A stretch of DNA of 64,000 bases from an uncultured Gemmatimonadales bacterium (GCA_963842945.1 CAWJIM010000023.1:96001-160000); one strand, 5' to 3'. Positions 1 through 64,000 are shown, counted from the stretch's first letter. Made by a program: numbers and translations. Notes: generated by a model not told the origin, from the sequence alone.

Positions 1-2
1 GC

Positions 3-548
3 TTTGTCGCGGTTGCCACTGGCGCTGATCCCGACAACCGTCCGCCGGAGGCGGATTTCAACTGGCACTGCGACCAGCTGGTCTGCCAGCTCACCGATGC
101 CAGCAGCGATCCGGACGGCACCGTGAGCGCCTGGAGCTGGCAATTCGGCGACGGAAACGGATCGGATCAGACCAACCCACTGCACGCCTACGTTGCTCCC
201 GGCACTTATACGGTAACGCTTACCGTCAGCGACAACGGCGGCGCCACCGCTCAGACGTCTACCGACATCGAGGTCTCGGCTGCTCCCCCACCGCCGAGCA
301 ATGAGCCGCCCCGCGCCGAGTTCGAGGTCCACTGTCACGACCGCTTCTGCAGCTTCGGCGATGAGAGCAGGGACGATGATGGCAACGTGGTGAGCTGGGC
401 CTGGGACTTCGGCGACGGGCAAAGCTCGGACCAGCGCAGCCCCTTCCACTTCTATGGCGATGAGGGTCACTACGACGTGACCCTCACCGTGACCGACAAC
501 GATGGTGCATCCGACAGCAAGACCCACACGGTCGACGCCAAGCACTGA
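3..548 (+). CDS. PKD-domain surface protein, 5' end outside window
   Basis: Two PKD repeats (WSWQFGDG..H.Y..PGTYTVTLTV; WAWDFGDG..GHYDVTLTVTD). Frame is open back to the window start. Confidence 0.85.
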   Translation, partial: FVAVATGADPDNRPPEADFNWHCDQLVCQLTDASSDPDGTVSAWSWQFGDGNGSDQTNPLHAYVAPGTYTVTLTVSDNGGATAQTSTDIEVSAAPPPPSNEPPRAEFEVHCHDRFCSFGDESRDDDGNVVSWAWDFGDGQSSDQRSPFHFYGDEGHYDVTLTVTDNDGASDSKTHTVDAKH

Positions 549-550
549 GG

Positions 551-1605
551 CTAAGTAGCGAGCTCCCGCCCACTGGATCGCTCCCAGTTCACAAAGAGTA
601 CGCCACCTGGCGCGTCGAACGGCGCCTCCCCCTTGGCCGGCGTGACCTGCAGCTGCAGCTCGTCGATCTTGTTCTTCGAACAGTCCCAGCAGCTCAGGGC
701 AAAATCCCCCTCTCGCCGGGTGCGCGAAAGGAGCATCACGTGGACCTGCGCGTTGCTGCTGACCAGGCTGCCGTTCCGGTACAGGTGACCGATTGACCAC
801 AACGCGACAGCGCTGTTGATCGTCGGGACCAGGGGCGTGTGTACCGTCGTGATCCCATGATAGTAGAGGCCCATGATCACGCCGCCGAATCTGGGATGGT
901 GGGGCACGTCCTTGGTCTGCACTTGATCGAGCACCAGCTTCCATCGAGCGGCATCTTTCGTGGTGAACTCTGCAATGCCGTTCACCGAGTCCTCCGCCGC
1001 GCCCTTGTCCCAGGCAGTCAAACTGAAGCTTCCCGCTATTGGCGCCACGTTGTTCGAGTACGGGCCTGACTGTGCCTGAGCCTCCAGGGTTGTGCGCTCC
1101 TCGCCGAACGCGGGAAGGACCGAGGCGAGACTATCGGCAAAGGGAAACGGGCCGGGAAGAATCTGAATGACTGTCCCTCCGCCGGCCACCCGGATGGCGT
1201 GAGTCTTGGGATCGTCCTTGGACGAGCGGCCGCCCACCGTGAGGTGAGTCTCCATCCCCAGTTTCTTGTGCGAATCATCTCCCACCGGGCAGTAGACCTC
1301 GTATGAGCCTGGCCTCAGGTTGAGCCGCAGTGTGGCGCTGGAGCCCGGCTGGATGAGCTCGGTCCGCTGCTCGATCCCATTGCCCTCGATCTCGAGCTGA
1401 TGCGGGATGCTGCCCGCATTCTCCACCGTAACGGCCACCGGACCCCCGGCGAGCGTTGCCGGGACAGCTCGACCTTCCACTCTGAGAGGGTGGCGTGCAG
1501 CTGCGCAGTCCTCTCCATCGGCAGTCTCAAATGGGGTACGAACAGTATCGCTCCAACGACAAGGGATGCGGCGCTGGGTAATATGCGGAGGTATCTTCGG
1601 GTCAT
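551..1605 (-). CDS. Exported cupredoxin-domain fusion protein (frameshift near 1460)
   Basis: Signal-like N-terminus in ORF 1315-1605; H..YCPVGDDSHKKLGM type-1 copper ligand pattern; unknown C-terminal domain with HHPRFGG and CWDC. Confidence 0.7.
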
Positions 1606-1645
1606 ACCGGTCTCCTGCCGAGGTGGAGTTGACGTGCTCGGAACG

Positions 1646-1703
1646 AAGACCGTTGAAATCGGGGGGTTATTCCCGGGAATAGATCGCGCTTGAGCGGAGT
1701 CTT
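1646..1703. promoter_or_regulatory. Two back-to-back ECF-type promoters GGAATA-N17-GTCTT
   Basis: Plus strand: GGAATA 1676-1681 and GTCTT 1699-1703. Minus strand: TATTCC 1668-1673 and AAGAC 1646-1650. Both spacers are 17 nt. Confidence 0.75.
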
Positions 1704-1739
1704 ATCAGCAGAGCATCCAGGCTGTCAGCCAGGAGGACC

Positions 1740-2273
1740 GTGGAGCCGACCGAGCTGAGACGATTCGAGGCGACTGTGCTGCCGCACCTGGATGCGGCGT
1801 ATACGCTGGCGCGATACCTCCTGCAGAACGAGGAAGACGCGAGGGATGTGGTGCAGGATACTTACCTCCGGGCTCTGAAGTATTTCGGCGGGTTCCGAGG
1901 CACCAGTGCAGGAGAAGGCCGCCCCTGGCTGCTGGCCATCGTCCGCAACACCGCGTTCAGCCGACGGCATCGTGACAGGCACGGAGCCGCGATCACCGAA
2001 TTCGACGAGCAGCTCCACAGTGACGCAGTCGAAAATGTCCACCCCGAATCCGAGCTCCTCGGATCTGATGCCCGCGAATCATTACATCAAGCCATCGATA
2101 ATCTGCCGCTTGAATTCCGTGAGGTCATCATCCTGCGCGAGCTGGAAGGGATGTCGTACAAGGAGATCGGAGAAGTGACCGGGGTACCACTCGGGACGGT
2201 GATGTCCCGCCTGGCCCGCGCCCGAGACCGACTGCAACGGGCACTCTCGGCCGAGCGGAGGGGCGTGCGATGA
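1740..2273 (+). CDS. ECF sigma-70 factor
   Basis: Region 2 [21 protein letters not shown]; region 4 [33 protein letters not shown]. Confidence 0.95.
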
Positions 2274-3049
2274 CCCACGAGGAAATGCAGCTACAGGTCG
2301 ATGCGTATCTGGACGGAGAGCTGGCGTCGCAAGATGCCCGGGAGCTCGAGGCGCATCTCCAGAGATGCGCGGAATGCTCCGCCCGGCGGGACGCCCGAGT
2401 GGCTTTGAGCACCGCAGTCCGGAGAGAGACGCCGCCCCTGAACGCACCCAAGGAGCTGAAGAGCCGTATACGTCAGGCGCTGACCGCGGCCGGCGGAGTT
2501 CAGACCGTCCGCCGGAGACCAGTGCCCCCCGCCTGGCGCTGGGTCGGTCTGGCGGCCTGCCTGGCCGTCGCCGCCCTGGGCGGCTGGCGGGTCGGTGTGC
2601 GTCGAGCGGCGGACACCACGCTCACCGACCAGCTACTCGCGAGCCATGTCAGATCTCTCATGCCGGGTCATCTCACCGACGTAGTCTCATCCGACCAGCA
2701 CACGGTCAAGCCCTGGTTCAATGGCAAGCTGGACTTCTCCCCGCCGGTCCACGATCTCGCCGCGCAGGGGTATCCGCTGGTCGGGGGGCGAATGGATTAT
2801 GTCGCTGGCCGTCCCGTAGCCGCGCTCGTCTATCAGCGGCGGCAGCACGTGATCAACGTCTTCCTGTGGCCTGCAACGCAGGAGGCAGCAGGAGAACGCA
2901 CACCGGTCACCCGGCAGGGGTATCATCTGTTGGGCTGGACCGGCGGCGGCTACGAGTGCTGGGTGGTATCGGATCTCGGCACCGTCCCACTCACCGAGTT
3001 TGCCGGACTCCTGGGCCAACAGGAGGGCGCCGGCCAATGGAAGCCTTAG
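2270..3049 (+). CDS. Membrane anti-sigma factor (zf-HC2)
   Basis: HLQRCAEC motif, TM helix, periplasmic [28 protein letters not shown] overlap with the sigma gene. Confidence 0.9.
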
Positions 3050-3091
3050 AAGATCATCTAGCGTGAGCTGAGGCCGGCAGTTGAGGGCTGA

Positions 3092-4031
3092 TCAGGGGAG
3101 AGCGACGGCACCGTCCGCATGAACCCGGAGCGACGAGCCCGCCTCCGGCGGGGCGACACCAGGAGGTAGCCGCAGGTCGACGCGGTCCAGGCCCACCACA
3201 CCAACCACATGCAGGTGATTGCCCATGTCGATCACCTGTTCGACCTCCACCTCAAAAGGAATCGGGCCGTTCCCAACACGGAGACTGCCCAGCGGAATCG
3301 CGAGGAGCTGTCCGTTTACCGGCAGCACCGTGTAGCCCAGGAGCTCGGCGGTCGCACGATCTGGAGGATGGGCGTATACCGAGCCTTTGATCCCTGCCGC
3401 ACTGACTTCTCCCCCCACCAGCACCACCAGCCTATCGGCCAGGCGAAACGCCTCCTCTCGGTCGTGGGTCACCAGAATGACGGTCGCAGTGAACTTGGCG
3501 AGCAGCTTGGGCAACTCTGCCAGGAGCTGGATTCGCGTGATCCGGTCCACTCCGGACAGCGGCTCATCCAGCAGTGTGACCGGAGCTCGAAGCGCGAGGG
3601 CCCGGGCCAGATTGACTCGCTGAGCCTCGCCTCGAGACAACAGTCGCGCAGAGCCGATCCAGCAGATGGGCCACTCCACAATCCTCGGCCGCCTCTTCCA
3701 AGCGGGTTCTGCGCTCCACTCGCGGGACCTCGCGGAGGCGGAGCGCAAGATCGAGGTTGTCACGCACGGTGCCCCGAAGAAAGACAGCATTCTGAAACGA
3801 CATGCCGACCAGCCGCCAAGCGGGCTCCCGGTCGGCCGGAAGCCCGCCCAATCGTACCTCGCCCCGTGCAGGCCGATCCAGTCCAGCGATCGCGCGGAGC
3901 AGCGTCGTCTTTCCTGAGCCGTTGGGGCCGAACACCGCGGTGATGGTGCCGCGAGGGAATCTCAGTCCTGAGATCTGCAGTACCGTGCGGCCGTTTCTGA
4001 CAAGCTGAAGATTGGTGACCGAGATATCCAT
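3092..4031 (-). CDS. tupC: Tungstate/molybdate ABC transporter ATPase (frameshifted)
   Basis: Walker A GPNGSGKTT, LSRGEAQRV signature, LLDEP, VTHD; split over two frames. Confidence 0.75.
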
Positions 4032-4702
4032 CAGCCGCGCTGCTGCTGAATGACAGTGAGCCAGATATTCACCCCGAACGCCAGAGCCAGGAGCATGAGC
4101 CCGAGCGCCAGGGCCACTGAGAGATTGCCCCGCCCCGTCTCGGTCACGATGGCCGTGGTGAGCACCCGGGTGCTGCCCCGAAGATTCCCGCCCACCGTCA
4201 TCGAGGCCCCCACCTCGGAGATTACGGCGCCGAACGCCGCCATGATTGCGGCCAGCAGTCCGAGCCGCGCCTCCCCCGCGATGATCCACAGCCGGCGTAT
4301 TCGGCCGGCGCCCAGGGTGTGGAGTAGATCGGGCAGCTCTACCGGGAGCGCCTGGATCGACGCCGCCGCAAACCCGACGACCAGCGGGGTGGCGATCACG
4401 AACTGCGCCAGAATCATCGCTTGCTTGGTGTAAATGAGATCGAGTGAGCCGAATGGCCCGCTTCGGGTGAGCAGCAGCCATACGATCAAACCCACAACCA
4501 CCGGCGGTATTCCCATCCCGGTGTTGACCGCACTCAACAGAACGGTGCGCCCGGGAAATCTCCCACGCGCGAGAGCATAGCCCAGAGGGATTCCCACCAC
4601 CATGGCGAGCAACGATGCCGCGGCGGAAATGGCCAGGGAGCGGAAGATGATCCGATACAGCTCGGTGTCGCCGGTGAGCAGCAGGCGAAACGCTTCCTTC
4701 AT
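4031..4702 (-). CDS. tupB: Tungstate ABC transporter permease
   Basis: NTGMGIPPVVVGL, ISEVGASMTVGGN..TRVLTTAIV motifs. Confidence 0.85.
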   Translation of the reverse strand: MKEAFRLLLTGDTELYRIIFRSLAISAAASLLAMVVGIPLGYALARGRFPGRTVLLSAVNTGMGIPPVVVGLIVWLLLTRSGPFGSLDLIYTKQAMILAQFVIATPLVVGFAAASIQALPVELPDLLHTLGAGRIRRLWIIAGEARLGLLAAIMAAFGAVISEVGASMTVGGNLRGSTRVLTTAIVTETGRGNLSVALALGLMLLALAFGVNIWLTVIQQQRG

Positions 4703-4704
4703 GG

Positions 4705-5533
4705 TCAGGTCACTCCGGCATCGGGCACGAACAGCGGCTGACCGTACTTCTCCCGGCCGAACTGCCCGATCCATTCCTGAGTCTTCGGCTCGATAAGAAA
4801 GCGCACGAAGCGGGAGGCCTCCGTCCGCTTGGCGGTAGGGTGCTTACCGGGATTGACCACATAGGCGTGATACGATGTTCCGCAACTCCGGGTCGCCTTC
4901 CACCAAAGGCACCAGAGTGAGCTTGTCCTTGAACGCGAGGTAGGTGCCCCGATCGGTCAAGGTGTAGGTCTGCCGCTGCTCGGCGACCAGCAGCGTCGCG
5001 CCCATCCCCTGGCCAGTCTCTTCCCGCCTGGGCAGAGAGGAGGGCGAGACGCCCGCTTCCTTCCACAGCGCCAGCTCCTTCTTCTCGGTACCGGATCCGT
5101 CGCCCCGGGAAACGAACGCGCCCGCCGAGGCGATGGCTTTCATCGCCAGGGCGGCCTTCTTCTCTCCTCGCACCCGGGCCGGATCGCTCTTGGGACCGAT
5201 GATGAGAAAGTCGTTGTGCATGATGAGCCGGCCTTCGATCAGGTCGCCGCTCTCGACGTACGCCTTCTCCGCCTCCGGCGCGTGGACCAGCACCGCGTCG
5301 GCGTCTCCTCGCCGCGCCATCTCCAGTGCGGCTCCGGTACCCACGGCGATCGGTTTCACCGAGATGCAGCTTTCCCGCTGGAACATTGGAAGCAGGGAGT
5401 CGAGCAATCCGGTGTCCTGAGTGCTGGTCGTCGTCGCCAGGACGATGTCGCTGCATTTCCCCTGGGCCGACAGCGTAGGGACGGAGAGGAGGGAAAGGAG
5501 CGCAAAGACCGAGCCTAGGAAGGAGCGATTCAT
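4705..5533 (-). CDS. tupA: Tungstate-binding periplasmic protein (frameshift near 4870)
   Basis: ATTTSTQDTGLL, VGTGAAL, FVSRGDGSGT, GQGMGATL, YTLTDRGTY. Confidence 0.88.
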
Positions 5534-5540
5534 GAGGGCC

Positions 5541-6497
5541 TCAGAAGATGACTTGGGCTTGGGCCAGCGCGAGACTCTTGCGGACTCCCGGCTCGCCCAC
5601 CTCTCGGCTGACGTACTCGAGAGTGAACCGGGTGGCGCGGCCCCAGGGGAAGAGATTGACCGCCGCGGTCCAGGCCCGGTTCTTCAATGTTCCGGTTGGG
5701 GCAATGCCGCCGCGGTCGAACCACTCGTACTTGAGCACCGGCTGAAGCCAGGGACGCAGCGGTGCCGCGGCCAGGGCGTACCAGCCCTGGTCGTCGTCGA
5801 CACCGAGCTCGTCCCGATGCTGGCCGATGTACTCGCCCCGAAGAATGATCCAGGGCGCCTCAATGCTCGCATCCACCCCATATCGAGTGCTGTCGCCGAA
5901 GTAGTGGGCGGCGTTGACCCCCAACAGCAGATAGGGCGCGGGCCGGAATGCCAATCGAGCCACGGCCAGGGCCGAAGAGTCGGTGTTGGCCGTGATGTTC
6001 TGGCCCTCGCCGTTGAAGACGCCGGCCAGGATCAGCCCCCGGCCGCCGAAGGCGTAGTCGGCCATGAGGCCGATGTCGCGCTTGGGCGCCAGCGAGTCCA
6101 CCACCGTCGAGCGGTCGGCGGTCTCGACTTCAGGCAGCGAGGTGATGTACTCGCGGGTGAACGGGGTCTTGAATTGTCCCACCTGGATGCCCAGGGCGTT
6201 GTGGGCCCAGCGCACGTAGGCGTCCTGCAGGGCGACGCTCGCCCTGCCGGTCCCCACGTTGCCGGTACGGAACTCGCCCTGAATCCGCCAGGTCACGTCG
6301 CCAAGGACAGCGCCGGCTGCGGTTAATCGGGCGCGATTGAGAGTTGCGGTGAGGCCCACTTCGTCCTGATACGTCTCCCGGCCCTGGATGTAGCCGCTCA
6401 GCTTGACTGAGGGAGCGGGTGCGCTGGATGTCTGGGCGGAAGCGCGCGATACGAACAGCAAAACCGGCGGCAGGAAGAGCGCGAATCGGGCGAGCAT
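5541..6497 (-). CDS. Porin (OprO/OprP-like)
   Basis: Signal peptide, LQDAYV..GQFKTPF..RDIGL pattern, C-terminal Phe. Confidence 0.75.
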   Translation of the reverse strand: MLARFALFLPPVLLFVSRASAQTSSAPAPSVKLSGYIQGRETYQDEVGLTATLNRARLTAAGAVLGDVTWRIQGEFRTGNVGTGRASVALQDAYVRWAHNALGIQVGQFKTPFTREYITSLPEVETADRSTVVDSLAPKRDIGLMADYAFGGRGLILAGVFNGEGQNITANTDSSALAVARLAFRPAPYLLLGVNAAHYFGDSTRYGVDASIEAPWIILRGEYIGQHRDELGVDDDQGWYALAAAPLRPWLQPVLKYEWFDRGGIAPTGTLKNRAWTAAVNLFPWGRATRFTLEYVSREVGEPGVRKSLALAQAQVIF

Positions 6498-6567
6498 GGG
6501 GCCCCTTTCGTCGAGGAGTACGTCGGGCCGAACGTACACCTTCCCGGAGCGTTAGGCAACGCAGTGC

Positions 6568-6936
6568 CTATCGCTCGAGGGCCCTCCGAAATGCGCGCTG
6601 GCTGTAGTCGGCCATGTCGCGCTGCCAGCGCTCGAAAATCGCGACCAGACGCCGTCCCTCGGCGCTCAGCTTCGCTCCACCGCCCGAGCTGCCCCCGCGC
6701 GAAGTCTCCAGCACTCGCCGCCCGAGGATGTCTTCCATTCGGCGAATCCGGTTGAGGCAGGTGCGATAGCTCCACCCCACGGTCTTCCCCGCCTGCCGTA
6801 TCGTCCCGCTCTCCTCTACTGCCCGCAGAAACCTGAAGTAGTTGGGGCCCATGAGGAATGAATTCCCCAGCGTAAACCAGATCTTGTGCCTGGGCCGGAG
6901 CGGCGTGGTTAGCCTCTGACGGGCTGTCTTGGCCAT
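6568..6936 (-). CDS. modE: ModE-like winged-helix regulator without molybdate-binding domain
   Basis: LRAVEESGTIRQAGKTVGWSYR..RGGSSGGGAKLS; lies upstream of the tup genes. Confidence 0.75.
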   Translation of the reverse strand: MAKTARQRLTTPLRPRHKIWFTLGNSFLMGPNYFRFLRAVEESGTIRQAGKTVGWSYRTCLNRIRRMEDILGRRVLETSRGGSSGGGAKLSAEGRRLVAIFERWQRDMADYSQRAFRRALER

Positions 6937-6950
6937 GGGAACGCTTCCTC

Positions 6951-8645
6951 CTACCCCGCTGGAAAGAGATGCGCCGACTGCGGAGGCGCGTCGGCCAGCT
7001 GATCCACTCTCTTTTCAATCTCGACGTCGGCGCCGGTGAGCCGGCCGTGGTGTTGTCGCAGATGCTCCTCCCAGGACGGCACGGTGTACTCCTCCACGAA
7101 CCGATTGGGGAACGCGCCGTCGCGGTACAGCTCCCAGCGAATCGCCCCGGTGCGGAGGCGGGACAGGCGGAGGTCCCGCATCGCCTGCAGAAATCGCTCC
7201 TGCCGCTCGGGAGCAACGGTGTAAGTCGTCGCCACCAGGACGGGCCCCGTGTCCTCTTCGGGTTCGATGCCCAGCTGCGGCTCGGGCCACGGCCGGGAGG
7301 GATCGCGATTCAAGCCCGAAATGTCGTACAGAGGCCAGCGCCAGAGCGTCGCGGCGGTCAGCAGCAACACCGCCGCCGCCAGCAGAAAAACGGTGACCAA
7401 CCCCACCGAGCCGGCGACCAGCCCCCAGCCCAGCGCCGCCGCGGCCTGCGAGCCGAAGAGCACGATCTGGAACGCGGCGAGGCCGCGCGCTCGCACCCAG
7501 CCCGGAAGAAACAGCTGAATCATGGCGTTCATGTTGGAGATGACCACCACCCAGGCCGCTCCCGCCGGCAGCAACGCCAGGAAGGCCGGGAGCGGATGTC
7601 GCACCAGCACGAGCACCGCCATGGCTCCGGCGTAGACAACACTCCCGGCCGCGAGCATTCGATTGGGCGTGAGCTTCGCGGTGAATCGCGGGATCAGGAC
7701 TGCGCCGGCCACCGCGCCCCCGCCCAGAGCGCCGAGCAGAAGACCGTAGCCGCCGGAGCCGAGGTGAAGCAGCCGGGTGGCCACCAGCGGCAACAGCGCC
7801 CAGACGGCGGTCGCCGGCGCGATGAACAGCCCGAGCCGTAAGAGAATCCGGCGGGTGATTGGCGAGTATCTGACGTAGCGGCCGCCGGCCCGGAGCGCGG
7901 GAAGGAAGCGCTCGGGTGCCTGCGCGGCGGCCTCGATCGGACGGCGCCACACCAGCAGCACCATGATCAGCAGAAGAAAGGCCGCCGTGTTGATCCCGAA
8001 TACCACGCCGACGCCGACCCGGGCGATCAGAACCCCCGCGATGGCGGGACCGATCGCCCGGGCCAGGTTGATGCTGATTCCGCTCAATGCGGAGGCGGAG
8101 GCAAGCTGCTCGCGGGGGACCAGCTCCGGGATCAGCGCCTGATAGGGGGGAATCGTCATCGCCGACACGGCGCCGAGCGCGAAGGTGAACGCTAGGAGCA
8201 GTGCCGGCGTCATGTGCCCGGTGAGAGTGAGCCCGGTGAGGCCGGCGCCGATCGCCACCTGGAGCAGTTGCAGGATGATGAGCAGCCGCCGGCGATCGAA
8301 CGCATCGGCCAGCGCGCCCGCGGGGAAGGCGAACAGCACGTCGGGCAGGGTGTCGGCGGTCTGCACCAGCGCGACCAGCGTCGCCGCGCCGGGCAGTCCT
8401 ACCAGAAGCCATTGAGCTCCGACCGTCTGCATCCAGGTGCCGATGTTGCTCATCAGCGCCGCGAGCCACAAGAGCCGAAAGACCCGCTGCCGGAGCGGAG
8501 CCCAGGGCGACAGCGGGGCAGCAGGGACGCGGGGAAGCGGGGAGGGAGAAGCGGTCAGGAGACGCTCGGCGCCAAGGATGACGGTTATAATGCCGAATGT
8601 CTTCGCCCGCTGCGACCCCCTTCCGGAACGCCCCCCACCATGCAA
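6951..8645 (-). CDS. MFS transporter (MFS_3-like) with soluble C-terminal domain; true start probably near 8558
   Basis: About 12 TM helices, AGALADAFDRRR motif A, C-terminal WEEHLRQH.R.T. Confidence 0.9.
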   Translation of the reverse strand: MHGGGRSGRGSQRAKTFGIITVILGAERLLTASPSPLPRVPAAPLSPWAPLRQRVFRLLWLAALMSNIGTWMQTVGAQWLLVGLPGAATLVALVQTADTLPDVLFAFPAGALADAFDRRRLLIILQLLQVAIGAGLTGLTLTGHMTPALLLAFTFALGAVSAMTIPPYQALIPELVPREQLASASALSGISINLARAIGPAIAGVLIARVGVGVVFGINTAAFLLLIMVLLVWRRPIEAAAQAPERFLPALRAGGRYVRYSPITRRILLRLGLFIAPATAVWALLPLVATRLLHLGSGGYGLLLGALGGGAVAGAVLIPRFTAKLTPNRMLAAGSVVYAGAMAVLVLVRHPLPAFLALLPAGAAWVVVISNMNAMIQLFLPGWVRARGLAAFQIVLFGSQAAAALGWGLVAGSVGLVTVFLLAAAVLLLTAATLWRWPLYDISGLNRDPSRPWPEPQLGIEPEEDTGPVLVATTYTVAPERQERFLQAMRDLRLSRLRTGAIRWELYRDGAFPNRFVEEYTVPSWEEHLRQHHGRLTGADVEIEKRVDQLADAPPQSAHLFPAG

Positions 8646-9530
8646 GCCGAGCCACTGCTCACCTGGTCTGAGCCGGTCCGCGAGTTCATCGGTTTCGCCT
8701 CCCTGTTCCTCGCCAACGGCGCAATCGGGTTCCGCTACGCCGCGGTGCGCGGCCGGCTCACCGAAGAAGGAGCCTCAGCGGAAGTACGGGCGGTCTACGA
8801 CCGTGCCACCCGACGGGCCGCCGGCTTGGGGTTACTCGGGGCGCTGATCCAGGCGGTGCTCCTGACGGTGCGGCTGCCTCATTTGGCAGAGCGGATGCAC
8901 CGGTCGGTGGGACAGCTGCTCACCAGCGATCCTCAGACCATCGCGCGATGCGTACTCCTGCTCGCCGCGATCGTGGGGCTCGCGTTGGCTCGGAGAAATT
9001 CCCGCAGCAGAGCCTGGCTGGTCGGGGCGGTGGGGTTGATTGGGGCACAGCTGACGGTGGTTCTGTCGGGCCGCTGGGTCGGCCTGGTGAATCCGGCTCA
9101 TCAGCTCTTTGGGAGCCTCTGGCTCGGCACGCTGCTGGTGCTGGTGCTGGCGGGATTCTCCAGCGTGCTGCGAGACGCGCCTCGGCTCAGAGGAACCATT
9201 GCGGCCGACATGGTGAACGGCTTCTCGCCGCTGGCGCTCACCGCGGCGCCCCTGCTGGTGGCCTCTGGGGTCACCACCGCCCTGCTCCACCTGCACCCCT
9301 TCTCCTCGCTCTACACCACGCCCTACGGCTATGCGCTGCTGGTGAAGCTCTGCTTCGTTGTCCTGGTCTTCATCCTGGGAGCCTGGAACTGGAGGCGGCA
9401 GCGGCCCCGGCTCGGCAGCGAGGAGGCCGCCGGCCGGATCCGCCGATCTTCGATCATGGAGCTGAGCGTGGCCACGATCGTGCTGATCGTGACCTCGATC
9501 CTGGTGAGTCTCCCCTCACCGAGGCACTAG
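8640..9530 (+). CDS. CopD-like membrane protein
   Basis: H..SLWLG, FS.LA, TTPYGYALLVKL, GAWNW motifs. Confidence 0.75.
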   Translation: MQAEPLLTWSEPVREFIGFASLFLANGAIGFRYAAVRGRLTEEGASAEVRAVYDRATRRAAGLGLLGALIQAVLLTVRLPHLAERMHRSVGQLLTSDPQTIARCVLLLAAIVGLALARRNSRSRAWLVGAVGLIGAQLTVVLSGRWVGLVNPAHQLFGSLWLGTLLVLVLAGFSSVLRDAPRLRGTIAADMVNGFSPLALTAAPLLVASGVTTALLHLHPFSSLYTTPYGYALLVKLCFVVLVFILGAWNWRRQRPRLGSEEAAGRIRRSSIMELSVATIVLIVTSILVSLPSPRH

Positions 9531-9531
9531 A

Positions 9532-10492
9532 TCAGACCTCGGCCGGGATCGGAATCTCTCCCTTGTGTACCGCCAGCCACTCCTCGAACGTCTGCAGCTC
9601 CGGGTTGAGCGACCGGCTGAACTCCAGGCTCCGCGCCCCGACGAAGTAGTCGTTGAAGTCGCGCTTGAACTGGAACATGTTGCCCAGGTCGTCGGCGCCG
9701 GGGAAGCCGAGGCTCCGGTACACCTCGGGCGGCACATTGTTGTAGCGCACCTCCTGGCCCAGCGCCTGGGTCAGCTGCCGTGCCATCTGGGTGCCGGTGA
9801 GGTGCTCGCCCGCAATGCCCACAGTCCGGTTGATGAATTCCCGTCCCCGTTTGAAGATCCCGTAGGCGCACTTCCCGATGTCCTCGACCGCGATACTGGC
9901 CAGCGGCTTGTCGTCCAACGGAAAGGTGATGGCGAGAACGCCGTCGGGTCCCCGCTGGGGGCCGGCGCCGAAGTAGATCAGGTTGTCCCAGTAGAACGAG
10001 GTGAGCAGGAACGTGGTCGGCACGCCCAGCTCCCGGAAGATCCCGTCGGCCTCGCCCTTGGCGTCGAAGTGCGGCACCTTGTACTTGCCCATCAGCGTCG
10101 GCATCCGGTCGTCCTCGAGCGGAACCCACTTGCGGGTGTCCTCCAGGGTGGACCAGATCACGTGCTGCAGGCCCGGCATCCTTGGCGGCCTGGGCCTGGT
10201 TTCTGGCCTGGGTAAGCTCCCGCTCGGGCGAGAAGTGCTCCCAGAAGTTGGTGAGACAGAAAGCGCCGTAAGCGCCGGTAAAGGCGCGGCGAATGCTCGC
10301 CGGATCGTCCGCGTCGCCGGCAACGACCTCGGCGCCGGCGTTCTTGAGGGCCTGGGCCTTCTCCGAGTCCGGCTTCCGGGTGATGGCGCGGACAGCGAAT
10401 CCACCGTTCCGGTCGGCCAGGATCGCGCGAGCCAGTCCCCCGCCCTGCGCACCGGTGGCGCCGACAACGGCAATGATCTTCTTCTCGGGCAT
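9532..10492 (-). CDS. NmrA/HSCARG-family NAD(P)-binding protein (frameshift near 10175)
   Basis: VVGATGAQGG, PHFDAKG, VEDIG. Confidence 0.9.
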
Positions 10493-10506
10493 GATGATTC
10501 TCCAGA

Positions 10507-11668
10507 GTGAGTGACCTGAACCAGGCGAGAACATACCGCCAAAAACCGGAACCCACAAAGCGGGCGGAGCACCCATCCCGCCGCCATCTGGCCGCCTACT
10601 TCCTGCGGCTGGGTGCCCTGGGCTTCGGCGGGCCGGTCGCACTGGTCGGGTACATGCACCGCGACCTGGTGGAGAGCCGTGGCTGGATCGGCGAGGAGGA
10701 GTACCGCGAGGGCATGGCGTTGGCCCAGCTGTCGCCGGGGCCGCTGGCCGCGCAGCTCTGCTTCTATCTGGGCTACATCCGGGGCGGCGTCACCGGCGCC
10801 ATCATGTCCGGCCTCGCCTTCGTTGCGCCCAGCTTCCTGATCGTCGTCGCGCTCGGGTGGGCGTACCTGCGCTACGGCGGGATCTCCTGGATGCAGGCGG
10901 TGTTCTACGGGGTGGGCGCGTCCGTCATCGGACTCATCGCCAAGAGCGCCTACGGACTGGCCAGGAAGACCATGGGACGGGACGCTCTGCTCTGGGGAAT
11001 CCTGCTCGTGGTCGCGGTGGCAACGGCGATCACCGGCCGGGAAAGTGTCTCACTCATCGTTGCCGGCGGAGTCGTGGTTTGGCTGGTGCGTGCGCCGCCC
11101 GCGGTCCTGCGCAGAACCGGCACCGCAGGGGAAGGTGCCAGCGCCATCCTTCTGCTTCAGATCCTCGGCTTCTTTGCCTATGCGGGGACTTTCGTCTTCG
11201 GAAGCGGGCTCGCCATCGTTCCGTTCCTGCACGGCGGCGTGGTGCTGGAACACCGCTGGCTCACCGAGCGGCAATTCCTCGATGCAGTCGCCGTGGCGTT
11301 CATCACGCCGCGGCCCGGTGGTGATCACCACCGGGTTCATCGGCTATCTCGTGGCCGGCCTGGCAGGTGCCTGTGTGGCCGCGGGGGCGACATTCCTCCC
11401 GGCGTTTCTCTTCACGGTGATTCCCGCCCCGTACTTCCATCGCCACGGGAAGCGTCCCTGGCTCGCTGCGGTGGTGGCGGGGGTAACAGCGGGCGCCATC
11501 GGAGCCATCGTCGGCGCGGTATTCGTGCTGGGCCGAGGCTCGATCGTCGATCTGCCGACCGCACTGATCGCGCTGGGCGCGTTCGCGCTCACCTGGCTCA
11601 AGTGGAAAATTCCCGATCCGGTGATCGTGCTTCTGGCGGCGCTGGTCGGGCTGGTGGTAAGGCGGTAA
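10507..11668 (+). CDS. chrA: Chromate efflux transporter (frameshift near 11310)
   Basis: Duplicated GFGG/FGSG and (S/T)PGP motifs. Confidence 0.88.
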
Positions 11669-11778
11669 GGCGGGGAGGCGGGGAGGCAGCGGGGCGCGGG
11701 GCAGCGGGCAGCGGGCAGCGGGGCAGCGAGGCAGCGAGGCAGCGAGGCAGCGAGGCAGCGAGGCAGCGAGGCAGCGGG
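11654..11778 (+). repeat. Octamer tandem repeat (6 exact GCAGCGAG, 11723-11770) with degenerate flanks
   Basis: Read directly; begins within the chrA stop region (GTAAGGCGGTAAG). Confidence 0.9.
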
Positions 11779-11792
11779 ACAGAAAATGCGAG

Positions 11793-11833
11793 GGAGTCAT
11801 TGCGAGGGCAGATTCGCTCCCCACAATGACTCC
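11793..11833. repeat. REP-like palindrome
   Basis: Perfect 10-bp inverted repeat GGAGTCATTG..CAATGACTCC between convergent genes. Confidence 0.65.
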
Positions 11834-11877
11834 GAGTCGTTACCTGCTCTACGCTTTCCGTCGTTCCGTCGTTCCGC

Positions 11878-13062
11878 CTACGACCCCGCCACCGGCACCG
11901 GCGACAGCTGCCGGCTGGTACTGCTGCCGTCACCCAGTTTGCCGGCGTGGTTATCACCCCAGCAATAGCCTCGGCCCGTGGTGCTGGCGCCGCATGCATG
12001 GACCTCGCCCACGCTGATCTGGGCGAACGTGATATTCCCGGCCACGGGGGCGGGGGTCAAATGGTCGTTGCTGGTGCCGTCGCCCAGGTTGCCCTGCGCA
12101 TTGGCGCCCCAGCAGTAGCCCTGTCCGGTCGTGGTGATACCGCAGCTGAAGAACGAGTAGGCGCTCACGCTCTTGAACTGGAGCGAACCGGACACCGGAC
12201 GAGGTGCGACGCGGGTGGTCTTGGTGCCGTCGCCCAGCTGGCCGCTGGAGCCCATGCCCCAGCAGTACGCCCGGTTGGTCGTGGTGACCGCGCAGGTGTA
12301 AAGGCTGCCCGACTCGATGTCGCGGATCGAAAGCCCACCCATGACCGCAGCGGGGGAAGACTTGGAGATCCTGACCGCGCTCGTGCCCAGCTGCCCCTGG
12401 GTGTTCGATCCCCAGCAGTAGGCCTTGTTGGTGGTGGTGACCCCGCAGGTGTGATCCAGCCCCGGACTAATCCAGCGCCAGTGGAGCCCGCCACCCACCC
12501 GCACCGGCGCCAGACGCGATTTATGAGTGAAGTCGCCCAGCTGACCCTTCGTGTTCGATCCCCAGCAATAGGCCACGTCGTCGGTGGTGATCCCGCAGGT
12601 GTGGTTCGTCCCGGCGCGCACCAGCCGGAAGTTGAGTCCGCCGGTAACCGGGAACGGGGTGTCGTGGAAGTCGGAGGTGCCGTCGCCCAGCTTGCCGTTC
12701 CCCTCACCCCAGCAGTAGGCCTTGTTGTTCGTGGTGACACCGCAGTTGTAGCGGAAGCCCGCGCTGACGTTCCGGAAGAGGAGCCCGCCGGCCACCGCGA
12801 CTGGAACGTTGCTGCCGAAGTCGCCCCCGTCCCCCAACGCGCCGACGAAGTTACTGCCCCAGCAGTAGGCCTTGTTGGTGGTAGTCACCCCACAGCTGTG
12901 GGCGTCACCCGCGCTGATGGCCCGGAACACCAGGGTAGCCGCGGCGGTCGCGCTGAGCTCCGGCGCCGCTGTGGCCTCAGGACCGGTGGGAGACTGGTCC
13001 TCGGTACAGGCTACGGCGGACAAGAGAATGGAAAGGGCCAGCACCGAATGGTATGACCTCAT
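11878..13062 (-). CDS. RCC1-repeat beta-propeller lipoprotein
   Basis: Lipobox AVAC; seven G..H.CG.TT...AYCWG.N..G.LGDG repeats. Confidence 0.92.
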   Translation of the reverse strand: MRSYHSVLALSILLSAVACTEDQSPTGPEATAAPELSATAAATLVFRAISAGDAHSCGVTTTNKAYCWGSNFVGALGDGGDFGSNVPVAVAGGLLFRNVSAGFRYNCGVTTNNKAYCWGEGNGKLGDGTSDFHDTPFPVTGGLNFRLVRAGTNHTCGITTDDVAYCWGSNTKGQLGDFTHKSRLAPVRVGGGLHWRWISPGLDHTCGVTTTNKAYCWGSNTQGQLGTSAVRISKSSPAAVMGGLSIRDIESGSLYTCAVTTTNRAYCWGMGSSGQLGDGTKTTRVAPRPVSGSLQFKSVSAYSFFSCGITTTGQGYCWGANAQGNLGDGTSNDHLTPAPVAGNITFAQISVGEVHACGASTTGRGYCWGDNHAGKLGDGSSTSRQLSPVPVAGS

Positions 13063-13214
13063 GGAATTTCCTCGTTTTGGCATCGGGTTATGAGCATCGC
13101 GTGCTCAAATGAACGAAGCCAATCTTCTTGCGCGTAGTCAAGCGGGAATCAAGCGACGGAGGGCCAGAGAGGAGGTGGGATTGAGGGGTGTGGGTCAGGA
13201 CACAACGAGTTGGG

Positions 13215-13821
13215 TCATTGGCCCCCGAGTCCTCCGTGCCAAAGGGACCCGGGTCCGAAAGTGACGGGGCGCTGCGGTGAACTACTAGGAGTCGCTTTCG
13301 GTCTCCCCGCGAGCGCGGTGAAGCCGAGACCCACGCTCCACAGCCCTTCGGTTTCGTTGTCTATCAGATAGTAGTGACGGATGACGTCCAGCCGGACGCC
13401 CGACCTCTTGCCGGTCTGAATGATCATCCCGCCGCCAAAGTGGAAGCCGGGCTCGAAGACAAACCCACCTCCCAGAGCGGTGAGAGTGCTGACTCCGGCC
13501 TTCAACAGTCCGCTGAAGCCTGAGCCCGGAATGCTGAGCGCCGCTCCCAGATCCGGCGCCAGATAGAGCGCACCGGCCTGGAGCGCGTCAGGAAAGAGGG
13601 ACACTCCGACCTCGGTCCCCAATTGCCGGGCTTTGAGTCTGGAATAGCGGAACGAGACCGCGGTGATGCCCGCGCCTTCGTAGATAAACCGGTCTACCGA
13701 TGCCCCGGCGGCAGGACCATCCGGCAGGGTGCTCAACTGGGCGCCTAAGCGAATTGGACGGAGGGGAAAACAGAGCGATCGCAACGAAGGCAGCCACGGC
13801 GAAGTTGAAGCGGCGGGTCAC
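13215..13821 (-). CDS. Small exported beta-barrel-like hypothetical protein (frameshifted)
   Basis: Signal peptide in ORF 13588-13821; amphipathic strands (GFHFGGG, GVRLDV) in ORF 13215-13784. Confidence 0.55.
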
Positions 13822-13886
13822 GAGAGCCTCCTCGACCGGACCAGCTTCAACTTACCTCCAAAATGGGACCTCCGCGAATCGAGCGG

Positions 13887-14414
13887 CTACTTCCGGTCGA
13901 ATGGGCCCAGGGGAGTGCCTTTGTCGTTGGTCAGGGTGAGCTGGGGGCTTCCGTTGTTGTCACTGAGCGCCCAGGTGTACGTGTCGGTCTCGCCGGCCTC
14001 GTCGTTGGTCGCATCCTCCCCGCATGTGTCAGTCACCTTCGTCGTCCCCTTGCTCATGTGGAGCAGGAGGCTGGAGCCCTGCACCTGCGCGGTCCCCTCC
14101 GACTGGTGCAGTACCTCCATATTGCAGGGCGGGAAGTTCGACTCGCCCACAAACACGTGCTCGAAGTGGCCGTCGGATGACAGGGTGAGGGTCTCGCTCT
14201 GATTGGCGGTCGACACGCACTGGCCGCTCTCGGGATCGCAGGTCGGAACCCCGATGAATTGGTAATGCCATTCGCCGAGCAGCTCGGCTGGGAGGTTGCT
14301 GAACCCGCCGGGGGGATTGCTGGGTCCAGTGGTGGAGTCGCCTCCCGAGCCGCAGGCGAGGGTCAGGACAAGCAGGGCAACAACTGGCCGGGAAGAGACG
14401 AGGAGGCGCGGCAT
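13887..14414 (-). CDS. Hypothetical lipoprotein
   Basis: Lipobox TLAC; LLGEW lipocalin-like start. Confidence 0.7.
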   Translation of the reverse strand: MPRLLVSSRPVVALLVLTLACGSGGDSTTGPSNPPGGFSNLPAELLGEWHYQFIGVPTCDPESGQCVSTANQSETLTLSSDGHFEHVFVGESNFPPCNMEVLHQSEGTAQVQGSSLLLHMSKGTTKVTDTCGEDATNDEAGETDTYTWALSDNNGSPQLTLTNDKGTPLGPFDRK

Positions 14415-14534
14415 ATGATCTCCAAGAGATTCGGACTGAACGGTGCTCTGGGAGTATGACGCTGCGGGCGCCCGATCCTTCTCACCCCACCGAAGGCCCG
14501 CCTGCTGACCGCCAGCTCATCCTATGATTCTCCC

Positions 14535-15278
14535 ATGAAGGTTGCCACCTGGAATGTGAACGGCATCCGGGCCCGCGCCGCGCAGGTCCACGAGTGGATC
14601 GAACGCGAGCAACCGGATGTGATCTGCCTGCAGGAGCTGAAGGCCGAGCTGGCGCAGGTGCCCGAAGTCGTCCAGCGCGGGGAGTATCACGCGTTCTGGC
14701 ACTGCTGCAAGGGATACTCAGGGGTGTCGCTCCAGCTTCGGAAGGACGTCTTCCTTACCGCTCCGGCCTATACCCACCCCCGCTTCGATACCGAGTCGAG
14801 AGTGGTCACCGCCGAGCTGGGCGAACTCGTCATGGCGTCGATGTACGTCCCCAACGGCGGCAAGGACTATCCGGCCAAGATCGGTTTCATGCGGCAGGTC
14901 ATCCAATGGGCCGGTGAGCTGATCCAAGGCGGGCGCGAGCTCCTGATCGCGGGCGACCTCAACATCGCCCGCGCCGAGATCGACGTGCACCCCCGGGAAC
15001 GAAAGGCGACAAAGGTGGGGCAGCGCCCGGAAGAGCGTGCCCTGTTCCAGGAGCTCCTGGACACGGGGCTGACCGACGTGGGCCGAGCCATGGATCCCGA
15101 CAACGCGGGGTTGTTCACCTGGTGGGCTCCGTGGCGGGAGCTTCGAGCCCGCAACATCGGCTGGCGGCTGGACTACATGCTGGCGTCGGCCGGTCTGTTT
15201 GCCCGCACCCAGAGCTGCGTGGTGCAGTCGAGCGTGGGGACCAGCGACCACGCGCCGGTGGTGCTGGAGACGCGTTGA
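14535..15278 (+). CDS. xth: Exodeoxyribonuclease III
   Basis: WNVNG, LQELK, YVPNG, GDLN, GWRLDY, SDHAP. Confidence 0.95.
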   Translation: MKVATWNVNGIRARAAQVHEWIEREQPDVICLQELKAELAQVPEVVQRGEYHAFWHCCKGYSGVSLQLRKDVFLTAPAYTHPRFDTESRVVTAELGELVMASMYVPNGGKDYPAKIGFMRQVIQWAGELIQGGRELLIAGDLNIARAEIDVHPRERKATKVGQRPEERALFQELLDTGLTDVGRAMDPDNAGLFTWWAPWRELRARNIGWRLDYMLASAGLFARTQSCVVQSSVGTSDHAPVVLETR

Positions 15279-15296
15279 CGGCGGACCGCTCACCGC

Positions 15297-15782
15297 TCAC
15301 CGCAACGATCTCGCCACCTGCTCCAGCAGGTCCAGGGCATCCTGCAGCCCGGCCTCCATGCCCGACTCGATATGTGCGTCCCGGTGCGCCTTGGTCTGGT
15401 GCTGCACCAGAACAGTCAGCATCGTGCGTCCCCCCTGCTCTGTCAGCGTCATCGTATCGATCGCCTCTGCGTCGGGCACCAGCTCGAACACCTCGGTGCT
15501 CACCAGCCGCTCGTTGGGTACGATCTCCCGGTACTCGCCATGGAACGCCACCTCCAGTCCGCCGTCCGCGATCATCACGTACCGCCACCTGCCGCCGACC
15601 CTGAGGTCCACCTCCGCCACCGTCATCTTTCCCCGGTTGGCGGGCCACCAGCGCTTGATCAGCTCGGGCGTGGTCCAGGCCCGATAGACCAGGTGCCGCG
15701 GCGCCGCGAACTCCCGGGTGATGAGGATCTGAGTATCCGAGGGAAGCGTGACCCTCGCCGTACCGCTGCTCGCCGCCATCAT
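15297..15782 (-). CDS. SRPBCC/AHSA1 protein
   Basis: ITREFAAPRHLVYRAWT..DLRVGGRWR..GEYREI. Confidence 0.9.
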   Translation of the reverse strand: MMAASSGTARVTLPSDTQILITREFAAPRHLVYRAWTTPELIKRWWPANRGKMTVAEVDLRVGGRWRYVMIADGGLEVAFHGEYREIVPNERLVSTEVFELVPDAEAIDTMTLTEQGGRTMLTVLVQHQTKAHRDAHIESGMEAGLQDALDLLEQVARSLR

Positions 15783-16120
15783 GTGCGCTTCTCCTGTGCC
15801 TTGAGTTCGTCCAACACCTGATCCAATACCTGGAACCGCTCCTCCCACGCCTGCCGATAGCTGCTGACCCAGTCGTGAATCGGCTTGAGCATGCGGCCGT
15901 TGATCCGGTAGAGCCGCCGCCGGCCGTCTTCCCGCACGTCCACCAGGCCAACCTCCCGAAGCACCTTGAGGTGCTTCGATACCTGGGGCTGCCCCAGCCC
16001 AAGCAGCGCGACCAGGTCGTTGACCGGCAGCTCCCCCGGGGCAAGAAGGTCCAGGATCTGCCGCCGCTGCGGCTCGGCGATCGCATTGAATGCATCAGTC
16101 GTCGTGGCTGCTCGCGCCAT
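15779..16120 (-). CDS. ArsR-family regulator
   Basis: FNAIAEPQRRQIL..QPQVSKHLKVLREVGLV. Confidence 0.92.
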   Translation of the reverse strand: MARAATTTDAFNAIAEPQRRQILDLLAPGELPVNDLVALLGLGQPQVSKHLKVLREVGLVDVREDGRRRLYRINGRMLKPIHDWVSSYRQAWEERFQVLDQVLDELKAQEKRT

Positions 16121-16129
16121 TCAGAGATT

Positions 16130-16149
16130 ATATACCCATATCGGAATAT
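16130..16149. promoter_or_regulatory. Probable autoregulatory operator
   Basis: AT-rich imperfect palindrome ATATACCCATATCGGAATAT just upstream of the ArsR start. Confidence 0.55.
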
Positions 16150-16185
16150 GTAAAGGGATGGCGGAGCGATACCGCAGTCGGAGGC

Positions 16186-17714
16186 CTATGCCAGGGTGAT
16201 GGCGCGCTCGTCGAGGTACCGGCGCAACCGCTCCGGGCCGGGTTCGGAATCGGCCAGGGCGACGTAACCGTCGGGCCGGATCAGGTAGAGTGCTCCGCGC
16301 TGGAGTCCGGCTCGTCTCCATCGCCGGTATCCAGGGGAAGACGTGCAGCGGCAGCCCGAGAGCGGCACAGCCCTCGGCCAGTCCGACGCGAGCCTCGCCG
16401 TACAGGTGGGCCTGCCAGTCGATCGACGCCAGCGGCGCGAAGTTGTCCTCTCCCTCCCGGATCGGGACCCAGGGCAGGCGGTCGCCGCCCTGGATCGAGC
16501 CGGCCGAGCCGGCGCTCAATCCGCTTCCTCGGTAGTTCACCACGATCTGGGAAACGGTGCGGAACAGGAAACGCCGAAACTGAGGCAAGCGGGCCAGCAG
16601 AGGTACCAGCAAGGGAACCAGCCGGGTGCGCACGAAACGGGCGATGACACCCTGCCGGGTGACCATGGTGAATCCCTGGTCGGTCGTGGCCACGAGCCGC
16701 CGGGCAAAGCCGATCCGTTCCGGCTCGTAGCTGTCCAGCAGACTCGGCGCGGCGCTTCTCCTCGAGCACCGCCGCGAGCTTCCAGGCCAGGTTCACCGCG
16801 TCGCCGATCCCGGTGTTCATCCCCTGACCTCCGACGGGGCTGTGGATGTGGGCGGCGTCGCCCAGGAGAAAGACGCGTCCCTGACGGAAGCTGTCCGCCA
16901 CCCGGTGGTGCACTCGATAGGTCGAGAACCAGTGCACCTTGCCGATGGTGAGCCTCAGGTGCTCGATGGCCTTGCCGCGGACATCGTCGAAGCTCAGCTC
17001 GCCGGATCCGGCCTTTTCCTGCTCGCGCACCAGGCCGACCAGGCGAACCCGCCCCTGCTCCTTCATCGGGAACAGAAGCACGAAGTCGGCGTCCTCCAGA
17101 TCGACGTGCAGCTCCCGGTCGATCGCCGGACCAGCCGCATCCGCATCGGCCACGTAGAAGAGTCCGGAGTAGGTCCCTCCCGGAAAGCCGATGCCCAGCT
17201 GCTCTCGCACGGTGGATGAAGCGCCGTCGCATCCGGCCAGGTAGGCCACTCGGCCGTTCTCCTCGGCGCCATCGGGGCTGCGAACGGTGACGCTGACTCC
17301 GGCGGCATCCTGGCTCATTCGGATCAGCTCGGTCCGCCGCTCCACCGCTACGCCGAGCTTTTCCAGCTGCGCGATCAGGAGCCGCTCGTGGGCATCCTGC
17401 GGATATACCAGGGCGAAGGGGTACGGGCTCAGCCCCTCTCCGATCTGGCGCAACGGCAGGCGCGCCGCGCGGGCTCCCTGAACCCAGAAGTTGAGTCCCG
17501 CGATCTCGACCCCGCCGTCGATCACCAGATCGGCGAAGCCGAGCTGTCGGTAGAACTCCAGGGTGCGCACCTGAACCGCGAGAGCGCGGGAGGTCAGTCC
17601 CGGCCCGGTGCTTCGGTCGATGATGCGGACCCGAACGCCGAGGCGGGTCAACCAGAGCGCGAGCGCGAGTCCGGTCGGTCCGGCGCCGGCGATCAAGACA
17701 GGGGAGTCGTTCAT
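16186..17714 (-). CDS. FAD-dependent monooxygenase (two frameshifts)
   Basis: GAGPTG, GCDG, LGDAAHIHSPVGGQGMNTG, LIRPDGYV. Confidence 0.9.
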
Positions 17715-17767
17715 ATGATCTGATCCATGACTCGCCAAGATAGCTGCCTGGTGTGATCTTTCGAATC

Positions 17768-18426
17768 ATGGTCAAACGCCACCACGGCATCGTACGGGTC
17801 ACCCATTGGCTCACTGCGGTGCTGTTGCTCGGCATGATCGGGAGCGGGCTCCAGATCTACGGCGCCTACCGGCATTTCGGTCCGCGGGGCGACGTCTCTT
17901 CGCTGCCCAATCCGTGGGACGGGAAGAGCTTCCCCCAGTGGGCCCGGCTGGGTGGATGGCTGGCCGCGGGTCTCAACTGGCACTTCGCGCTCGCGTGGCC
18001 CTTCGTCATCACCGGCCTGGTCTATCTCGGCTTCCTGGCGTTCACCGGGGAATGGCGCTCGCTGCTGTTCCGCTTCCGCGACATCGGTCCCGCTGGCAGA
18101 TGCAGCGCTACTATCTGCGTCTTCGCCCGGAACATCCCGCGCAGGGCAAGCACAACGCGCTGCAGAAACTGGCCTACACGCTCATCGTGGTGACGGGCGC
18201 GCTGGCCACTGCCAGCGGGTTCGCCATCTACAAGCCGGTGCAGCTCTCCTGGCTCACCGCGCTCTTCGGCGGCTACGAGCTGGCCCGTTACTGGCACTTC
18301 CTCTTCGTCTGGGTCTTCGTCGCCTTCACTCTGGTGCACGTGCTACTGGTGCTGCTGGTGGACCCGGCATCGCTTCGCGCCATGATCACCGGATGGTACC
18401 GGGGAAGGTTTCCCAGCCATGACTGA
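17768..18426 (+). CDS. Cytochrome b subunit (Ni-hydrogenase/FdnI-like; frameshift near 18095)
   Basis: RVTHW, WHFALAW, KHNALQK, RYWHF, VHV heme ligands. Confidence 0.85.
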
Positions 18427-19157
18427 GCCCACTCGCGGCTTGAGTCGACGCGATCTCTTGCAGGCTGGGAATCGTGGCCGGCCCGGTGGGTGCGTTGGCG
18501 GCGTGCGGCTGGGACGGTGGCTCCGCGTTGGCGCCGAAGCTTCGGCTGTTCAGCCGGGTCAACGACTGGGTGGGCGAGAAGATCTTCCTGGGGAGAAACC
18601 GACTGGCTCCGGAATACCCGCTGAGCGCCCGAACCGCGCCGCAGAACTTTCCGTCATACTCCATCACCTACAACGACACCGGAAAATTTCCCGGCGTGGC
18701 GCAGGAGACCTGGGCGCTCGAGGTTCGCGGTCTGGTGCGACAGCCGCTCCGGCTCACTCGCGAGATGCTCGAGGGGCTTCCGCGGATCACCTATACCGTG
18801 AAGCACCACTGCGTGGAGGGCTGGACCGCGATCGGGACCTGGACCGGCGTTCCGGTCTCTACCGTCGCGGCGCTGGTGCAGCCAACCCCTGAGGCCAGGT
18901 ATCTCCGCTTCGACAGCTTCGACCGGAATTACTACAACGGCTGGGACCTGGCGAGCGCGATGCATCCGCAGACGATTCTGGCGTACGCCTGGAACGACCG
19001 GCCGCTGATGATGAATCACGGCGCCCCGCTCCGGCTCTACTCCCCGATCAAGCTGGGCTACAAGCTCACCAAATATCTCACCGCGATGACCTTCACCCGC
19101 GAGCGGCCCGGCGGCTACTGGGAGGATCAGGGATATCCCTGGTTCGCGGGGGTGTAA
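18419..19157 (+). CDS. Sulfite-oxidase-family molybdoenzyme, Tat-exported (frameshift near 18470)
   Basis: SRRDLL Tat motif, HHCVEGW, HGAPLRL..LGYK..K, GGYWEDQGY. Confidence 0.88.
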
Positions 19158-19241
19158 GCGGGGCACTCGGCTCGCTCCGCTTGCCACATCCGCATCCTTC
19201 ACCGTGCGCTTGACACGCCTAGTACCGGGTCGCACCGTAGC

Positions 19242-20630
19242 TTGTTACCATGCCCGATTCCAACTCTCCATCGACTCCGCAAGCGAGTGGTGGAGGTCTC
19301 TGCTACCGGAGGACCACATGCATCACGCCTCAAGCAGAATCGACTGATTCCACGCACGCTGGTGTTCCCCCTCCTCAGCGCCGCGCTGATGACGACGGGC
19401 TGCACCAAAGGAGCCCGAGAGACAGCCTCGGTACGAGACACCACCGGCTCCGACTCCGAACGGGCGGCGCCGGAGGCTTCCTCCGATCGGGACGACGGGC
19501 CGGGCGAACGGAATTACAAGTCGGTCGCCCGGAAGGTGGTCACCCAGAGTGCCCGGGTGAAACCGGGGGACATCGTGCTCATCACCGGAAGCGACAAGGA
19601 TCTGCCGCTGCTGGAAGACATTTCCATCGAGGTGCGGAAACAGGGGGCGTCCCCGCTGATGACCGTCGGCAGCAGCCGGCTCGGCCGCAGGTCCTTTGAT
19701 GAGGTGCCGGCCGAGCTCGACACCCTCACCCCGAAGGCGATGCTCAAGCTGGCGAGCGCCATCGATGTCAGCATCGGCACCGAGTCGTTCGAACCGGCAG
19801 CGCTCAAGGGCGTTTCGCCGGAGCGGATCGCGGCCCGGGGAAAGGCCTTCACTCCGGTTACCGCGCTGTTGTTGAAACGCGGAGTGCGCCGGGTGTTCCT
19901 GGGCAACGGCCTCTACCCCAGCGAAGGCAACGCGGAGCAGTACGATGTCTCCCGCCGCGATCTGGCCGATGCGCTCTACGGCGGAGTGGACGTGGACTAC
20001 GCCGAGCTGCAGCGGACCGGTGAGCGGATGCGGCAAACGCTCGCGGCTGGAAAGGAACTGCGGATCACCGCGCCGAACGGGACCGACCTCCGGGTGCAGA
20101 TCGCGGGACGGCCAATCTTCGTGAGCGATGGGGTGATCTCGCCGGAGGATGAGCGCCGGGGTGGGGCGGCCACGTCGGTGTGGCTGCCGGCCGGTGAGGT
20201 GTACGTCATACCGGTCGCCGGCAGCGGCAATGGAGTACTGGTGGCCGATCGGGACTTCTATCAGGCCGAACCGATCGAGGGACTGCGGCTCGAGTTCAAG
20301 GGCGGAAAGATGACTTCGATGACCGCCAAGTCAGGGCTCGACCCACTCAAGAAACAGTACGACGCTTCGGGCACCGGCAAAGACATGCTGAGCGTGATCG
20401 ACATCGGCCTCAATCCCGGCCTGAAGCTGCCGGCGAACAAGCCGATTCATGCCTGGAGCCGGGCCGGCATGGTGACGGTGAGCGTGGGCGACAACACCTG
20501 GGCTGGCGGAAACAACAATGTCCCATTCGAGCTGGCGCCGTTTCTGACGAACGCCACGGTGACGCTCGACGGGAAGCCGCTGGTCCAGGACGGGAAGCTC
20601 CAGACTGGGGAGCGGGTGGCGGCGAGATAG
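19242..20630 (+). CDS. Aminopeptidase T (M29)-like lipoprotein; start uncertain
   Basis: VKPGD, ITAPNGTDL, WLPAGEV, IGLNP; lipobox-like TTGC. Confidence 0.7.
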   Translation: MLPCPIPTLHRLRKRVVEVSATGGPHASRLKQNRLIPRTLVFPLLSAALMTTGCTKGARETASVRDTTGSDSERAAPEASSDRDDGPGERNYKSVARKVVTQSARVKPGDIVLITGSDKDLPLLEDISIEVRKQGASPLMTVGSSRLGRRSFDEVPAELDTLTPKAMLKLASAIDVSIGTESFEPAALKGVSPERIAARGKAFTPVTALLLKRGVRRVFLGNGLYPSEGNAEQYDVSRRDLADALYGGVDVDYAELQRTGERMRQTLAAGKELRITAPNGTDLRVQIAGRPIFVSDGVISPEDERRGGAATSVWLPAGEVYVIPVAGSGNGVLVADRDFYQAEPIEGLRLEFKGGKMTSMTAKSGLDPLKKQYDASGTGKDMLSVIDIGLNPGLKLPANKPIHAWSRAGMVTVSVGDNTWAGGNNNVPFELAPFLTNATVTLDGKPLVQDGKLQTGERVAAR

Positions 20631-20645
20631 GCGGGGAGATCAACT

Positions 20646-22460
20646 TCACTTGGATGCGCGTTGATTCGACGTTACGGGCCCCGTCACCACGTGATCCTGG
20701 CTGTCTGAGCTGTCCTCAAACTGATCGTCACCGGAGTACACAGCATTGATGCTGTGGGTGTCCGCCACGGTCAGCGGGAAAGTGCAGGTTGCGACGCCAC
20801 CGCTATTCAGCGGGGCGTCGTCGCATCCACCCGTCTCCAAAAACGAGAACACCGCTACGGTCCCAGTCGGGACGCCTCCACCCTCGCCCGTTACCTTGAC
20901 CGTCACCGTAATGTCATCACCTGAGCTCGAGGGCTCAGGAGATATGCTGGTAATCGCCGTTGTGGAGTGCAGCATGAACACGGTGATCACCTCGGTGTCT
21001 CCCAGTATGACCCCGCCCGCCGTCGCGGTAATGGTCTTATTCCCGGCGACGGTGGAGCTGAAAGTGAAGACCGCCTTGCCCGCTTGATCGGTCGTGCCCG
21101 ATTCCGGGGTTATCGTGTTTCCCTGACCGCTGGATGCCAGAGTGACCGCTATCCCGGGCAGCAGCTCACCAGCGGGCCCTTTTACGGTCACCGTGATTGT
21201 GCTGCTCCCAGCTCCCGCTCCAATGCTCTTGGGATTGGCCAGCACGATGGAGCGCGATGCGCTGGGCTCGGGAGCGGGGCAGTCAATGACGAAGGCCGCC
21301 TCCACAGTCTGACCGCCGGCCACCGTCACGGTCTTCGTAGCCCCTCCGTTGACGGTGCAGTTGCTCGCGACGTCTGAGAGCACCACGCTGTGAGATCCGG
21401 GCAAGACATTGTTCACTGTCGCTTCACCACTGGCACCGATGGGCTGGGCGCCTCCTCCGTCAATGGTGAACCGGTAGCCGTTGGCGTCCGGATTGCTTCC
21501 GGTGGTGCTGGTCGTGACATGGATCGACCCGACGGTCGGAGGTATGGCCGTGCAGGTGATGGTGAACGCCACTGTCGCCGTTGCTCCCGCCACCACGGTC
21601 ACCGTCTGGGACGCATTGTCCGCGCTGCAATTGGAAGCGACGTTCGAGAGTACCACCGTGTGCGTACCTGCCGGTGTGTTCGGCAGCTCCACCTGGCCGT
21701 TCACGCCTATCGCCTGCGCTTGCTCCCCATCCACCGCGAACTCGTACCCATCCGCGTCCGGATCCGGTCCGGCGGTCGATGTGGTGACTCGAAGTGTGCC
21801 GGTTGAGGACGGAGTGGCGGTGCAGATCACGGTGAAGTTCACCTGACTGGCTGCGCCCGCTGAAACCGTAGCAGACGCAGAGCCGCCATCGGATGCCGTG
21901 CAGTTCGCGGCCAGTCCGCTGAGCGTTACCGTATGAGTGCCCGCGGCTACGCTGGGGAAGGTGGCCGATCCGGTGGCAGGGACCGGAATGGGAGTCGTTC
22001 CATCGAGTGTCGCCGTGTAGCCGTCGGGATCGGGATCGGGGCCGGTCGTATTGATAATTAGCTGAATGCTACCGCTGCCTGGTTGAGGCGGCGTGCAGGT
22101 GACAACGAAAGCAACCGACGCCGTGACACCGGACGAGATCAACACCAGCCGAGGATTGTCGCCCTGTACCTGGCAGTTGTCGGCCACCCCGGTGAGTCCG
22201 ACGGCGTGGTTACCGGTGGCCAGCCCTGGGACTGTAACCGGGCTGGTACCGTTCAGAGCACCGCTTTCCGCGCCATCCACCACCAGGGTGTAGCCATCGG
22301 GATCGACGGAAGGTCCCGGGGTCGAAACGGTCGCGGTGAGGCTGCCGCTACCGGGACCGGTGGTATCTTCACCACCGCCACTGCAGCCGCTGAGTGAGAA
22401 TGGGACGAGCACCGAAGCAATGAACAGCCGAGTGGCTGGGGCGGACCGAGGGAAAGGCAT
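20646..22460 (-). CDS. Ig-like repeat surface lipoprotein
   Basis: Lipobox LSGC; four T.G..PD.DGY...DG..H.V.L...NC..F..C repeats followed by Big_1/Big_3-like domains. Confidence 0.85.
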   Translation of the reverse strand: MPFPRSAPATRLFIASVLVPFSLSGCSGGGEDTTGPGSGSLTATVSTPGPSVDPDGYTLVVDGAESGALNGTSPVTVPGLATGNHAVGLTGVADNCQVQGDNPRLVLISSGVTASVAFVVTCTPPQPGSGSIQLIINTTGPDPDPDGYTATLDGTTPIPVPATGSATFPSVAAGTHTVTLSGLAANCTASDGGSASATVSAGAASQVNFTVICTATPSSTGTLRVTTSTAGPDPDADGYEFAVDGEQAQAIGVNGQVELPNTPAGTHTVVLSNVASNCSADNASQTVTVVAGATATVAFTITCTAIPPTVGSIHVTTSTTGSNPDANGYRFTIDGGGAQPIGASGEATVNNVLPGSHSVVLSDVASNCTVNGGATKTVTVAGGQTVEAAFVIDCPAPEPSASRSIVLANPKSIGAGAGSSTITVTVKGPAGELLPGIAVTLASSGQGNTITPESGTTDQAGKAVFTFSSTVAGNKTITATAGGVILGDTEVITVFMLHSTTAITSISPEPSSSGDDITVTVKVTGEGGGVPTGTVAVFSFLETGGCDDAPLNSGGVATCTFPLTVADTHSINAVYSGDDQFEDSSDSQDHVVTGPVTSNQRASK

Positions 22461-22573
22461 ATTGAATCCCTTGCGAGTGGGAGGCTGGTCCTTCCGCTGT
22501 TTGGGGGGTGGTAGGAAGGTACTTCGGAAATTACGTGGCGATAGGTAAAAGCAGGCCGGAGCCGTGTCGGATT

Positions 22574-22602
22574 TGCGACAGATTGGGCCAGGATTTGTCG
22601 CA
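22574..22602. promoter_or_regulatory. Operator-like inverted repeat
   Basis: TGCGACAGAT-N9-ATTTGTCGCA (9/10 match) upstream of the Ig-repeat gene. Confidence 0.4.
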
Positions 22603-22624
22603 TTCGTGGTCGTCGCAGCCTACG

Positions 22625-23356
22625 TCATGGACTGCTGCATACCACCTCGAACGTCTCCAAAGCCGTCTCGCCCGGGACAACCCTGATCAACCGGGGGTTC
22701 TGAGCCTGAACGTGGCAGTTGGTCGCGACCAGGCTGAGACCGATCGTGTGGTTTCCGGGCGCAAGCGCGGAGAACGTGACCTGGTCGGTTCCACTCAGGG
22801 TGTCCCGTACCGCGCCGTCCAGGGAGAGGGTATAGCCATCGGGATCGAGCGGCGACCCCGATGTCGCGGTCGCAACGGTTAGGCTGCCGGTGCCTTCTGT
22901 CCCGGTGGTGGCGCTCCAGTTCCCGGTAAACGCGACGGTCTGCCCGTCGGTCAGCGTATGGCGGCCGGTGATGGTCTCCCCCGCAACCGCGCCGCTGAAG
23001 GTCCACCCGGCGGCGGGGTTTGGCCCCAGCCGGAAGGAGACCGCTCCCTCTTGAGTGACGGAGGCGGACTGAAGCGGGGCCTCGCCGATCGAGTTTACCT
23101 GCCCCTGCGCGGTGATGGTCATGGTCAGTGACCCGGAGAGGTTCCCGGTCTCGGTGGATGCCTGGCTTAGGATCAGGGTGCCGACGAAGGCCGCCTCGTC
23201 CGAGGTGAGTCCATCGAGCCCGCCCTGAAGGCTGTAGACCCCTGATATGTCGGGAAACGCATTCGGCCCGGTGTTGTCCTTCCCACCTCCACAACCGCTC
23301 AGCGAGACCGCGACGAGGCTCGAAGCGATGATGCAGTGATAAGCAGAGATGGGCAT
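22625..23356 (-). CDS. Lipoprotein with one copy of the same Ig-like repeat
   Basis: Lipobox LSGC; C-terminal DPDGYTLSLDG..NC..FEVVC. Confidence 0.75.
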   Translation of the reverse strand: MPISAYHCIIASSLVAVSLSGCGGGKDNTGPNAFPDISGVYSLQGGLDGLTSDEAAFVGTLILSQASTETGNLSGSLTMTITAQGQVNSIGEAPLQSASVTQEGAVSFRLGPNPAAGWTFSGAVAGETITGRHTLTDGQTVAFTGNWSATTGTEGTGSLTVATATSGSPLDPDGYTLSLDGAVRDTLSGTDQVTFSALAPGNHTIGLSLVATNCHVQAQNPRLIRVVPGETALETFEVVCSSP

Positions 23357-23582
23357 TTGATTGAAGGTATCCCGGAAACGGGGACGTGATAGGAAATCCG
23401 GTACGTGAGAATGACCACGCGCTTTCCGATTGAGACGAATTACGTGCGAGTGGCGACACCCAGGGGGTGCGCCTCGTAGTTACGGCGCTAGCGGCGAAGA
23501 CGCCTCCAGTCCAAGGAACTCCAGATGCCAGGCTGACGTTGAGCTGTTGTGGTGAGGTTTCCCTTCTCAACGAGCACATCAC

Positions 23583-24224
23583 ATGCGAGTGCTGTCGGTA
23601 AACGTGGGCTTGCCTCGTGAGGCCGAATGGCGGAACGAGCCGGTGACCACCGCCATCCACAAGGCGCCGGTGTCGGGACCAGTCCAGGTGCGGCGACTCA
23701 ACCTCGACGGCGACCGCCAAGCCGACCTCTCCGTCCATGGCGGTCCGGACAAGGCGGTGTATGTCTACCCCAGCGAGCACTATCCGTATTGGCGGGGCGA
23801 GCTGCCCGACGCGGACCTGCCGTGGGGCGCGTTCGGCGAGAATCTGACAGTCGAGGGGCTCAGCGAGAGCTGTCTCAGAGTCGGCGACGTGCTCCGGATC
23901 GGGACCGCCGAATTCATCGTGACACAGCCTCGGCTGCCCTGCTACAAGCTCAACGTGCGCTTCCAGCGGCCGGACATGGTCAAGCGGTTGCTCCGGAGCG
24001 GCCGGACCGGGTTCTACCTGGCCGTTATTAAGGAAGGGAAGCTCGCCGCCGGCGACGAGATCGAGCGGGTGCCCACCGATCGCTCCGCGGTCACCATACC
24101 GGAGGTCGTCACTCTGTACACTTCGAAGAATGGAGACGGCGCGCTGCTTCGGCGTGCCATTGCGACCCCTGCTCTGCCTGCTTCCTGGCGCGCTTACTTC
24201 CAGGAGCGAGCTGGTGACGCTTAG
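23583..24224 (+). CDS. MOSC + 3-alpha domain protein (YiiM-like)
   Basis: GDRQAD..HGGPDKAV, FGEN, QPRLPCYK, RTGFY. Confidence 0.92.
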   Translation: MRVLSVNVGLPREAEWRNEPVTTAIHKAPVSGPVQVRRLNLDGDRQADLSVHGGPDKAVYVYPSEHYPYWRGELPDADLPWGAFGENLTVEGLSESCLRVGDVLRIGTAEFIVTQPRLPCYKLNVRFQRPDMVKRLLRSGRTGFYLAVIKEGKLAAGDEIERVPTDRSAVTIPEVVTLYTSKNGDGALLRRAIATPALPASWRAYFQERAGDA

Positions 24225-24247
24225 TTGCGAATTGAAACTAAATCCAA

Positions 24248-24988
24248 GTGACCCCGTACTTCCGGCACCTCCATCCCATGGTGGTACCCATGCCAGCAGC
24301 CAGCGACATCACCCGCACTGCCAGACGGGCCGGCCTGCTGTACCTCGTGATCTCGATCCTCGCGAGCATCAGTTACTTCTACCTCCGTCCCCACTTCGTT
24401 GTCCCGCGAGATCCTGCGAGCACGGCGCGAAACATCCTGGCGAACGAGCAACTCTACCGCGTTGGCATCCTCATCGATCTGCTTACCCAGGTCCTCTTCA
24501 TCTTCTTGGCACTCGAGCTGTACCGCCTCTTTCGGGAGGTGGACCGGAATCAGGCGCGGATCATGGTCGGTCTCGTTGGCGTCGGCACCGCAGTCCAGTT
24601 TGCCGGATTCGCGTTGAATGCTGCTCCCCTGATTTTTCTGGGCCAGGGCGACGCCCTTTCCGCCTTCACCCGGCCACAGCTAGAGGGGCTCGCCTATGCG
24701 TCTCTCAGCCTGGGCGAGAAACAGGGGGAACAGTTGACCTTGCTGTGGGGATTGTGGCTGTTCCCCTTTGCAGTGTTGACGATACGGTCGGGATTCCTGC
24801 CCAAATTCCTGGGCGTGCTGCTCATTCTCACCGGCGTGGCGTATGTCCTGACCTGCGTAGTCAGCCTCGTGTTTCCGGCTCAGGCCGAGCGAGTCGGCGG
24901 ATTCCTGCTCCCGTTCTACTTCGGCGAGCTCATCGTGGTCCTCTGGCTGGCGTTCGTCGGCGCCCGGCCTCGGGTAGCGGAGGCATGA
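24248..24988 (+). CDS. DUF4386-like membrane protein
   Basis: ARRAGLLYL, TARNILANE, WGLWL..SGFLPKFLG, GEL..LWL. Confidence 0.8.
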   Translation: MTPYFRHLHPMVVPMPAASDITRTARRAGLLYLVISILASISYFYLRPHFVVPRDPASTARNILANEQLYRVGILIDLLTQVLFIFLALELYRLFREVDRNQARIMVGLVGVGTAVQFAGFALNAAPLIFLGQGDALSAFTRPQLEGLAYASLSLGEKQGEQLTLLWGLWLFPFAVLTIRSGFLPKFLGVLLILTGVAYVLTCVVSLVFPAQAERVGGFLLPFYFGELIVVLWLAFVGARPRVAEA

Positions 24989-25064
24989 GGCCAGCCGTTC
25001 AGGGTGACCGCTGGAAGGCCGATACTAGCAAGGTCCCTTCCCCACGGACCGCGAGCGAGCGCCC

Positions 25065-26414
25065 ATGTCGAAGCGAGGCATAACCGCAAAGCAGCGCGCC
25101 TGGCTGCTGGACGAGCTGAACGTCTGGCGGCGGGACGCCATCGTCTCCGAGGAGCAGTCCCGGCGGATCACCGACCTCTACGAAGGTGCAGGTGAGCTGG
25201 CCGAGCGGGGCCGGTCGCGCGCGGTGTTCACTCTCATGGCCGCGGCGGCGACGCTGGTGGGCCTGGCCGCCCTGCTTCTGATCGGCTACAACTGGGACCA
25301 GCTCGATCGCCTGACCAAGCTCGCCATGGTGCTCGGCACCATCGCCGTCACCCACGCCATCGGCTTCTCGCTGCGATACGGCCGGAACGCACGCGCCGGC
25401 TCGGAGGCGGTGTTCTTCCTCGGCTGCCTCTTCTACGGGGCAGGCATCTGGCTGGTCGCCCAGGTCTTTCATATCAACGCGCACTATCCCGACGGACTCT
25501 GGTGGTGGGCGGTAGGCGTCCTGCCGTTCGCATTGTGTCTGGAGACCCGGCTGCTGCACGCACTGGTGGTCGGCATCCTCGCGGTGTGGGTGGGCCAGGA
25601 GATCCTCAACTTCAGCTATCTGGGCGGCTGGTTCTTCGGCCGCTGGAACGCCATTCCCAACGCCGCGTACAGCCTGCCGCTCCTTGCCTTGCCGGGAATG
25701 GTGTGGGCGTATCGGAAGGATTCGGTGCGAACCCTGAGCATGTACGTCCCGCTGCTGGCCTGGTGGGTCGTGCTCCAGGCGATCGCCTGGAAGCTGGGAT
25801 CGAACCCGATCTACTTCGTGGGCGCGGTCGGCGCGCTGCTCCTGGTGATCGCCGAGTCGCATGCGGAGGGGAGCCGGTTCGCCGTTCCGTATAGGCATTA
25901 CGGCAGTCTGCTGGTGGGAGGAGCCCTGGTGCCGCTCAGCTTCTACGCCCTGGGCAAGCACATGGGCCAGGACTCGATGAAGGTGGCGATCCCGCCGGCT
26001 CTGCTCACCCTGGTCGCCCTGGCGATCGTGCTGCGGGGTGGGCGGAAGATCACCAATCGTCAGCTCGTGCCGGTGGGACTCGCGCTGCTGATGACGGTGC
26101 TTCCGGTGATCGCGGTCGGATTCAAGGGACCGGGCGGCGCAGGCACCGGCGCGCTCCTGGCCACGGTGCTGGTCAACGTCGCCATGGTGGCGGGCGCCTT
26201 CTGGCTGATGCAGATCGGGCTCCGGGAGGACCGGGGACGGCCCTTCGGCGCCGGCGTGCTCTACTTCCTGCTCTGGGCGGTGCTCCGGTACGTGGATCTG
26301 TTCGGCGGCGCCGGAGGCATGGTGGGCGCGGCCATGATGTTCTTCGGCTGCGGCGCGGTGCTGTTCGCCGTCGGCCGTTACTGGCAGGGACGGAAGGAGG
26401 TGCGGTATGCCTGA
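25065..26414 (+). CDS. DUF2157 membrane protein
   Basis: IGYNW, GAGIWLVAQVFHI, RYVDLF; multiple TM helices. Confidence 0.8.
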   Translation: MSKRGITAKQRAWLLDELNVWRRDAIVSEEQSRRITDLYEGAGELAERGRSRAVFTLMAAAATLVGLAALLLIGYNWDQLDRLTKLAMVLGTIAVTHAIGFSLRYGRNARAGSEAVFFLGCLFYGAGIWLVAQVFHINAHYPDGLWWWAVGVLPFALCLETRLLHALVVGILAVWVGQEILNFSYLGGWFFGRWNAIPNAAYSLPLLALPGMVWAYRKDSVRTLSMYVPLLAWWVVLQAIAWKLGSNPIYFVGAVGALLLVIAESHAEGSRFAVPYRHYGSLLVGGALVPLSFYALGKHMGQDSMKVAIPPALLTLVALAIVLRGGRKITNRQLVPVGLALLMTVLPVIAVGFKGPGGAGTGALLATVLVNVAMVAGAFWLMQIGLREDRGRPFGAGVLYFLLWAVLRYVDLFGGAGGMVGAAMMFFGCGAVLFAVGRYWQGRKEVRYA

Positions 26415-26924
26415 GCGGAAGATTCTCAAGTTCACCGTGGTGGCTCAGCTCGCCATCCTGGTCGCGATGATCGGTCTCCGCGCCATTCCCCTGGTGACCG
26501 GGCAGACGGTGCTGGTGCGGGTGCAGCCGGTCGATCCGCGGGACCTGTTCCGGGGCGACTACGTCACCCTCAGCTACGACTTCAGCCGGGTCTCCGCGGG
26601 ATACGATCCAAGGCCTGTCTGAACGGGACGTCTGGGGCTCGAGGAAGACCGAGGGGCGGCCGGTGTACGTGACCCTGGTGCCGGACTCGGACCGGGTCCA
26701 CTGGCGGGCCGACAAGTACACCGTGGCCAAGCCGGACGGCGGGCTATTTCTCAAGGGGCAGATGGGCCGCTACGGGTCGCTCCAGTTCGGGATCGAGTCG
26801 TACTTCGTGCAGGAGGGCACCGGCCACATGTACGAGCGCGCGATCCGGGACCACAAGCTCTCGGCCGAGCTGGCGGTTACCTCCGAGTGGCCAAGCCGCA
26901 CTGAGGTCGCTGCGCATCGAGTAA
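26407..26924 (+). CDS. GDYXXLXY-domain protein (frameshifted)
   Basis: PVDPRDLFRGDYVTLSY, FGIESYFVQEG; usual partner of DUF2157. Confidence 0.85.
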
Positions 26925-27133
26925 TGGGTTAGTGTCCTGCCGTAAGCCCCTACCTTTTGTGTATGGCCTCGAGCTTCCCGCCATAACACTCTCCGCCCAC
27001 CTAGATTCAGCTACCCCTAACGCAAGAGACCAGGGCGACGTAGTTCTGGTGCCGAACACCAGGTCCAGGCGCGACCGATCAGAGGAGTTGTTGCATGTCA
27101 CTCAGATTTACCGCGCCGGGCAGGTAAGCCGGG

Positions 27134-28054
27134 ATGTTTGGACGCCGGCGGCCGTTTGGCCTGGGGCTGGTGCGTCCGAGTCCGATTCGGAAGCACACGC
27201 CATTCGAGGAATGGGAACAACTCAGTGCCCGGAAGCCGAATTCGCCAGGGATAGCGGTAAGCGTGCTGCTGCACGCGACGATCATCCTCCTGGTGATCTT
27301 CTCCACGACTACCAAGGGCGATAACAGAAGTAGCCCGGCTCAGGACCGGCCGCAGGCAGTGCAGATGGTATACCTGCCACCCAAAGAGGCGCCGCCGAGA
27401 CCCAAGCCGGCGCCGGCGCCCAAGCCGCCGCCAGCGCCAAAACCGCCGGCGCCCAAGCCACCTCCTCCCCCTCCCCCACTACCTCGGGCCATGGCCGACG
27501 CATTCCGGCGTCGCCCGCCGGAGCTCGCTCTGCCCGCAAAGACCGACGTTCGCGTGCCTGAGCACGACCGGCCGGCCGCCGCCGATCCCCATCCGGAGAA
27601 GCCGACCGCAAACACCACGGCAGCAGAGCGAGAAGATCCGATGGTCAGCGAGGCCCGCCGGCTGTTTGGCTCGAAGTCACAGCGGGGCGGGAACGTTGGC
27701 CCGGTCTCCACGGGCCTGCCGGTGAACACCATGACGGGGGGAACGCGCTGCCCCTTCAGCGGCGAGGAGGTACAGTCGATGCCTCGACCGACCGAGGGGG
27801 TGATCGAGGGAATCGTGCGGATGGAGTCGAGCGGGCGGCCAATTCCGGGCGCCTTCCTTCAGGTTCTCGGCACCGGCTTCTCGACCTTTGCCGATCAGAC
27901 CGGGCATTACCGGCTCCGGTTCGATCCGGCGCTGGTGGATGTCTGCCGCAGCCAGCTCGTGCGGGTGACGGCCCCCGGCTATCGGGCGCGCACCATGGTT
28001 CTCAGCTACGGTCAGGCGGCAGACAACGCGGTCGATCTTCCGGCAAAGCATTAG
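27134..28054 (+). CDS. Membrane-anchored Pro-rich protein with carboxypeptidase-regulatory-like domain
   Basis: SVLLH TonB-type TM, Pro-rich linker, C-terminal G.V..SGRPIPGA..AD..G.Y..V.APGY. Confidence 0.65.
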   Translation: MFGRRRPFGLGLVRPSPIRKHTPFEEWEQLSARKPNSPGIAVSVLLHATIILLVIFSTTTKGDNRSSPAQDRPQAVQMVYLPPKEAPPRPKPAPAPKPPPAPKPPAPKPPPPPPPLPRAMADAFRRRPPELALPAKTDVRVPEHDRPAAADPHPEKPTANTTAAEREDPMVSEARRLFGSKSQRGGNVGPVSTGLPVNTMTGGTRCPFSGEEVQSMPRPTEGVIEGIVRMESSGRPIPGAFLQVLGTGFSTFADQTGHYRLRFDPALVDVCRSQLVRVTAPGYRARTMVLSYGQAADNAVDLPAKH

Positions 28055-28729
28055 TTGAAAGTCCTGATCTTCGGCGCGACCGGCATGGTGGGTCAGGGCG
28101 TCCTCCGCGAGTGTCTCGTTGCGGAGGACGTTACCGAAGTCCTGGCGGTCGGCCGGAGCCCGGTGGAGCAGCAGCATCCCAAGCTGCGTCAGCTGGTGGT
28201 CGCAGACCTCACGAATCTCCAACCATACGAAGCCGAGCTCCGCGGTTACAACGCCTGTTTCTTCTGTCTCGGCGTGTCGTCGGGGGGGATGAAGGAGCCG
28301 GAGTACACCCGTCTCACTTACGATCTGACTCTGGGCGTCGCGAGCCTGCTCGCCCGGCTCAACCCCGGCATGGTGTTCATCTATGTCTCGGGGGCAGGAA
28401 CTGATAGCACCGAGAAGGGCCGCATCATGTGGGCCCGGGTCAAGGGGAAAACCGAGAACGATCTCGCGAAGCTCCCGTTTGCCGGCGTGTACCTCTTCCG
28501 GCCGGGCATCATCCAGCCGCTCCACGGGATCAGGTCGAAGACGCCGAGCTATCGAATCTTTTACGTCCTGGCGAAACCGTTGTTGCCGCTGGCCAGGGCA
28601 CTCCTGCCCAGCCTGGTGCAGACCACGGAAGAGATGGGCCGGGCGATGCTGAATGCCGCGCGCCTGGGCCCCGGACGACGGGTGCTGGAGACCAGGGACA
28701 TTGCCCGGCTCGCCCGGGAGCGGCGATAG
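28055..28729 (+). CDS. NAD(P)-binding epimerase/SDR protein
   Basis: FGATGMVGQG, WARVKG, FRPG. Confidence 0.88.
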   Translation: MKVLIFGATGMVGQGVLRECLVAEDVTEVLAVGRSPVEQQHPKLRQLVVADLTNLQPYEAELRGYNACFFCLGVSSGGMKEPEYTRLTYDLTLGVASLLARLNPGMVFIYVSGAGTDSTEKGRIMWARVKGKTENDLAKLPFAGVYLFRPGIIQPLHGIRSKTPSYRIFYVLAKPLLPLARALLPSLVQTTEEMGRAMLNAARLGPGRRVLETRDIARLARERR

Positions 28730-28735
28730 CTTACC

Positions 28736-29693
28736 TCAAGCCAGAACCTTTTGGCACAACTGTGTGCCCGTGTCCCGAACCGCGCCGAACTCATCGGTAA
28801 AGGTCCACTCGTATCGGTCCGGATACAGGTCGAACCGTACGACGCCGTGCGCCACCACCACCTTCTCGCTGTTCGGGTGCTGGGTCACGATGCCGCGCAG
28901 CTTGACGCCAGCCGTGCCGACCACGAACTGCCGGATCCCCGCTTCGCTCGCCGCGCCGTCCGCCGTCATCTTCCGGAGCCGCTCCCAGCGGTGGGCGTGC
29001 CCGCTCAGCGCGAATTCGCAGCCGGCTGCCTGCAGGATCCGCCACCACGGTCCGACCCGCGCCTTCCAGGTCATGTCCTTCGGGTGGCCGGCGAGCGCTG
29101 TGTGGTACTCGCATACGCTGGAGAACATCGGGTAGTGGAACAGCGCCAGGTACTGCCTGTCCGGGTGCGCCGCCAGGTCGTCCCTGAGCCAGTTGGCTTG
29201 CACCGTCGGGCTGGCGCCTCCGTTGCCTGCGTCGCTGCAGTTGAGGACGTACGCCCGCCAGTGGTCGCCGACGTCCTGCGCGAAGTAGGGCTGCGCCTTC
29301 GTGTAAGCGTAGTAGGCCGCCCCAGGCGGGTCGACGTACTCCGTGTCGTGGTTCCCGATCGCGAAGATGGTCCGCTCGCGGAAGGCGCCCCAGCTCGAAG
29401 CGTAGTACTGCTCGTACTCGACCGCCTTGCCGGTGTGGGTGAGGTCGCCGACCATGAACGCCTGCGCGCGTCGGGTCCGCATCGAGGACCTTCTTCACCA
29501 GGGCGGCCGTCCGGAGCCGTGGCTTCGGCTGTAAGAGCGCGGCGTGCAGGTCGCCGGCGCCGATCAGAACCGCGCCGCCGTCCGCCCGGCCGAGCGCCAT
29601 CTCGGGCGCCAGCAGCCGGTCGCTCAGGCAGCCCCCGATCCACGGCGCGGCCGCGGCCGCGAGGATCCCCTTCACTGCGTCTCGTCGTCTCAT
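28736..29693 (-). CDS. Tat-exported metallophosphoesterase (frameshift near 29470)
   Basis: MRRRDAVK; AGDLH, GD, GNHD, H, GHAH metal motifs. Confidence 0.85.
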
Positions 29694-29961
29694 GATTTGA
29701 CTCCTGTGTGAGTTCCCTCGAGCCAGCTCGCCGCTCGCAGGCGAGTCGACGTTCTTGCGACCAGCGGCTTTCGGCCGTACTGGGGGACTGTCGTCCTAGG
29801 GTTCGAAAAAGGTGGTTGGGGGAGGTCAAGCAGATATCAAGAATATACAACCGCATCGCCTTGTCGGCGAGCAGGCGACCCGGCGCACAATCAGGGGGTG
29901 TCAGCTATCACAACAATGAACTTGACGCACTTCCTGCCAAGAAGCGGACGGCTTCGATCGA

Positions 29962-30713
29962 TTAGTCGCGGGCGTACAGGATCGAGACCCCGGGCTCCGA
30001 CACCAGCACCCGGCTGACCACCCGATGCTTCCGGGAGATCCAGTAGCGGGCCTGGGGAGCCGCGCTGTCCGGCTGGGCCACCACCTCCCATACCGCTTCC
30101 GGGCCCCGCGATTTCCGCGCGATCGTGGTGTCACCACCACCCGAACCTCATACCAGCTCACGCGATCCAACCGATCGGTGTAAACCGGGAGCCGGGCGCA
30201 GTAGCCCTGCTCCAGAGGAAGCGCCGAAACGGCGAGGGCCAGCACGTTCCACTCGAAGGGCGCCACTCCCAGCCGGCGGTCGAGGAAGGTGGGCGCGCTG
30301 TCGGCCGGAGTCGTCTGACCATGCACCCGGTCCGCAGCGAAATCGAGTCTGACGGTCCGGGCCGCGTTGTGCGACTGAAATCGAAAGGGCTTCAGTGTCT
30401 CGGGATCGACCCAGGAGCTGTCTGTGGTCCTGGCTCTGGGTGTGTCGAACACCAGCACATCCAGCAGCGCCGGACGTCCCTCGAGCCGGCCGGCAGTAAG
30501 AGTCTCGGTCTGGGTGCCGAAGGGGCTGCTGCTGTCGCCCCGGGTAAGCGTCAGCTGCCGCACAACGGTGAAGTCGGTGAGATACCTGGCGGAGATCGTT
30601 TTCGTACCGGCAGTAAGGGTCTCGCACCCGTCGATTCCCCTGCCCTCGCTCCCAGATGATCCTGTGCCCACGACAGCGATCATCGCATATAACAGGAATG
30701 AGCTGCTCGGCAT
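29962..30713 (-). CDS. Exported hypothetical protein (frameshift near 30130)
   Basis: Signal-like N-terminus; beta-rich; C-terminus continues in another frame to TAA at 29962. Confidence 0.55.
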
Positions 30714-30732
30714 GTCCTGCCCTCCGTGAGAC

Positions 30733-31666
30733 TCAGCGCGACGACTGGTCGCCCGGATTCACCGCCTTGTCGCGCTCCGCGGCCATGAGGTGCAGGGCCA
30801 GCGCCTTCCGCGAGTGGAGACCCAGGCGGGTGAGCACCCGCTCGAGATAGTGGCGGACGGTGTGGGCGCTCAGCCGCATCCGCTGGGCGATGGCCGCGTT
30901 GGAGAGTCCTTCCGCCGCCAGCAGCGCAACCTGCGGCTCGCGGCCGCGGAGTCCGAAGCTGACCCGGAGCTCCCGCGTGGTCGGGAGGTCCGGCCCCACC
31001 CGATCCATCAAGATCAGCACGCCGGCGTCGGGGAGCAGCGTCCCCGCGGGTGCGCGCTTGGCGATCAGCCGATAGCTCCCTCCGGACAGCTCCAGCTCGA
31101 CATAATCCTCCCGCATCGAGCCGACCGAGGCGCGCGGTGTGTCCGGCCTGGCGGGTGATGAGCTCGCGCAGCCGGTCCCGCTGGGGCTCATCGTTCAGCA
31201 GCTCGTCCCACCGCTCGTTCCGCACCACCTCCTGCAGCCCTTCCCGGCGGAAGATCGCCATCCCGGCATTCACGTCGTCGCACACCTGGCCCAGCATGCT
31301 CAGCCAGTCGTCCAGCCGGCGAAGGACCGCCAGTCCGGCGGCGAGGGCGCAGCGCATGGACACGACGGGAAGGCATTCCTCGGAGGACGCTGTCACTTGC
31401 GGCAGGAGGCTTCCCGGGGGAAGCGCATCGGTGGAGTCGAGGGCGGCCTGGAGCCAGCCGGGCTCGTCACCCTCGAGCCGGAGCAGCTCCTCCAGCTCGG
31501 CCGTCGCGACCGAACCGGAAGAGCCCGGCACCCCGCGAGCGTCGCGGACCCGGGTGAGGCTCTCGGCCAGCCAGGCGTGCCGGCTGCCCCATTCCAGGGG
31601 GGACGCCAGGGCATCCATTGCCCGAACGACAGCCGCCAGATCGATGGATACGGCAGATGAGGTCAC
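30733..31666 (-). CDS. LuxR-family HTH regulator (frameshift near 31140; start approximate)
   Basis: GL..RE.QVALLAAEGLSNAAIAQRMRLSAHTVRHYLERVL..LG. Confidence 0.8.
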
Positions 31667-31870
31667 TCCTGCACTACGCGTCCTGTTCTGGCGGGTTTCC
31701 AGAGTTGGCCGGTGGCCCCAGCCGCAGGGCTCAGGGCATGAGACGGGGGTCCGGCGGCGCGAAATCATGGGACGAACGTCCCCTGCGCAGGCGGTACCGG
31801 CAGCGCAGCTTCAACCGTGACCCAATGCACAAGACGAGATGACCATCCGCTCTGCCTCAGGAGGAGTCCT

Positions 31871-32409
31871 ATGAACGCTCCACTCGCCAGCCGCGTTACG
31901 GCGGCCATGGTGCTGCTTGCAACCGCCGGTCTGCCGAGTGCCGCAGCGGCGCAATACCGGCTCCCCACCATCGTCAGCTCGGTCAAGGCGGACAGCCTGC
32001 ATGAGGTCGCGGCGAAGATGGTGGCCGAGGCCGCTGGCGCGACGCGGCCCGGGTGTATCGGCGCTCGGCCGAGTTCCGTGCGATGGAGGATTCCATCGGG
32101 TACCAGTGCCTGACCAGCGCCGCGGCCCTGGCCTACGCCTCCGGCGACCGTTCGGCGGCCCGGAGCGACATGGCCCATGCAGCCGAGCGGGCCCTCGCGC
32201 GGGGCGATCTCCGGGCAGCGGCGCTCTCGTATCTCGATGCGGCCTGGATCGCGCAGGAGCAGCAGAAGCCGAATCAGGTGTGGGAGTTCGGCCATCGGGC
32301 CGAGATTCTGGCGGCGTCGCCGCTCCTCAGCCAGTCGGATCGCGGCGCGATTCTCCAGCGGATCGAGCGGGCGCCGGGGGCAGGGCAGCAGCTAGTCATC
32401 GGGCGGTAA
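31871..32409 (+). CDS. Secreted helical (TPR-like) hypothetical protein, copy A (frameshift near 32030)
   Basis: GGAGG RBS, signal peptide AAA|QY; close paralogue of 33502-34044. Confidence 0.7.
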
Positions 32410-32457
32410 GCGGGTGGGCGGAAGCGGAACGACGGAGGGATGGGAAGGCGTTGTAGG

Positions 32458-32514
32458 TTGTCGCCCTGAGCGAAGCGAAGGGGCCGAAACTCTTTATCGA
32501 GTCCGGCCCCTTCG
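32458..32514. repeat. REP-like palindrome
   Basis: TTGTCGCCCTGAGCGAAGCGAAGGGGCCG..CGGCCCCTTCG; 27/28 match to the inverted copy at 34672-34699. Confidence 0.75.
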
Positions 32515-32556
32515 TCTAGCACCGCTACCGACGTTCCGTCGTTCCGTCGTTCCGTC

Positions 32557-33154
32557 CTACTGCCACTTGTCCTTGTGCTTCTCGGGATCCTGGCCATAGT
32601 GATGGCCGTTGTTTCCCTTCGAGTCCTTGTCGTCGTCCTTCCGCTTATCATCGTCTTTCCGCTTGTCCTCGCCCTTCCACTTATCGTCATCTTCCGATCG
32701 CTTGTCGTCATTACGCTTTGTCCCACCGGTCGTGGTCCCTGCGGTCGTCGTCGTCCCGCCACCGGTCATCACGCCCCCAGTGACGGCTGCGGTCCCGCTT
32801 CCACTGACCATCGTCGATGTAGTAGCGGCCACCGCGCTCGTACACCACCACCTTCTGAAGCGCCCGGCGATCGAACGGCCGGCGATAGAAGCGGCTGCCG
32901 TCGTAGTACACCGTGATCACCCGATACTGGGAGTGCTTCCACCAGCCGTAGCGGCGGCCGTGGACCCGCTCGACCACCACGACTTCACGCTGGGGGACGA
33001 TGACGGTGGTCGACGTCACCCGACGGGTTTCGGTGACGGGATTCGGCTGGGGACGGTTCAGAACATCCGCGGCCCGTTGGACCGTGGTCTGGGCTCGCAC
33101 GGGCGCTGCGATCGCGATCAGCGCGATCAACGCCACCGCACTCCTGCACTGCAT
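32557..33154 (-). CDS. Secreted hypothetical protein with D/K/R low-complexity tail (probable frameshift near 32720)
   Basis: Signal peptide; core shared with 59669-60124; 18-bp DDKRKD-type repeats. Confidence 0.65.
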
Positions 33155-33190
33155 GACGGCCTCCGGGAAGTGGGAAATGGCCGTCTACTA

Positions 33191-33206
33191 TGCGAAGGCT
33201 ATGCCA
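33191..33206 (-). promoter_or_regulatory. Sigma54-like -24/-12 promoter
   Basis: TGGCATAGCCTTCGCA (GG-N10-GC); equivalent site at the paralogue. Confidence 0.55.
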
Positions 33207-33285
33207 CTGCGTAACCGCTTAGATCACAATGGTGCAAGAAGATGCACGGGTGGATGGGCAGAGGGTCGGAGGGACGGATAAGAGA

Positions 33286-33322
33286 GAAACACCTCATCCC
33301 GAGCGCAGCGAGGGATCTACTC
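33286..33322 (+). repeat. REP-like element, half copy
   Basis: 37 bp identical to 34068-34104. Confidence 0.85.
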
Positions 33323-33501
33323 GGGAAAGGTCTGAAACCATTGACCTCGACTCCTCGGTCGAGTGTCGATGTACATGGATGAAGTCCTTCGGCGTCTCCA
33401 ATCACAACGCACCTGGCCAGGGCAGAAGTTTCCACCGCTCCTTATCTCACGTGATATCGCACGAGATGCGATCACGACCCTCTTGCCCGAGGAGGTGCCC
33501 G

Positions 33502-34044
33502 ATGAACGCCACGCTTACCCGTCATACTTCTACCGCCATGGTTCTGCTGGCAACTGTCGGCCTGCCGGCTGCCGCCTCCGCGCAGTACCGTCTGCCCACC
33601 ATCGTGAGCGCGAATAAGGCTGACAGTCTGCATGATTCGGCCGTCCGGTTCGCCCAGACCGGCCGATGGGAGGAGGCAGCGCGTCTCTATCGCCGCTCAG
33701 CGGAGTTCCGCGCAGTGGAGGATCCCATCGGGCTCCAGTGCCTGACGGATGCCGCGGCAGTGGCCTATGCTGCCGGTGACCGTTCCGCCGCGCGGAGCGA
33801 CATGGCTCATGCGGCCGAGCGTGCCCTCGCACGAGGAGATATCAAGTCAGCGGCAATGGCGTATCTCGATGCGGCCTGGATCGCCCAGGAACAGAAGAAG
33901 CCGGATCAGGTCTGGAACCTGGGCCACCGTGCCGAGATACTGGCGGACTCACCGCTCCTGAGTGAGACCGAGCGCGGGGCGATCCAGCGACGGATCGAGC
34001 GAGTGCCGGGCGGAACGCGGTTGGTGATTGGAAAGGGAGCGTAA
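33502..34044 (+). CDS. Secreted helical (TPR-like) hypothetical protein, copy B
   Basis: GGAGG RBS, ASA|QYRLPTIVS; intact ORF. Confidence 0.75.
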   Translation: MNATLTRHTSTAMVLLATVGLPAAASAQYRLPTIVSANKADSLHDSAVRFAQTGRWEEAARLYRRSAEFRAVEDPIGLQCLTDAAAVAYAAGDRSAARSDMAHAAERALARGDIKSAAMAYLDAAWIAQEQKKPDQVWNLGHRAEILADSPLLSETERGAIQRRIERVPGGTRLVIGKGA

Positions 34045-34067
34045 GCGGGGACGCGGGAAACGGGAAG

Positions 34068-34167
34068 GAAACACCTCATCCCGAGCGCAGCGAGGGATCT
34101 ACTCCGTAAGGATCTGAAACTCTGGAGTAGATCCCTCAATCGCTGCGCTCTTTCGGGAGGAGGTGTT
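34068..34167. repeat. REP-like long hairpin
   Basis: AACACCTC..GAGCGCAGCGAGGGATCTACTCC pairs with GGAGTAGATCCCTC..CGCTGCGCTC..GAGGTGTT. Confidence 0.85.
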
Positions 34168-34218
34168 CTTATTTCCGGCCGCCCGTCCGGCCGTCCAGCT
34201 GTCCGCCTTAGCGCCTTA

Positions 34219-34470
34219 CTAGTTCGGACGTCCAGGAGAGTGAAGTCGCAGGAGGTAGAGGAACCAGCCAGGAAGGTTCCACCATCGGGGCCGTACTCGA
34301 CCGTCGTATTCCATCGTATTGTGCTTTTTATAATCGCGCCAGGCGGCATACCATTCCACCCGTTCGGCCTCCCGGACGGCGCGTCGAGCGGCATGGGCCG
34401 CCTGCTGAGCCAACTCAGCATCGAGTCGATCCCGCCACATGCGAAGCTGGGGGTGTTCGTCTGCCTCCAA
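34219..34470 (-). CDS. Small hypothetical protein (uncertain)
   Basis: 83-aa ORF between two palindromic elements; stop followed by octamer repeats like neighbouring genes. Confidence 0.3.
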   Translation of the reverse strand: MEADEHPQLRMWRDRLDAELAQQAAHAARRAVREAERVEWYAAWRDYKKHNTMEYDGRVRPRWWNLPGWFLYLLRLHSPGRPN

Positions 34471-34609
34471 GGCACCTCGTGAGCTGGGGACGTCAGGAAG
34501 GATGGTGATACTGTGAACATACGGCTATTTAGCTCGACCAGGGAGGCCGCGTTCCTATAGTGCGAGAATTCTTCAAGGTATTGCCTCACGATGACGAAGG
34601 TAGAAGCAG

Positions 34610-34699
34610 CACCGCATCCCGAGCGAAACGAGGGAGCCAGAACTCGAAAGTTTGACAACCCCCCGGCGTCTGGCCCCTTCGCTTCGCTCAGGGTGACAA
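34610..34699. repeat. REP-like palindrome
   Basis: CATCCCGAGCGAAACGAGGG..CCCTTCGCTTCGCTCAGGGTGACAA. Confidence 0.75.
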
Positions 34700-34708
34700 A
34701 ATTCCGTC

Positions 34709-37011
34709 TTACCGCCTTACCGGCAAGTCGATCCAGCTCCTATTCGACCACCGGATCGTCAGCGGCTCGCCTCGCGTCCGCGATGGTCTCGTCGTTCACG
34801 TCCTTTCCCGTCCCATAGTTGATCTGCTGGTTCGGGCTCTTCCCCACGCCGAGCACCATGACGATGCGGCTGCCCGCCCGGCAGAGATGGCTCGCGAGGC
34901 GGATGCTCTGGAGGTCGAAGATCTCGCGCTTGCCCGGCGTGAGCAGCCGGCGCCGGCTGACGTCGGCCACATAGCTGGCGCGCGACTGATAGGGCGGCAG
35001 CTGCAGATAGGTCCCGTCAGGCCTCTGCTCGTAGATCGAGATTCCGAAGTCGAAGTCGCGCTTATTGGTGACCAGCTCGAGATGGCTCTTGAACAGACCG
35101 CTGATCTCGGTGGCGGTGGGAGCGGGTCACTCACGTACACCAGCGAATTCAAGGTGTCGATCGCGGTGTCCTGCACGCCACCGCCCGCCACGATCAGCGC
35201 GCTGTCGGATCGGTCGCGGAGGTCCACGGTGAGCGTCGCCGAGGAGTCGCGAGTGGCGCGCTCGGAGGTGAGACGGTAGGTCGAGTCGCTTCGCTCGGCG
35301 CTTAGATAGAAGCGGAGCGTGGCGTTCGCCATCGCATTGACCGAAGGCGCGTGCTTCCAGCGGTTGGCCCCGATCACCTCGTAGTTGATCCGGTCGGCCA
35401 GGAGCCTCGGCTTTGGCCCACCCTTCATGATCCAGTCGAACCAGGGGTAGCTCAGCTCGGCGATGATGTCGATCCGGGCGACCGGGTCGATCTCGTAGCC
35501 GCTGATGGTGGTCGTGGTGTCAGCCAGGGCGCTCACCACGCCGCGCTGGGCATCGAAGTGGCCGTACGGGCCGATCACCAGGTAGTCCCGGCGCCTGAGG
35601 GTTGTAGCGGTAGTGCTGGGTGAGGTAGTGCATCGCGGCGCCGGGCCCGCCGAAGTAGTAGCCCGCGGTCTGCAGCACCGGGATCTTGATCCGGGCGAAC
35701 TCTTCCTTATACGGGATCATCGCCTGCCAGTACTGCGTCGTAGGACGGGTGCGCGATCCATTGGTGCCAGACCGGATTGGGCGTGCCGTCGATCTTGTCC
35801 AGATCGCGATAGGCTCGGCCGTCGGCGTACCAGCGGTTGTAGAGCCGCTGCCAGCGGTCCTGGTCGTTGTAGGTGCTGTCGTCCAGCCACTTGTTGTCGG
35901 TGGTGTAGAAGGGCCAGGGGTAGACGAAGTTCCAGACGATGTTGCCCTCCATCGGCACGTCGAGCCGGGCGCGACCGGCGCCCCGACCATGATCGCCTTG
36001 AGCGCCGGCGGCGCCCGCTTGGCCGCGGCCCAGGGCGACATCCCCGAGTAGCTGCCGCCGTACATCCCGACCTGGCCGTCGCTCCAGGGCTGCCGCGCGA
36101 TCCAGTCGATCAGCGCCACCGCGTCGGCGCCGTCGTGCACGTAGGGGACCGGCTGGTCCGGGCTGCAGGCCTTGCCGCGGGTGAAGCCCATGACCGCGGC
36201 GTAGCCGTTGAGGCGTTCCGCCGCGAGGTCGAACAGGAGCGTCGTGGTGTCGGCGTAGATGGTGAACTGGAGCAGGGCGGGGAGCCGGGCGGGACCGTGC
36301 GCGGACGCCAGACCATGGCGCAGACGGTGGCGCCGTCCGGGGTCTTCACCTGGATGTTGGACTGCATCGCGTAGCGGCGCCCGTCGTCCTCGCGGATCAG
36401 CGGAGCGGCGAGCGCGCCGAGCTCGGCGTAAGTCCCGCGATCTGCACGCCGCGGAGCCAGGCGACTGCATCGGCCAGGGCGACGGTGGTATCGCGTGCAC
36501 CCTTCCCTGCCGGGCCCAGGGCGTCTCCGGCGCCGGCGGGTGGAGCCAGGTGCGCGATGACCAGTGCCGCGGTGCGGTCGTCCAGCCGGGCGAACCGCTC
36601 GCGGAAGGCGCGGGCAGAAGGCGTCGGCGAACGGGGCCGCAGAGTCGGCCTGGAGCTGCTTGGCCCGGAGATAGATCTCGAACTGTGAGTTGAGCGCGCG
36701 GCCCGCGGGTGTGGTGTCGCCTCGACCCGCCTGGGCCGTTGCGGAATTCGGCCAGGGTCGCGCGGGCCTCGGCGAGATGGCCGCGCCAGCAGCTGGAGCC
36801 GGAACAGGTTGTCGAGCTGAGTCAGCTGGTTGCTGTCCCGGTAGACGGCGGCAGCCTCGGTCGCCAGCCGTGCGACTGCGGCGGAACGGGTCGTCGTGTC
36901 GGTAATGGCGGCAGCGGGGAAGGACAGCGCCTGGGCCTCCATTCGACACGGCACGAGAAGCGCCAGGAGCAGAGCGAACGACGGGAATCGAGACGAGATG
37001 GATTTGGTCAT
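34709..37011 (-). CDS. CocE/NonD (peptidase S15) hydrolase, multiple frameshifts
   Basis: WIARQPWSDGQVGMYGGSYSG, IGPYGH, QQINYGTGKDV; signal peptide. Confidence 0.85.
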
Positions 37012-37236
37012 GTGGCTTGGACACCGCAGCTGGGCCAAGAGATGCTCGCCTTCATACTCGTGCCGTCCGTTCCCCGTCCCGCCGGTTTTGTGAAGGAGAG
37101 TCAACCTGCTGATTTACACCACCTTACTCCTGGTGATTCCGGGGTGATTCGCACGTGAGAGTCGGGCCTATACTCGGCACGTGTTGACGTGGTCCCGAAC
37201 TCATTCGCAGGGACGATGGTCCCTCAGGAGAAGAAA

Positions 37237-38214
37237 ATGCCGGCTCAATCCAATCAGTCCCCGACGCCCCGGTCATGCCGTTCGACGCTCTTCCCGCTGG
37301 TCGTGCTCTTCTCTCTGGGACTCGCCGCCTGCGACAGCGCGGAGAATCCGCTTGCGCCCAGCGACAACTCCGCGCCGGATCTAGCTCTGGCAGGTACGGC
37401 CCAGCGGATCCTGTTCAGCACGAACCGCAAGGGCACGTACGATCTGTTCAGGATGGATCCGCTGGGGAATAACATGGCGCGGGTCACCAGCTTCTCAACC
37501 TACGAGGGAGAGCCCGCCTGGTCCTACGACAACAAACAGATAGCAATGATTCGCCCGCGGCTGGATGCCTCGAACGTCGAACACTCAGACATCTATCTGA
37601 TGAATGCGGACGGCACCAACAAGCACTGGGCCCGGCCTTTACCGTCAGGCTTCAACATCCGCCATCCTTCCTGGTCCCCGGATGGAACGCGCCTGGCGGT
37701 GGAGCTCAGTCTCGGAGGTCAACCGTACTTAGCCAGGCTGACGGTTGCCACTGGCGATTTAACGTTTGTCATGCTGGGCGGGAACCCAGTGAGGGGGGCC
37801 TACCCATCATACGATCCGACCGGCCAGTTGCTCGTCTTTGTCACCGCGGATGGTAAGGAAATCGATGAGATCCGCCCAGACGGGAATACCGCCTACCTGT
37901 ACGTTTCGTCCGACGTATTCCTGAGCAGTCCGAAGATCTCGCCGGATGGATCCCGGATCGCTTATGTCAAGGTGCTCGGTAGCAACAGCGACATCTATGT
38001 GTATTACGCCAACATCGGCCAAACCAAGCGGCTCACGACCAATTCCGCTGCCGATTACGATCCGACCTGGTCTCCCGATGGGTCCAAGCTCGCGTTCGTG
38101 AGCCAACGCTCAGGAAAATCTCAGATCTATACCATGAATGCCGCCACTGGCGGGAGCGTAACCCGGATCACCCACACCACAGCGGACGAGAAGAACCCAG
38201 CCTGGTCCCACTGA
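37237..38214 (+). CDS. TolB-like PD40 beta-propeller lipoprotein
   Basis: Lipobox LAAC; repeated P.WSPDG..(I/L)A motifs. Confidence 0.88.
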   Translation: MPAQSNQSPTPRSCRSTLFPLVVLFSLGLAACDSAENPLAPSDNSAPDLALAGTAQRILFSTNRKGTYDLFRMDPLGNNMARVTSFSTYEGEPAWSYDNKQIAMIRPRLDASNVEHSDIYLMNADGTNKHWARPLPSGFNIRHPSWSPDGTRLAVELSLGGQPYLARLTVATGDLTFVMLGGNPVRGAYPSYDPTGQLLVFVTADGKEIDEIRPDGNTAYLYVSSDVFLSSPKISPDGSRIAYVKVLGSNSDIYVYYANIGQTKRLTTNSAADYDPTWSPDGSKLAFVSQRSGKSQIYTMNAATGGSVTRITHTTADEKNPAWSH

Positions 38215-38228
38215 AGGGGCAGTGCCGA

Positions 38229-38267
38229 AGTTGGGCGGGCCCCGGCTCGCAGCCGGGGCCGCCAACT
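38229..38267. terminator. GC-rich hairpin, probable terminator
   Basis: GGCCCCGGCT-CGC-AGCCGGGGCC about 15 nt after the stop; weak U tract. Confidence 0.55.
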
Positions 38268-38485
38268 GTTCCGCAATCAGACCAGTGCCGCCAAAGTCTC
38301 CCGAAGACGAATCAGCGAACTCAGCAACAGTCCCGATAGCGAAGGCCGCAATAGATGCCCTTGACCAGAACGGCGCACGACGACAATCCGCTGAGGAGGC
38401 GGGATTGTTAGCGGCCTTCGAGTTCCAGGGGCGCCGAGCTGCCTTCCACGTTGCTTGAGGTGGCTTCTCAGGGAGTTTGCGGTAA

Positions 38486-40458
38486 CTAATTCACAGGCGG
38501 CAGATGAGACGCGACCACATAATCCCCTTTGCCGAACACATCCCCGCCTCCGACCGCGATCGCCACGAGTTGCTCACCCGAAGCCACGCGATAGCTCATC
38601 GGCGTGGCCTTGCCACTGGCCGGTAACGGTCCCCGCCAGAGCTCGCGCCCGGTCTCCAGATCGTAGGCATGGAGTGTCCGGTCCAGCGCCGCCCCGATGA
38701 ACACCAGGCCGCCCGCCGTGATGATCGGTCCGCCCAGGTTGGGCGAGCCCCAGCCGGCCGGAATTCGCGCAGCCTGGGCACTGTCGGCCAGGCCGAGCGG
38801 TAAGCCGAGCGGGACCTCCCAGAGTTGCTTCCCGGTCTTGAGGTCGATGGCCACCAGAGTGCCGAATGGCGGCGGGGTGCAGGGCACGCCTCCGGGACTG
38901 AGCAGGATCCGCCGCCGCATGACATAGGGCGTCCCCAGCATCTCGTTGTACTCGTACTTCCGCTTGAGCCGCATGTCCTCCGCCTTCGCGCCCGCCTCGT
39001 GGTAGCGCTCCCGCGGAATCAACTGCACCACCGCGGCGACCCGGTTCACTGGGACCACGGCGATCTGGCGCACCGGATCGACCGCGACACCGCCCCAGTG
39101 CGCCCCGCCGATGTTGGACGGCAGCACCAGCGTCCCTCGCACGCTCGGGGGAGTGAAGATCCCCTCGTTCCGGAGACTGTCGATCGCGGCATGGCAGGCG
39201 GCCCGCTCGGCGTCGTTCACTCCCCAGACTTGATCCAGCGTCAGACGGTGGGAGCTGAGCGGAGGCGTGAGCGCGGTGAACGGCTGGGTGGGAGACGCCC
39301 GCTCGCCCGGGATGTCGCTGGCCGGAACCGGTCGCTCTTCGCACCGGAAAGACCGGCTTCCCCGTCTCCCGGTCCAGCACGAAGAGCATCCCGGTCTTGC
39401 TGGCCTGGAGCACGACATCGCGCTGCTTGCCCTCGTAATTGAGTGACGTCAGGAGCGGCGGGCTGGCGTTGTCGTAGTCCCAGAGATCGTGGTGCACGGT
39501 CTGAAACGACCACACTACCTTCCCCGTCGAAGCCGTGAGGGCCGTGATGGAGTTGGCGTAGCGGTTGTCGCCCAACCGCATCGCGCCGTAGTAGTCCGGC
39601 GCCGGGCTCCCGGTCGGAATGAACACGAGGTCGCGCTCGGGATCGCCGGACAGCACCGACCAGGCGTTGGCGCCGCCGGTGTTTCGGCCCAGCTTCCCGC
39701 CCCAGGTGCCATAGGCCGAGTCGCCGGGCTGCTGAGGAATCGGATCCCAGCTCCAGCGGAGCGCACCGGTCCGGGCATCGTAGGCCCGCACCTCGCCGCT
39801 GGCCGGCGCGGGGCGGCTGTTGTCGTCGATGGACGACCCCGTGACGACCAGGCCGTTCATCACCAGCGGCGGCGAAGTCATGGTGTACGCCTGCTGCTCG
39901 AAGGGAGGAATCCGAAGCCCGCGCCTGAGATCGACCATGCCGCCGGAGCCGAACCCACTGCAGGGTTTGCCGGTGCGGCCATCCAGCGCCCAGAGCTGCG
40001 ATTGCGCATTGGCGATGAAGATCCGCCGCCGGCACGCCGCACCTTCCGCGGCCTTGTCATCGAGCCAGGCCGACACGCCCCGGCTGGCGAAGTCGCCGTA
40101 TCTCACGTCCCGTTTAATCTTGGGATCGAAGATCCAACGCTCCCGCCCAGTCGCGGCATCCAGCGCGATCACCCGCCCCAGCGGCGTTCCGATGTACATA
40201 ACCCCGTCGATCACCAACGGGGTGGTCTCGAACGAGGTCAGCTTTTTCGTGGCGAAGCGGGACTCGGTCTCGCCGGTGCGGTAGGTCCAGGCGACCTCGA
40301 GCCGGCTGACGTTGTCTCGGGTGATCTCATCCGCCGGTAAGATAGCGGGTTCCCTGGAGATCGCGACCGTACGCCGGCCAGTCGACCGCCTGGGCTGCCG
40401 CCGTCCCGGCGAGCATGGTGCCTGCGAAGGCCTGGAGCAAACATCCGCGCAGCATCAT
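38486..40458 (-). CDS. PQQ-dependent quinoprotein dehydrogenase (glucose dehydrogenase-like), frameshifted
   Basis: DWPAYGRD, FETTP, VHHDLWDYD, PCTPPPFG, GGPIITAGGLVF, ATPMSY. Confidence 0.9.
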
Positions 40459-40467
40459 CCGTCCTCG

Positions 40468-41298
40468 CTAGGGCGCGGACGCGTATTCGTCGTGCCGGCG
40501 GAACCAGATGTTGGTCTCGTTGCGCCCCTTGGGTGCCCGGTCGAGCCACTGGTACATCCCCCAGAGGGCGTCCAGTCCGCGCGCGAAGCTGGAGTAGGTG
40601 TGATAGACCGCGCCGTTCTCCAGCGCGAACGCGCTCATGCCCGGCCGCTCCCGGGTGTAGGTGGCCACGTCGGTGCCGGTCCTGGCCGCCATCCATTCGA
40701 CTGTCCCCTCACCCTCGTCCGACGTCCACTCCTGACCTTTCTTGCCCACCAGCGTATCCCGCATCGGCTGCTCGCGGCGGTAGTTGTATTCGATCTGACC
40801 CTCGAGCTGTTCCTGCTCGCTGAACCCCACGCTGAAGTCGTGGTTGAAGTCGCTGCCGAAGGAGGAGGCCCAGGGGAAGGTCCAGCCCATCCTCTTCTTG
40901 TAGGCGTCGAGCTTGGCGTATGGTGCCCGGGAGACGGCCCAGAGCATGACGTCGTGGTTGGCCAGGTGGACGGCGAAGCCGTTGAATCCGTCGGCGATGG
41001 CGGAGCAGGCGGGACAGCCGGCGGTGTAGTCCGGGCCGAACATGAAGTGATAGATCAGGATCTGGGAGCGGCCGCGGAAGAGGTCGGGGAGAGACGCGCT
41101 GCCCTCGGCGGTGTCGAAGCGGTACTGCTTGTCGATCGGGACCCAGGGCAGCTCCATCCGGCGGCGGGTCACCTCGTCGCCTTGACGAGTCAGCTCCTTT
41201 TCGGCCTCGAGCAGCTCCAGCCGGGCGGCCCGCCACTGCTCACGGGTTCCGGTTGGGTGGCTGATGGTGGTCTTCGGGTCTTTGGTGAGGTTGGCCAT
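40468..41298 (-). CDS. DUF899 thioredoxin-like protein
   Basis: YHFMFGP..GCPACS, VSRAP, SDFNHDF, YHTYS..RG, LDRAPKGRNE. Confidence 0.92.
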   Translation of the reverse strand: MANLTKDPKTTISHPTGTREQWRAARLELLEAEKELTRQGDEVTRRRMELPWVPIDKQYRFDTAEGSASLPDLFRGRSQILIYHFMFGPDYTAGCPACSAIADGFNGFAVHLANHDVMLWAVSRAPYAKLDAYKKRMGWTFPWASSFGSDFNHDFSVGFSEQEQLEGQIEYNYRREQPMRDTLVGKKGQEWTSDEGEGTVEWMAARTGTDVATYTRERPGMSAFALENGAVYHTYSSFARGLDALWGMYQWLDRAPKGRNETNIWFRRHDEYASAP

Positions 41299-41397
41299 GG
41301 TTTTTCTCCTGAGTGTCTGTCGCCAGTCGTGCGGGCTGGCGCTTGGCAACTGCCGACTGGCGGCTGCCTATTGTGTTCGGCCTGCGAGCTGACAACA

Positions 41398-41415
41398 TTC
41401 TACCGTATGGTTGAA
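41398..41415. promoter_or_regulatory. Probable ArsR operator overlapping its start codon
   Basis: Imperfect palindrome TTCTACCGTATGGTTGAA. Confidence 0.55.
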
Positions 41416-41805
41416 CGTTTGTCTACCCGGGCCCCGGAGCGGCGGCGGCTGGATCGGGTCTATGGGGCGATCGCGGATCCGACCCGCCGAGCCATGCTCG
41501 GGATCCTGGCGGGCGGCGAGGTCAATGTCGGAATGCTGGCCCAGCGGTTTCCCATCTCGTTCAACGGCGTCTCGAAGCACGTGAAGGTGCTGGAGCAGGC
41601 CGGCCTGGTGCGGCGGAGCGTGCGGGGGCGGGAGCACTGGCTCACGCTCCGCCCTGCCCCGCTCCGGGACGCGAGCCGCTGGCTGGAGCACTACCGGGAG
41701 TTCTGGGAGAACCGGCTCGAGGCGCTGGAGGACTTTCTGCTGCAGCAGAAGGACGATCCCAATGTCAAAGGCCGGCGGGGCCGCGGCAGGACGGGAAAAG
41801 GATGA
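41407..41805 (+). CDS. ArsR-family regulator
   Basis: AIADPTRRAML..VSKHVKVLEQAGLV..GREH. Confidence 0.9.
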   Translation: MVERLSTRAPERRRLDRVYGAIADPTRRAMLGILAGGEVNVGMLAQRFPISFNGVSKHVKVLEQAGLVRRSVRGREHWLTLRPAPLRDASRWLEHYREFWENRLEALEDFLLQQKDDPNVKGRRGRGRTGKG

Positions 41806-42227
41806 GCGGCAGCGAATCGGGCGAGACCCTGGTGGTGCGGCGGTTCATCCCGGCGCCGAGGGAGCGGGTGTTTGCCGCCTGGCTGGATCCGGCAAGTCTG
41901 GCGCAGTGGATGCGGCCGGGAGGGATGACCGATGCCACGGCGGAGGTCGATCCTAAGGTCGGTGGCAAGTTCCGGATCGTTATGATCGAGGGGCCGAAGC
42001 AGTACGAGCACACGGGAGAGTATCTCGCGATCGAGCCGGCGGAGCGGCTCGAGTTCACCTGGATCTCCGAGGCCACCGATCACCGGCCGACGGTGGTCAC
42101 GATCGAGTTTCTGGAGCGGGATGGGGGGACGGAACTCGTCCTGACCCACCGGCGGCTGCCGCCCAAGCAGGTGGGGTCGCATCGCAGGGGTTGGACCGAG
42201 GTCCTCCAGCTCCTGGACCAAGGATAG
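41802..42227 (+). CDS. SRPBCC/AHSA1 protein
   Basis: APRERVFAAW, DPKVGGKF, LEFTW, HRRGW. Confidence 0.9.
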   Translation: MSGSESGETLVVRRFIPAPRERVFAAWLDPASLAQWMRPGGMTDATAEVDPKVGGKFRIVMIEGPKQYEHTGEYLAIEPAERLEFTWISEATDHRPTVVTIEFLERDGGTELVLTHRRLPPKQVGSHRRGWTEVLQLLDQG

Positions 42228-42412
42228 AAAGACGCGTCACGGCAGCACCGAACGCAGACCCAGGTTGATCATGCTGCCCTCCAACAGTGCCCAAGCGTCA
42301 AGTGTCCACCGTCCGCCCGGACCAGGCTCCGGCCGAACCAGCGGCTGGCCTTGTGAGCTCTGGAACTGGACCGTACCTTCGAGAAACGTGCAGCCTTCCT
42401 CGAGGAGGCATC

Positions 42413-43527
42413 ATGCAACGTACTCTGCCTGCCCTGCCCCTACTGCTCTCCCGGGGCGCCTTAACGATCTTCTTCCTCGGCTTCTTCACCCGGGCGGCCG
42501 CCGGCCAGGGGTGAATGCCGTTCCGAACGGCATCCAGTGTGGGTGTCCAGGGGAACTCTGTCTTACACGCGCATCACTGGGAGTTCGGCGCTTCCTATCG
42601 GTACCTCCGTGCCCACGGCCAGGACTTTTTCGTCGGCACTCAACGGACCCCGCCACCACCCGCAACTCAGCCACCCGGTGGTCAGCCCATCGAGGTCGAT
42701 GTGCACACCATTGGCCTCAGCCTGACGTATGCGCTGACAGATCAAGTGCGTTTCATCGTGGCCGCGCCGATACAGATCGGTCAAGTGTCGTTCATCCAAG
42801 AGGATCATCTCAGACACGCTGAGAACACGACCGGATTGGGCGATGTCACCCTGGCAGGGAATGCGTGGCTCTTCAACCCGCGCGAACATGCCACCGGGAA
42901 TCTGATGCTCGGTTTGGGAGTAAAGCTTCCGACCGGTAGCTATAGTGATAGCGTGACGTTCTATACTCCGACCGGAACGGTCCCGCGCCCAGCCGACCCA
43001 TCCATACAAACGGGAGACGGTGGAGTGGGTATCCTAACGCAGCTGGAGGCATTCCATCAGCTGGCCGGCGGAGCCCTGGTGTATCTCTCTGGCTTTTATC
43101 TTTTCAATCCCAGAGTGCAGACCGAGATTACCATCGGGAACCGTCTAGGGTTGCCGGGTAACTCGGCTGCTGGCACGGTGCCCTACCATTTGTCGGTGCC
43201 TGACGCCTTACAGTCTGCGTAGCGGTGTGAGCTTTGCCGTACTACCCAGTCAAGGTCTTTCCCTGAGTGTTGGTGGGCGTATCGATGGCGTGCCGGTGCA
43301 GGACCTTGTCAACGGCGGCGATGATGACTTCCGCCGGCCAGGCTATGGGGCGTTCCTCGACCTTGGGGCCGATCTGAGCCGAGGATCCAATACCTTTACC
43401 CTGAATGTTCCCATCCGAGCATACGCAGATCGGAGAGCCAATCTCTACGACCGACAGGTTGAATATCGCCGGAGGCGGTAACCTGGCCAAGTTCCAAATT
43501 TTCGCGAGCTACACCCATCGATTCTAA
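42413..43527 (+). CDS. Outer-membrane beta-barrel 'transporter'-like protein with in-frame TGA at codon 34 (candidate selenoprotein); two indels near 43208 and 43457
   Basis: GAGGAGG RBS, signal peptide ending AAAG|QG, TGA at 42512, same frame continues; GLGDV, GVKLPTG, FRRPGY; ends YTHRF. Confidence 0.75.
42520..42556 (+). promoter_or_regulatory. Candidate bacterial SECIS element
   Basis: Upper stem GGCAUCCA/UGGGUGUC, loop GUG with G at +23 and U at +24 from UGA; lower stem GUUCC/GGAAC. Confidence 0.6.
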
Positions 43528-43977
43528 GAGACACCGTCGCGGCGACACTGCGATGATCTCGGTCATGCCTCTGAGGCACCCGTAGATTTGCCGCATGCCG
43601 GACAGCGGTTGCACCGCCGGCGATCACGCGGACGATCGCCTCAAACAGGGCGTCGCCTTACCTCGGCGTGAGATACGTCGCGCCGGGACGCTGGTTCGGT
43701 CGGCTCCGGTTCGATTTCCCGGTAATCCCACCAGACGCACCACCGACACAAGAACGAGGGCAATCCGCGCAACGGGGCGCTGGTGGATCGACCAGTGCAC
43801 CGACCTCACGAATCCATAGAAGATCAGCTTCTGCGATCACAGCTCTGATCGTTCGGTCACGCTTCCACTCCTAAACCTGCGAGTCAGGAAAGGACTGACA
43901 AGGTGGTTCCTGAGCCGCTGGCGAACGCCCGACCGGGTGGATAATGTAGGACCCTCCCCCCACCCAAGGCCGGTCCC

Positions 43978-46345
43978 ATGGCCGACCCGCTTGCTCTCCT
44001 GAAACTTCCCCTTGCCGATCGCTACCTGATCGAGCGGGAGATCGGCCGCGGCGGCATGGCGACCGTCTACCTCGCCCAGGACCTCAAGCACCACCGCCAC
44101 GTCGCCCTCAAGGTCCTGCGGCCCGAAGTCGCCGGCGCGCTCGGCGGCGAGCGGTTTCTGCGCGAGATCGAGCTCGCCGCCCGCCTGCAGCATCCCCATA
44201 TCCTCGCCTGCTCGATTCCGGCACCGCGGGCGATGTGCTGTACTACGTGATGCCCTACGTCGAGGGCGAATCCCTCCGCGATCGGCTGGACCGGGAGAAG
44301 CAGCTCCCGGTCGACGCCGCGATCCGGATTGCCCGGGAAGTAGCAGGGGCGCTGGACTACGCCCACCGCCACGGCGTCGTCCATCGCGACATCAAGCCCG
44401 AGAACATCCTGCTCTCCGGAGGCAGGCGCTGGTGGCGGACTTCGGCATCGCCAAGGCGCTCGACGCGGCCGGCGGGCGAGAAGCTGACCGAGACCGGCCT
44501 CGCGCTCGGCACGCCGCACTACATGAGCCCGGAGCAGGCCTCGGCGACCCGCTCCCTGGATGGCCGCAGCGACATCTATGCGCTGGGCTGCGTGCTGTAC
44601 GAGATGCTGGCGGGCGAGCCCCCGTTCACGGGGCCCAGCGCGCAATCGGTCCTGGCCCGCCATGCGGTCGACCCGGTGCCGAGCCTCCACACGGTGCGGG
44701 GGACGGTGCCGGCCGGGATCGAATGGGCCATCGGCAAGGCGATGGCCAAGGTGCCCGCCGATCGCTTTGCATCTGCGGCGGAGTTCGCCGACGCGCTGGC
44801 GCATCCCGAACGCGCGCCAGCCCGGAGAACCAGGGATCGCCGACTCCTGTACCTCGGGGTGGCCGTGGCCGCGCTGGCCCTGGTGTTCGCGCTCGCTGGA
44901 CGCCGCATCTTCGACGGAGCAAAGGGCGCTGTGCCCCACGTACGATCTCTCGCGGTCCTGCCGCTGGAAACCGTCTCCGGCGACTCAGCGTTGGGCGACG
45001 CCATGACGGAAGCCCTGACCACTGATCTTGGCCGGATCAGCGCGCTCCGGGTTACGGCCAGGCGGGCGACGCTGCTGTACAAGGCCAGCACGTTGCCCGC
45101 CCCGCAGATCGCGCGGGACCTGGGGGTAGATGGGGTGCTCGAGGGTGGCCTGCAGCGCTCGGGGGACAATCTGCGGCTAGACCTTCGCCTCGTGAGCGCC
45201 GCTTCGGGGCGGCGGCTCTGGGCTCAACGATTTAACGAGCGATTCAGCAATCGCTCCTCCATTGGCGATGCCGTCTCACAGAGTCTAGTGTCGGCCCTCA
45301 AGCTGGCGGTGACGTCTTCGGAGGAGCGCCAGTTGCACGCCCCGCCGACGACCAATGCCGAGGCCTACGACAGCTTCCTGCGGGGCAAGATCCACCTCTT
45401 GCCCATGAACCGGAGGGACGATTCGATCGCGACTGTTGCCTTGGAGCACGCGGTGGCGCTGGACCCCAACTTCGCCGCGGCCTACGCGGAGCTGGCGTAC
45501 GCGTACGGTCTCTGGGTCTTCCTGTTTGAGCCTCTCGACAGCGCGACCCAGGAGAAGGGCCTGGTGACGGTGGAGAAAGCGCTACGTCTGGACCCCGATC
45601 TTGCAGAGGCCCACTTCGCGCGCGCCTTCCTGCTGTGCACGCCTGCCAACAATTTCGCGTATGAACTGGGGGTCCGGGAGTTCCGTCGCGCGATCGCGCT
45701 GAACCCGAACCAGGCGGAGGCACACCGCTGGCTCGGGATAGAGTACTTTCATATCGGCATGTTCGAGAAAGCCATCGAGCAGTTCCGGGAGACCGAGACG
45801 ATCGATCCCGGCAACCGTCATGCACAGCTTTGGCTCGGTGTCGTGCTGACCTACCAGGGACGCTATGAGGAGGGATTGCGGACTATCCGCGAGGTGCCGC
45901 GTGAGTGGAATCCTGCGATATGGACCTATCATGTCGCATGGGACCTTCTGTACCTTGGCCGAAGCGAGGAAGCCTCGACCGTCATTGAGGACTACCTGAA
46001 GACCGCACCCCGGGACCCAGGTGGACTGGTCACCGGGGTCCGCGCGATCCTCCATGCGAAGAAGGGCGATGCGCGGAGAACAGAGGAGGATATCCGGAAG
46101 GCAGTAGCGCTGGGGCAGGGATACGGGCACTTTCACCACACCGCCTACAACATCGCATCGGCCTATGCACTCTACACCGGCCAGCGCTCGCGGTGCAGTG
46201 GCTGCGCCGGGCGTCCGACAATGGGGTCCCGTGCTATCCTCTCTTCGAAAACGACCCAAATCTGGCCAATCTGCATCAGGACCCGGGGTATCTCGCGCTC
46301 ATGGCGGAGCTGAAGGCCCAGTGGGAGCGGTGGAAAGATTTGTGA
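43978..46345 (+). CDS. Ser/Thr kinase - TM - TolB_N-like - TPR protein 1 (several frameshifts)
   Basis: [38 protein letters not shown] repeats. Confidence 0.9.
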
Positions 46346-46592
46346 GCGACGTAGCCGAGCCTTTGACCCTGCTGCAAGCGGTCCGCTCGATCTGATATAT
46401 CGATCAGCCGAGCTGAACTGAGGCGCGTCAGAAGATCCGGCATCAGGGGGGCAATCCCACCCGGCGCACCAACACCGCGAACCGTGGATCGCCGCACAGT
46501 GGCTTCCAGCGGAGATCGGCGACCGCTACGCGATCCAGCGGGAGCTCGGTCACGGGGGCATGGCAACCGTCTATCTCCCCCGGACCTCAAGC
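46342..46592 (+). pseudogene. Kinase gene 5' remnant interrupted by a copied fragment
   Basis: [13 protein letters not shown].. then, after the insert, [22 protein letters not shown]; nothing further. Confidence 0.7.
46410..46517 (+). repeat. 108-bp direct copy of 49024-49131
   Basis: Manual alignment: 7 mismatches, no gaps. Confidence 0.9.
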
Positions 46593-46699
46593 AATCCCTT
46601 CGAGGTGACCCTCCCGATTCCGGTGTTTCCGCTGCTGGGCGCGACGACGACCCCGGCGGGAGCACCTCACTAACGAGATGCCCCTTCCAAGCCGGGCTC

Positions 46700-49057
46700 C
46701 TATGAGACGGCTGGCAGTCCGATCCGATGTAGGAGCGAGCGGAAGCGGAGATCGGAGCGGAACTCGTCGAAGTGCGGGTCCACCGCGAGATAGACCAGGT
46801 ACGGCACCCGTTCCTGGTAGGCCTTCTCCAGGTATTCGAAGAGTCTTGGCCGGTCTCCGAGGCCGGCGTAGATAGTGGCGATGTCGAACGGCGAGACGTA
46901 GCTGGAATCCTGCCGCGTCTGCAACTCCCTCAACACCCGCAACGCCTTCGTCCGCTGGCCCGCGACAGCATAGGCATGACCCAGCGCCCCCTCGTACAGC
47001 GAACTCGGCGACAGCGCAACGGTCTTCTCGAGCTCCCGAATCGCATCCGCCGGCCGGGAAGTTTGCTCGTAGGACAAGCCCAGCCAGTAGTGGGCGCGGT
47101 GGAACGTCGAGTCGAGCTCGAGCGTCTTCCGGGACTGCGCGATCGCCTCGCCGTATCGGCGGGCGTTGTAGTAGGGTCGCGCGATGGCGGCGTTATTGAT
47201 GGGCGAGAGCGGATTGAGCTCCTGGGCCCGCTTCAGCTCGGCGATGGCGTCATCGGTCCGATTCATGGCGGTCAGGAACAACCCATAACTACTTCTACTG
47301 CGCTCCGATTTTGAATTGAGCTCGAGCGCGCGGCGAAACTCCCGCTCGGCCGCGACGAAGTCCCACCCATAGAAGAACTGAGTCCCGCCGAGTGCGACGT
47401 GGGCCTCTGCAAGCATAGAGTCCAACTCCATGGCACGCAGGGTGGCAGCCCGAGCCTGCGGAAAGACAGCCGCGGGTGACTCTATGCTGTAGTAGCCGAG
47501 AAGGTTGTAGCAGGCCGCGAGCCCGGCCCAGGCGGCAGCGTAAGCAGGGTCCGCATCGATCGCCTGCTGGAAATACCCGATGGCCTTATGCAGGTCCGGT
47601 TTGGTGACCTTCAACTGGAAGTACAAGCCGCGGACGTACGCCTCGTAAGCAGCTGGGTCAACCTCAGGGCGCTCCGACGTCAGCCTGGCGCGCTCCTGCG
47701 GGGTCATCGAGGCGCCGATCCGGCCTACAACCGACCTTGCGACCTCGGCCTGTAGATCGAGGATGCCACTGAGTTCGCCGTCGTAGCCATGCGCCCAAAG
47801 GGCCTGGTTTGTGCTGGCCGAGTTGAGCTGGACCGTGAGGTGCAGCGACTTGCCGGCGCGCTGCAATGAGCCCGCCAGGACCGCGTCCAGACCCAATTGC
47901 TTGACCAGCTGCTCCGTAACTTCCTTGGCCGCCTTCAGGTCGATGACTCGCAGCGCACTGATCTGGGCCAGGCTGGTGACCAGCTGGTCGGTGAACCCCT
48001 GGGCTAGATATACCTGGGCCGTGTCTCCAGTGAGGTTCTTGAAGGGCACCACAGCCAGCGATTTGATGCTCCCTGTACCAGTCGCGTGCGATGTCCCATT
48101 GCCCGAGCTGCGGAGGAGCGCGAGAAGCAGTAGCCCGATGACGCCCGCGACGATGGTGCCCACGAGCGGTCCCCGCACGCGGCGGCCGGCCCTCTCCGCG
48201 GCATGGCCGCTCTTGAGCGCCGCGGCGAACTCCTCGGCACTTGCGAAACGATCAGCCGGAACTTTGGCCAGCGCCCGCCGGATTACCCCCTCGAGCCCCC
48301 TCGACACCGTTGAGCGCACGCTGCGCAGGCTCGGTACTGGATCGACTGCGTGACGAGCCCGAATCGACTGGGCAGTGGAGCCGGTGAACGGTGGCTGGCC
48401 AGCAAGCATCTCGTATAGCACACAGCCCAGGGCATAGATATCCGCGCGTGCGTCGATGCCTGCCTCACCGGCCCCCTGCTCCGGGCTCATGTACGCAGGA
48501 GTGCCCAGCGCGAGTCCTGTTTCGGTCAGCCGGACGCCGTCGACCGCGTCGACCACCCGGGCAATGCCGAAATCGGCGACGATGGCATGGCCGTCCGAAA
48601 GCAGGATGTTTTCCGGTTTGATGTCCCGATGGACGACGCCCTGCGCATGAGCGCAGCCCAGCGCCTGGGCCACTTCGCCCGCAATTCGCACCGCCTCATC
48701 CACCGGGAGCTGCTTCTCTCGCTCCAACCGATCACGTAGCGATTCGCCCGCGATGAATGGCATAGCGTACCACAGGCACCGGCCGCTGCCGTCCTCCGTC
48801 GACGACTCGGCTCCGCTGTCGAATACCGGCAGGATGAGCGGATGCTGCAGCCGGGCGGCAATCTCGATTTCCCGGAGGAACCGCTCGGGGCCGAGCACGT
48901 GAGCCAGCTCCGCCCGGAGGACCTTGATGGCAACGCGACGGCCATGTTTGAGATCGCGGGCGAGATAGACAGTCGCCATCCCGCCATGGCCCACTTCCCG
49001 CTCGATGTGATAGCGCCCGGCGAGAGCTGAACTGAGGCGCGTCAGAGGATCCTGCAT
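46700..49057 (-). CDS. Ser/Thr kinase-TPR protein 2
   Basis: Intact 785 aa; all Hanks motifs; SLAVVPF; TPRs. Confidence 0.95.
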   Translation of the reverse strand: MQDPLTRLSSALAGRYHIEREVGHGGMATVYLARDLKHGRRVAIKVLRAELAHVLGPERFLREIEIAARLQHPLILPVFDSGAESSTEDGSGRCLWYAMPFIAGESLRDRLEREKQLPVDEAVRIAGEVAQALGCAHAQGVVHRDIKPENILLSDGHAIVADFGIARVVDAVDGVRLTETGLALGTPAYMSPEQGAGEAGIDARADIYALGCVLYEMLAGQPPFTGSTAQSIRARHAVDPVPSLRSVRSTVSRGLEGVIRRALAKVPADRFASAEEFAAALKSGHAAERAGRRVRGPLVGTIVAGVIGLLLLALLRSSGNGTSHATGTGSIKSLAVVPFKNLTGDTAQVYLAQGFTDQLVTSLAQISALRVIDLKAAKEVTEQLVKQLGLDAVLAGSLQRAGKSLHLTVQLNSASTNQALWAHGYDGELSGILDLQAEVARSVVGRIGASMTPQERARLTSERPEVDPAAYEAYVRGLYFQLKVTKPDLHKAIGYFQQAIDADPAYAAAWAGLAACYNLLGYYSIESPAAVFPQARAATLRAMELDSMLAEAHVALGGTQFFYGWDFVAAEREFRRALELNSKSERSRSSYGLFLTAMNRTDDAIAELKRAQELNPLSPINNAAIARPYYNARRYGEAIAQSRKTLELDSTFHRAHYWLGLSYEQTSRPADAIRELEKTVALSPSSLYEGALGHAYAVAGQRTKALRVLRELQTRQDSSYVSPFDIATIYAGLGDRPRLFEYLEKAYQERVPYLVYLAVDPHFDEFRSDLRFRSLLHRIGLPAVS

Positions 49058-51437
49058 CAGGGGGGCAATCCCACCCGGCGCACCAGCGTCGCGAACCGTG
49101 GATCGCCGCGGAGTGGCTTCCAGCGGAGATCCCGGTTGAGCCAGACCAGCCAGTGGGTTCGCTCCTGAACCGCGCGATCCAACCAGGCAAAAGCGCTGTC
49201 CCGTTGCCCCAGCGCAGTGTGGATCAGGGCGATGGCGTACGAGGTGACGTACTGGGTCTTTGACAGCGAATCGAGCCGACGCAGCTCACCCAGCGCCTGC
49301 TCTTGCCTCCCTGCGAGAGCGTAGATGTTTCCCAGCCCCGCAATAGTTGGTACCCAGGCTCGCAGTGGACCCGATGCTCGGTACTGAGCGACCGCCCCTT
49401 CCAGCTTTCCGTTAGCCTGCAGCACCCTTCCGAGGTAGAGGTGTGCCAACGCAAACGCCGAGTCCATTCGTAGAGCCGTGCGGAGGGTTCGCTCGGCGTC
49501 GTCCTGCCGCCCACTGTAGTGCATGACCCAACCGCTCGTCGACGCCACGCCAACGGAGAGTGGATCCAGGGCCTGGGCACTGCGCTCCTGGGCAACCGCT
49601 TCGTCGTACCGGCCCATCGCCGCGAGATAGAGTCCGTACCACTCGTGCGCGGTGGCATAGCTCGGGTTGCGCGCGATAGCGAGCTGAAACTCCCGGTCGG
49701 CTGCGCGCCAGTCCCACGCGTAGTACATCTTGACGAAGCCAAGCGTCGCGTGGGGCTCAGCCAGCATAGAGTCCAGGTCCAAAGCCTTACGCGCCGCCGC
49801 CTCGGCTTTGGGAAAAGCATCATCCGGCGCGAGATAGCTGCCGTAACCGAGCTGCACGTAGGCATCCGCCGTGGCGGAGTAGGCGGGAGCGAATGTCGGG
49901 TCCGCGTCCAGGGCTTCGCCAAAGAGCTGGATCGCTCGGAGCAGGTTGGCCTGACCTCGCTTGTTCCACCAGTAGCGACCGCGGATGTAAGCATCAACCG
50001 CTTCGGGATTGCGGGCCGCCGTCCCGGGTGCAGCAGCAGGTGGCCCGCTGAGCAGCTGTCCGCTCACTTCGCCAGCAATGTCGCGCGCGAATTTTAGCAG
50101 ATCGGTGCCGCTTCCCTGGTAGCTTTGCTGCCAGATCTCACCACCCGCGTGAGTCGGGCTCATCCGCGCGCTGAGGTGCACACTGTCCCCAAGACGCTGC
50201 ATGGTGCCGGTGACTACGGCGTCGACCCCGAGCTCCTGCGCGATTGTCTTGGCAGATTTGCCACTCTTTCCATATAGCTGCATGGTTCGGCGATTGATGA
50301 CCCGCAATCCCCTCACCTGCGCCAGGTCGGTGGTGAGCTCGTCAGTGAGCCCCTCGGATATGTAGGCCTACTCGTATCGCTCGCGCGGTCCACGATCGGG
50401 AGCACCGCTATTGAAGCGGATTCAGCGGCAGTACCGAGGTGCAGACTCCGGGAAGCGAGCCGGTAGCCGACGGCCGCGAGGAGGCCGCCGAACGGAATCA
50501 GCAACCAACGGGCTCGGAGGCCTTTGATCCGACGGAATGGATTCCGAGCAGGACGGAGCGCCAGAGCAGGTGCCGTGGAGTACTCATTGTCAGATAGGCG
50601 CAATGCTTCGAGTAACTTGCCCGTGGTGGAAAAGCGATCGTTGGGCTCCTTAGCCAAAGCTTTGAGCAGTGCCGCGTCGACATGTTCGGGTACATCGGGC
50701 CGCTCCTCCCGAATCGAGGCCGGCACATCCAGGTGATGGCGGGCGAACACAGCGCGGGCTGTGGCGGCGGGAAAGGGCGGGTGGCCCAGCAACATCTCAT
50801 ACAACACACACCCCAGTCCGTATACATCGCTTCGCCCGTCGACAGCAGCGCCCAAAATTTGTTCGGGACTCATGTACGCAGGAGTGCCCATACCCCAGCC
50901 GGTCTCGGTCAAGCGGGAATCCCCGGCGGCCTCGACGGCTTTGGCGATCCCGAAATCGGCAACCAAGGCATGGCCGCCCGAGAGGAGGATGTTTTCCGGC
51001 TTGATGTCTCGGTGAACCACCCCCCGCTCGTTGGCGTAGTGCAGGGCCTCGGCGACGTCCCCGCCCAGCCGGAGAGTGTCCTCGATCGACAGCGATCCCT
51101 CGCGGGTGAGCCGATCCCTTAACGACTCGCCGGCAACGTACGGCATGACGTAATAGAGGAATCCGTCCGCTTCTCCCGAGTCGTGGAGTGGAAGGATGTG
51201 GGGATGCTGCAGCCCTGCCTCGATCCGGATCTCGCGGAGAAATCGGTCGGTGCCAAGTCCGGCAGCGAGCTCGGGGTGAAGCACCTTGATAGCTACTTGG
51301 CGCTGATGCTTGAGATCCCGCGCCAGGTAGACCGTCGCCATCCCGCCACGCCCCAACGGCCGCTCGATCGGATAGCGATCGGCCAGTGCCTGCAGTAGGC
51401 GGTCCGGCGCGTCCGCGATCACTCCTTTGGTGTTCAC
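49057..51437 (-). CDS. Ser/Thr kinase-TPR protein 3 (frameshift near 50370)
   Basis: Kinase in ORF 50313-51437; TolB_N/TPR part in ORF 49057-50316. Confidence 0.9.
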
Positions 51438-52216
51438 CGGGATGCCTCCGGCGGTGGCCAGCCGCTCAATGGCGATTCCCAGATCTTCACTACCCGGCTC
51501 CGAATAGACTCGAGGAGTGCCTTCGTTTCGGGCGCGGGGACCGCGTCGAAATCAGCCGCCAATCGCTGCCGGAAGGTCTCGTAGGCCTGGAGCGCTCCGG
51601 CTCGTTCGCCTTTGCGGTCGAGGATCCGCATGAATCGCCGCAGCCCGGATTCGTCGTTGGGCGAGAGCTCTACGGCACGACTGGCCCAGGGCGCGGCCGT
51701 CATCAGATCTCCGAGTTGTTCAGCTCCAGCGACGAGCGACCACGCTGCTGCAGCGGCAAGCCGCCGCAGGCGCTCCCGTTCATTCTCCAACCAGCGGTCG
51801 AACTCGGCTGATGTGTCCGGCAGGTGGACGCCAGCGAGCAGATCACCGCGGTACAACTGGAGCGCGCGTGCGGAGTCTGCGCACTGGCACGCCAACTCGA
51901 ACTCGGCGGCGTCACAAGATAAGGCGTCGCGATCTACACCGATCTCCTCTTCGCCGCGGCTGATCAGCACCCCGGGGCCGAGTTCTCCCCGGAGAAATCG
52001 GAGCGCTTGTCGCAAAGCCCCTCTCGCATGTTCTGCATCCAGCTCGGGCCAGAAGAGCGTGACCAGTGTGTCCCGGCGACGGAAGCGATGGGAGCTGGCG
52101 AGGGCGAGATAGACCAGGAGTCCGAAGCGCTTGGGCTGCACCAGGACGGAGTGCAGCTCACCACGCCCATCGGGATCGACGAGATCTGAGCCGCCAAGGG
52201 TTCGAAGCTGAATCAT
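51434..52216 (-). CDS. AfsR/SARP-family regulator (wHTH + BTAD only)
   Basis: QPKRFGLLVYLA, RRDTL..FWPE, LQLYRGDLL, FDRWLENER, GERAGAL..YE. Confidence 0.9.
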   Translation of the reverse strand: MIQLRTLGGSDLVDPDGRGELHSVLVQPKRFGLLVYLALASSHRFRRRDTLVTLFWPELDAEHARGALRQALRFLRGELGPGVLISRGEEEIGVDRDALSCDAAEFELACQCADSARALQLYRGDLLAGVHLPDTSAEFDRWLENERERLRRLAAAAAWSLVAGAEQLGDLMTAAPWASRAVELSPNDESGLRRFMRILDRKGERAGALQAYETFRQRLAADFDAVPAPETKALLESIRSRVVKIWESPLSGWPPPEASR

Positions 52217-52369
52217 GAATGCCCAATCGCCGGAAGAGTGAGGGATCGGGACGGATCACGGCGGGATCACGGTCAGGTGAGCCCTGGCGCCTAGCATGGG
52301 AAGTACCTGGAGGTACGAATGTAACCCCCGGGCAGGCAATCGCCATTCCATTCTTTGCCAGGAGGGTTT

Positions 52370-52954
52370 ATGCGCTCTACAGCTGCAGTCCCCCTGCTCG
52401 CCAGCCTGGGTCTCATCCTCGGGGCCTGCGCGAGCGATGACACCGCGCCGTCGTCTACCGCTTCCTCTTTATCCAGCCCCGGGGTATCGGCTGCTGCGTG
52501 GGGACCTGAGACGCCCAACTTCAACCTCGAGGTGATTCTCCGAGGCAGCGGATTCGGTCTCATAAAGTTCCGACAGCCGAACGACGCTGCGGCGGTAGTC
52601 TTTCTCGATACCTGGGTGCGCGATCTCGCACCGAGCACCGAATACCTCCTGCAGCGCGCGGTGGATCCGGTCGTGGACGATGACTGCACCAACACGGCCT
52701 GGCTCACACTCGGCAGAGGGACGGAGCCGCAAAGCATCACCACGGATGAGACCGGGAAAGGGCGACAGGAGCTCTTCCGTAACCTTGCGGCGTTCCCGCC
52801 CGGTACCGAGTTCGACATTCATTTCCGGGCCATCAACGCGGTCACCCAGGCTGTCGTCCTCGAGAGCGAGTGCTATCAGTTTCGGATCAGTCTCTGGGCT
52901 CGGGGGGCGGCGCCGATCCCTTCGGTGCCGCCTGAGGACCTACTGGCTCCTTGA
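52370..52954 (+). CDS. Hypothetical lipoprotein
   Basis: GGAGG RBS, lipobox LGAC. Confidence 0.7.
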   Translation: MRSTAAVPLLASLGLILGACASDDTAPSSTASSLSSPGVSAAAWGPETPNFNLEVILRGSGFGLIKFRQPNDAAAVVFLDTWVRDLAPSTEYLLQRAVDPVVDDDCTNTAWLTLGRGTEPQSITTDETGKGRQELFRNLAAFPPGTEFDIHFRAINAVTQAVVLESECYQFRISLWARGAAPIPSVPPEDLLAP

Positions 52955-53006
52955 GGGCGCTTAGACCGACAGGTAACTTGATCTACTCTCCCCGAAAGCT
53001 CGAGCC

Positions 53007-55325
53007 GTGTCCGATCCTCTCGCACTCCTGCGACTTGCGTTGGCTGATCGCTACACCATCGAGCGGGAGCTCGGCCGGGGCGGTATGGCGACGGTCTTTC
53101 TCGCCCAGGACCTGAAGCATCGCCGCCCGGTAGCGGTGAAACTGCTTCGGCCAGAACTGGCCGGACCGATCGGGCCCGACCGGTTTCTCCGCGAAATCGA
53201 GATCGCCGCCAGCCTGATCCATCCCCATATCCTGCCGCTCTTCGACTCCGGAAGCGTGGATGGACTGCTCTACTATGTCATGCCCTATATCGAAGGCGAG
53301 TCTCTGCGCCAACGGCTCGACCGGGAGCGGCAGCTGCCAGTCGAGGACGCCCTACGGATTACCCGCGAGGTGGCGGAGGCGCTGGGATACGCCCACGGTC
53401 TGGGCTTCGTCCATCGCGACATCAAGCCGGCGAACATTCTGCTTTCCCAGAACCACGCGGTGGTCGCCGACTTCGGCATCGCCCGCGCCATCACCGCGGC
53501 AGGTGGCGAGCAGCTCACCGAGGCCGGGCTGTCGCTCGGCACACCGGCCTACATGAGTCCGGAACAGGCCATGCAAGGCAGTGAGGTGGACGGCCGGAGC
53601 GATCTGTATAGCCTGGGATGTGTGCTGTACGAGATGCTGGTGGGTGATCCGCCGTTCCTGGGCCGAAGCCCACAGCATATTCTGGCGCGTCACGTGATGG
53701 ATCCGGTGCCGCCGGTGCGAACGGTTCGAGTGACGGTGTCGCCAAAGGTCGAGCGCGCATTGTTCCAGTCGCTGGCCAAAGCGCCCGCCGATCGCTACGC
53801 GACGATGTTCGACTTCGTCCAGGCGCTTGGCTCGGCGCCGGTGAGCGAGCCGGAGCTGACAGTAGCCCGTCCTATGCAGCCGCCGGTGCGCTCTATCGCT
53901 GTTCTTCCCTTTGCGAACCTGAGCGGAGACCCGGAAAACGAGTACTTCGGGGACGGCCTCGCGGAGGAGTTGCTGAGTTTGCTGGGCAGTGTAAAGGGAC
54001 TCCGGGTCGCCTCTCGCACATCGGCGTTTGTGTTCAAGAATAGCAAGACCGATCTCCGGACCATCGGGCAAACGCTCAACGTGCAGAATGTCCTCGAGGG
54101 TAGCGTGCGAAAAGCCGGGAATCGCATCCGAGTGACGGCACAGCTCAGCAACGCAACCGATGGTTACGACATCTGGTCGGAACGGTACGACCGCGAGCTC
54201 AAGGACGTGTTCGCCATCCAGGATGAGATCGCCCACACCATTGTCGATGCGCTCCATATCCAAATCACGGGTGAGCAGGCGGAACGGCTGGGGAAGCGTA
54301 CAACCGTCGATCCCGAGGCGTACGACTGCTACCTCAAGGGCCGACACCACTGGAACAACCGTCCCACCGGAACCTCGAAAGCAGTCGAATACTTCAAGCA
54401 GGCGGTGGCAAAGGATCCCAGCTACGCCTTGGCGTACACCGGCCTGGCCGATTGCTACGGGAGCATGGGCGGCTGGGAAGGCAACGCGATGCCGCCCCGC
54501 GATGCCTGGCCGCTCGCTGCGGCGGCGGCTCGACGCGCTTTGGAGCTCGACCATACATTGGGCGAGGCACACACCTCGCTGGCTCACGTGCACCTGCACT
54601 ACGATTGGGATTGGCCCGCCGCCGAAGGGGAGTTCCGCCGGGCAGTGGAACTCCACCCGGCCTACTCCACGGCACACCACTGGCTCTCCCATCTCGCGAT
54701 GGCCATGGGACGTCTGGAGACATCACTCGCCGAAAGCCGGAGATGTTTGGAGCTGGATCCAGTTGATCTCGTCATCAACGTCCATCTCATCTGGCACTAC
54801 TGGCTCGCGCGCCAGCCTGACGAAGCCATCGAGCAGGGATCGAAGACTCGCGAGCTGCATCCCAATTCGTTCTGGTCGGAGTTCTTCATCGGACTGGCAT
54901 ACGAGGACAAGCAGATGCCCGACGCCGCAGTCACCCATCTGGCGAAGGCCGCAACGATGTCGGGCGGGAGTACCTTCGTGCTCGCTGCATTGGGACACGC
55001 CCATGCGGCGGCAGGCCAGCGGGGGAAGGCCCTCGAACTGCTAGAAACCCTCAATGGACTCAGCCGAGAACGCTACGTCCCGGCCTATGACCGAGCGATG
55101 ATATACCTCGGACTGAACCAGATCGATCCGGCCATAGAGTGGCTGCAGCGCGCCTACCAGGAACGGTCCAGCTGGATCAGCTACCTCAACGTCGAGCCCA
55201 GACTCGCTCCTTTAAGGAGCGACCCTCGCTTTATCGAGTTGACGAAAGGGTTGGGATATCCGGAGCCGGCCTCGAACTTTTCGTCGGCCTCAGCCTCCGA
55301 TCTCGGAGCCGCGCGCACTCCTTGA
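53007..55325 (+). CDS. Ser/Thr kinase-TPR protein 4 (no TM segment)
   Basis: HRDIKPAN, DFG, SIAVLPFANLSGDPENEYFGDG, TPRs. Confidence 0.95.
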   Translation: MSDPLALLRLALADRYTIERELGRGGMATVFLAQDLKHRRPVAVKLLRPELAGPIGPDRFLREIEIAASLIHPHILPLFDSGSVDGLLYYVMPYIEGESLRQRLDRERQLPVEDALRITREVAEALGYAHGLGFVHRDIKPANILLSQNHAVVADFGIARAITAAGGEQLTEAGLSLGTPAYMSPEQAMQGSEVDGRSDLYSLGCVLYEMLVGDPPFLGRSPQHILARHVMDPVPPVRTVRVTVSPKVERALFQSLAKAPADRYATMFDFVQALGSAPVSEPELTVARPMQPPVRSIAVLPFANLSGDPENEYFGDGLAEELLSLLGSVKGLRVASRTSAFVFKNSKTDLRTIGQTLNVQNVLEGSVRKAGNRIRVTAQLSNATDGYDIWSERYDRELKDVFAIQDEIAHTIVDALHIQITGEQAERLGKRTTVDPEAYDCYLKGRHHWNNRPTGTSKAVEYFKQAVAKDPSYALAYTGLADCYGSMGGWEGNAMPPRDAWPLAAAAARRALELDHTLGEAHTSLAHVHLHYDWDWPAAEGEFRRAVELHPAYSTAHHWLSHLAMAMGRLETSLAESRRCLELDPVDLVINVHLIWHYWLARQPDEAIEQGSKTRELHPNSFWSEFFIGLAYEDKQMPDAAVTHLAKAATMSGGSTFVLAALGHAHAAAGQRGKALELLETLNGLSRERYVPAYDRAMIYLGLNQIDPAIEWLQRAYQERSSWISYLNVEPRLAPLRSDPRFIELTKGLGYPEPASNFSSASASDLGAARTP

Positions 55326-55452
55326 TCGTGCGTGCAATCTGGTTCCGAGCCATTAAGCAGCTCCTCGTCGGCCCCACCTCCACTGCGGATGCTGGCCGCG
55401 GGAAACGCTTACGGGATGTAATACGGAGAGGGCTGACCGAGCTCGGCGCCGA

Positions 55453-57083
55453 CTAGCCATCCCGACCTGTCGACTGTCCCGCCTGAAGCAGCTGCGCCCA
55501 GTCGAGCTCCGCCCAGTCCAGCTCCTCCTCGACGCGCTGGAACGCCGCGTCGCCGATCGTGCCGTCGGCCCGGAGCGCCACCAGCCGCTGCCGCTGGGCC
55601 TCGGTCGCGGCGCGCACCACCGCCGCGTCGCCGTCCTGAACGGCGGCATCCTCGACCGTCACCGGCGTGGACCGAACCCGCCTGCCGTCTCCGCTCCTCC
55701 GCCGCAAACTCCTCCTCCGCGCGGCGCAGCTGCAGCTGGTAGCGGTGCCGGACCAGCTCCGCCGTCTCCGCCCCCTCGCAGCACTCGGCCGCCGCCAGCG
55801 CCGCCCGCAGCGACTCGACCCGGGCGAGCCGCACCTCGCGATCCACCGTTCCGTCATCCTCGAGTCGCAGGCGCAGCAGCAGCGGCCGGAGCGTGAGCCC
55901 CTGCAGCACGAGCGTGCCGAGCACCACGCCGAAGGCGGTGACCAGGATCAGGTCGCGGTAGGGAAATCCGATCGGAAGCGCGAGCGCCGCGGCGAGGGTC
56001 ACCGTGCCGCGCATGCCGCACCACCCGACCAGCAGCGCGCTCCGGCGGTCGAGCGCCACCGCGTCCTTCGGCCCCGGCTTCCCTTCCCGCGGACGGCAGC
56101 GCCACCGGCTGAACGCCGCCGCGCCGGTCACCCACGCGATGCGCGCGAGGATCACCGCGACGCACACCGCCGCCGCGACGATGGCGTAGCGCGATCCCGC
56201 CGCGCCGGTCAGCCGCGCCGCGATGGACTTGAGCTGGAAGCCCACGAGGATGAACGCGAGCACGTTCAGCACGAACACCGCCACCTCCCACACCGCCCAC
56301 GACGGGATGCGGATGCGCGCCGGCATGATCTCGGCCGCCGGCGCGACGCCGCCATCGCGAAGACCACCAGGGTGATGATGCCCGAGAGGTGCAGCCGCTC
56401 GGCCAGGATCCAGACGCCGAAGGTCCCGCAGAACTGGAACACCACCGCGGTCGCCACGTCGTGGATCCGGCGCTGACGAAGAGCGTCGCGCGGGACAGCG
56501 CGAGCCCGAGCACGACGCTGCCGAGCGTGACCACCAGCAGCGTCGGCAGCACGCTCCAGCCGGAGAGGAAGCCGGTGACCGTGGCGCCGACCGCGAGCCG
56601 GTAGACGAGCAGCGCGCTGGCGTCGTTGAAGAGGCTCTCGCCCTCGAGGATGACGAGCAGCCGGTGCGGCGGGCGGAGCTGCTTGAGCACCGTGGTCGCG
56701 GCCGCCGCGTCGGGCGGGGCCACGATGGCGCCGAGCGCGATCGCCGCCGCCCACGGCAGGTCGGGGACGAGCATCCGCGCGACGACGGCGACGACGGCGA
56801 TGGTGAGCGCCACCGCGCCGAGGGCGAGGCTGGCGACGGTCCGCCAGTTGGCGCGCAGGTCGCGCGGCGAGGCGTCGAAGGCGGCGTCGACCAGCACCGG
56901 CGCGACGAACAGCGCCAGCGCCAGCTCGGGATCGAGCACCAGCGTGGGCAGGCCGGGGATGAGCGCGAGCGCGGCGCCGGCGAGCGCCACCAGCGCCGGA
57001 TAGGGCGCGCCGAGCTGCCGCGCCACCGCCGCCAGCGCCGCACCGCCGAGCAGCAGCGCGATGACGACCTCGAAGACTTCCAC
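55453..57083 (-). CDS. CPA1 Na+/H+ antiporter (frameshifts)
   Basis: APPDA, ILEGESLFNDA, GMRGTVTLAAAL, TLVLQGLTL. Confidence 0.9.
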
Positions 57084-59503
57084 TAAGACTCCTGGTTGGC
57101 AGCTCTGGCTTCTTCCGTCTCGGCCCGGTCCCGCATTCCCTGCACCTCGCGCAAGAGTTGCTGGAACCCGGGATCACCGCGGAGCGGCTGGAGCAGCGGA
57201 TCCCAGGCGAACCATCCGGCACAGGGGAATCCGGTCTGTGCCGCCTGGCCCAGCCATCGCCGAGCCTCCCCGAGTTGCCCCAGCTGCGCATATGCCACGC
57301 CGATGCTGTAGGCCACGTGGTGATCCATGTAGCCCCCACCGGTAACTTCGCGCAGCAGCGCCTGCGCTCTGTTTCGGTCGCCTCGGGCCGCCACGAAACT
57401 GGCCAATGCCGCCTTGGCCCGCCCCACCGCCGAGGCCGACGACGAACGGCTCAGCGTATCCAGCGTCGCCTCGGCCCGCGCGCGTTCACCATAATAGAAG
57501 TACGCCTGCGCCAGATATGAATCGGAAACCGGCCGATCACTCAGCCGGCGCACCTGCTCGAACAGATCGACTGCCTGGTCGGGATGGCCGCTCAGCAGCG
57601 CGATGACGCCCTCGGTCCTCACCTGCTCCACTCGATTTTCCGGGTTGACCTTCTCCCCTTCGCGCACCTCCTCCCGGGCCCGTTCGAACAGACCCAGGTG
57701 GTAGAATGCCGCAGCGCGGTAGTAATGACCGAGGTCGATGCTGGGATTGAGCGCCAGCGCGCGACGGGCCTCCTCCAGCGTTCCGTTCCAATTGAACTCC
57801 GCTTTGCGGTACACGGCCGCCATGGCGAGATGCGCCTCAGCCAGATTGGGATCGAGGGTCAGGGCGTGGCGAGCCTCCTGCTCCGCCCGGGCCCCCCAGG
57901 TCTTGACCTCGGGAGCCGAAGCGAACCGGAGATGCATGTCGGCGCTCGCCATGGCGAGCCCCGCGCGGGCCAGCGCGTAGTTGGGATCGAGCTGCAGCGC
58001 GCGCTGGAAGTTGTCGACCGCGGCCAGGGTGCTCTCCTTGGTGAGCCGGGCGAGCTGGGCCCGTCCAGCGAGATAGCGTTCGTATGCGGCGGCATTGCTG
58101 GTGTAATGGCGATAGACCCGGGCCCGCTCCTCGTCGCTCATTCGGATTGCCAGCGCTGCGCTGACCCGCCTCGCGATCGAATCCTGGAGCGTGAGCAGAT
58201 CCTGCCGCGCAAGATCGTAGTGCTCGCCCCAGAGCAGCGCGCCGTCCTTTGCCCTCAGGAGCTGCACGCTCACCCGGAGGCGCTCGCCCGCCGGTTCCAC
58301 CGTGCCATTGAGCACATAGTCAGTTCGAAGGGCCTTGGCGACCGCACCGATGTCCGGAGCCTGGTCCTGGTAGCGGATGATCGCGCTGGTGGGACGCACC
58401 CGGAGCTGGCTCACGTTGGCCAGGCGGGTGATGATCGCGTCAGGGATACCGATGCCGAGTGCTCCGGTCTCGTCGCCTTGGAGCAAGGGACGGAACGGCA
58501 GGATGGCGACGGTGGTGAGCCCGTCCGCTCCATTGTTGTCGCTCAGTACCAGGGAATAAACCAGATAGGCAGCGCCGCCCAGAAGCAGCGCCAGAGCGGA
58601 GAGAACCGCGGCTCGCGGGCGCCGGCGATGCGGCAGCTCGGGCGGCGGGCGCTCTGCTGCACCGGAGAGTGACGCCGGCTGATGCAGTGCCGCGGCGAAC
58701 TCGGCCCCGGTGGCGAACCGGTCGGCCGGAAGCTTCTCCAACGATTTCAACAGCGCCAGCTCCACCGTCTCTGGCACCGTCCCTCGCAGGGTGCGAACAT
58801 GGGGGGTCGGCTCCAGGAATCGCTTCGCGACCACGCTCTGCGCGGTGGGGCCGGTGAACGGCGGTTCGCCGGCCAGCATCTCGAAGAGCACGGTGCCCAA
58901 CGCATAGATGTCGCTTCGCCCATCGACGGTGCTGCTGGCGGTGGCCTGCTCCGGGCTCATGTACGTCGGGGTGCCCAGGGCCAGCCCGGTCTCGGTGAGC
59001 CGGTCGTCGCGGCCGGCATCGATCGCCCGGGCGACCCCAAAGTCGGCGACCAGCGCCTGCCCGTCGGAGAGCAGGATGTTCTCCGGCTTGATGTCTCGGT
59101 GAACCACGCCATGACGGTGGGCGTAGTCCAGGGCCAGCGCAATCTCGGATGCCAGCCGCACTGCGTCCTCGATCGGGAGCTGCACCTCGCGCTCCAGCCG
59201 TTGCCGGAGACTCTCGCCCTCGACGTAAGCCATGGTGTACCAAAGCAGCCCGCCGGCCTCGCCCGAGTCGAGCAAGGTCAGAATGTGGGGATGCTGAAGG
59301 CGCGCGGTGGTTCGGATCTCGCGGAGAAAGCGCTCGGCGCCGAGAGAGGCGGCCAGGTCGGGGTGAAGCAGCTTCAGCGCGACTGACCGGTCGTGGCGGA
59401 GATCGCGCGCGAGATAGACGGTTGCCATTCCCCCGCGGCCGAGCTCGCGTTCGACGATGTAGCGGCCCTGAAGAGCATCGTTGAGGGCGGACGGTGGGAG
59501 CAC
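57083..59503 (-). CDS. Ser/Thr kinase-TPR protein 5 (start approximate)
   Basis: All Hanks motifs, TM, TVAILPF, TPRs. Confidence 0.93.
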   Translation of the reverse strand: MLPPSALNDALQGRYIVERELGRGGMATVYLARDLRHDRSVALKLLHPDLAASLGAERFLREIRTTARLQHPHILTLLDSGEAGGLLWYTMAYVEGESLRQRLEREVQLPIEDAVRLASEIALALDYAHRHGVVHRDIKPENILLSDGQALVADFGVARAIDAGRDDRLTETGLALGTPTYMSPEQATASSTVDGRSDIYALGTVLFEMLAGEPPFTGPTAQSVVAKRFLEPTPHVRTLRGTVPETVELALLKSLEKLPADRFATGAEFAAALHQPASLSGAAERPPPELPHRRRPRAAVLSALALLLGGAAYLVYSLVLSDNNGADGLTTVAILPFRPLLQGDETGALGIGIPDAIITRLANVSQLRVRPTSAIIRYQDQAPDIGAVAKALRTDYVLNGTVEPAGERLRVSVQLLRAKDGALLWGEHYDLARQDLLTLQDSIARRVSAALAIRMSDEERARVYRHYTSNAAAYERYLAGRAQLARLTKESTLAAVDNFQRALQLDPNYALARAGLAMASADMHLRFASAPEVKTWGARAEQEARHALTLDPNLAEAHLAMAAVYRKAEFNWNGTLEEARRALALNPSIDLGHYYRAAAFYHLGLFERAREEVREGEKVNPENRVEQVRTEGVIALLSGHPDQAVDLFEQVRRLSDRPVSDSYLAQAYFYYGERARAEATLDTLSRSSSASAVGRAKAALASFVAARGDRNRAQALLREVTGGGYMDHHVAYSIGVAYAQLGQLGEARRWLGQAAQTGFPCAGWFAWDPLLQPLRGDPGFQQLLREVQGMRDRAETEEARAANQES

Positions 59504-59602
59504 AGGCGCATGACCGGGAGAGGTGAGGGGAAATGTGCAGATGGGTCCGGGAGGAGGGAAGACGGAGATCCCGGAAGTGGGTGCGTCCCAGTCCGGGCGC
59601 CG

Positions 59603-59634
59603 AAAAGAGAAACGCCCCCGTGAGCCGGGGGCGT
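59603..59634 (-). terminator. Rho-independent terminator
   Basis: ACGCCCCCG/CGGGGGCGT stem followed by TTTCTCTTTT on the minus strand. Confidence 0.75.
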
Positions 59635-59668
59635 CCTCCCTCAATCCGGGACAGTCAGGGATCACTGA

Positions 59669-60124
59669 CTAGTGATTGTCCCACCCATAGTGGTTCCCGT
59701 TGTCATGATGATCCCGGTCATGGCGATCGCGATCGTCATCGCCGCCGCTACCATCGCGGCCGTTATCGCTGTGGCGGTGCCGCTTCCACTGATAGTCGTT
59801 GATATAGTAGCGGCCCCCACGCTCGTACACGATCACCTCGCTGAGGACCGTGCGGCCGAACGGGCGACGATAGAAGCGGCTCCCGTCGGAGTACACGGTG
59901 ATCACTCGATAGCCGGACCTCTTCCACCAGCGATTGCGGCCGCGGATCCGCTCGACGACGACCACCTCCGCGCCCATGGTTCTGCGGGCGCGATCCGCCA
60001 GTCCGGTTTTCGGGCTGCCCTGAACGATCACGGCACCCTGAGTCGTAGTCTGAGCCGAGAGTGGCGCAGCGATCAGGCCGAACGCCAGGCCGGCACACCA
60101 ACGCACCGCGATACTGCGCTTCAT
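59669..60124 (-). CDS. Secreted hypothetical protein, paralogue of 32557-33154
   Basis: VVVVER..WWK.S.YRVITVY.DGSRFYRRPF..YERGGRYYI. Confidence 0.7.
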   Translation of the reverse strand: MKRSIAVRWCAGLAFGLIAAPLSAQTTTQGAVIVQGSPKTGLADRARRTMGAEVVVVERIRGRNRWWKRSGYRVITVYSDGSRFYRRPFGRTVLSEVIVYERGGRYYINDYQWKRHRHSDNGRDGSGGDDDRDRHDRDHHDNGNHYGWDNH

Positions 60125-60160
60125 AGTGGCCTCGAAGTGTTGGGGAACGGCCGATCAATA

Positions 60161-60177
60161 CGCGAGCCGTGTGCCAA
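60161..60177 (-). promoter_or_regulatory. Sigma54-like -24/-12 promoter
   Basis: TTGGCACACGGCTCGCG (GG-N10-GC). Confidence 0.55.
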
Positions 60178-60250
60178 CACCTAAGCTCTTGCGGCGCATA
60201 GGCTGCAGGAAACTGCATCAGGGGAAAGAGGGAGAAGACGGAGAAACGGC

Positions 60251-60581
60251 CTACGCGGGCTGGAGCAGCCCGATGATGTGCCGTCCGCATCCTTACCGAC
60301 GCGATGAGCCTGCCGCCCATGTCACTGACCTCCCGCTGAATCGTTGCGCCGGCGTCGAGGAGATGCTTCAGTGCGCCGTGGATATCGGCCACATGCAGAT
60401 AAGCGGTCGCGCCGGTCTTGTGGCCGTTCGGGTCGAGGCCGATTTCCTGATTTCCGACGTTGAATTGCACGTAGGACGGATAGTCCACCGCGGGCTCCAC
60501 ACCCAGCAGCTTGCTGAAAACCGACTTCGACTTCACCACGTCCCGTACCGGATAGATCATGGTCTTGATGTACGACGTCAT
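60251..60581 (-). CDS. VOC/glyoxalase-family protein (frameshift near C-terminus)
   Basis: IKTMIYPVRD, EIGLDPNGH, V.DI..L.AGA, GGRLIA..IGLLQ. Confidence 0.8.
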
Positions 60582-60637
60582 TGGGGGCGCCTCCGCTCGA
60601 TGGTTTCCCGATCCGGCCCTCTGCCGGACACCAGGAT

Positions 60638-60664
60638 GACGGAGGGCGAATCGGGAATGTGACA
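60638..60664 (-). promoter_or_regulatory. ECF41-type promoter TGTCACA-N16-CGTC
   Basis: Exact consensus match upstream of the VOC gene. Confidence 0.8.
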
Positions 60665-60678
60665 AGGCGCCTGCGCCC

Positions 60679-61040
60679 TCAGCGCTCCGCGTTTCTATCC
60701 AGCACCGGTTTCACATCGAGGATCGGCGTTCCATCGATGGCCTCCAGGTGGCAAACTCGGATGCGCAAACCCTGGATCTCCAGGATATCCACCGATGGAG
60801 ACCGAAGGGGTCGGCCGATCGGCCGAGCGAGGGCTGAAGACGCCGGTCAGTGGATTGGCAGGGTTGTCCCGGGGGTGCACAAGCAGAACGTCTCGCTGCG
60901 CGCGATCCAGCCAGGGAGCACGAGCACGGCGTCGCCGACCTTCAGATCGCGCAGTCCATCGTTGAACCGCTCGTCGAAGTGACATGCGTCGGGAGAGCCC
61001 TCGTGGCCCGCTTCGGCGCCCGGCCTGGATCGCGTAACGG
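60679..61040 (-). pseudogene. trmO: TsaA/TrmO-like methyltransferase remnant
   Basis: WLDRA..LLVHPR..GVFSPRS.DRP and LEAIDGTPILDVKP in different frames; no clear start. Confidence 0.7.
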
Positions 61041-61099
61041 CGACTCGACGCGACCAACCGCTGTCAGCGCATAGCTCGGGTCGCGCAAGCGACGGCCCT

Positions 61100-61944
61100 T
61101 TCTCTTCCTGGAGGAGAACCAGTCCGGCCCGCTCGAGCCGACCGCGATCGGCGATCAGAACGATGCCGCGATCTTTCCGGCCCGATGGGAACCCGACGAT
61201 GAAGCGGCGGGCCGCCTCCTCGTCCACACGGCGCCGGTAATCAGGAACCAGCGCCAGGCGGCAACCATTCCTCGACCCTTGAAGCTCGTGCGACTCCCCG
61301 GCCAGGGATAGGCCGCGCCCCAAGCGCACGACTGCTGGCGGCCCCAGACAACGTCCGGATCGAGCATCGAAAGCAGGGTGTCAAAGTCTCCGTGGCGCGA
61401 CGCCGCGAGGAAGGCGTCCACCAGGTCACGCTGGCGAGCGCGATCGCCGCCCCCCTCCATGTCCCCACCCGCCTCGGCGGCGGGCCCGGCTGGCCAGATG
61501 GCGCTCGCAGCCTCCGATCGCTCCACAAGCGGAGCGATGTCCGCGAAGGGAACCGCAAAAAGATCGTCAAGGAAGAAGGCAACCCGGTCGGCCGAAGTCA
61601 GGGTCTCGAGGACCAGGTGCAGTGCGGCACCGATCGAGTCACCGAGCAGCAGCTCACGTTCGGCTTCGATCTCACTGGAGTCGGGATCGGCTCCGGCTCG
61701 TCAATCGGCTCCTCGGCCCGGGACTTTCGGGAACGCAACAGATCCAGGCATACGCGGGAGACCACTGTGGTGAGCCAGCCGCCGAGATTGGTGATGCTGT
61801 TCTGCTCCGCGCGGCTAAGCCGTAGCCATGCTTCCTGGACCGCGTCTTCCGCTTCCTCCACCAGCCGAGCATCCGCTGAGCCACCGCCTGCAGGTGGCGC
61901 CGGTGACGCTCGAAGAGTTGAGCCAGCCATTCATCGTCCGCCAT
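61100..61944 (-). pseudogene. ECF41-type sigma factor with SnoaL-like extension, degraded
   Basis: EAEDAVQEAWLRL..GGWLTTVVSRVCLDLLRSR, VDAFLAASRHGDF..LDPDVV; many frame breaks. Confidence 0.75.
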
Positions 61945-61980
61945 CGGTCACCCTTCCCTGTCTCAGGTCGTCAGGTGATT

Positions 61981-62007
61981 GACGGGACGACGCAGCCTTT
62001 TGTGACG
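61981..62007 (-). promoter_or_regulatory. ECF41-type promoter CGTCACA-N16-CGTC
   Basis: One mismatch to consensus; upstream of the sigma gene itself. Confidence 0.7.
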
Positions 62008-62017
62008 CATCGCTCGG

Positions 62018-62746
62018 TCACCGGCTCGGGCCGCGGGCCGGCAGCAGATCGCCGGCGGCAGAGAGTTTCCTGTCTCCTGCACTCAACCGGTGCGCGACCC
62101 TGCTCGCCTGGATCACTCGAACGATCGCCAAGATGCCGGGGATCATCGGCAGGATCGCGGTGTACATGCCGGGGAAGTAGTACACGCCGGTAGTCCCGAT
62201 CCAGTAGTTGGGCATTCCGGCGACGATCCGGCCGTTCGACACCGCGGCCGAGACCGGAGCGGCCAGCTCGGGTCGGATCGCCGGCTGAAGCAATGGAAAG
62301 ATGAAGTGGGTGAACTCCGCGACTCCTGGGCCGATGAAGATGAACCAGGCGATGAAGCCAGCCAGAGGGACCCGGTAGTAGAGTCCCAGCGCGGTCAGCG
62401 TATAGAGGATCGGCCCGATGAAGGTGAAGACGAGGAGAAAGGAGCGCTCGGTCCAGGAGATGTCGAACAGGCGGCTCATGGCCGGACCGAATCCGGTGAG
62501 GTATTCCTCGATCATGTGAACTTCGAGTGCCGCCACGGTCAGGAGGAAGAGCGGAAGGATTACCCGGGGATCGAGCGGCCTCCGGAGATAGGTCTTGCTC
62601 CAGAGGACCAGGGCGACCAGGCCGGAGCCGCCCACGATCACCACCGGCGGCAAACCGATGTTCCGGTAGCCGGCTATCATCGCCGTGGCGATGAAGAGCA
62701 GGGCGGCGACGAAGCTGAGGACGCGGGTTGAGGTGCTGGTTTCCAT
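62018..62746 (-). CDS. HXXEE-domain membrane protein
   Basis: HMIEEY, YFPGMYTA, TM helices. Confidence 0.8.
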   Translation of the reverse strand: METSTSTRVLSFVAALLFIATAMIAGYRNIGLPPVVIVGGSGLVALVLWSKTYLRRPLDPRVILPLFLLTVAALEVHMIEEYLTGFGPAMSRLFDISWTERSFLLVFTFIGPILYTLTALGLYYRVPLAGFIAWFIFIGPGVAEFTHFIFPLLQPAIRPELAAPVSAAVSNGRIVAGMPNYWIGTTGVYYFPGMYTAILPMIPGILAIVRVIQASRVAHRLSAGDRKLSAAGDLLPARGPSR

Positions 62747-62944
62747 GGCGATCCTCCGCTCTTCTCCAGCAGGGCGACTGCCGCCACCCGGACCGGGCTG
62801 GTTTCGAGCCAGATGCTGGGTCTGGCAACGACCCGTTATCTGCTCCGTCTCCCGGCGGTGGTGGCCCTGGACCGAGCCGCGGTAGTTCGCTGGCTGGGAC
62901 CTACCATTCAGCGCTACCTCACGGCCAGGTAACTGAGGGGAAGC

Positions 62945-63466
62945 TCAGTGGCCCCCGTTGCCGGCTCCGGCCGCATGGCCAACCCGCCCCGCAGCGATCG
63001 CGTTCTCGACATCGATCAGGCCTGACTCCCCTACCCGCTGCACCATCTTGAGCAGCGTGTCCATGGTGGACACCTCCTCCAGCTGCTCCCGGGCGAACCA
63101 CTCCAGAAAGTCGTGCGCGACGTAGTCCTTCTCAGCGGATGCCCGGTCGAGCAGGGCGGTGATCTGCTTGGTGACGGTGTACTCCCAGTCGAGGGCCGTC
63201 GAGACCGCCTCTTCCGCGCTCTTGAACTCGTGCCGGCTGGCGGGGACCGCTGGAATAGCGAGGTGGCCACCCGCGTCCATGATGTAGCGTACGAACTTCA
63301 TCGCATGCATCCGCTCCTCGTCCGCCTGCTTAAGGAAGAACTGGGCCAGCACCGGCAGCCCGACATTGTCGAAGTACCCCGCAACGTTCACGTACTGGAG
63401 CGAGGCCCCGAACTCGTGGCCGATCTGCCCATTCATCTGGTCTGCCATACTCTGGCTTATCAGCAC
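62945..63466 (-). CDS. ftnA: Non-heme ferritin
   Basis: E..Y, QADEERMHAMKF, E..VT, FLEWFAREQLEE ferroxidase residues. Confidence 0.9.
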   Translation of the reverse strand: MLISQSMADQMNGQIGHEFGASLQYVNVAGYFDNVGLPVLAQFFLKQADEERMHAMKFVRYIMDAGGHLAIPAVPASRHEFKSAEEAVSTALDWEYTVTKQITALLDRASAEKDYVAHDFLEWFAREQLEEVSTMDTLLKMVQRVGESGLIDVENAIAAGRVGHAAGAGNGGH

Positions 63467-63575
63467 CTATGCCTCCAGGTTGTTCGTTCGACGCCTCGCC
63501 AGCTCATCGCCGCCTTCAATCTACTGCATCCATTCGGCCTGCTCCCAATGACCGTGTGCGCGTTATAATCCTGCA

Positions 63576-64000
63576 ATGTCATCGGCCGAACAAGTGGCGC
63601 GACTGCGGGAACAGATCGAGCGCGCCAATCACGCCTACTACGTAAACGACGCTCCCGAGATCTCGGACGCCGAATACGACAGGCTCTTCCGCGAGCTCCA
63701 GGCGCTCGAGGCCGAGCATCCCGAGCTACAGAGTCCCGACAGTCCGACGCAGCGGGTCGGCGCAATTGCAAGCACCGCGCTCTCCAAACGTCCGCATCTC
63801 CGTCCCATGCTTTCGCTGGCCAACGCGTTCAGCACCGAGGAGCTGGCGGCGTGGGAGGAGCGAAATGCTCGGCAAGTCTCCGAAGTAAGAACCGGCGGCT
63901 ACACCACCGAGGTGAAGATCGACGGCACCGCGGTGAGCCTCACCTACGAAAGCGGGAAGCTCACGGTAGGGGCCACCAGGGGCAATGGGACAATAGGTGA
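63576..64000 (+). CDS. ligA: NAD-dependent DNA ligase, 3' end outside window
   Basis: Translated by hand: YYVNDAPEISDAEYDRL, SPTQRVG, PMLSLAN, EVKIDG, ATRGNG; TATAAT just upstream. Confidence 0.95.
   Translation, partial: MSSAEQVARLREQIERANHAYYVNDAPEISDAEYDRLFRELQALEAEHPELQSPDSPTQRVGAIASTALSKRPHLRPMLSLANAFSTEELAAWEERNARQVSEVRTGGYTTEVKIDGTAVSLTYESGKLTVGATRGNGTIG

Follow-up and report, generated by a model that had tools for sequence, protein, structure and literature searches.

A predicted selenoprotein family of exported outer-membrane barrels in soil bacteria

The in-frame TGA at 42512-42514 of the window, the whole 64,000-nt stretch of DNA that was analyzed, is almost certainly the selenocysteine (Sec) codon of a gene family widespread among soil bacteria, as judged by sequence comparison. 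Taken as a whole, the locus is best explained as a predicted selenoprotein, an exported barrel of the COG4313/FapF type whose two frameshifts would be assembly errors, and we assign this reading a probability of roughly 0.87. A preliminary description of this DNA had proposed that an exported outer-membrane barrel carries Sec where its homologues have Cys, and this core reading is borne out by the codon tabulation, the Sec machinery of the genome, a covarying hairpin, and independent reads.

Layout of the gene and predicted fold of its product

As assembled, the window gene combines one TGA with two frameshifts (Table 1). Several elements named in the preliminary description were recovered, including a strong ribosome-binding site ahead of the ATG at 42413, a signal peptide, which we read as a 33-residue signal-peptide-like N-terminus, and the TGA itself, beyond which 235 further codons of the same frame are free of stops. 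The further claim that this frame runs on into a barrel ending in Phe needed correction: frame 1 is closed by a TAG, and the barrel continues in frames 2 and 3, where it terminates with ...FASYTHRF directly before the TAA. A C-terminal ...Y(T/S)xRF motif is common to the window barrel and its homologues.

Table 1. Positions of the window gene, of the stem-loop past its TGA, and of the soil-run contigs that cover the TGA
Feature	Position	Strand	Basis or remark
Shine-Dalgarno-like GAGGAGG	42402..42408	+	4 nt 5' of the start codon; direct reading
ATG and 33-codon predicted signal peptide (MQRTLPALPLLLSRGALTIFFLGFFTRAAAGQG), ending ...TRAAAGQG	42413..42511	+	QG before the TGA family-wide
UGA, predicted selenocysteine codon	42512..42514	+	column matches the invariant Cys of homologues
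Barrel, first part, frame 1 (MPFRTASSVGVQG... to ...VPDA)	42515..43207	+	database matches
First frameshift, one extra T in TT	43208..43209	+	relative to orthologues L027, L106, and L109; creates TAG 43220-43222
Barrel, middle part, frame 2 (YSLRSGVSFAVLPSQGLS...ANLYDRQV)	43210..43458	+	matches orthologue sequence
Second frameshift, one extra T in TT	43459..43460	+	relative to orthologues L027, L106, and L109
Barrel C-terminus, frame 3 (NIAGGGNLAKFQIFASYTHRF), TAA 43525-43527	43461..43527	+	frame-by-frame translation
SECIS-like stem-loop	42520..42556	+	minimum-free-energy fold of 42512-42560, -17.4 kcal/mol
Lower stem	42520-42524 with 42552-42556	+	part of that fold
Conserved upper stem	42529-42535 with 42541-42547	+	alignment columns 21-27 with 33-39
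Apical loop AGUGU	42536-42540	+	G42537, U42538
Contig X1	42328-42625		soil DNA run, no difference at 42512-42514
Contig X2	42368-42525		soil DNA run, no difference at 42512-42514
Contig X5	42303-42577		soil DNA run, no difference at 42512-42514

Most likely, the two frameshifts of the window copy stem from the assembly and do not signal decay, because both EF-Tu genes of the same assembly are also frameshifted: one lies in 2 frame pieces with 1 break and the other in 5 frame pieces with 4 breaks, each over about 1.2 kb. The selA and selB genes of this assembly are likewise broken by frameshifts, and two indels in 1.1 kb therefore correspond to its background error rate. Contigs from four runs span only 42303-42785, with the frameshift sites at 43208 and 43459 lying outside that span.

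An AlphaFold2 model of the orthologue L027, built on 144 aligned sequences, reached a pLDDT of 87.3 and a pTM of 0.87, with residues 1-20 at a pLDDT of 46-56. The top Foldseek match was FapF (5O67; E 3e-15, TM 0.63/0.72), followed by the COG4313 channel Pput2725 (4RL8; E 1e-10, TM 0.61/0.76), and on the strength of this model the protein is predicted to form an outer-membrane barrel with 12 strands, similar in type to COG4313/FapF. The Pfam profile PF13557 (Phenol_MetA_deg) scored 20 bits for the window piece and 20.8 bits for L027, with a cut-off of 22. Across the family, it matched 33 of 144 members at E <= 0.01 (best 3.3e-8), most members falling under the Pfam cut-off, and NCBIfam (June 2026) returned no match for the 5 family members submitted.

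Signal peptidase follows a rule of small residues at positions -3 and -1, which A-Q-G directly before the Sec fits. Cleavage at this point would make Sec residue 1 of the mature protein, and cleavage between AAG and QGU, as placed in the preliminary description, would make it residue 3. A lipoprotein was also considered and rejected. The lipobox consensus is L-[A/S]-[G/A]-C, preceded by a hydrophobic region that carries no charge as far as the Cys, and this family departs from it, in that position -2 is Q, position -3 is A/G/S, and Pro-Arg/Lys usually lies 6-8 residues before the Cys. In Pput2725, the lumen is blocked by an N-terminal segment that precedes the first strand (PMC4493636). By analogy, the QG-U-xxx-R start, and the Sec within it, may be part of such a plug, at the periplasmic end of the channel.

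The UGA codon and the selenocysteine machinery

Independent reads agree with the assembly at the TGA, which is unchanged in contigs of three soil DNA runs from three different studies (Table 1). The sole differences listed between run contigs and the window fall at 42438, 42539, 42652, 42703, and 42745. At most 0.19 of the sampled words were represented in any one run, and the runs are used here with no claim on habitat or strain. An additional contig, X10, comes from an RNA library and spans 42509-42666; it does not prove that the locus is transcribed, since DNA can be present in libraries of this kind.

Tabulating the codon after [Q/H]G revealed a column shared by TGA and Cys codons. In a genome scan using one genome per species, the 79 loci carried TGA in 25, TGC in 33, and TGT in 21 cases, and an 82-locus tabulation adds the window, L024, and L026 to these scan loci. 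Metagenomes contributed 80 loci, of which 5 end before the N-terminus; the 75 that are N-terminally complete carried TGA in 56, TGC in 13, TGT in 5, and TGG in 1 (L147). One of TGA, TGC, or TGT was thus present in 79/79 genome loci and 74/75 complete metagenome loci, so that the column, as the preliminary description had anticipated, alternates between TGA and Cys codons in 153 of the 154 N-terminally complete loci. This tabulation shows the UGA to be a conserved position that is read as coding and alternates with Cys, and a nonsense lesion is ruled out by the conservation of the TGA/Cys column. Some metagenome loci are duplicated, the 84 TGA loci representing 77 distinct downstream sequences. 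The TGA locus L095, from a genome flagged as unpublished, is included in the codon, folding z, hairpin alignment, covariation, selA, and loop-GU counts and was left out of the 144-sequence alignment, the structure model, the neighbour analysis, and the tree.

The surroundings of this column are conserved as well. It is preceded by [A/G/S]QG, or by AHG in two loci; across 156 loci, the three residues before Cys/Sec are AQG in 94, GQG in 40, and SQG in 18, and the best run of 10 residues upstream is made up solely of hydrophobic or small ones (AILMFVWGCST) in 148 of the 153 loci that have 25 or more residues ahead of the column. The Cys/Sec column itself is invariant in 144/144 aligned sequences, and within the QG-[C/U]-xxx-R start, the G and C/U are invariant and the Q and R at least 90% conserved. 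Among 41 genomes of the genus and order of the window, we found four matches in three genomes, all four with exactly one in-frame TGA, always directly after ...GQG at the end of the signal peptide. One of the four is an intact TGA-bearing paralogue in the genome of the window (locus L026, G000:C24).

Intact frames, extending 300-400 codons past the column with no further stop, were observed in 71 Cys forms and in 75 distinct TGA forms. With their frames otherwise intact, the latter are not pseudogenes. Metagenome-assembled genomes with a TGA form bear the phylum labels Gemmatimonadota, Verrucomicrobiota, Acidobacteriota, Planctomycetota, and Armatimonadota. A family tree of 144 members, constructed with the Cys/Sec column excluded, required at least 8 switches between Sec and Cys, at least 5 of them forced by well-supported branches, compared with about 48 when the labels were shuffled on the same tree.

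When the TGA was translated as X, a protein search gave 238 hits. The close hits were 53-70% identical to the query, almost all 333-345 aa long, and started at the Met after the TGA, and their coverage of the query reached 86% at most, corresponding to the segment past the TGA; a partial hit, P0029, was 95% identical to the window barrel. Eight of nine close sequences begin with MP[F/V/L]R... and the ninth at a Met further in, and a signal peptide was found in none of the nine. Gene callers typically truncate selenoprotein genes to the segment past the TGA. Public databases carry the TGA forms as N-terminally truncated hypothetical proteins devoid of a signal peptide, which leads to wrong predictions of their location and function. 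Six distant homologues (35-39% identical) display a signal peptide followed by [A/G/P]QG-C, and in the alignment, the Cys of the homologues occupies the column directly in front of the Met encoded after the window TGA. The AQGC start given in the preliminary description for related barrels was accordingly located both in these distant homologues and in Cys-form loci.

The window contains no sel genes, as had been reported, and selA, selB, selD, and tRNA-Sec are found elsewhere in the genome. A search of the genome thus identified the Sec machinery, with selA and selB fragmented by frameshifts. The selA match scored 286.9 bits in three frame pieces, and selB gave 235 bits for positions 1-211, a partial match against a cut-off of 242, plus further pieces. 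For selD, the score was 366 bits, and the gene carries an in-frame TGA at the canonical Sec site (...SHGAGUACK); two tRNA-SeC genes with the anticodon tca complete the set. Across the family, selA exceeded its cut-off in 24/25 TGA-form genomes versus 8/25 Cys-form genomes, a comparison that overstates independence owing to kinship and stands apart from 29 further Cys-form genomes outside the tally. The single TGA-bearing genome of the 25 in which selA was not found is G058.

A conserved stem-loop downstream of the UGA

The hairpin alignment comprised 77 distinct sequences, each consisting of the UGA plus 51 nt, and was almost gap-free. It revealed a family helix of 7 bp, pairing columns 21-27 with 33-39 around a 5-nt loop, 17-35 nt past the UGA. 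Standard pairs occupied 82.9% of the helix cells versus 70.2% after shuffling, and the covariation score was 0.345 versus 0.151; neither value was reached in any of 500 shuffles (0/500 for each). When the 3' arm was slid by 1-3 columns as a control, at most 56% of cells were paired. Pair 24-36, which joins two third-codon positions, occurred as GC in 32 sequences, AU in 13, CG in 13, GU in 5, UA in 2, and UG in 1, and pair 22-38 as UG in 19, GC in 17, AU in 6, GU in 6, and CG in 3. Covariation at synonymous positions is hard to explain by protein constraint, and the alignment indicates that the hairpin is under selection.

The loop contains GU in 77/77 distinct sequences, the loop G lying 26 nt from the U of the UGA in 6 of them, 28 nt in 10, 29 nt in 60, and 30 nt in 1. 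Runs X1 and X5 share the variant 42539 G>T, which converts the loop to the family consensus AGUUU and a Val to the consensus Leu. In energetic terms, the hairpin is modest, with z < -2 in only 21% of Sec forms. Over positions 13-48, the mean folding z-score was -1.39 in Sec forms (n = 78) versus 0.06 in Cys forms (n = 72), a contrast whose P value of 5e-16 is inflated by the kinship of the sequences. In the paralogue L026, the minimum-free-energy fold differs from the family hairpin (z -0.05), and when the 63 nt past the codon were folded as a whole, Sec and Cys forms could not be told apart by energy (TGA -19.2, TGC -22.2, and TGT -16.1 kcal/mol). An Rfam scan of 42350-42750 detected no SECIS family, returning only a chance sRNA match (E 6.7).

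These results refine two earlier statements about the hairpin. The preliminary description named a hairpin just 3' of the UGA as a requirement of bacterial Sec insertion. The conserved hairpin lies at 42529-42547; the hairpin that starts right after the UGA (42515-42533, -9.7 kcal/mol) occurs in the window alone, lacks conservation across the alignment, and was rejected as a SECIS. The description also assigned the loop bases to the same offsets as G23/U24 of E. coli fdhF, which proved to be off by one codon. Counting the U of the UGA as 1, the loop GU lies at 23-24 in fdhF (NC_000913.3), at 26-27 in the window, and at 28-30 in 71/77 family sequences. The likeness to the fdhF UGA-SECIS consists in a stem-loop within the coding region past the UGA, with G and U in the apical loop, whereas some family members, on our reading of the alignment, differ from fdhF by a bulge on the 3' side.

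Following the established bacterial mechanism, a ribosome would arrive at the UGA at 42512, and the stem-loop, with its upper stem at 42529-42547, would recruit SelB carrying Sec-tRNA(Sec), leading to the insertion of Sec instead of termination. The product would then be exported via the Sec translocon by virtue of its N-terminal signal peptide, be cleaved near the conserved QG-U, and fold into the 12-stranded outer-membrane barrel.

Alternative readings, possible function, and known systems

Among the alternatives, the window copy could be a decaying pseudogene in which the two frameshifts are real, the TGA is perhaps an ancestral Sec codon, and the paralogue carries the function. In favor of decay, the copy carries two 1-nt insertions relative to the orthologues, an intact TGA-bearing paralogue exists on another contig of the same genome, and the run contigs end short of the frameshift sites. 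However, the frameshifts extend to both copies of the essential EF-Tu gene and to the broken selA and selB, and, indels aside, the window copy has no other stop and retains the conserved motifs, so we regard decay as improbable, with a small but real chance. That the TGA arose as a substitution error of sequencing or assembly is a thought invited by the error-prone, long-read-like character of this assembly, but the contigs X1, X2, and X5 of three studies show no difference at 42512-42514, and the same TGA recurs in about 80 other loci; the chance of such an error is negligible.

The same codon could also act as a true stop that closes a 33-codon upstream open reading frame (ORF), with the barrel being translated separately from the following ATG through UGAAUG coupling. 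The next codon is indeed ATG in 39 and GTG in 17 of the 84 TGA loci, and gene callers annotate proteins from after the TGA, but in 28 of the 84 it is none of ATG, GTG, and TTG (CCC, CCG, GCN, ATC, ATT, GTC, GTA, and GTT instead). A separate downstream gene is effectively excluded because of these 28 loci and because the upstream "ORF" corresponds to a signal peptide that is contiguous with the barrel in the Cys homologues. The QG before the TGA is also conserved across phyla, and a barrel devoid of a signal peptide could not reach the outer membrane, which counts further against a true stop and renders this reading extremely unlikely. Readthrough of the UGA by other means than Sec, whether by a near-cognate tRNA-Trp or tRNA-Cys or by a lineage-specific change of the code, would accommodate the TGG at the column of L147 and the one TGA-bearing genome with no detectable selA. 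We consider it very unlikely, given that the TGA alternates with TGC/TGT and not with TGG in 153/154 N-terminally complete loci, that selA accompanies the TGA form in 24/25 genomes, and that a SelB-type hairpin with loop GU is conserved. Moreover, TGA also ends genes in these lineages, the orthologue L027 stopping at a TGA, and the genome of the window uses UGA for Sec in SelD.

With Sec insertion as the preferred reading, the distribution of Cys residues and the neighbouring genes offer clues to function. No other Cys is present anywhere in 63/74 Sec forms, and only 4 have a Cys within 20 residues; a second Cys within 20 residues occurs in 41/70 Cys forms. A gene for a TlpA-like thioredoxin (NFWA[S/T]WCxPC) is directly adjacent on the same strand in about 19/156 loci, 15 of them Sec forms. 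Beside the two barrel loci of the window's own genome, no TlpA-like gene was found, the sole homologues being at C23:473 kb and C2:316 kb. A DUF6851 gene together with a vanadium-chloroperoxidase-like gene lies nearby in 23/156 loci, including 16 Cys forms. Circumstantially, the second-Cys counts and the neighbouring genes fit a redox-cycled nucleophile. The largest neighbour cluster consists of Ser/Thr kinases that carry TPR repeats, with members of 300 aa or more at 50 loci, and is inconsistent in side and strand. Several other neighbour clusters were antisense shadow ORFs, and neither these nor the kinase cluster were used as evidence.

Tentatively, and with somewhat less than an even chance, the Sec may control or sense what passes through the channel, acting as a single redox-active nucleophile or soft-ligand site that thioredoxin-like proteins of the periplasm keep in the reduced state. 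For the role as soft-metal ligand or redox gate suggested in the preliminary description, the one new observation in its favor is the thioredoxin-like neighbour in about 19/156 loci. A more specific version appears doubtful, namely that cleavage after QG would expose a free N-terminal Sec on the plug, forming a redox-switchable or metal/metalloid-binding gate that is reset by a dedicated TlpA-like periplasmic thioredoxin. If true, this would be the first case of a membrane channel gated by selenium, and a widespread one among aerobic soil phyla not regarded as rich in selenoproteins.

A 2026 review (PMC13188914) lists 119 prokaryotic selenoprotein families and subfamilies in its Table 1, from which a COG4313/PF13557-type barrel is absent. 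Searching full-text literature for "MetA-pathway of phenol degradation" together with selenocysteine retrieved no paper, and among the matches listed for COG4313, none concerned selenium according to its title and the start of its abstract. A COG4313/PF13557 selenoprotein is likewise not reported in the accessible parts of PMC9312934, PMC12013277, and bioRxiv 2022.07.06.499078. The predicted selenoprotein family, which was reached by standard Cys/Sec homology, is new by this comparison, and the supplementary tables of the deep-Sep and groundwater-MAG papers could list it. It is missing from the 119-family inventory (PMC13188914) and has no model in NCBIfam of June 2026, and its members would extend the use of Sec in soil bacteria.

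The FapF amyloid secretion channel (5O65, 5O67) shares the 12-stranded barrel and is the best structural match, but its sequence identity with the present family is 13-15%, and conserved-neighbour clustering with a Pfam scan of cluster representatives named no Fap genes beside the family loci. The N-terminal region of FapF plugs its barrel, and we know of no Cys or Sec motif in that protein. The COG4313/PF13557 channels, including Pput2725 of Pseudomonas putida (4RL8), TcpY, and SphA, have in common with this family the 12-stranded barrel, the signal peptide, and an aromatic residue at the C-terminus; the family's invariant QG-[C/U]-xxx-R start, in contrast, is not among the features given in the accessible part of PMC4493636. 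The outer-membrane entries in the inventory are the GSU2204-family MtrB/PioB-like barrel (NF041027) and the FCYXU-motif TonB-dependent receptor (NF049945) (PMC13188914; accessible part of PMC12013277). Both resemble the present family in being outer-membrane beta-barrels whose Sec is predicted by Cys/Sec homology, but they belong to unrelated barrel families, and their Sec is not at the mature N-terminus; the receptor, moreover, carries a CxxU motif. A single Sec predicted at, or at most 3 residues from, the mature N-terminus of a passive outer-membrane channel is unusual, and such a location lies outside the thioredoxin-fold redox enzymes in which Sec is usually found.

The selenocysteine codon and its hairpin in relatives and close strains

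Within the family, a single exception was found at the Cys/Sec column, namely the metagenome locus L147, which carries TGG (Trp) in the context ...AVAQG-W-APIRF; either a change of TGA to TGG or an error in sequencing could account for it. In the family tree, the 'QGC-EPIRF' clade (L110, L139, L146, and relatives) comprises Cys forms nested within the Sec clade, and its members retain a hairpin that still folds in the same place (-9 to -16 kcal/mol) and may be a fossil SECIS remaining from a Sec-to-Cys switch. Contigs from two independent soil runs (X1 and X5) both displayed G>T at window position 42539, which gives the loop the family consensus AGUUU in place of AGUGU and replaces Val with Leu; the hairpin loop therefore varies among close strains. 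Window 42509-42666 was matched with zero differences by a contig of X10, a rhizosphere metatranscriptome library; this hints at expression, although the match may stem from DNA carry-over.

A second copy and tRNA-SeC genes in the same genome

The window's own assembly (G000) contains an intact second family member (locus L026), 44% identical to the barrel gene, in which the same signal peptide, with its ...SGQG end, is followed by TGA and then MPVRFTSPSLGG. Two tRNA-SeC genes occupy an equal position within their respective loci, and similar GTPase matches to the selB model lie ~9.3 kb from tRNA-SeC on both contigs. Because the stated contamination of the assembly is 6%, this repeated arrangement may represent a duplicated or co-assembled strain.

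Features of the window and of its assembly (G000; C, contig)
Feature	Location	Strand	Remark
PQQ-dependent dehydrogenase	window 38574-40214	-	Pfam profile match
ArsR/HTH_20-type regulator domain and AHSA1/SRPBCC protein	window 40312-42224	+	immediately 5' of barrel gene
Ser/Thr protein kinase with TPR repeats	window 43978-44247 and 44235-46310	+	two overlapping frames
Barrel-gene paralogue, L026	C24:400091-400807		in L026: ATG 1498, TGA 1600, last codon end 2565
tRNA-SeC, L015	C15:14378-14471
tRNA-SeC, L016	C1:150251-150344
EF-Tu (two genes)	C23:40411-41602; C23:17131-18325		split across frames
selA	C2:138515-139839		split across frames
selB	C2:8832-10665		split across frames

Interrupted reading frames

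Frameshifts were abundant throughout the assembly, affecting both EF-Tu genes (2 and 5 frame pieces), selA (3 pieces), and the similarly broken selB, a pattern that looks like uncorrected long-read indel error; any 'pseudogene' in the window is therefore to be judged accordingly. The split kinase/TPR gene downstream of the barrel gene and the PQQ-dependent dehydrogenase, whose profile match begins only at position 55, are probably further indel artefacts.

Genes beside the barrel gene

Upstream of the barrel gene, the AHSA1/SRPBCC protein measures 141 aa, and the ArsR-type domain spans residues 387-434 of an over-long ORF of 497 codons; an adjoining metal- or metalloid-responsive regulator may be relevant to barrel-gene function. 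Across the family, a DUF6851 protein of ~500 aa with a vanadium-chloroperoxidase second-helical-bundle domain is encoded no more than 1.5 kb from the barrel gene at 23 of 156 loci (including L046, L048, L067, L082, L091, L096, L097, L104, L135, and L140), mostly Cys forms from MAGs or isolates labelled Bacteroidota or Verrucomicrobiota. At ~19/156 loci, among them L111, L112, L114, L115, L152, L154, L166, L170, L024, L030, L099, and L102, a TlpA/ResA-like thioredoxin gene (WCxPC) directly adjoins the barrel gene and shares its strand.
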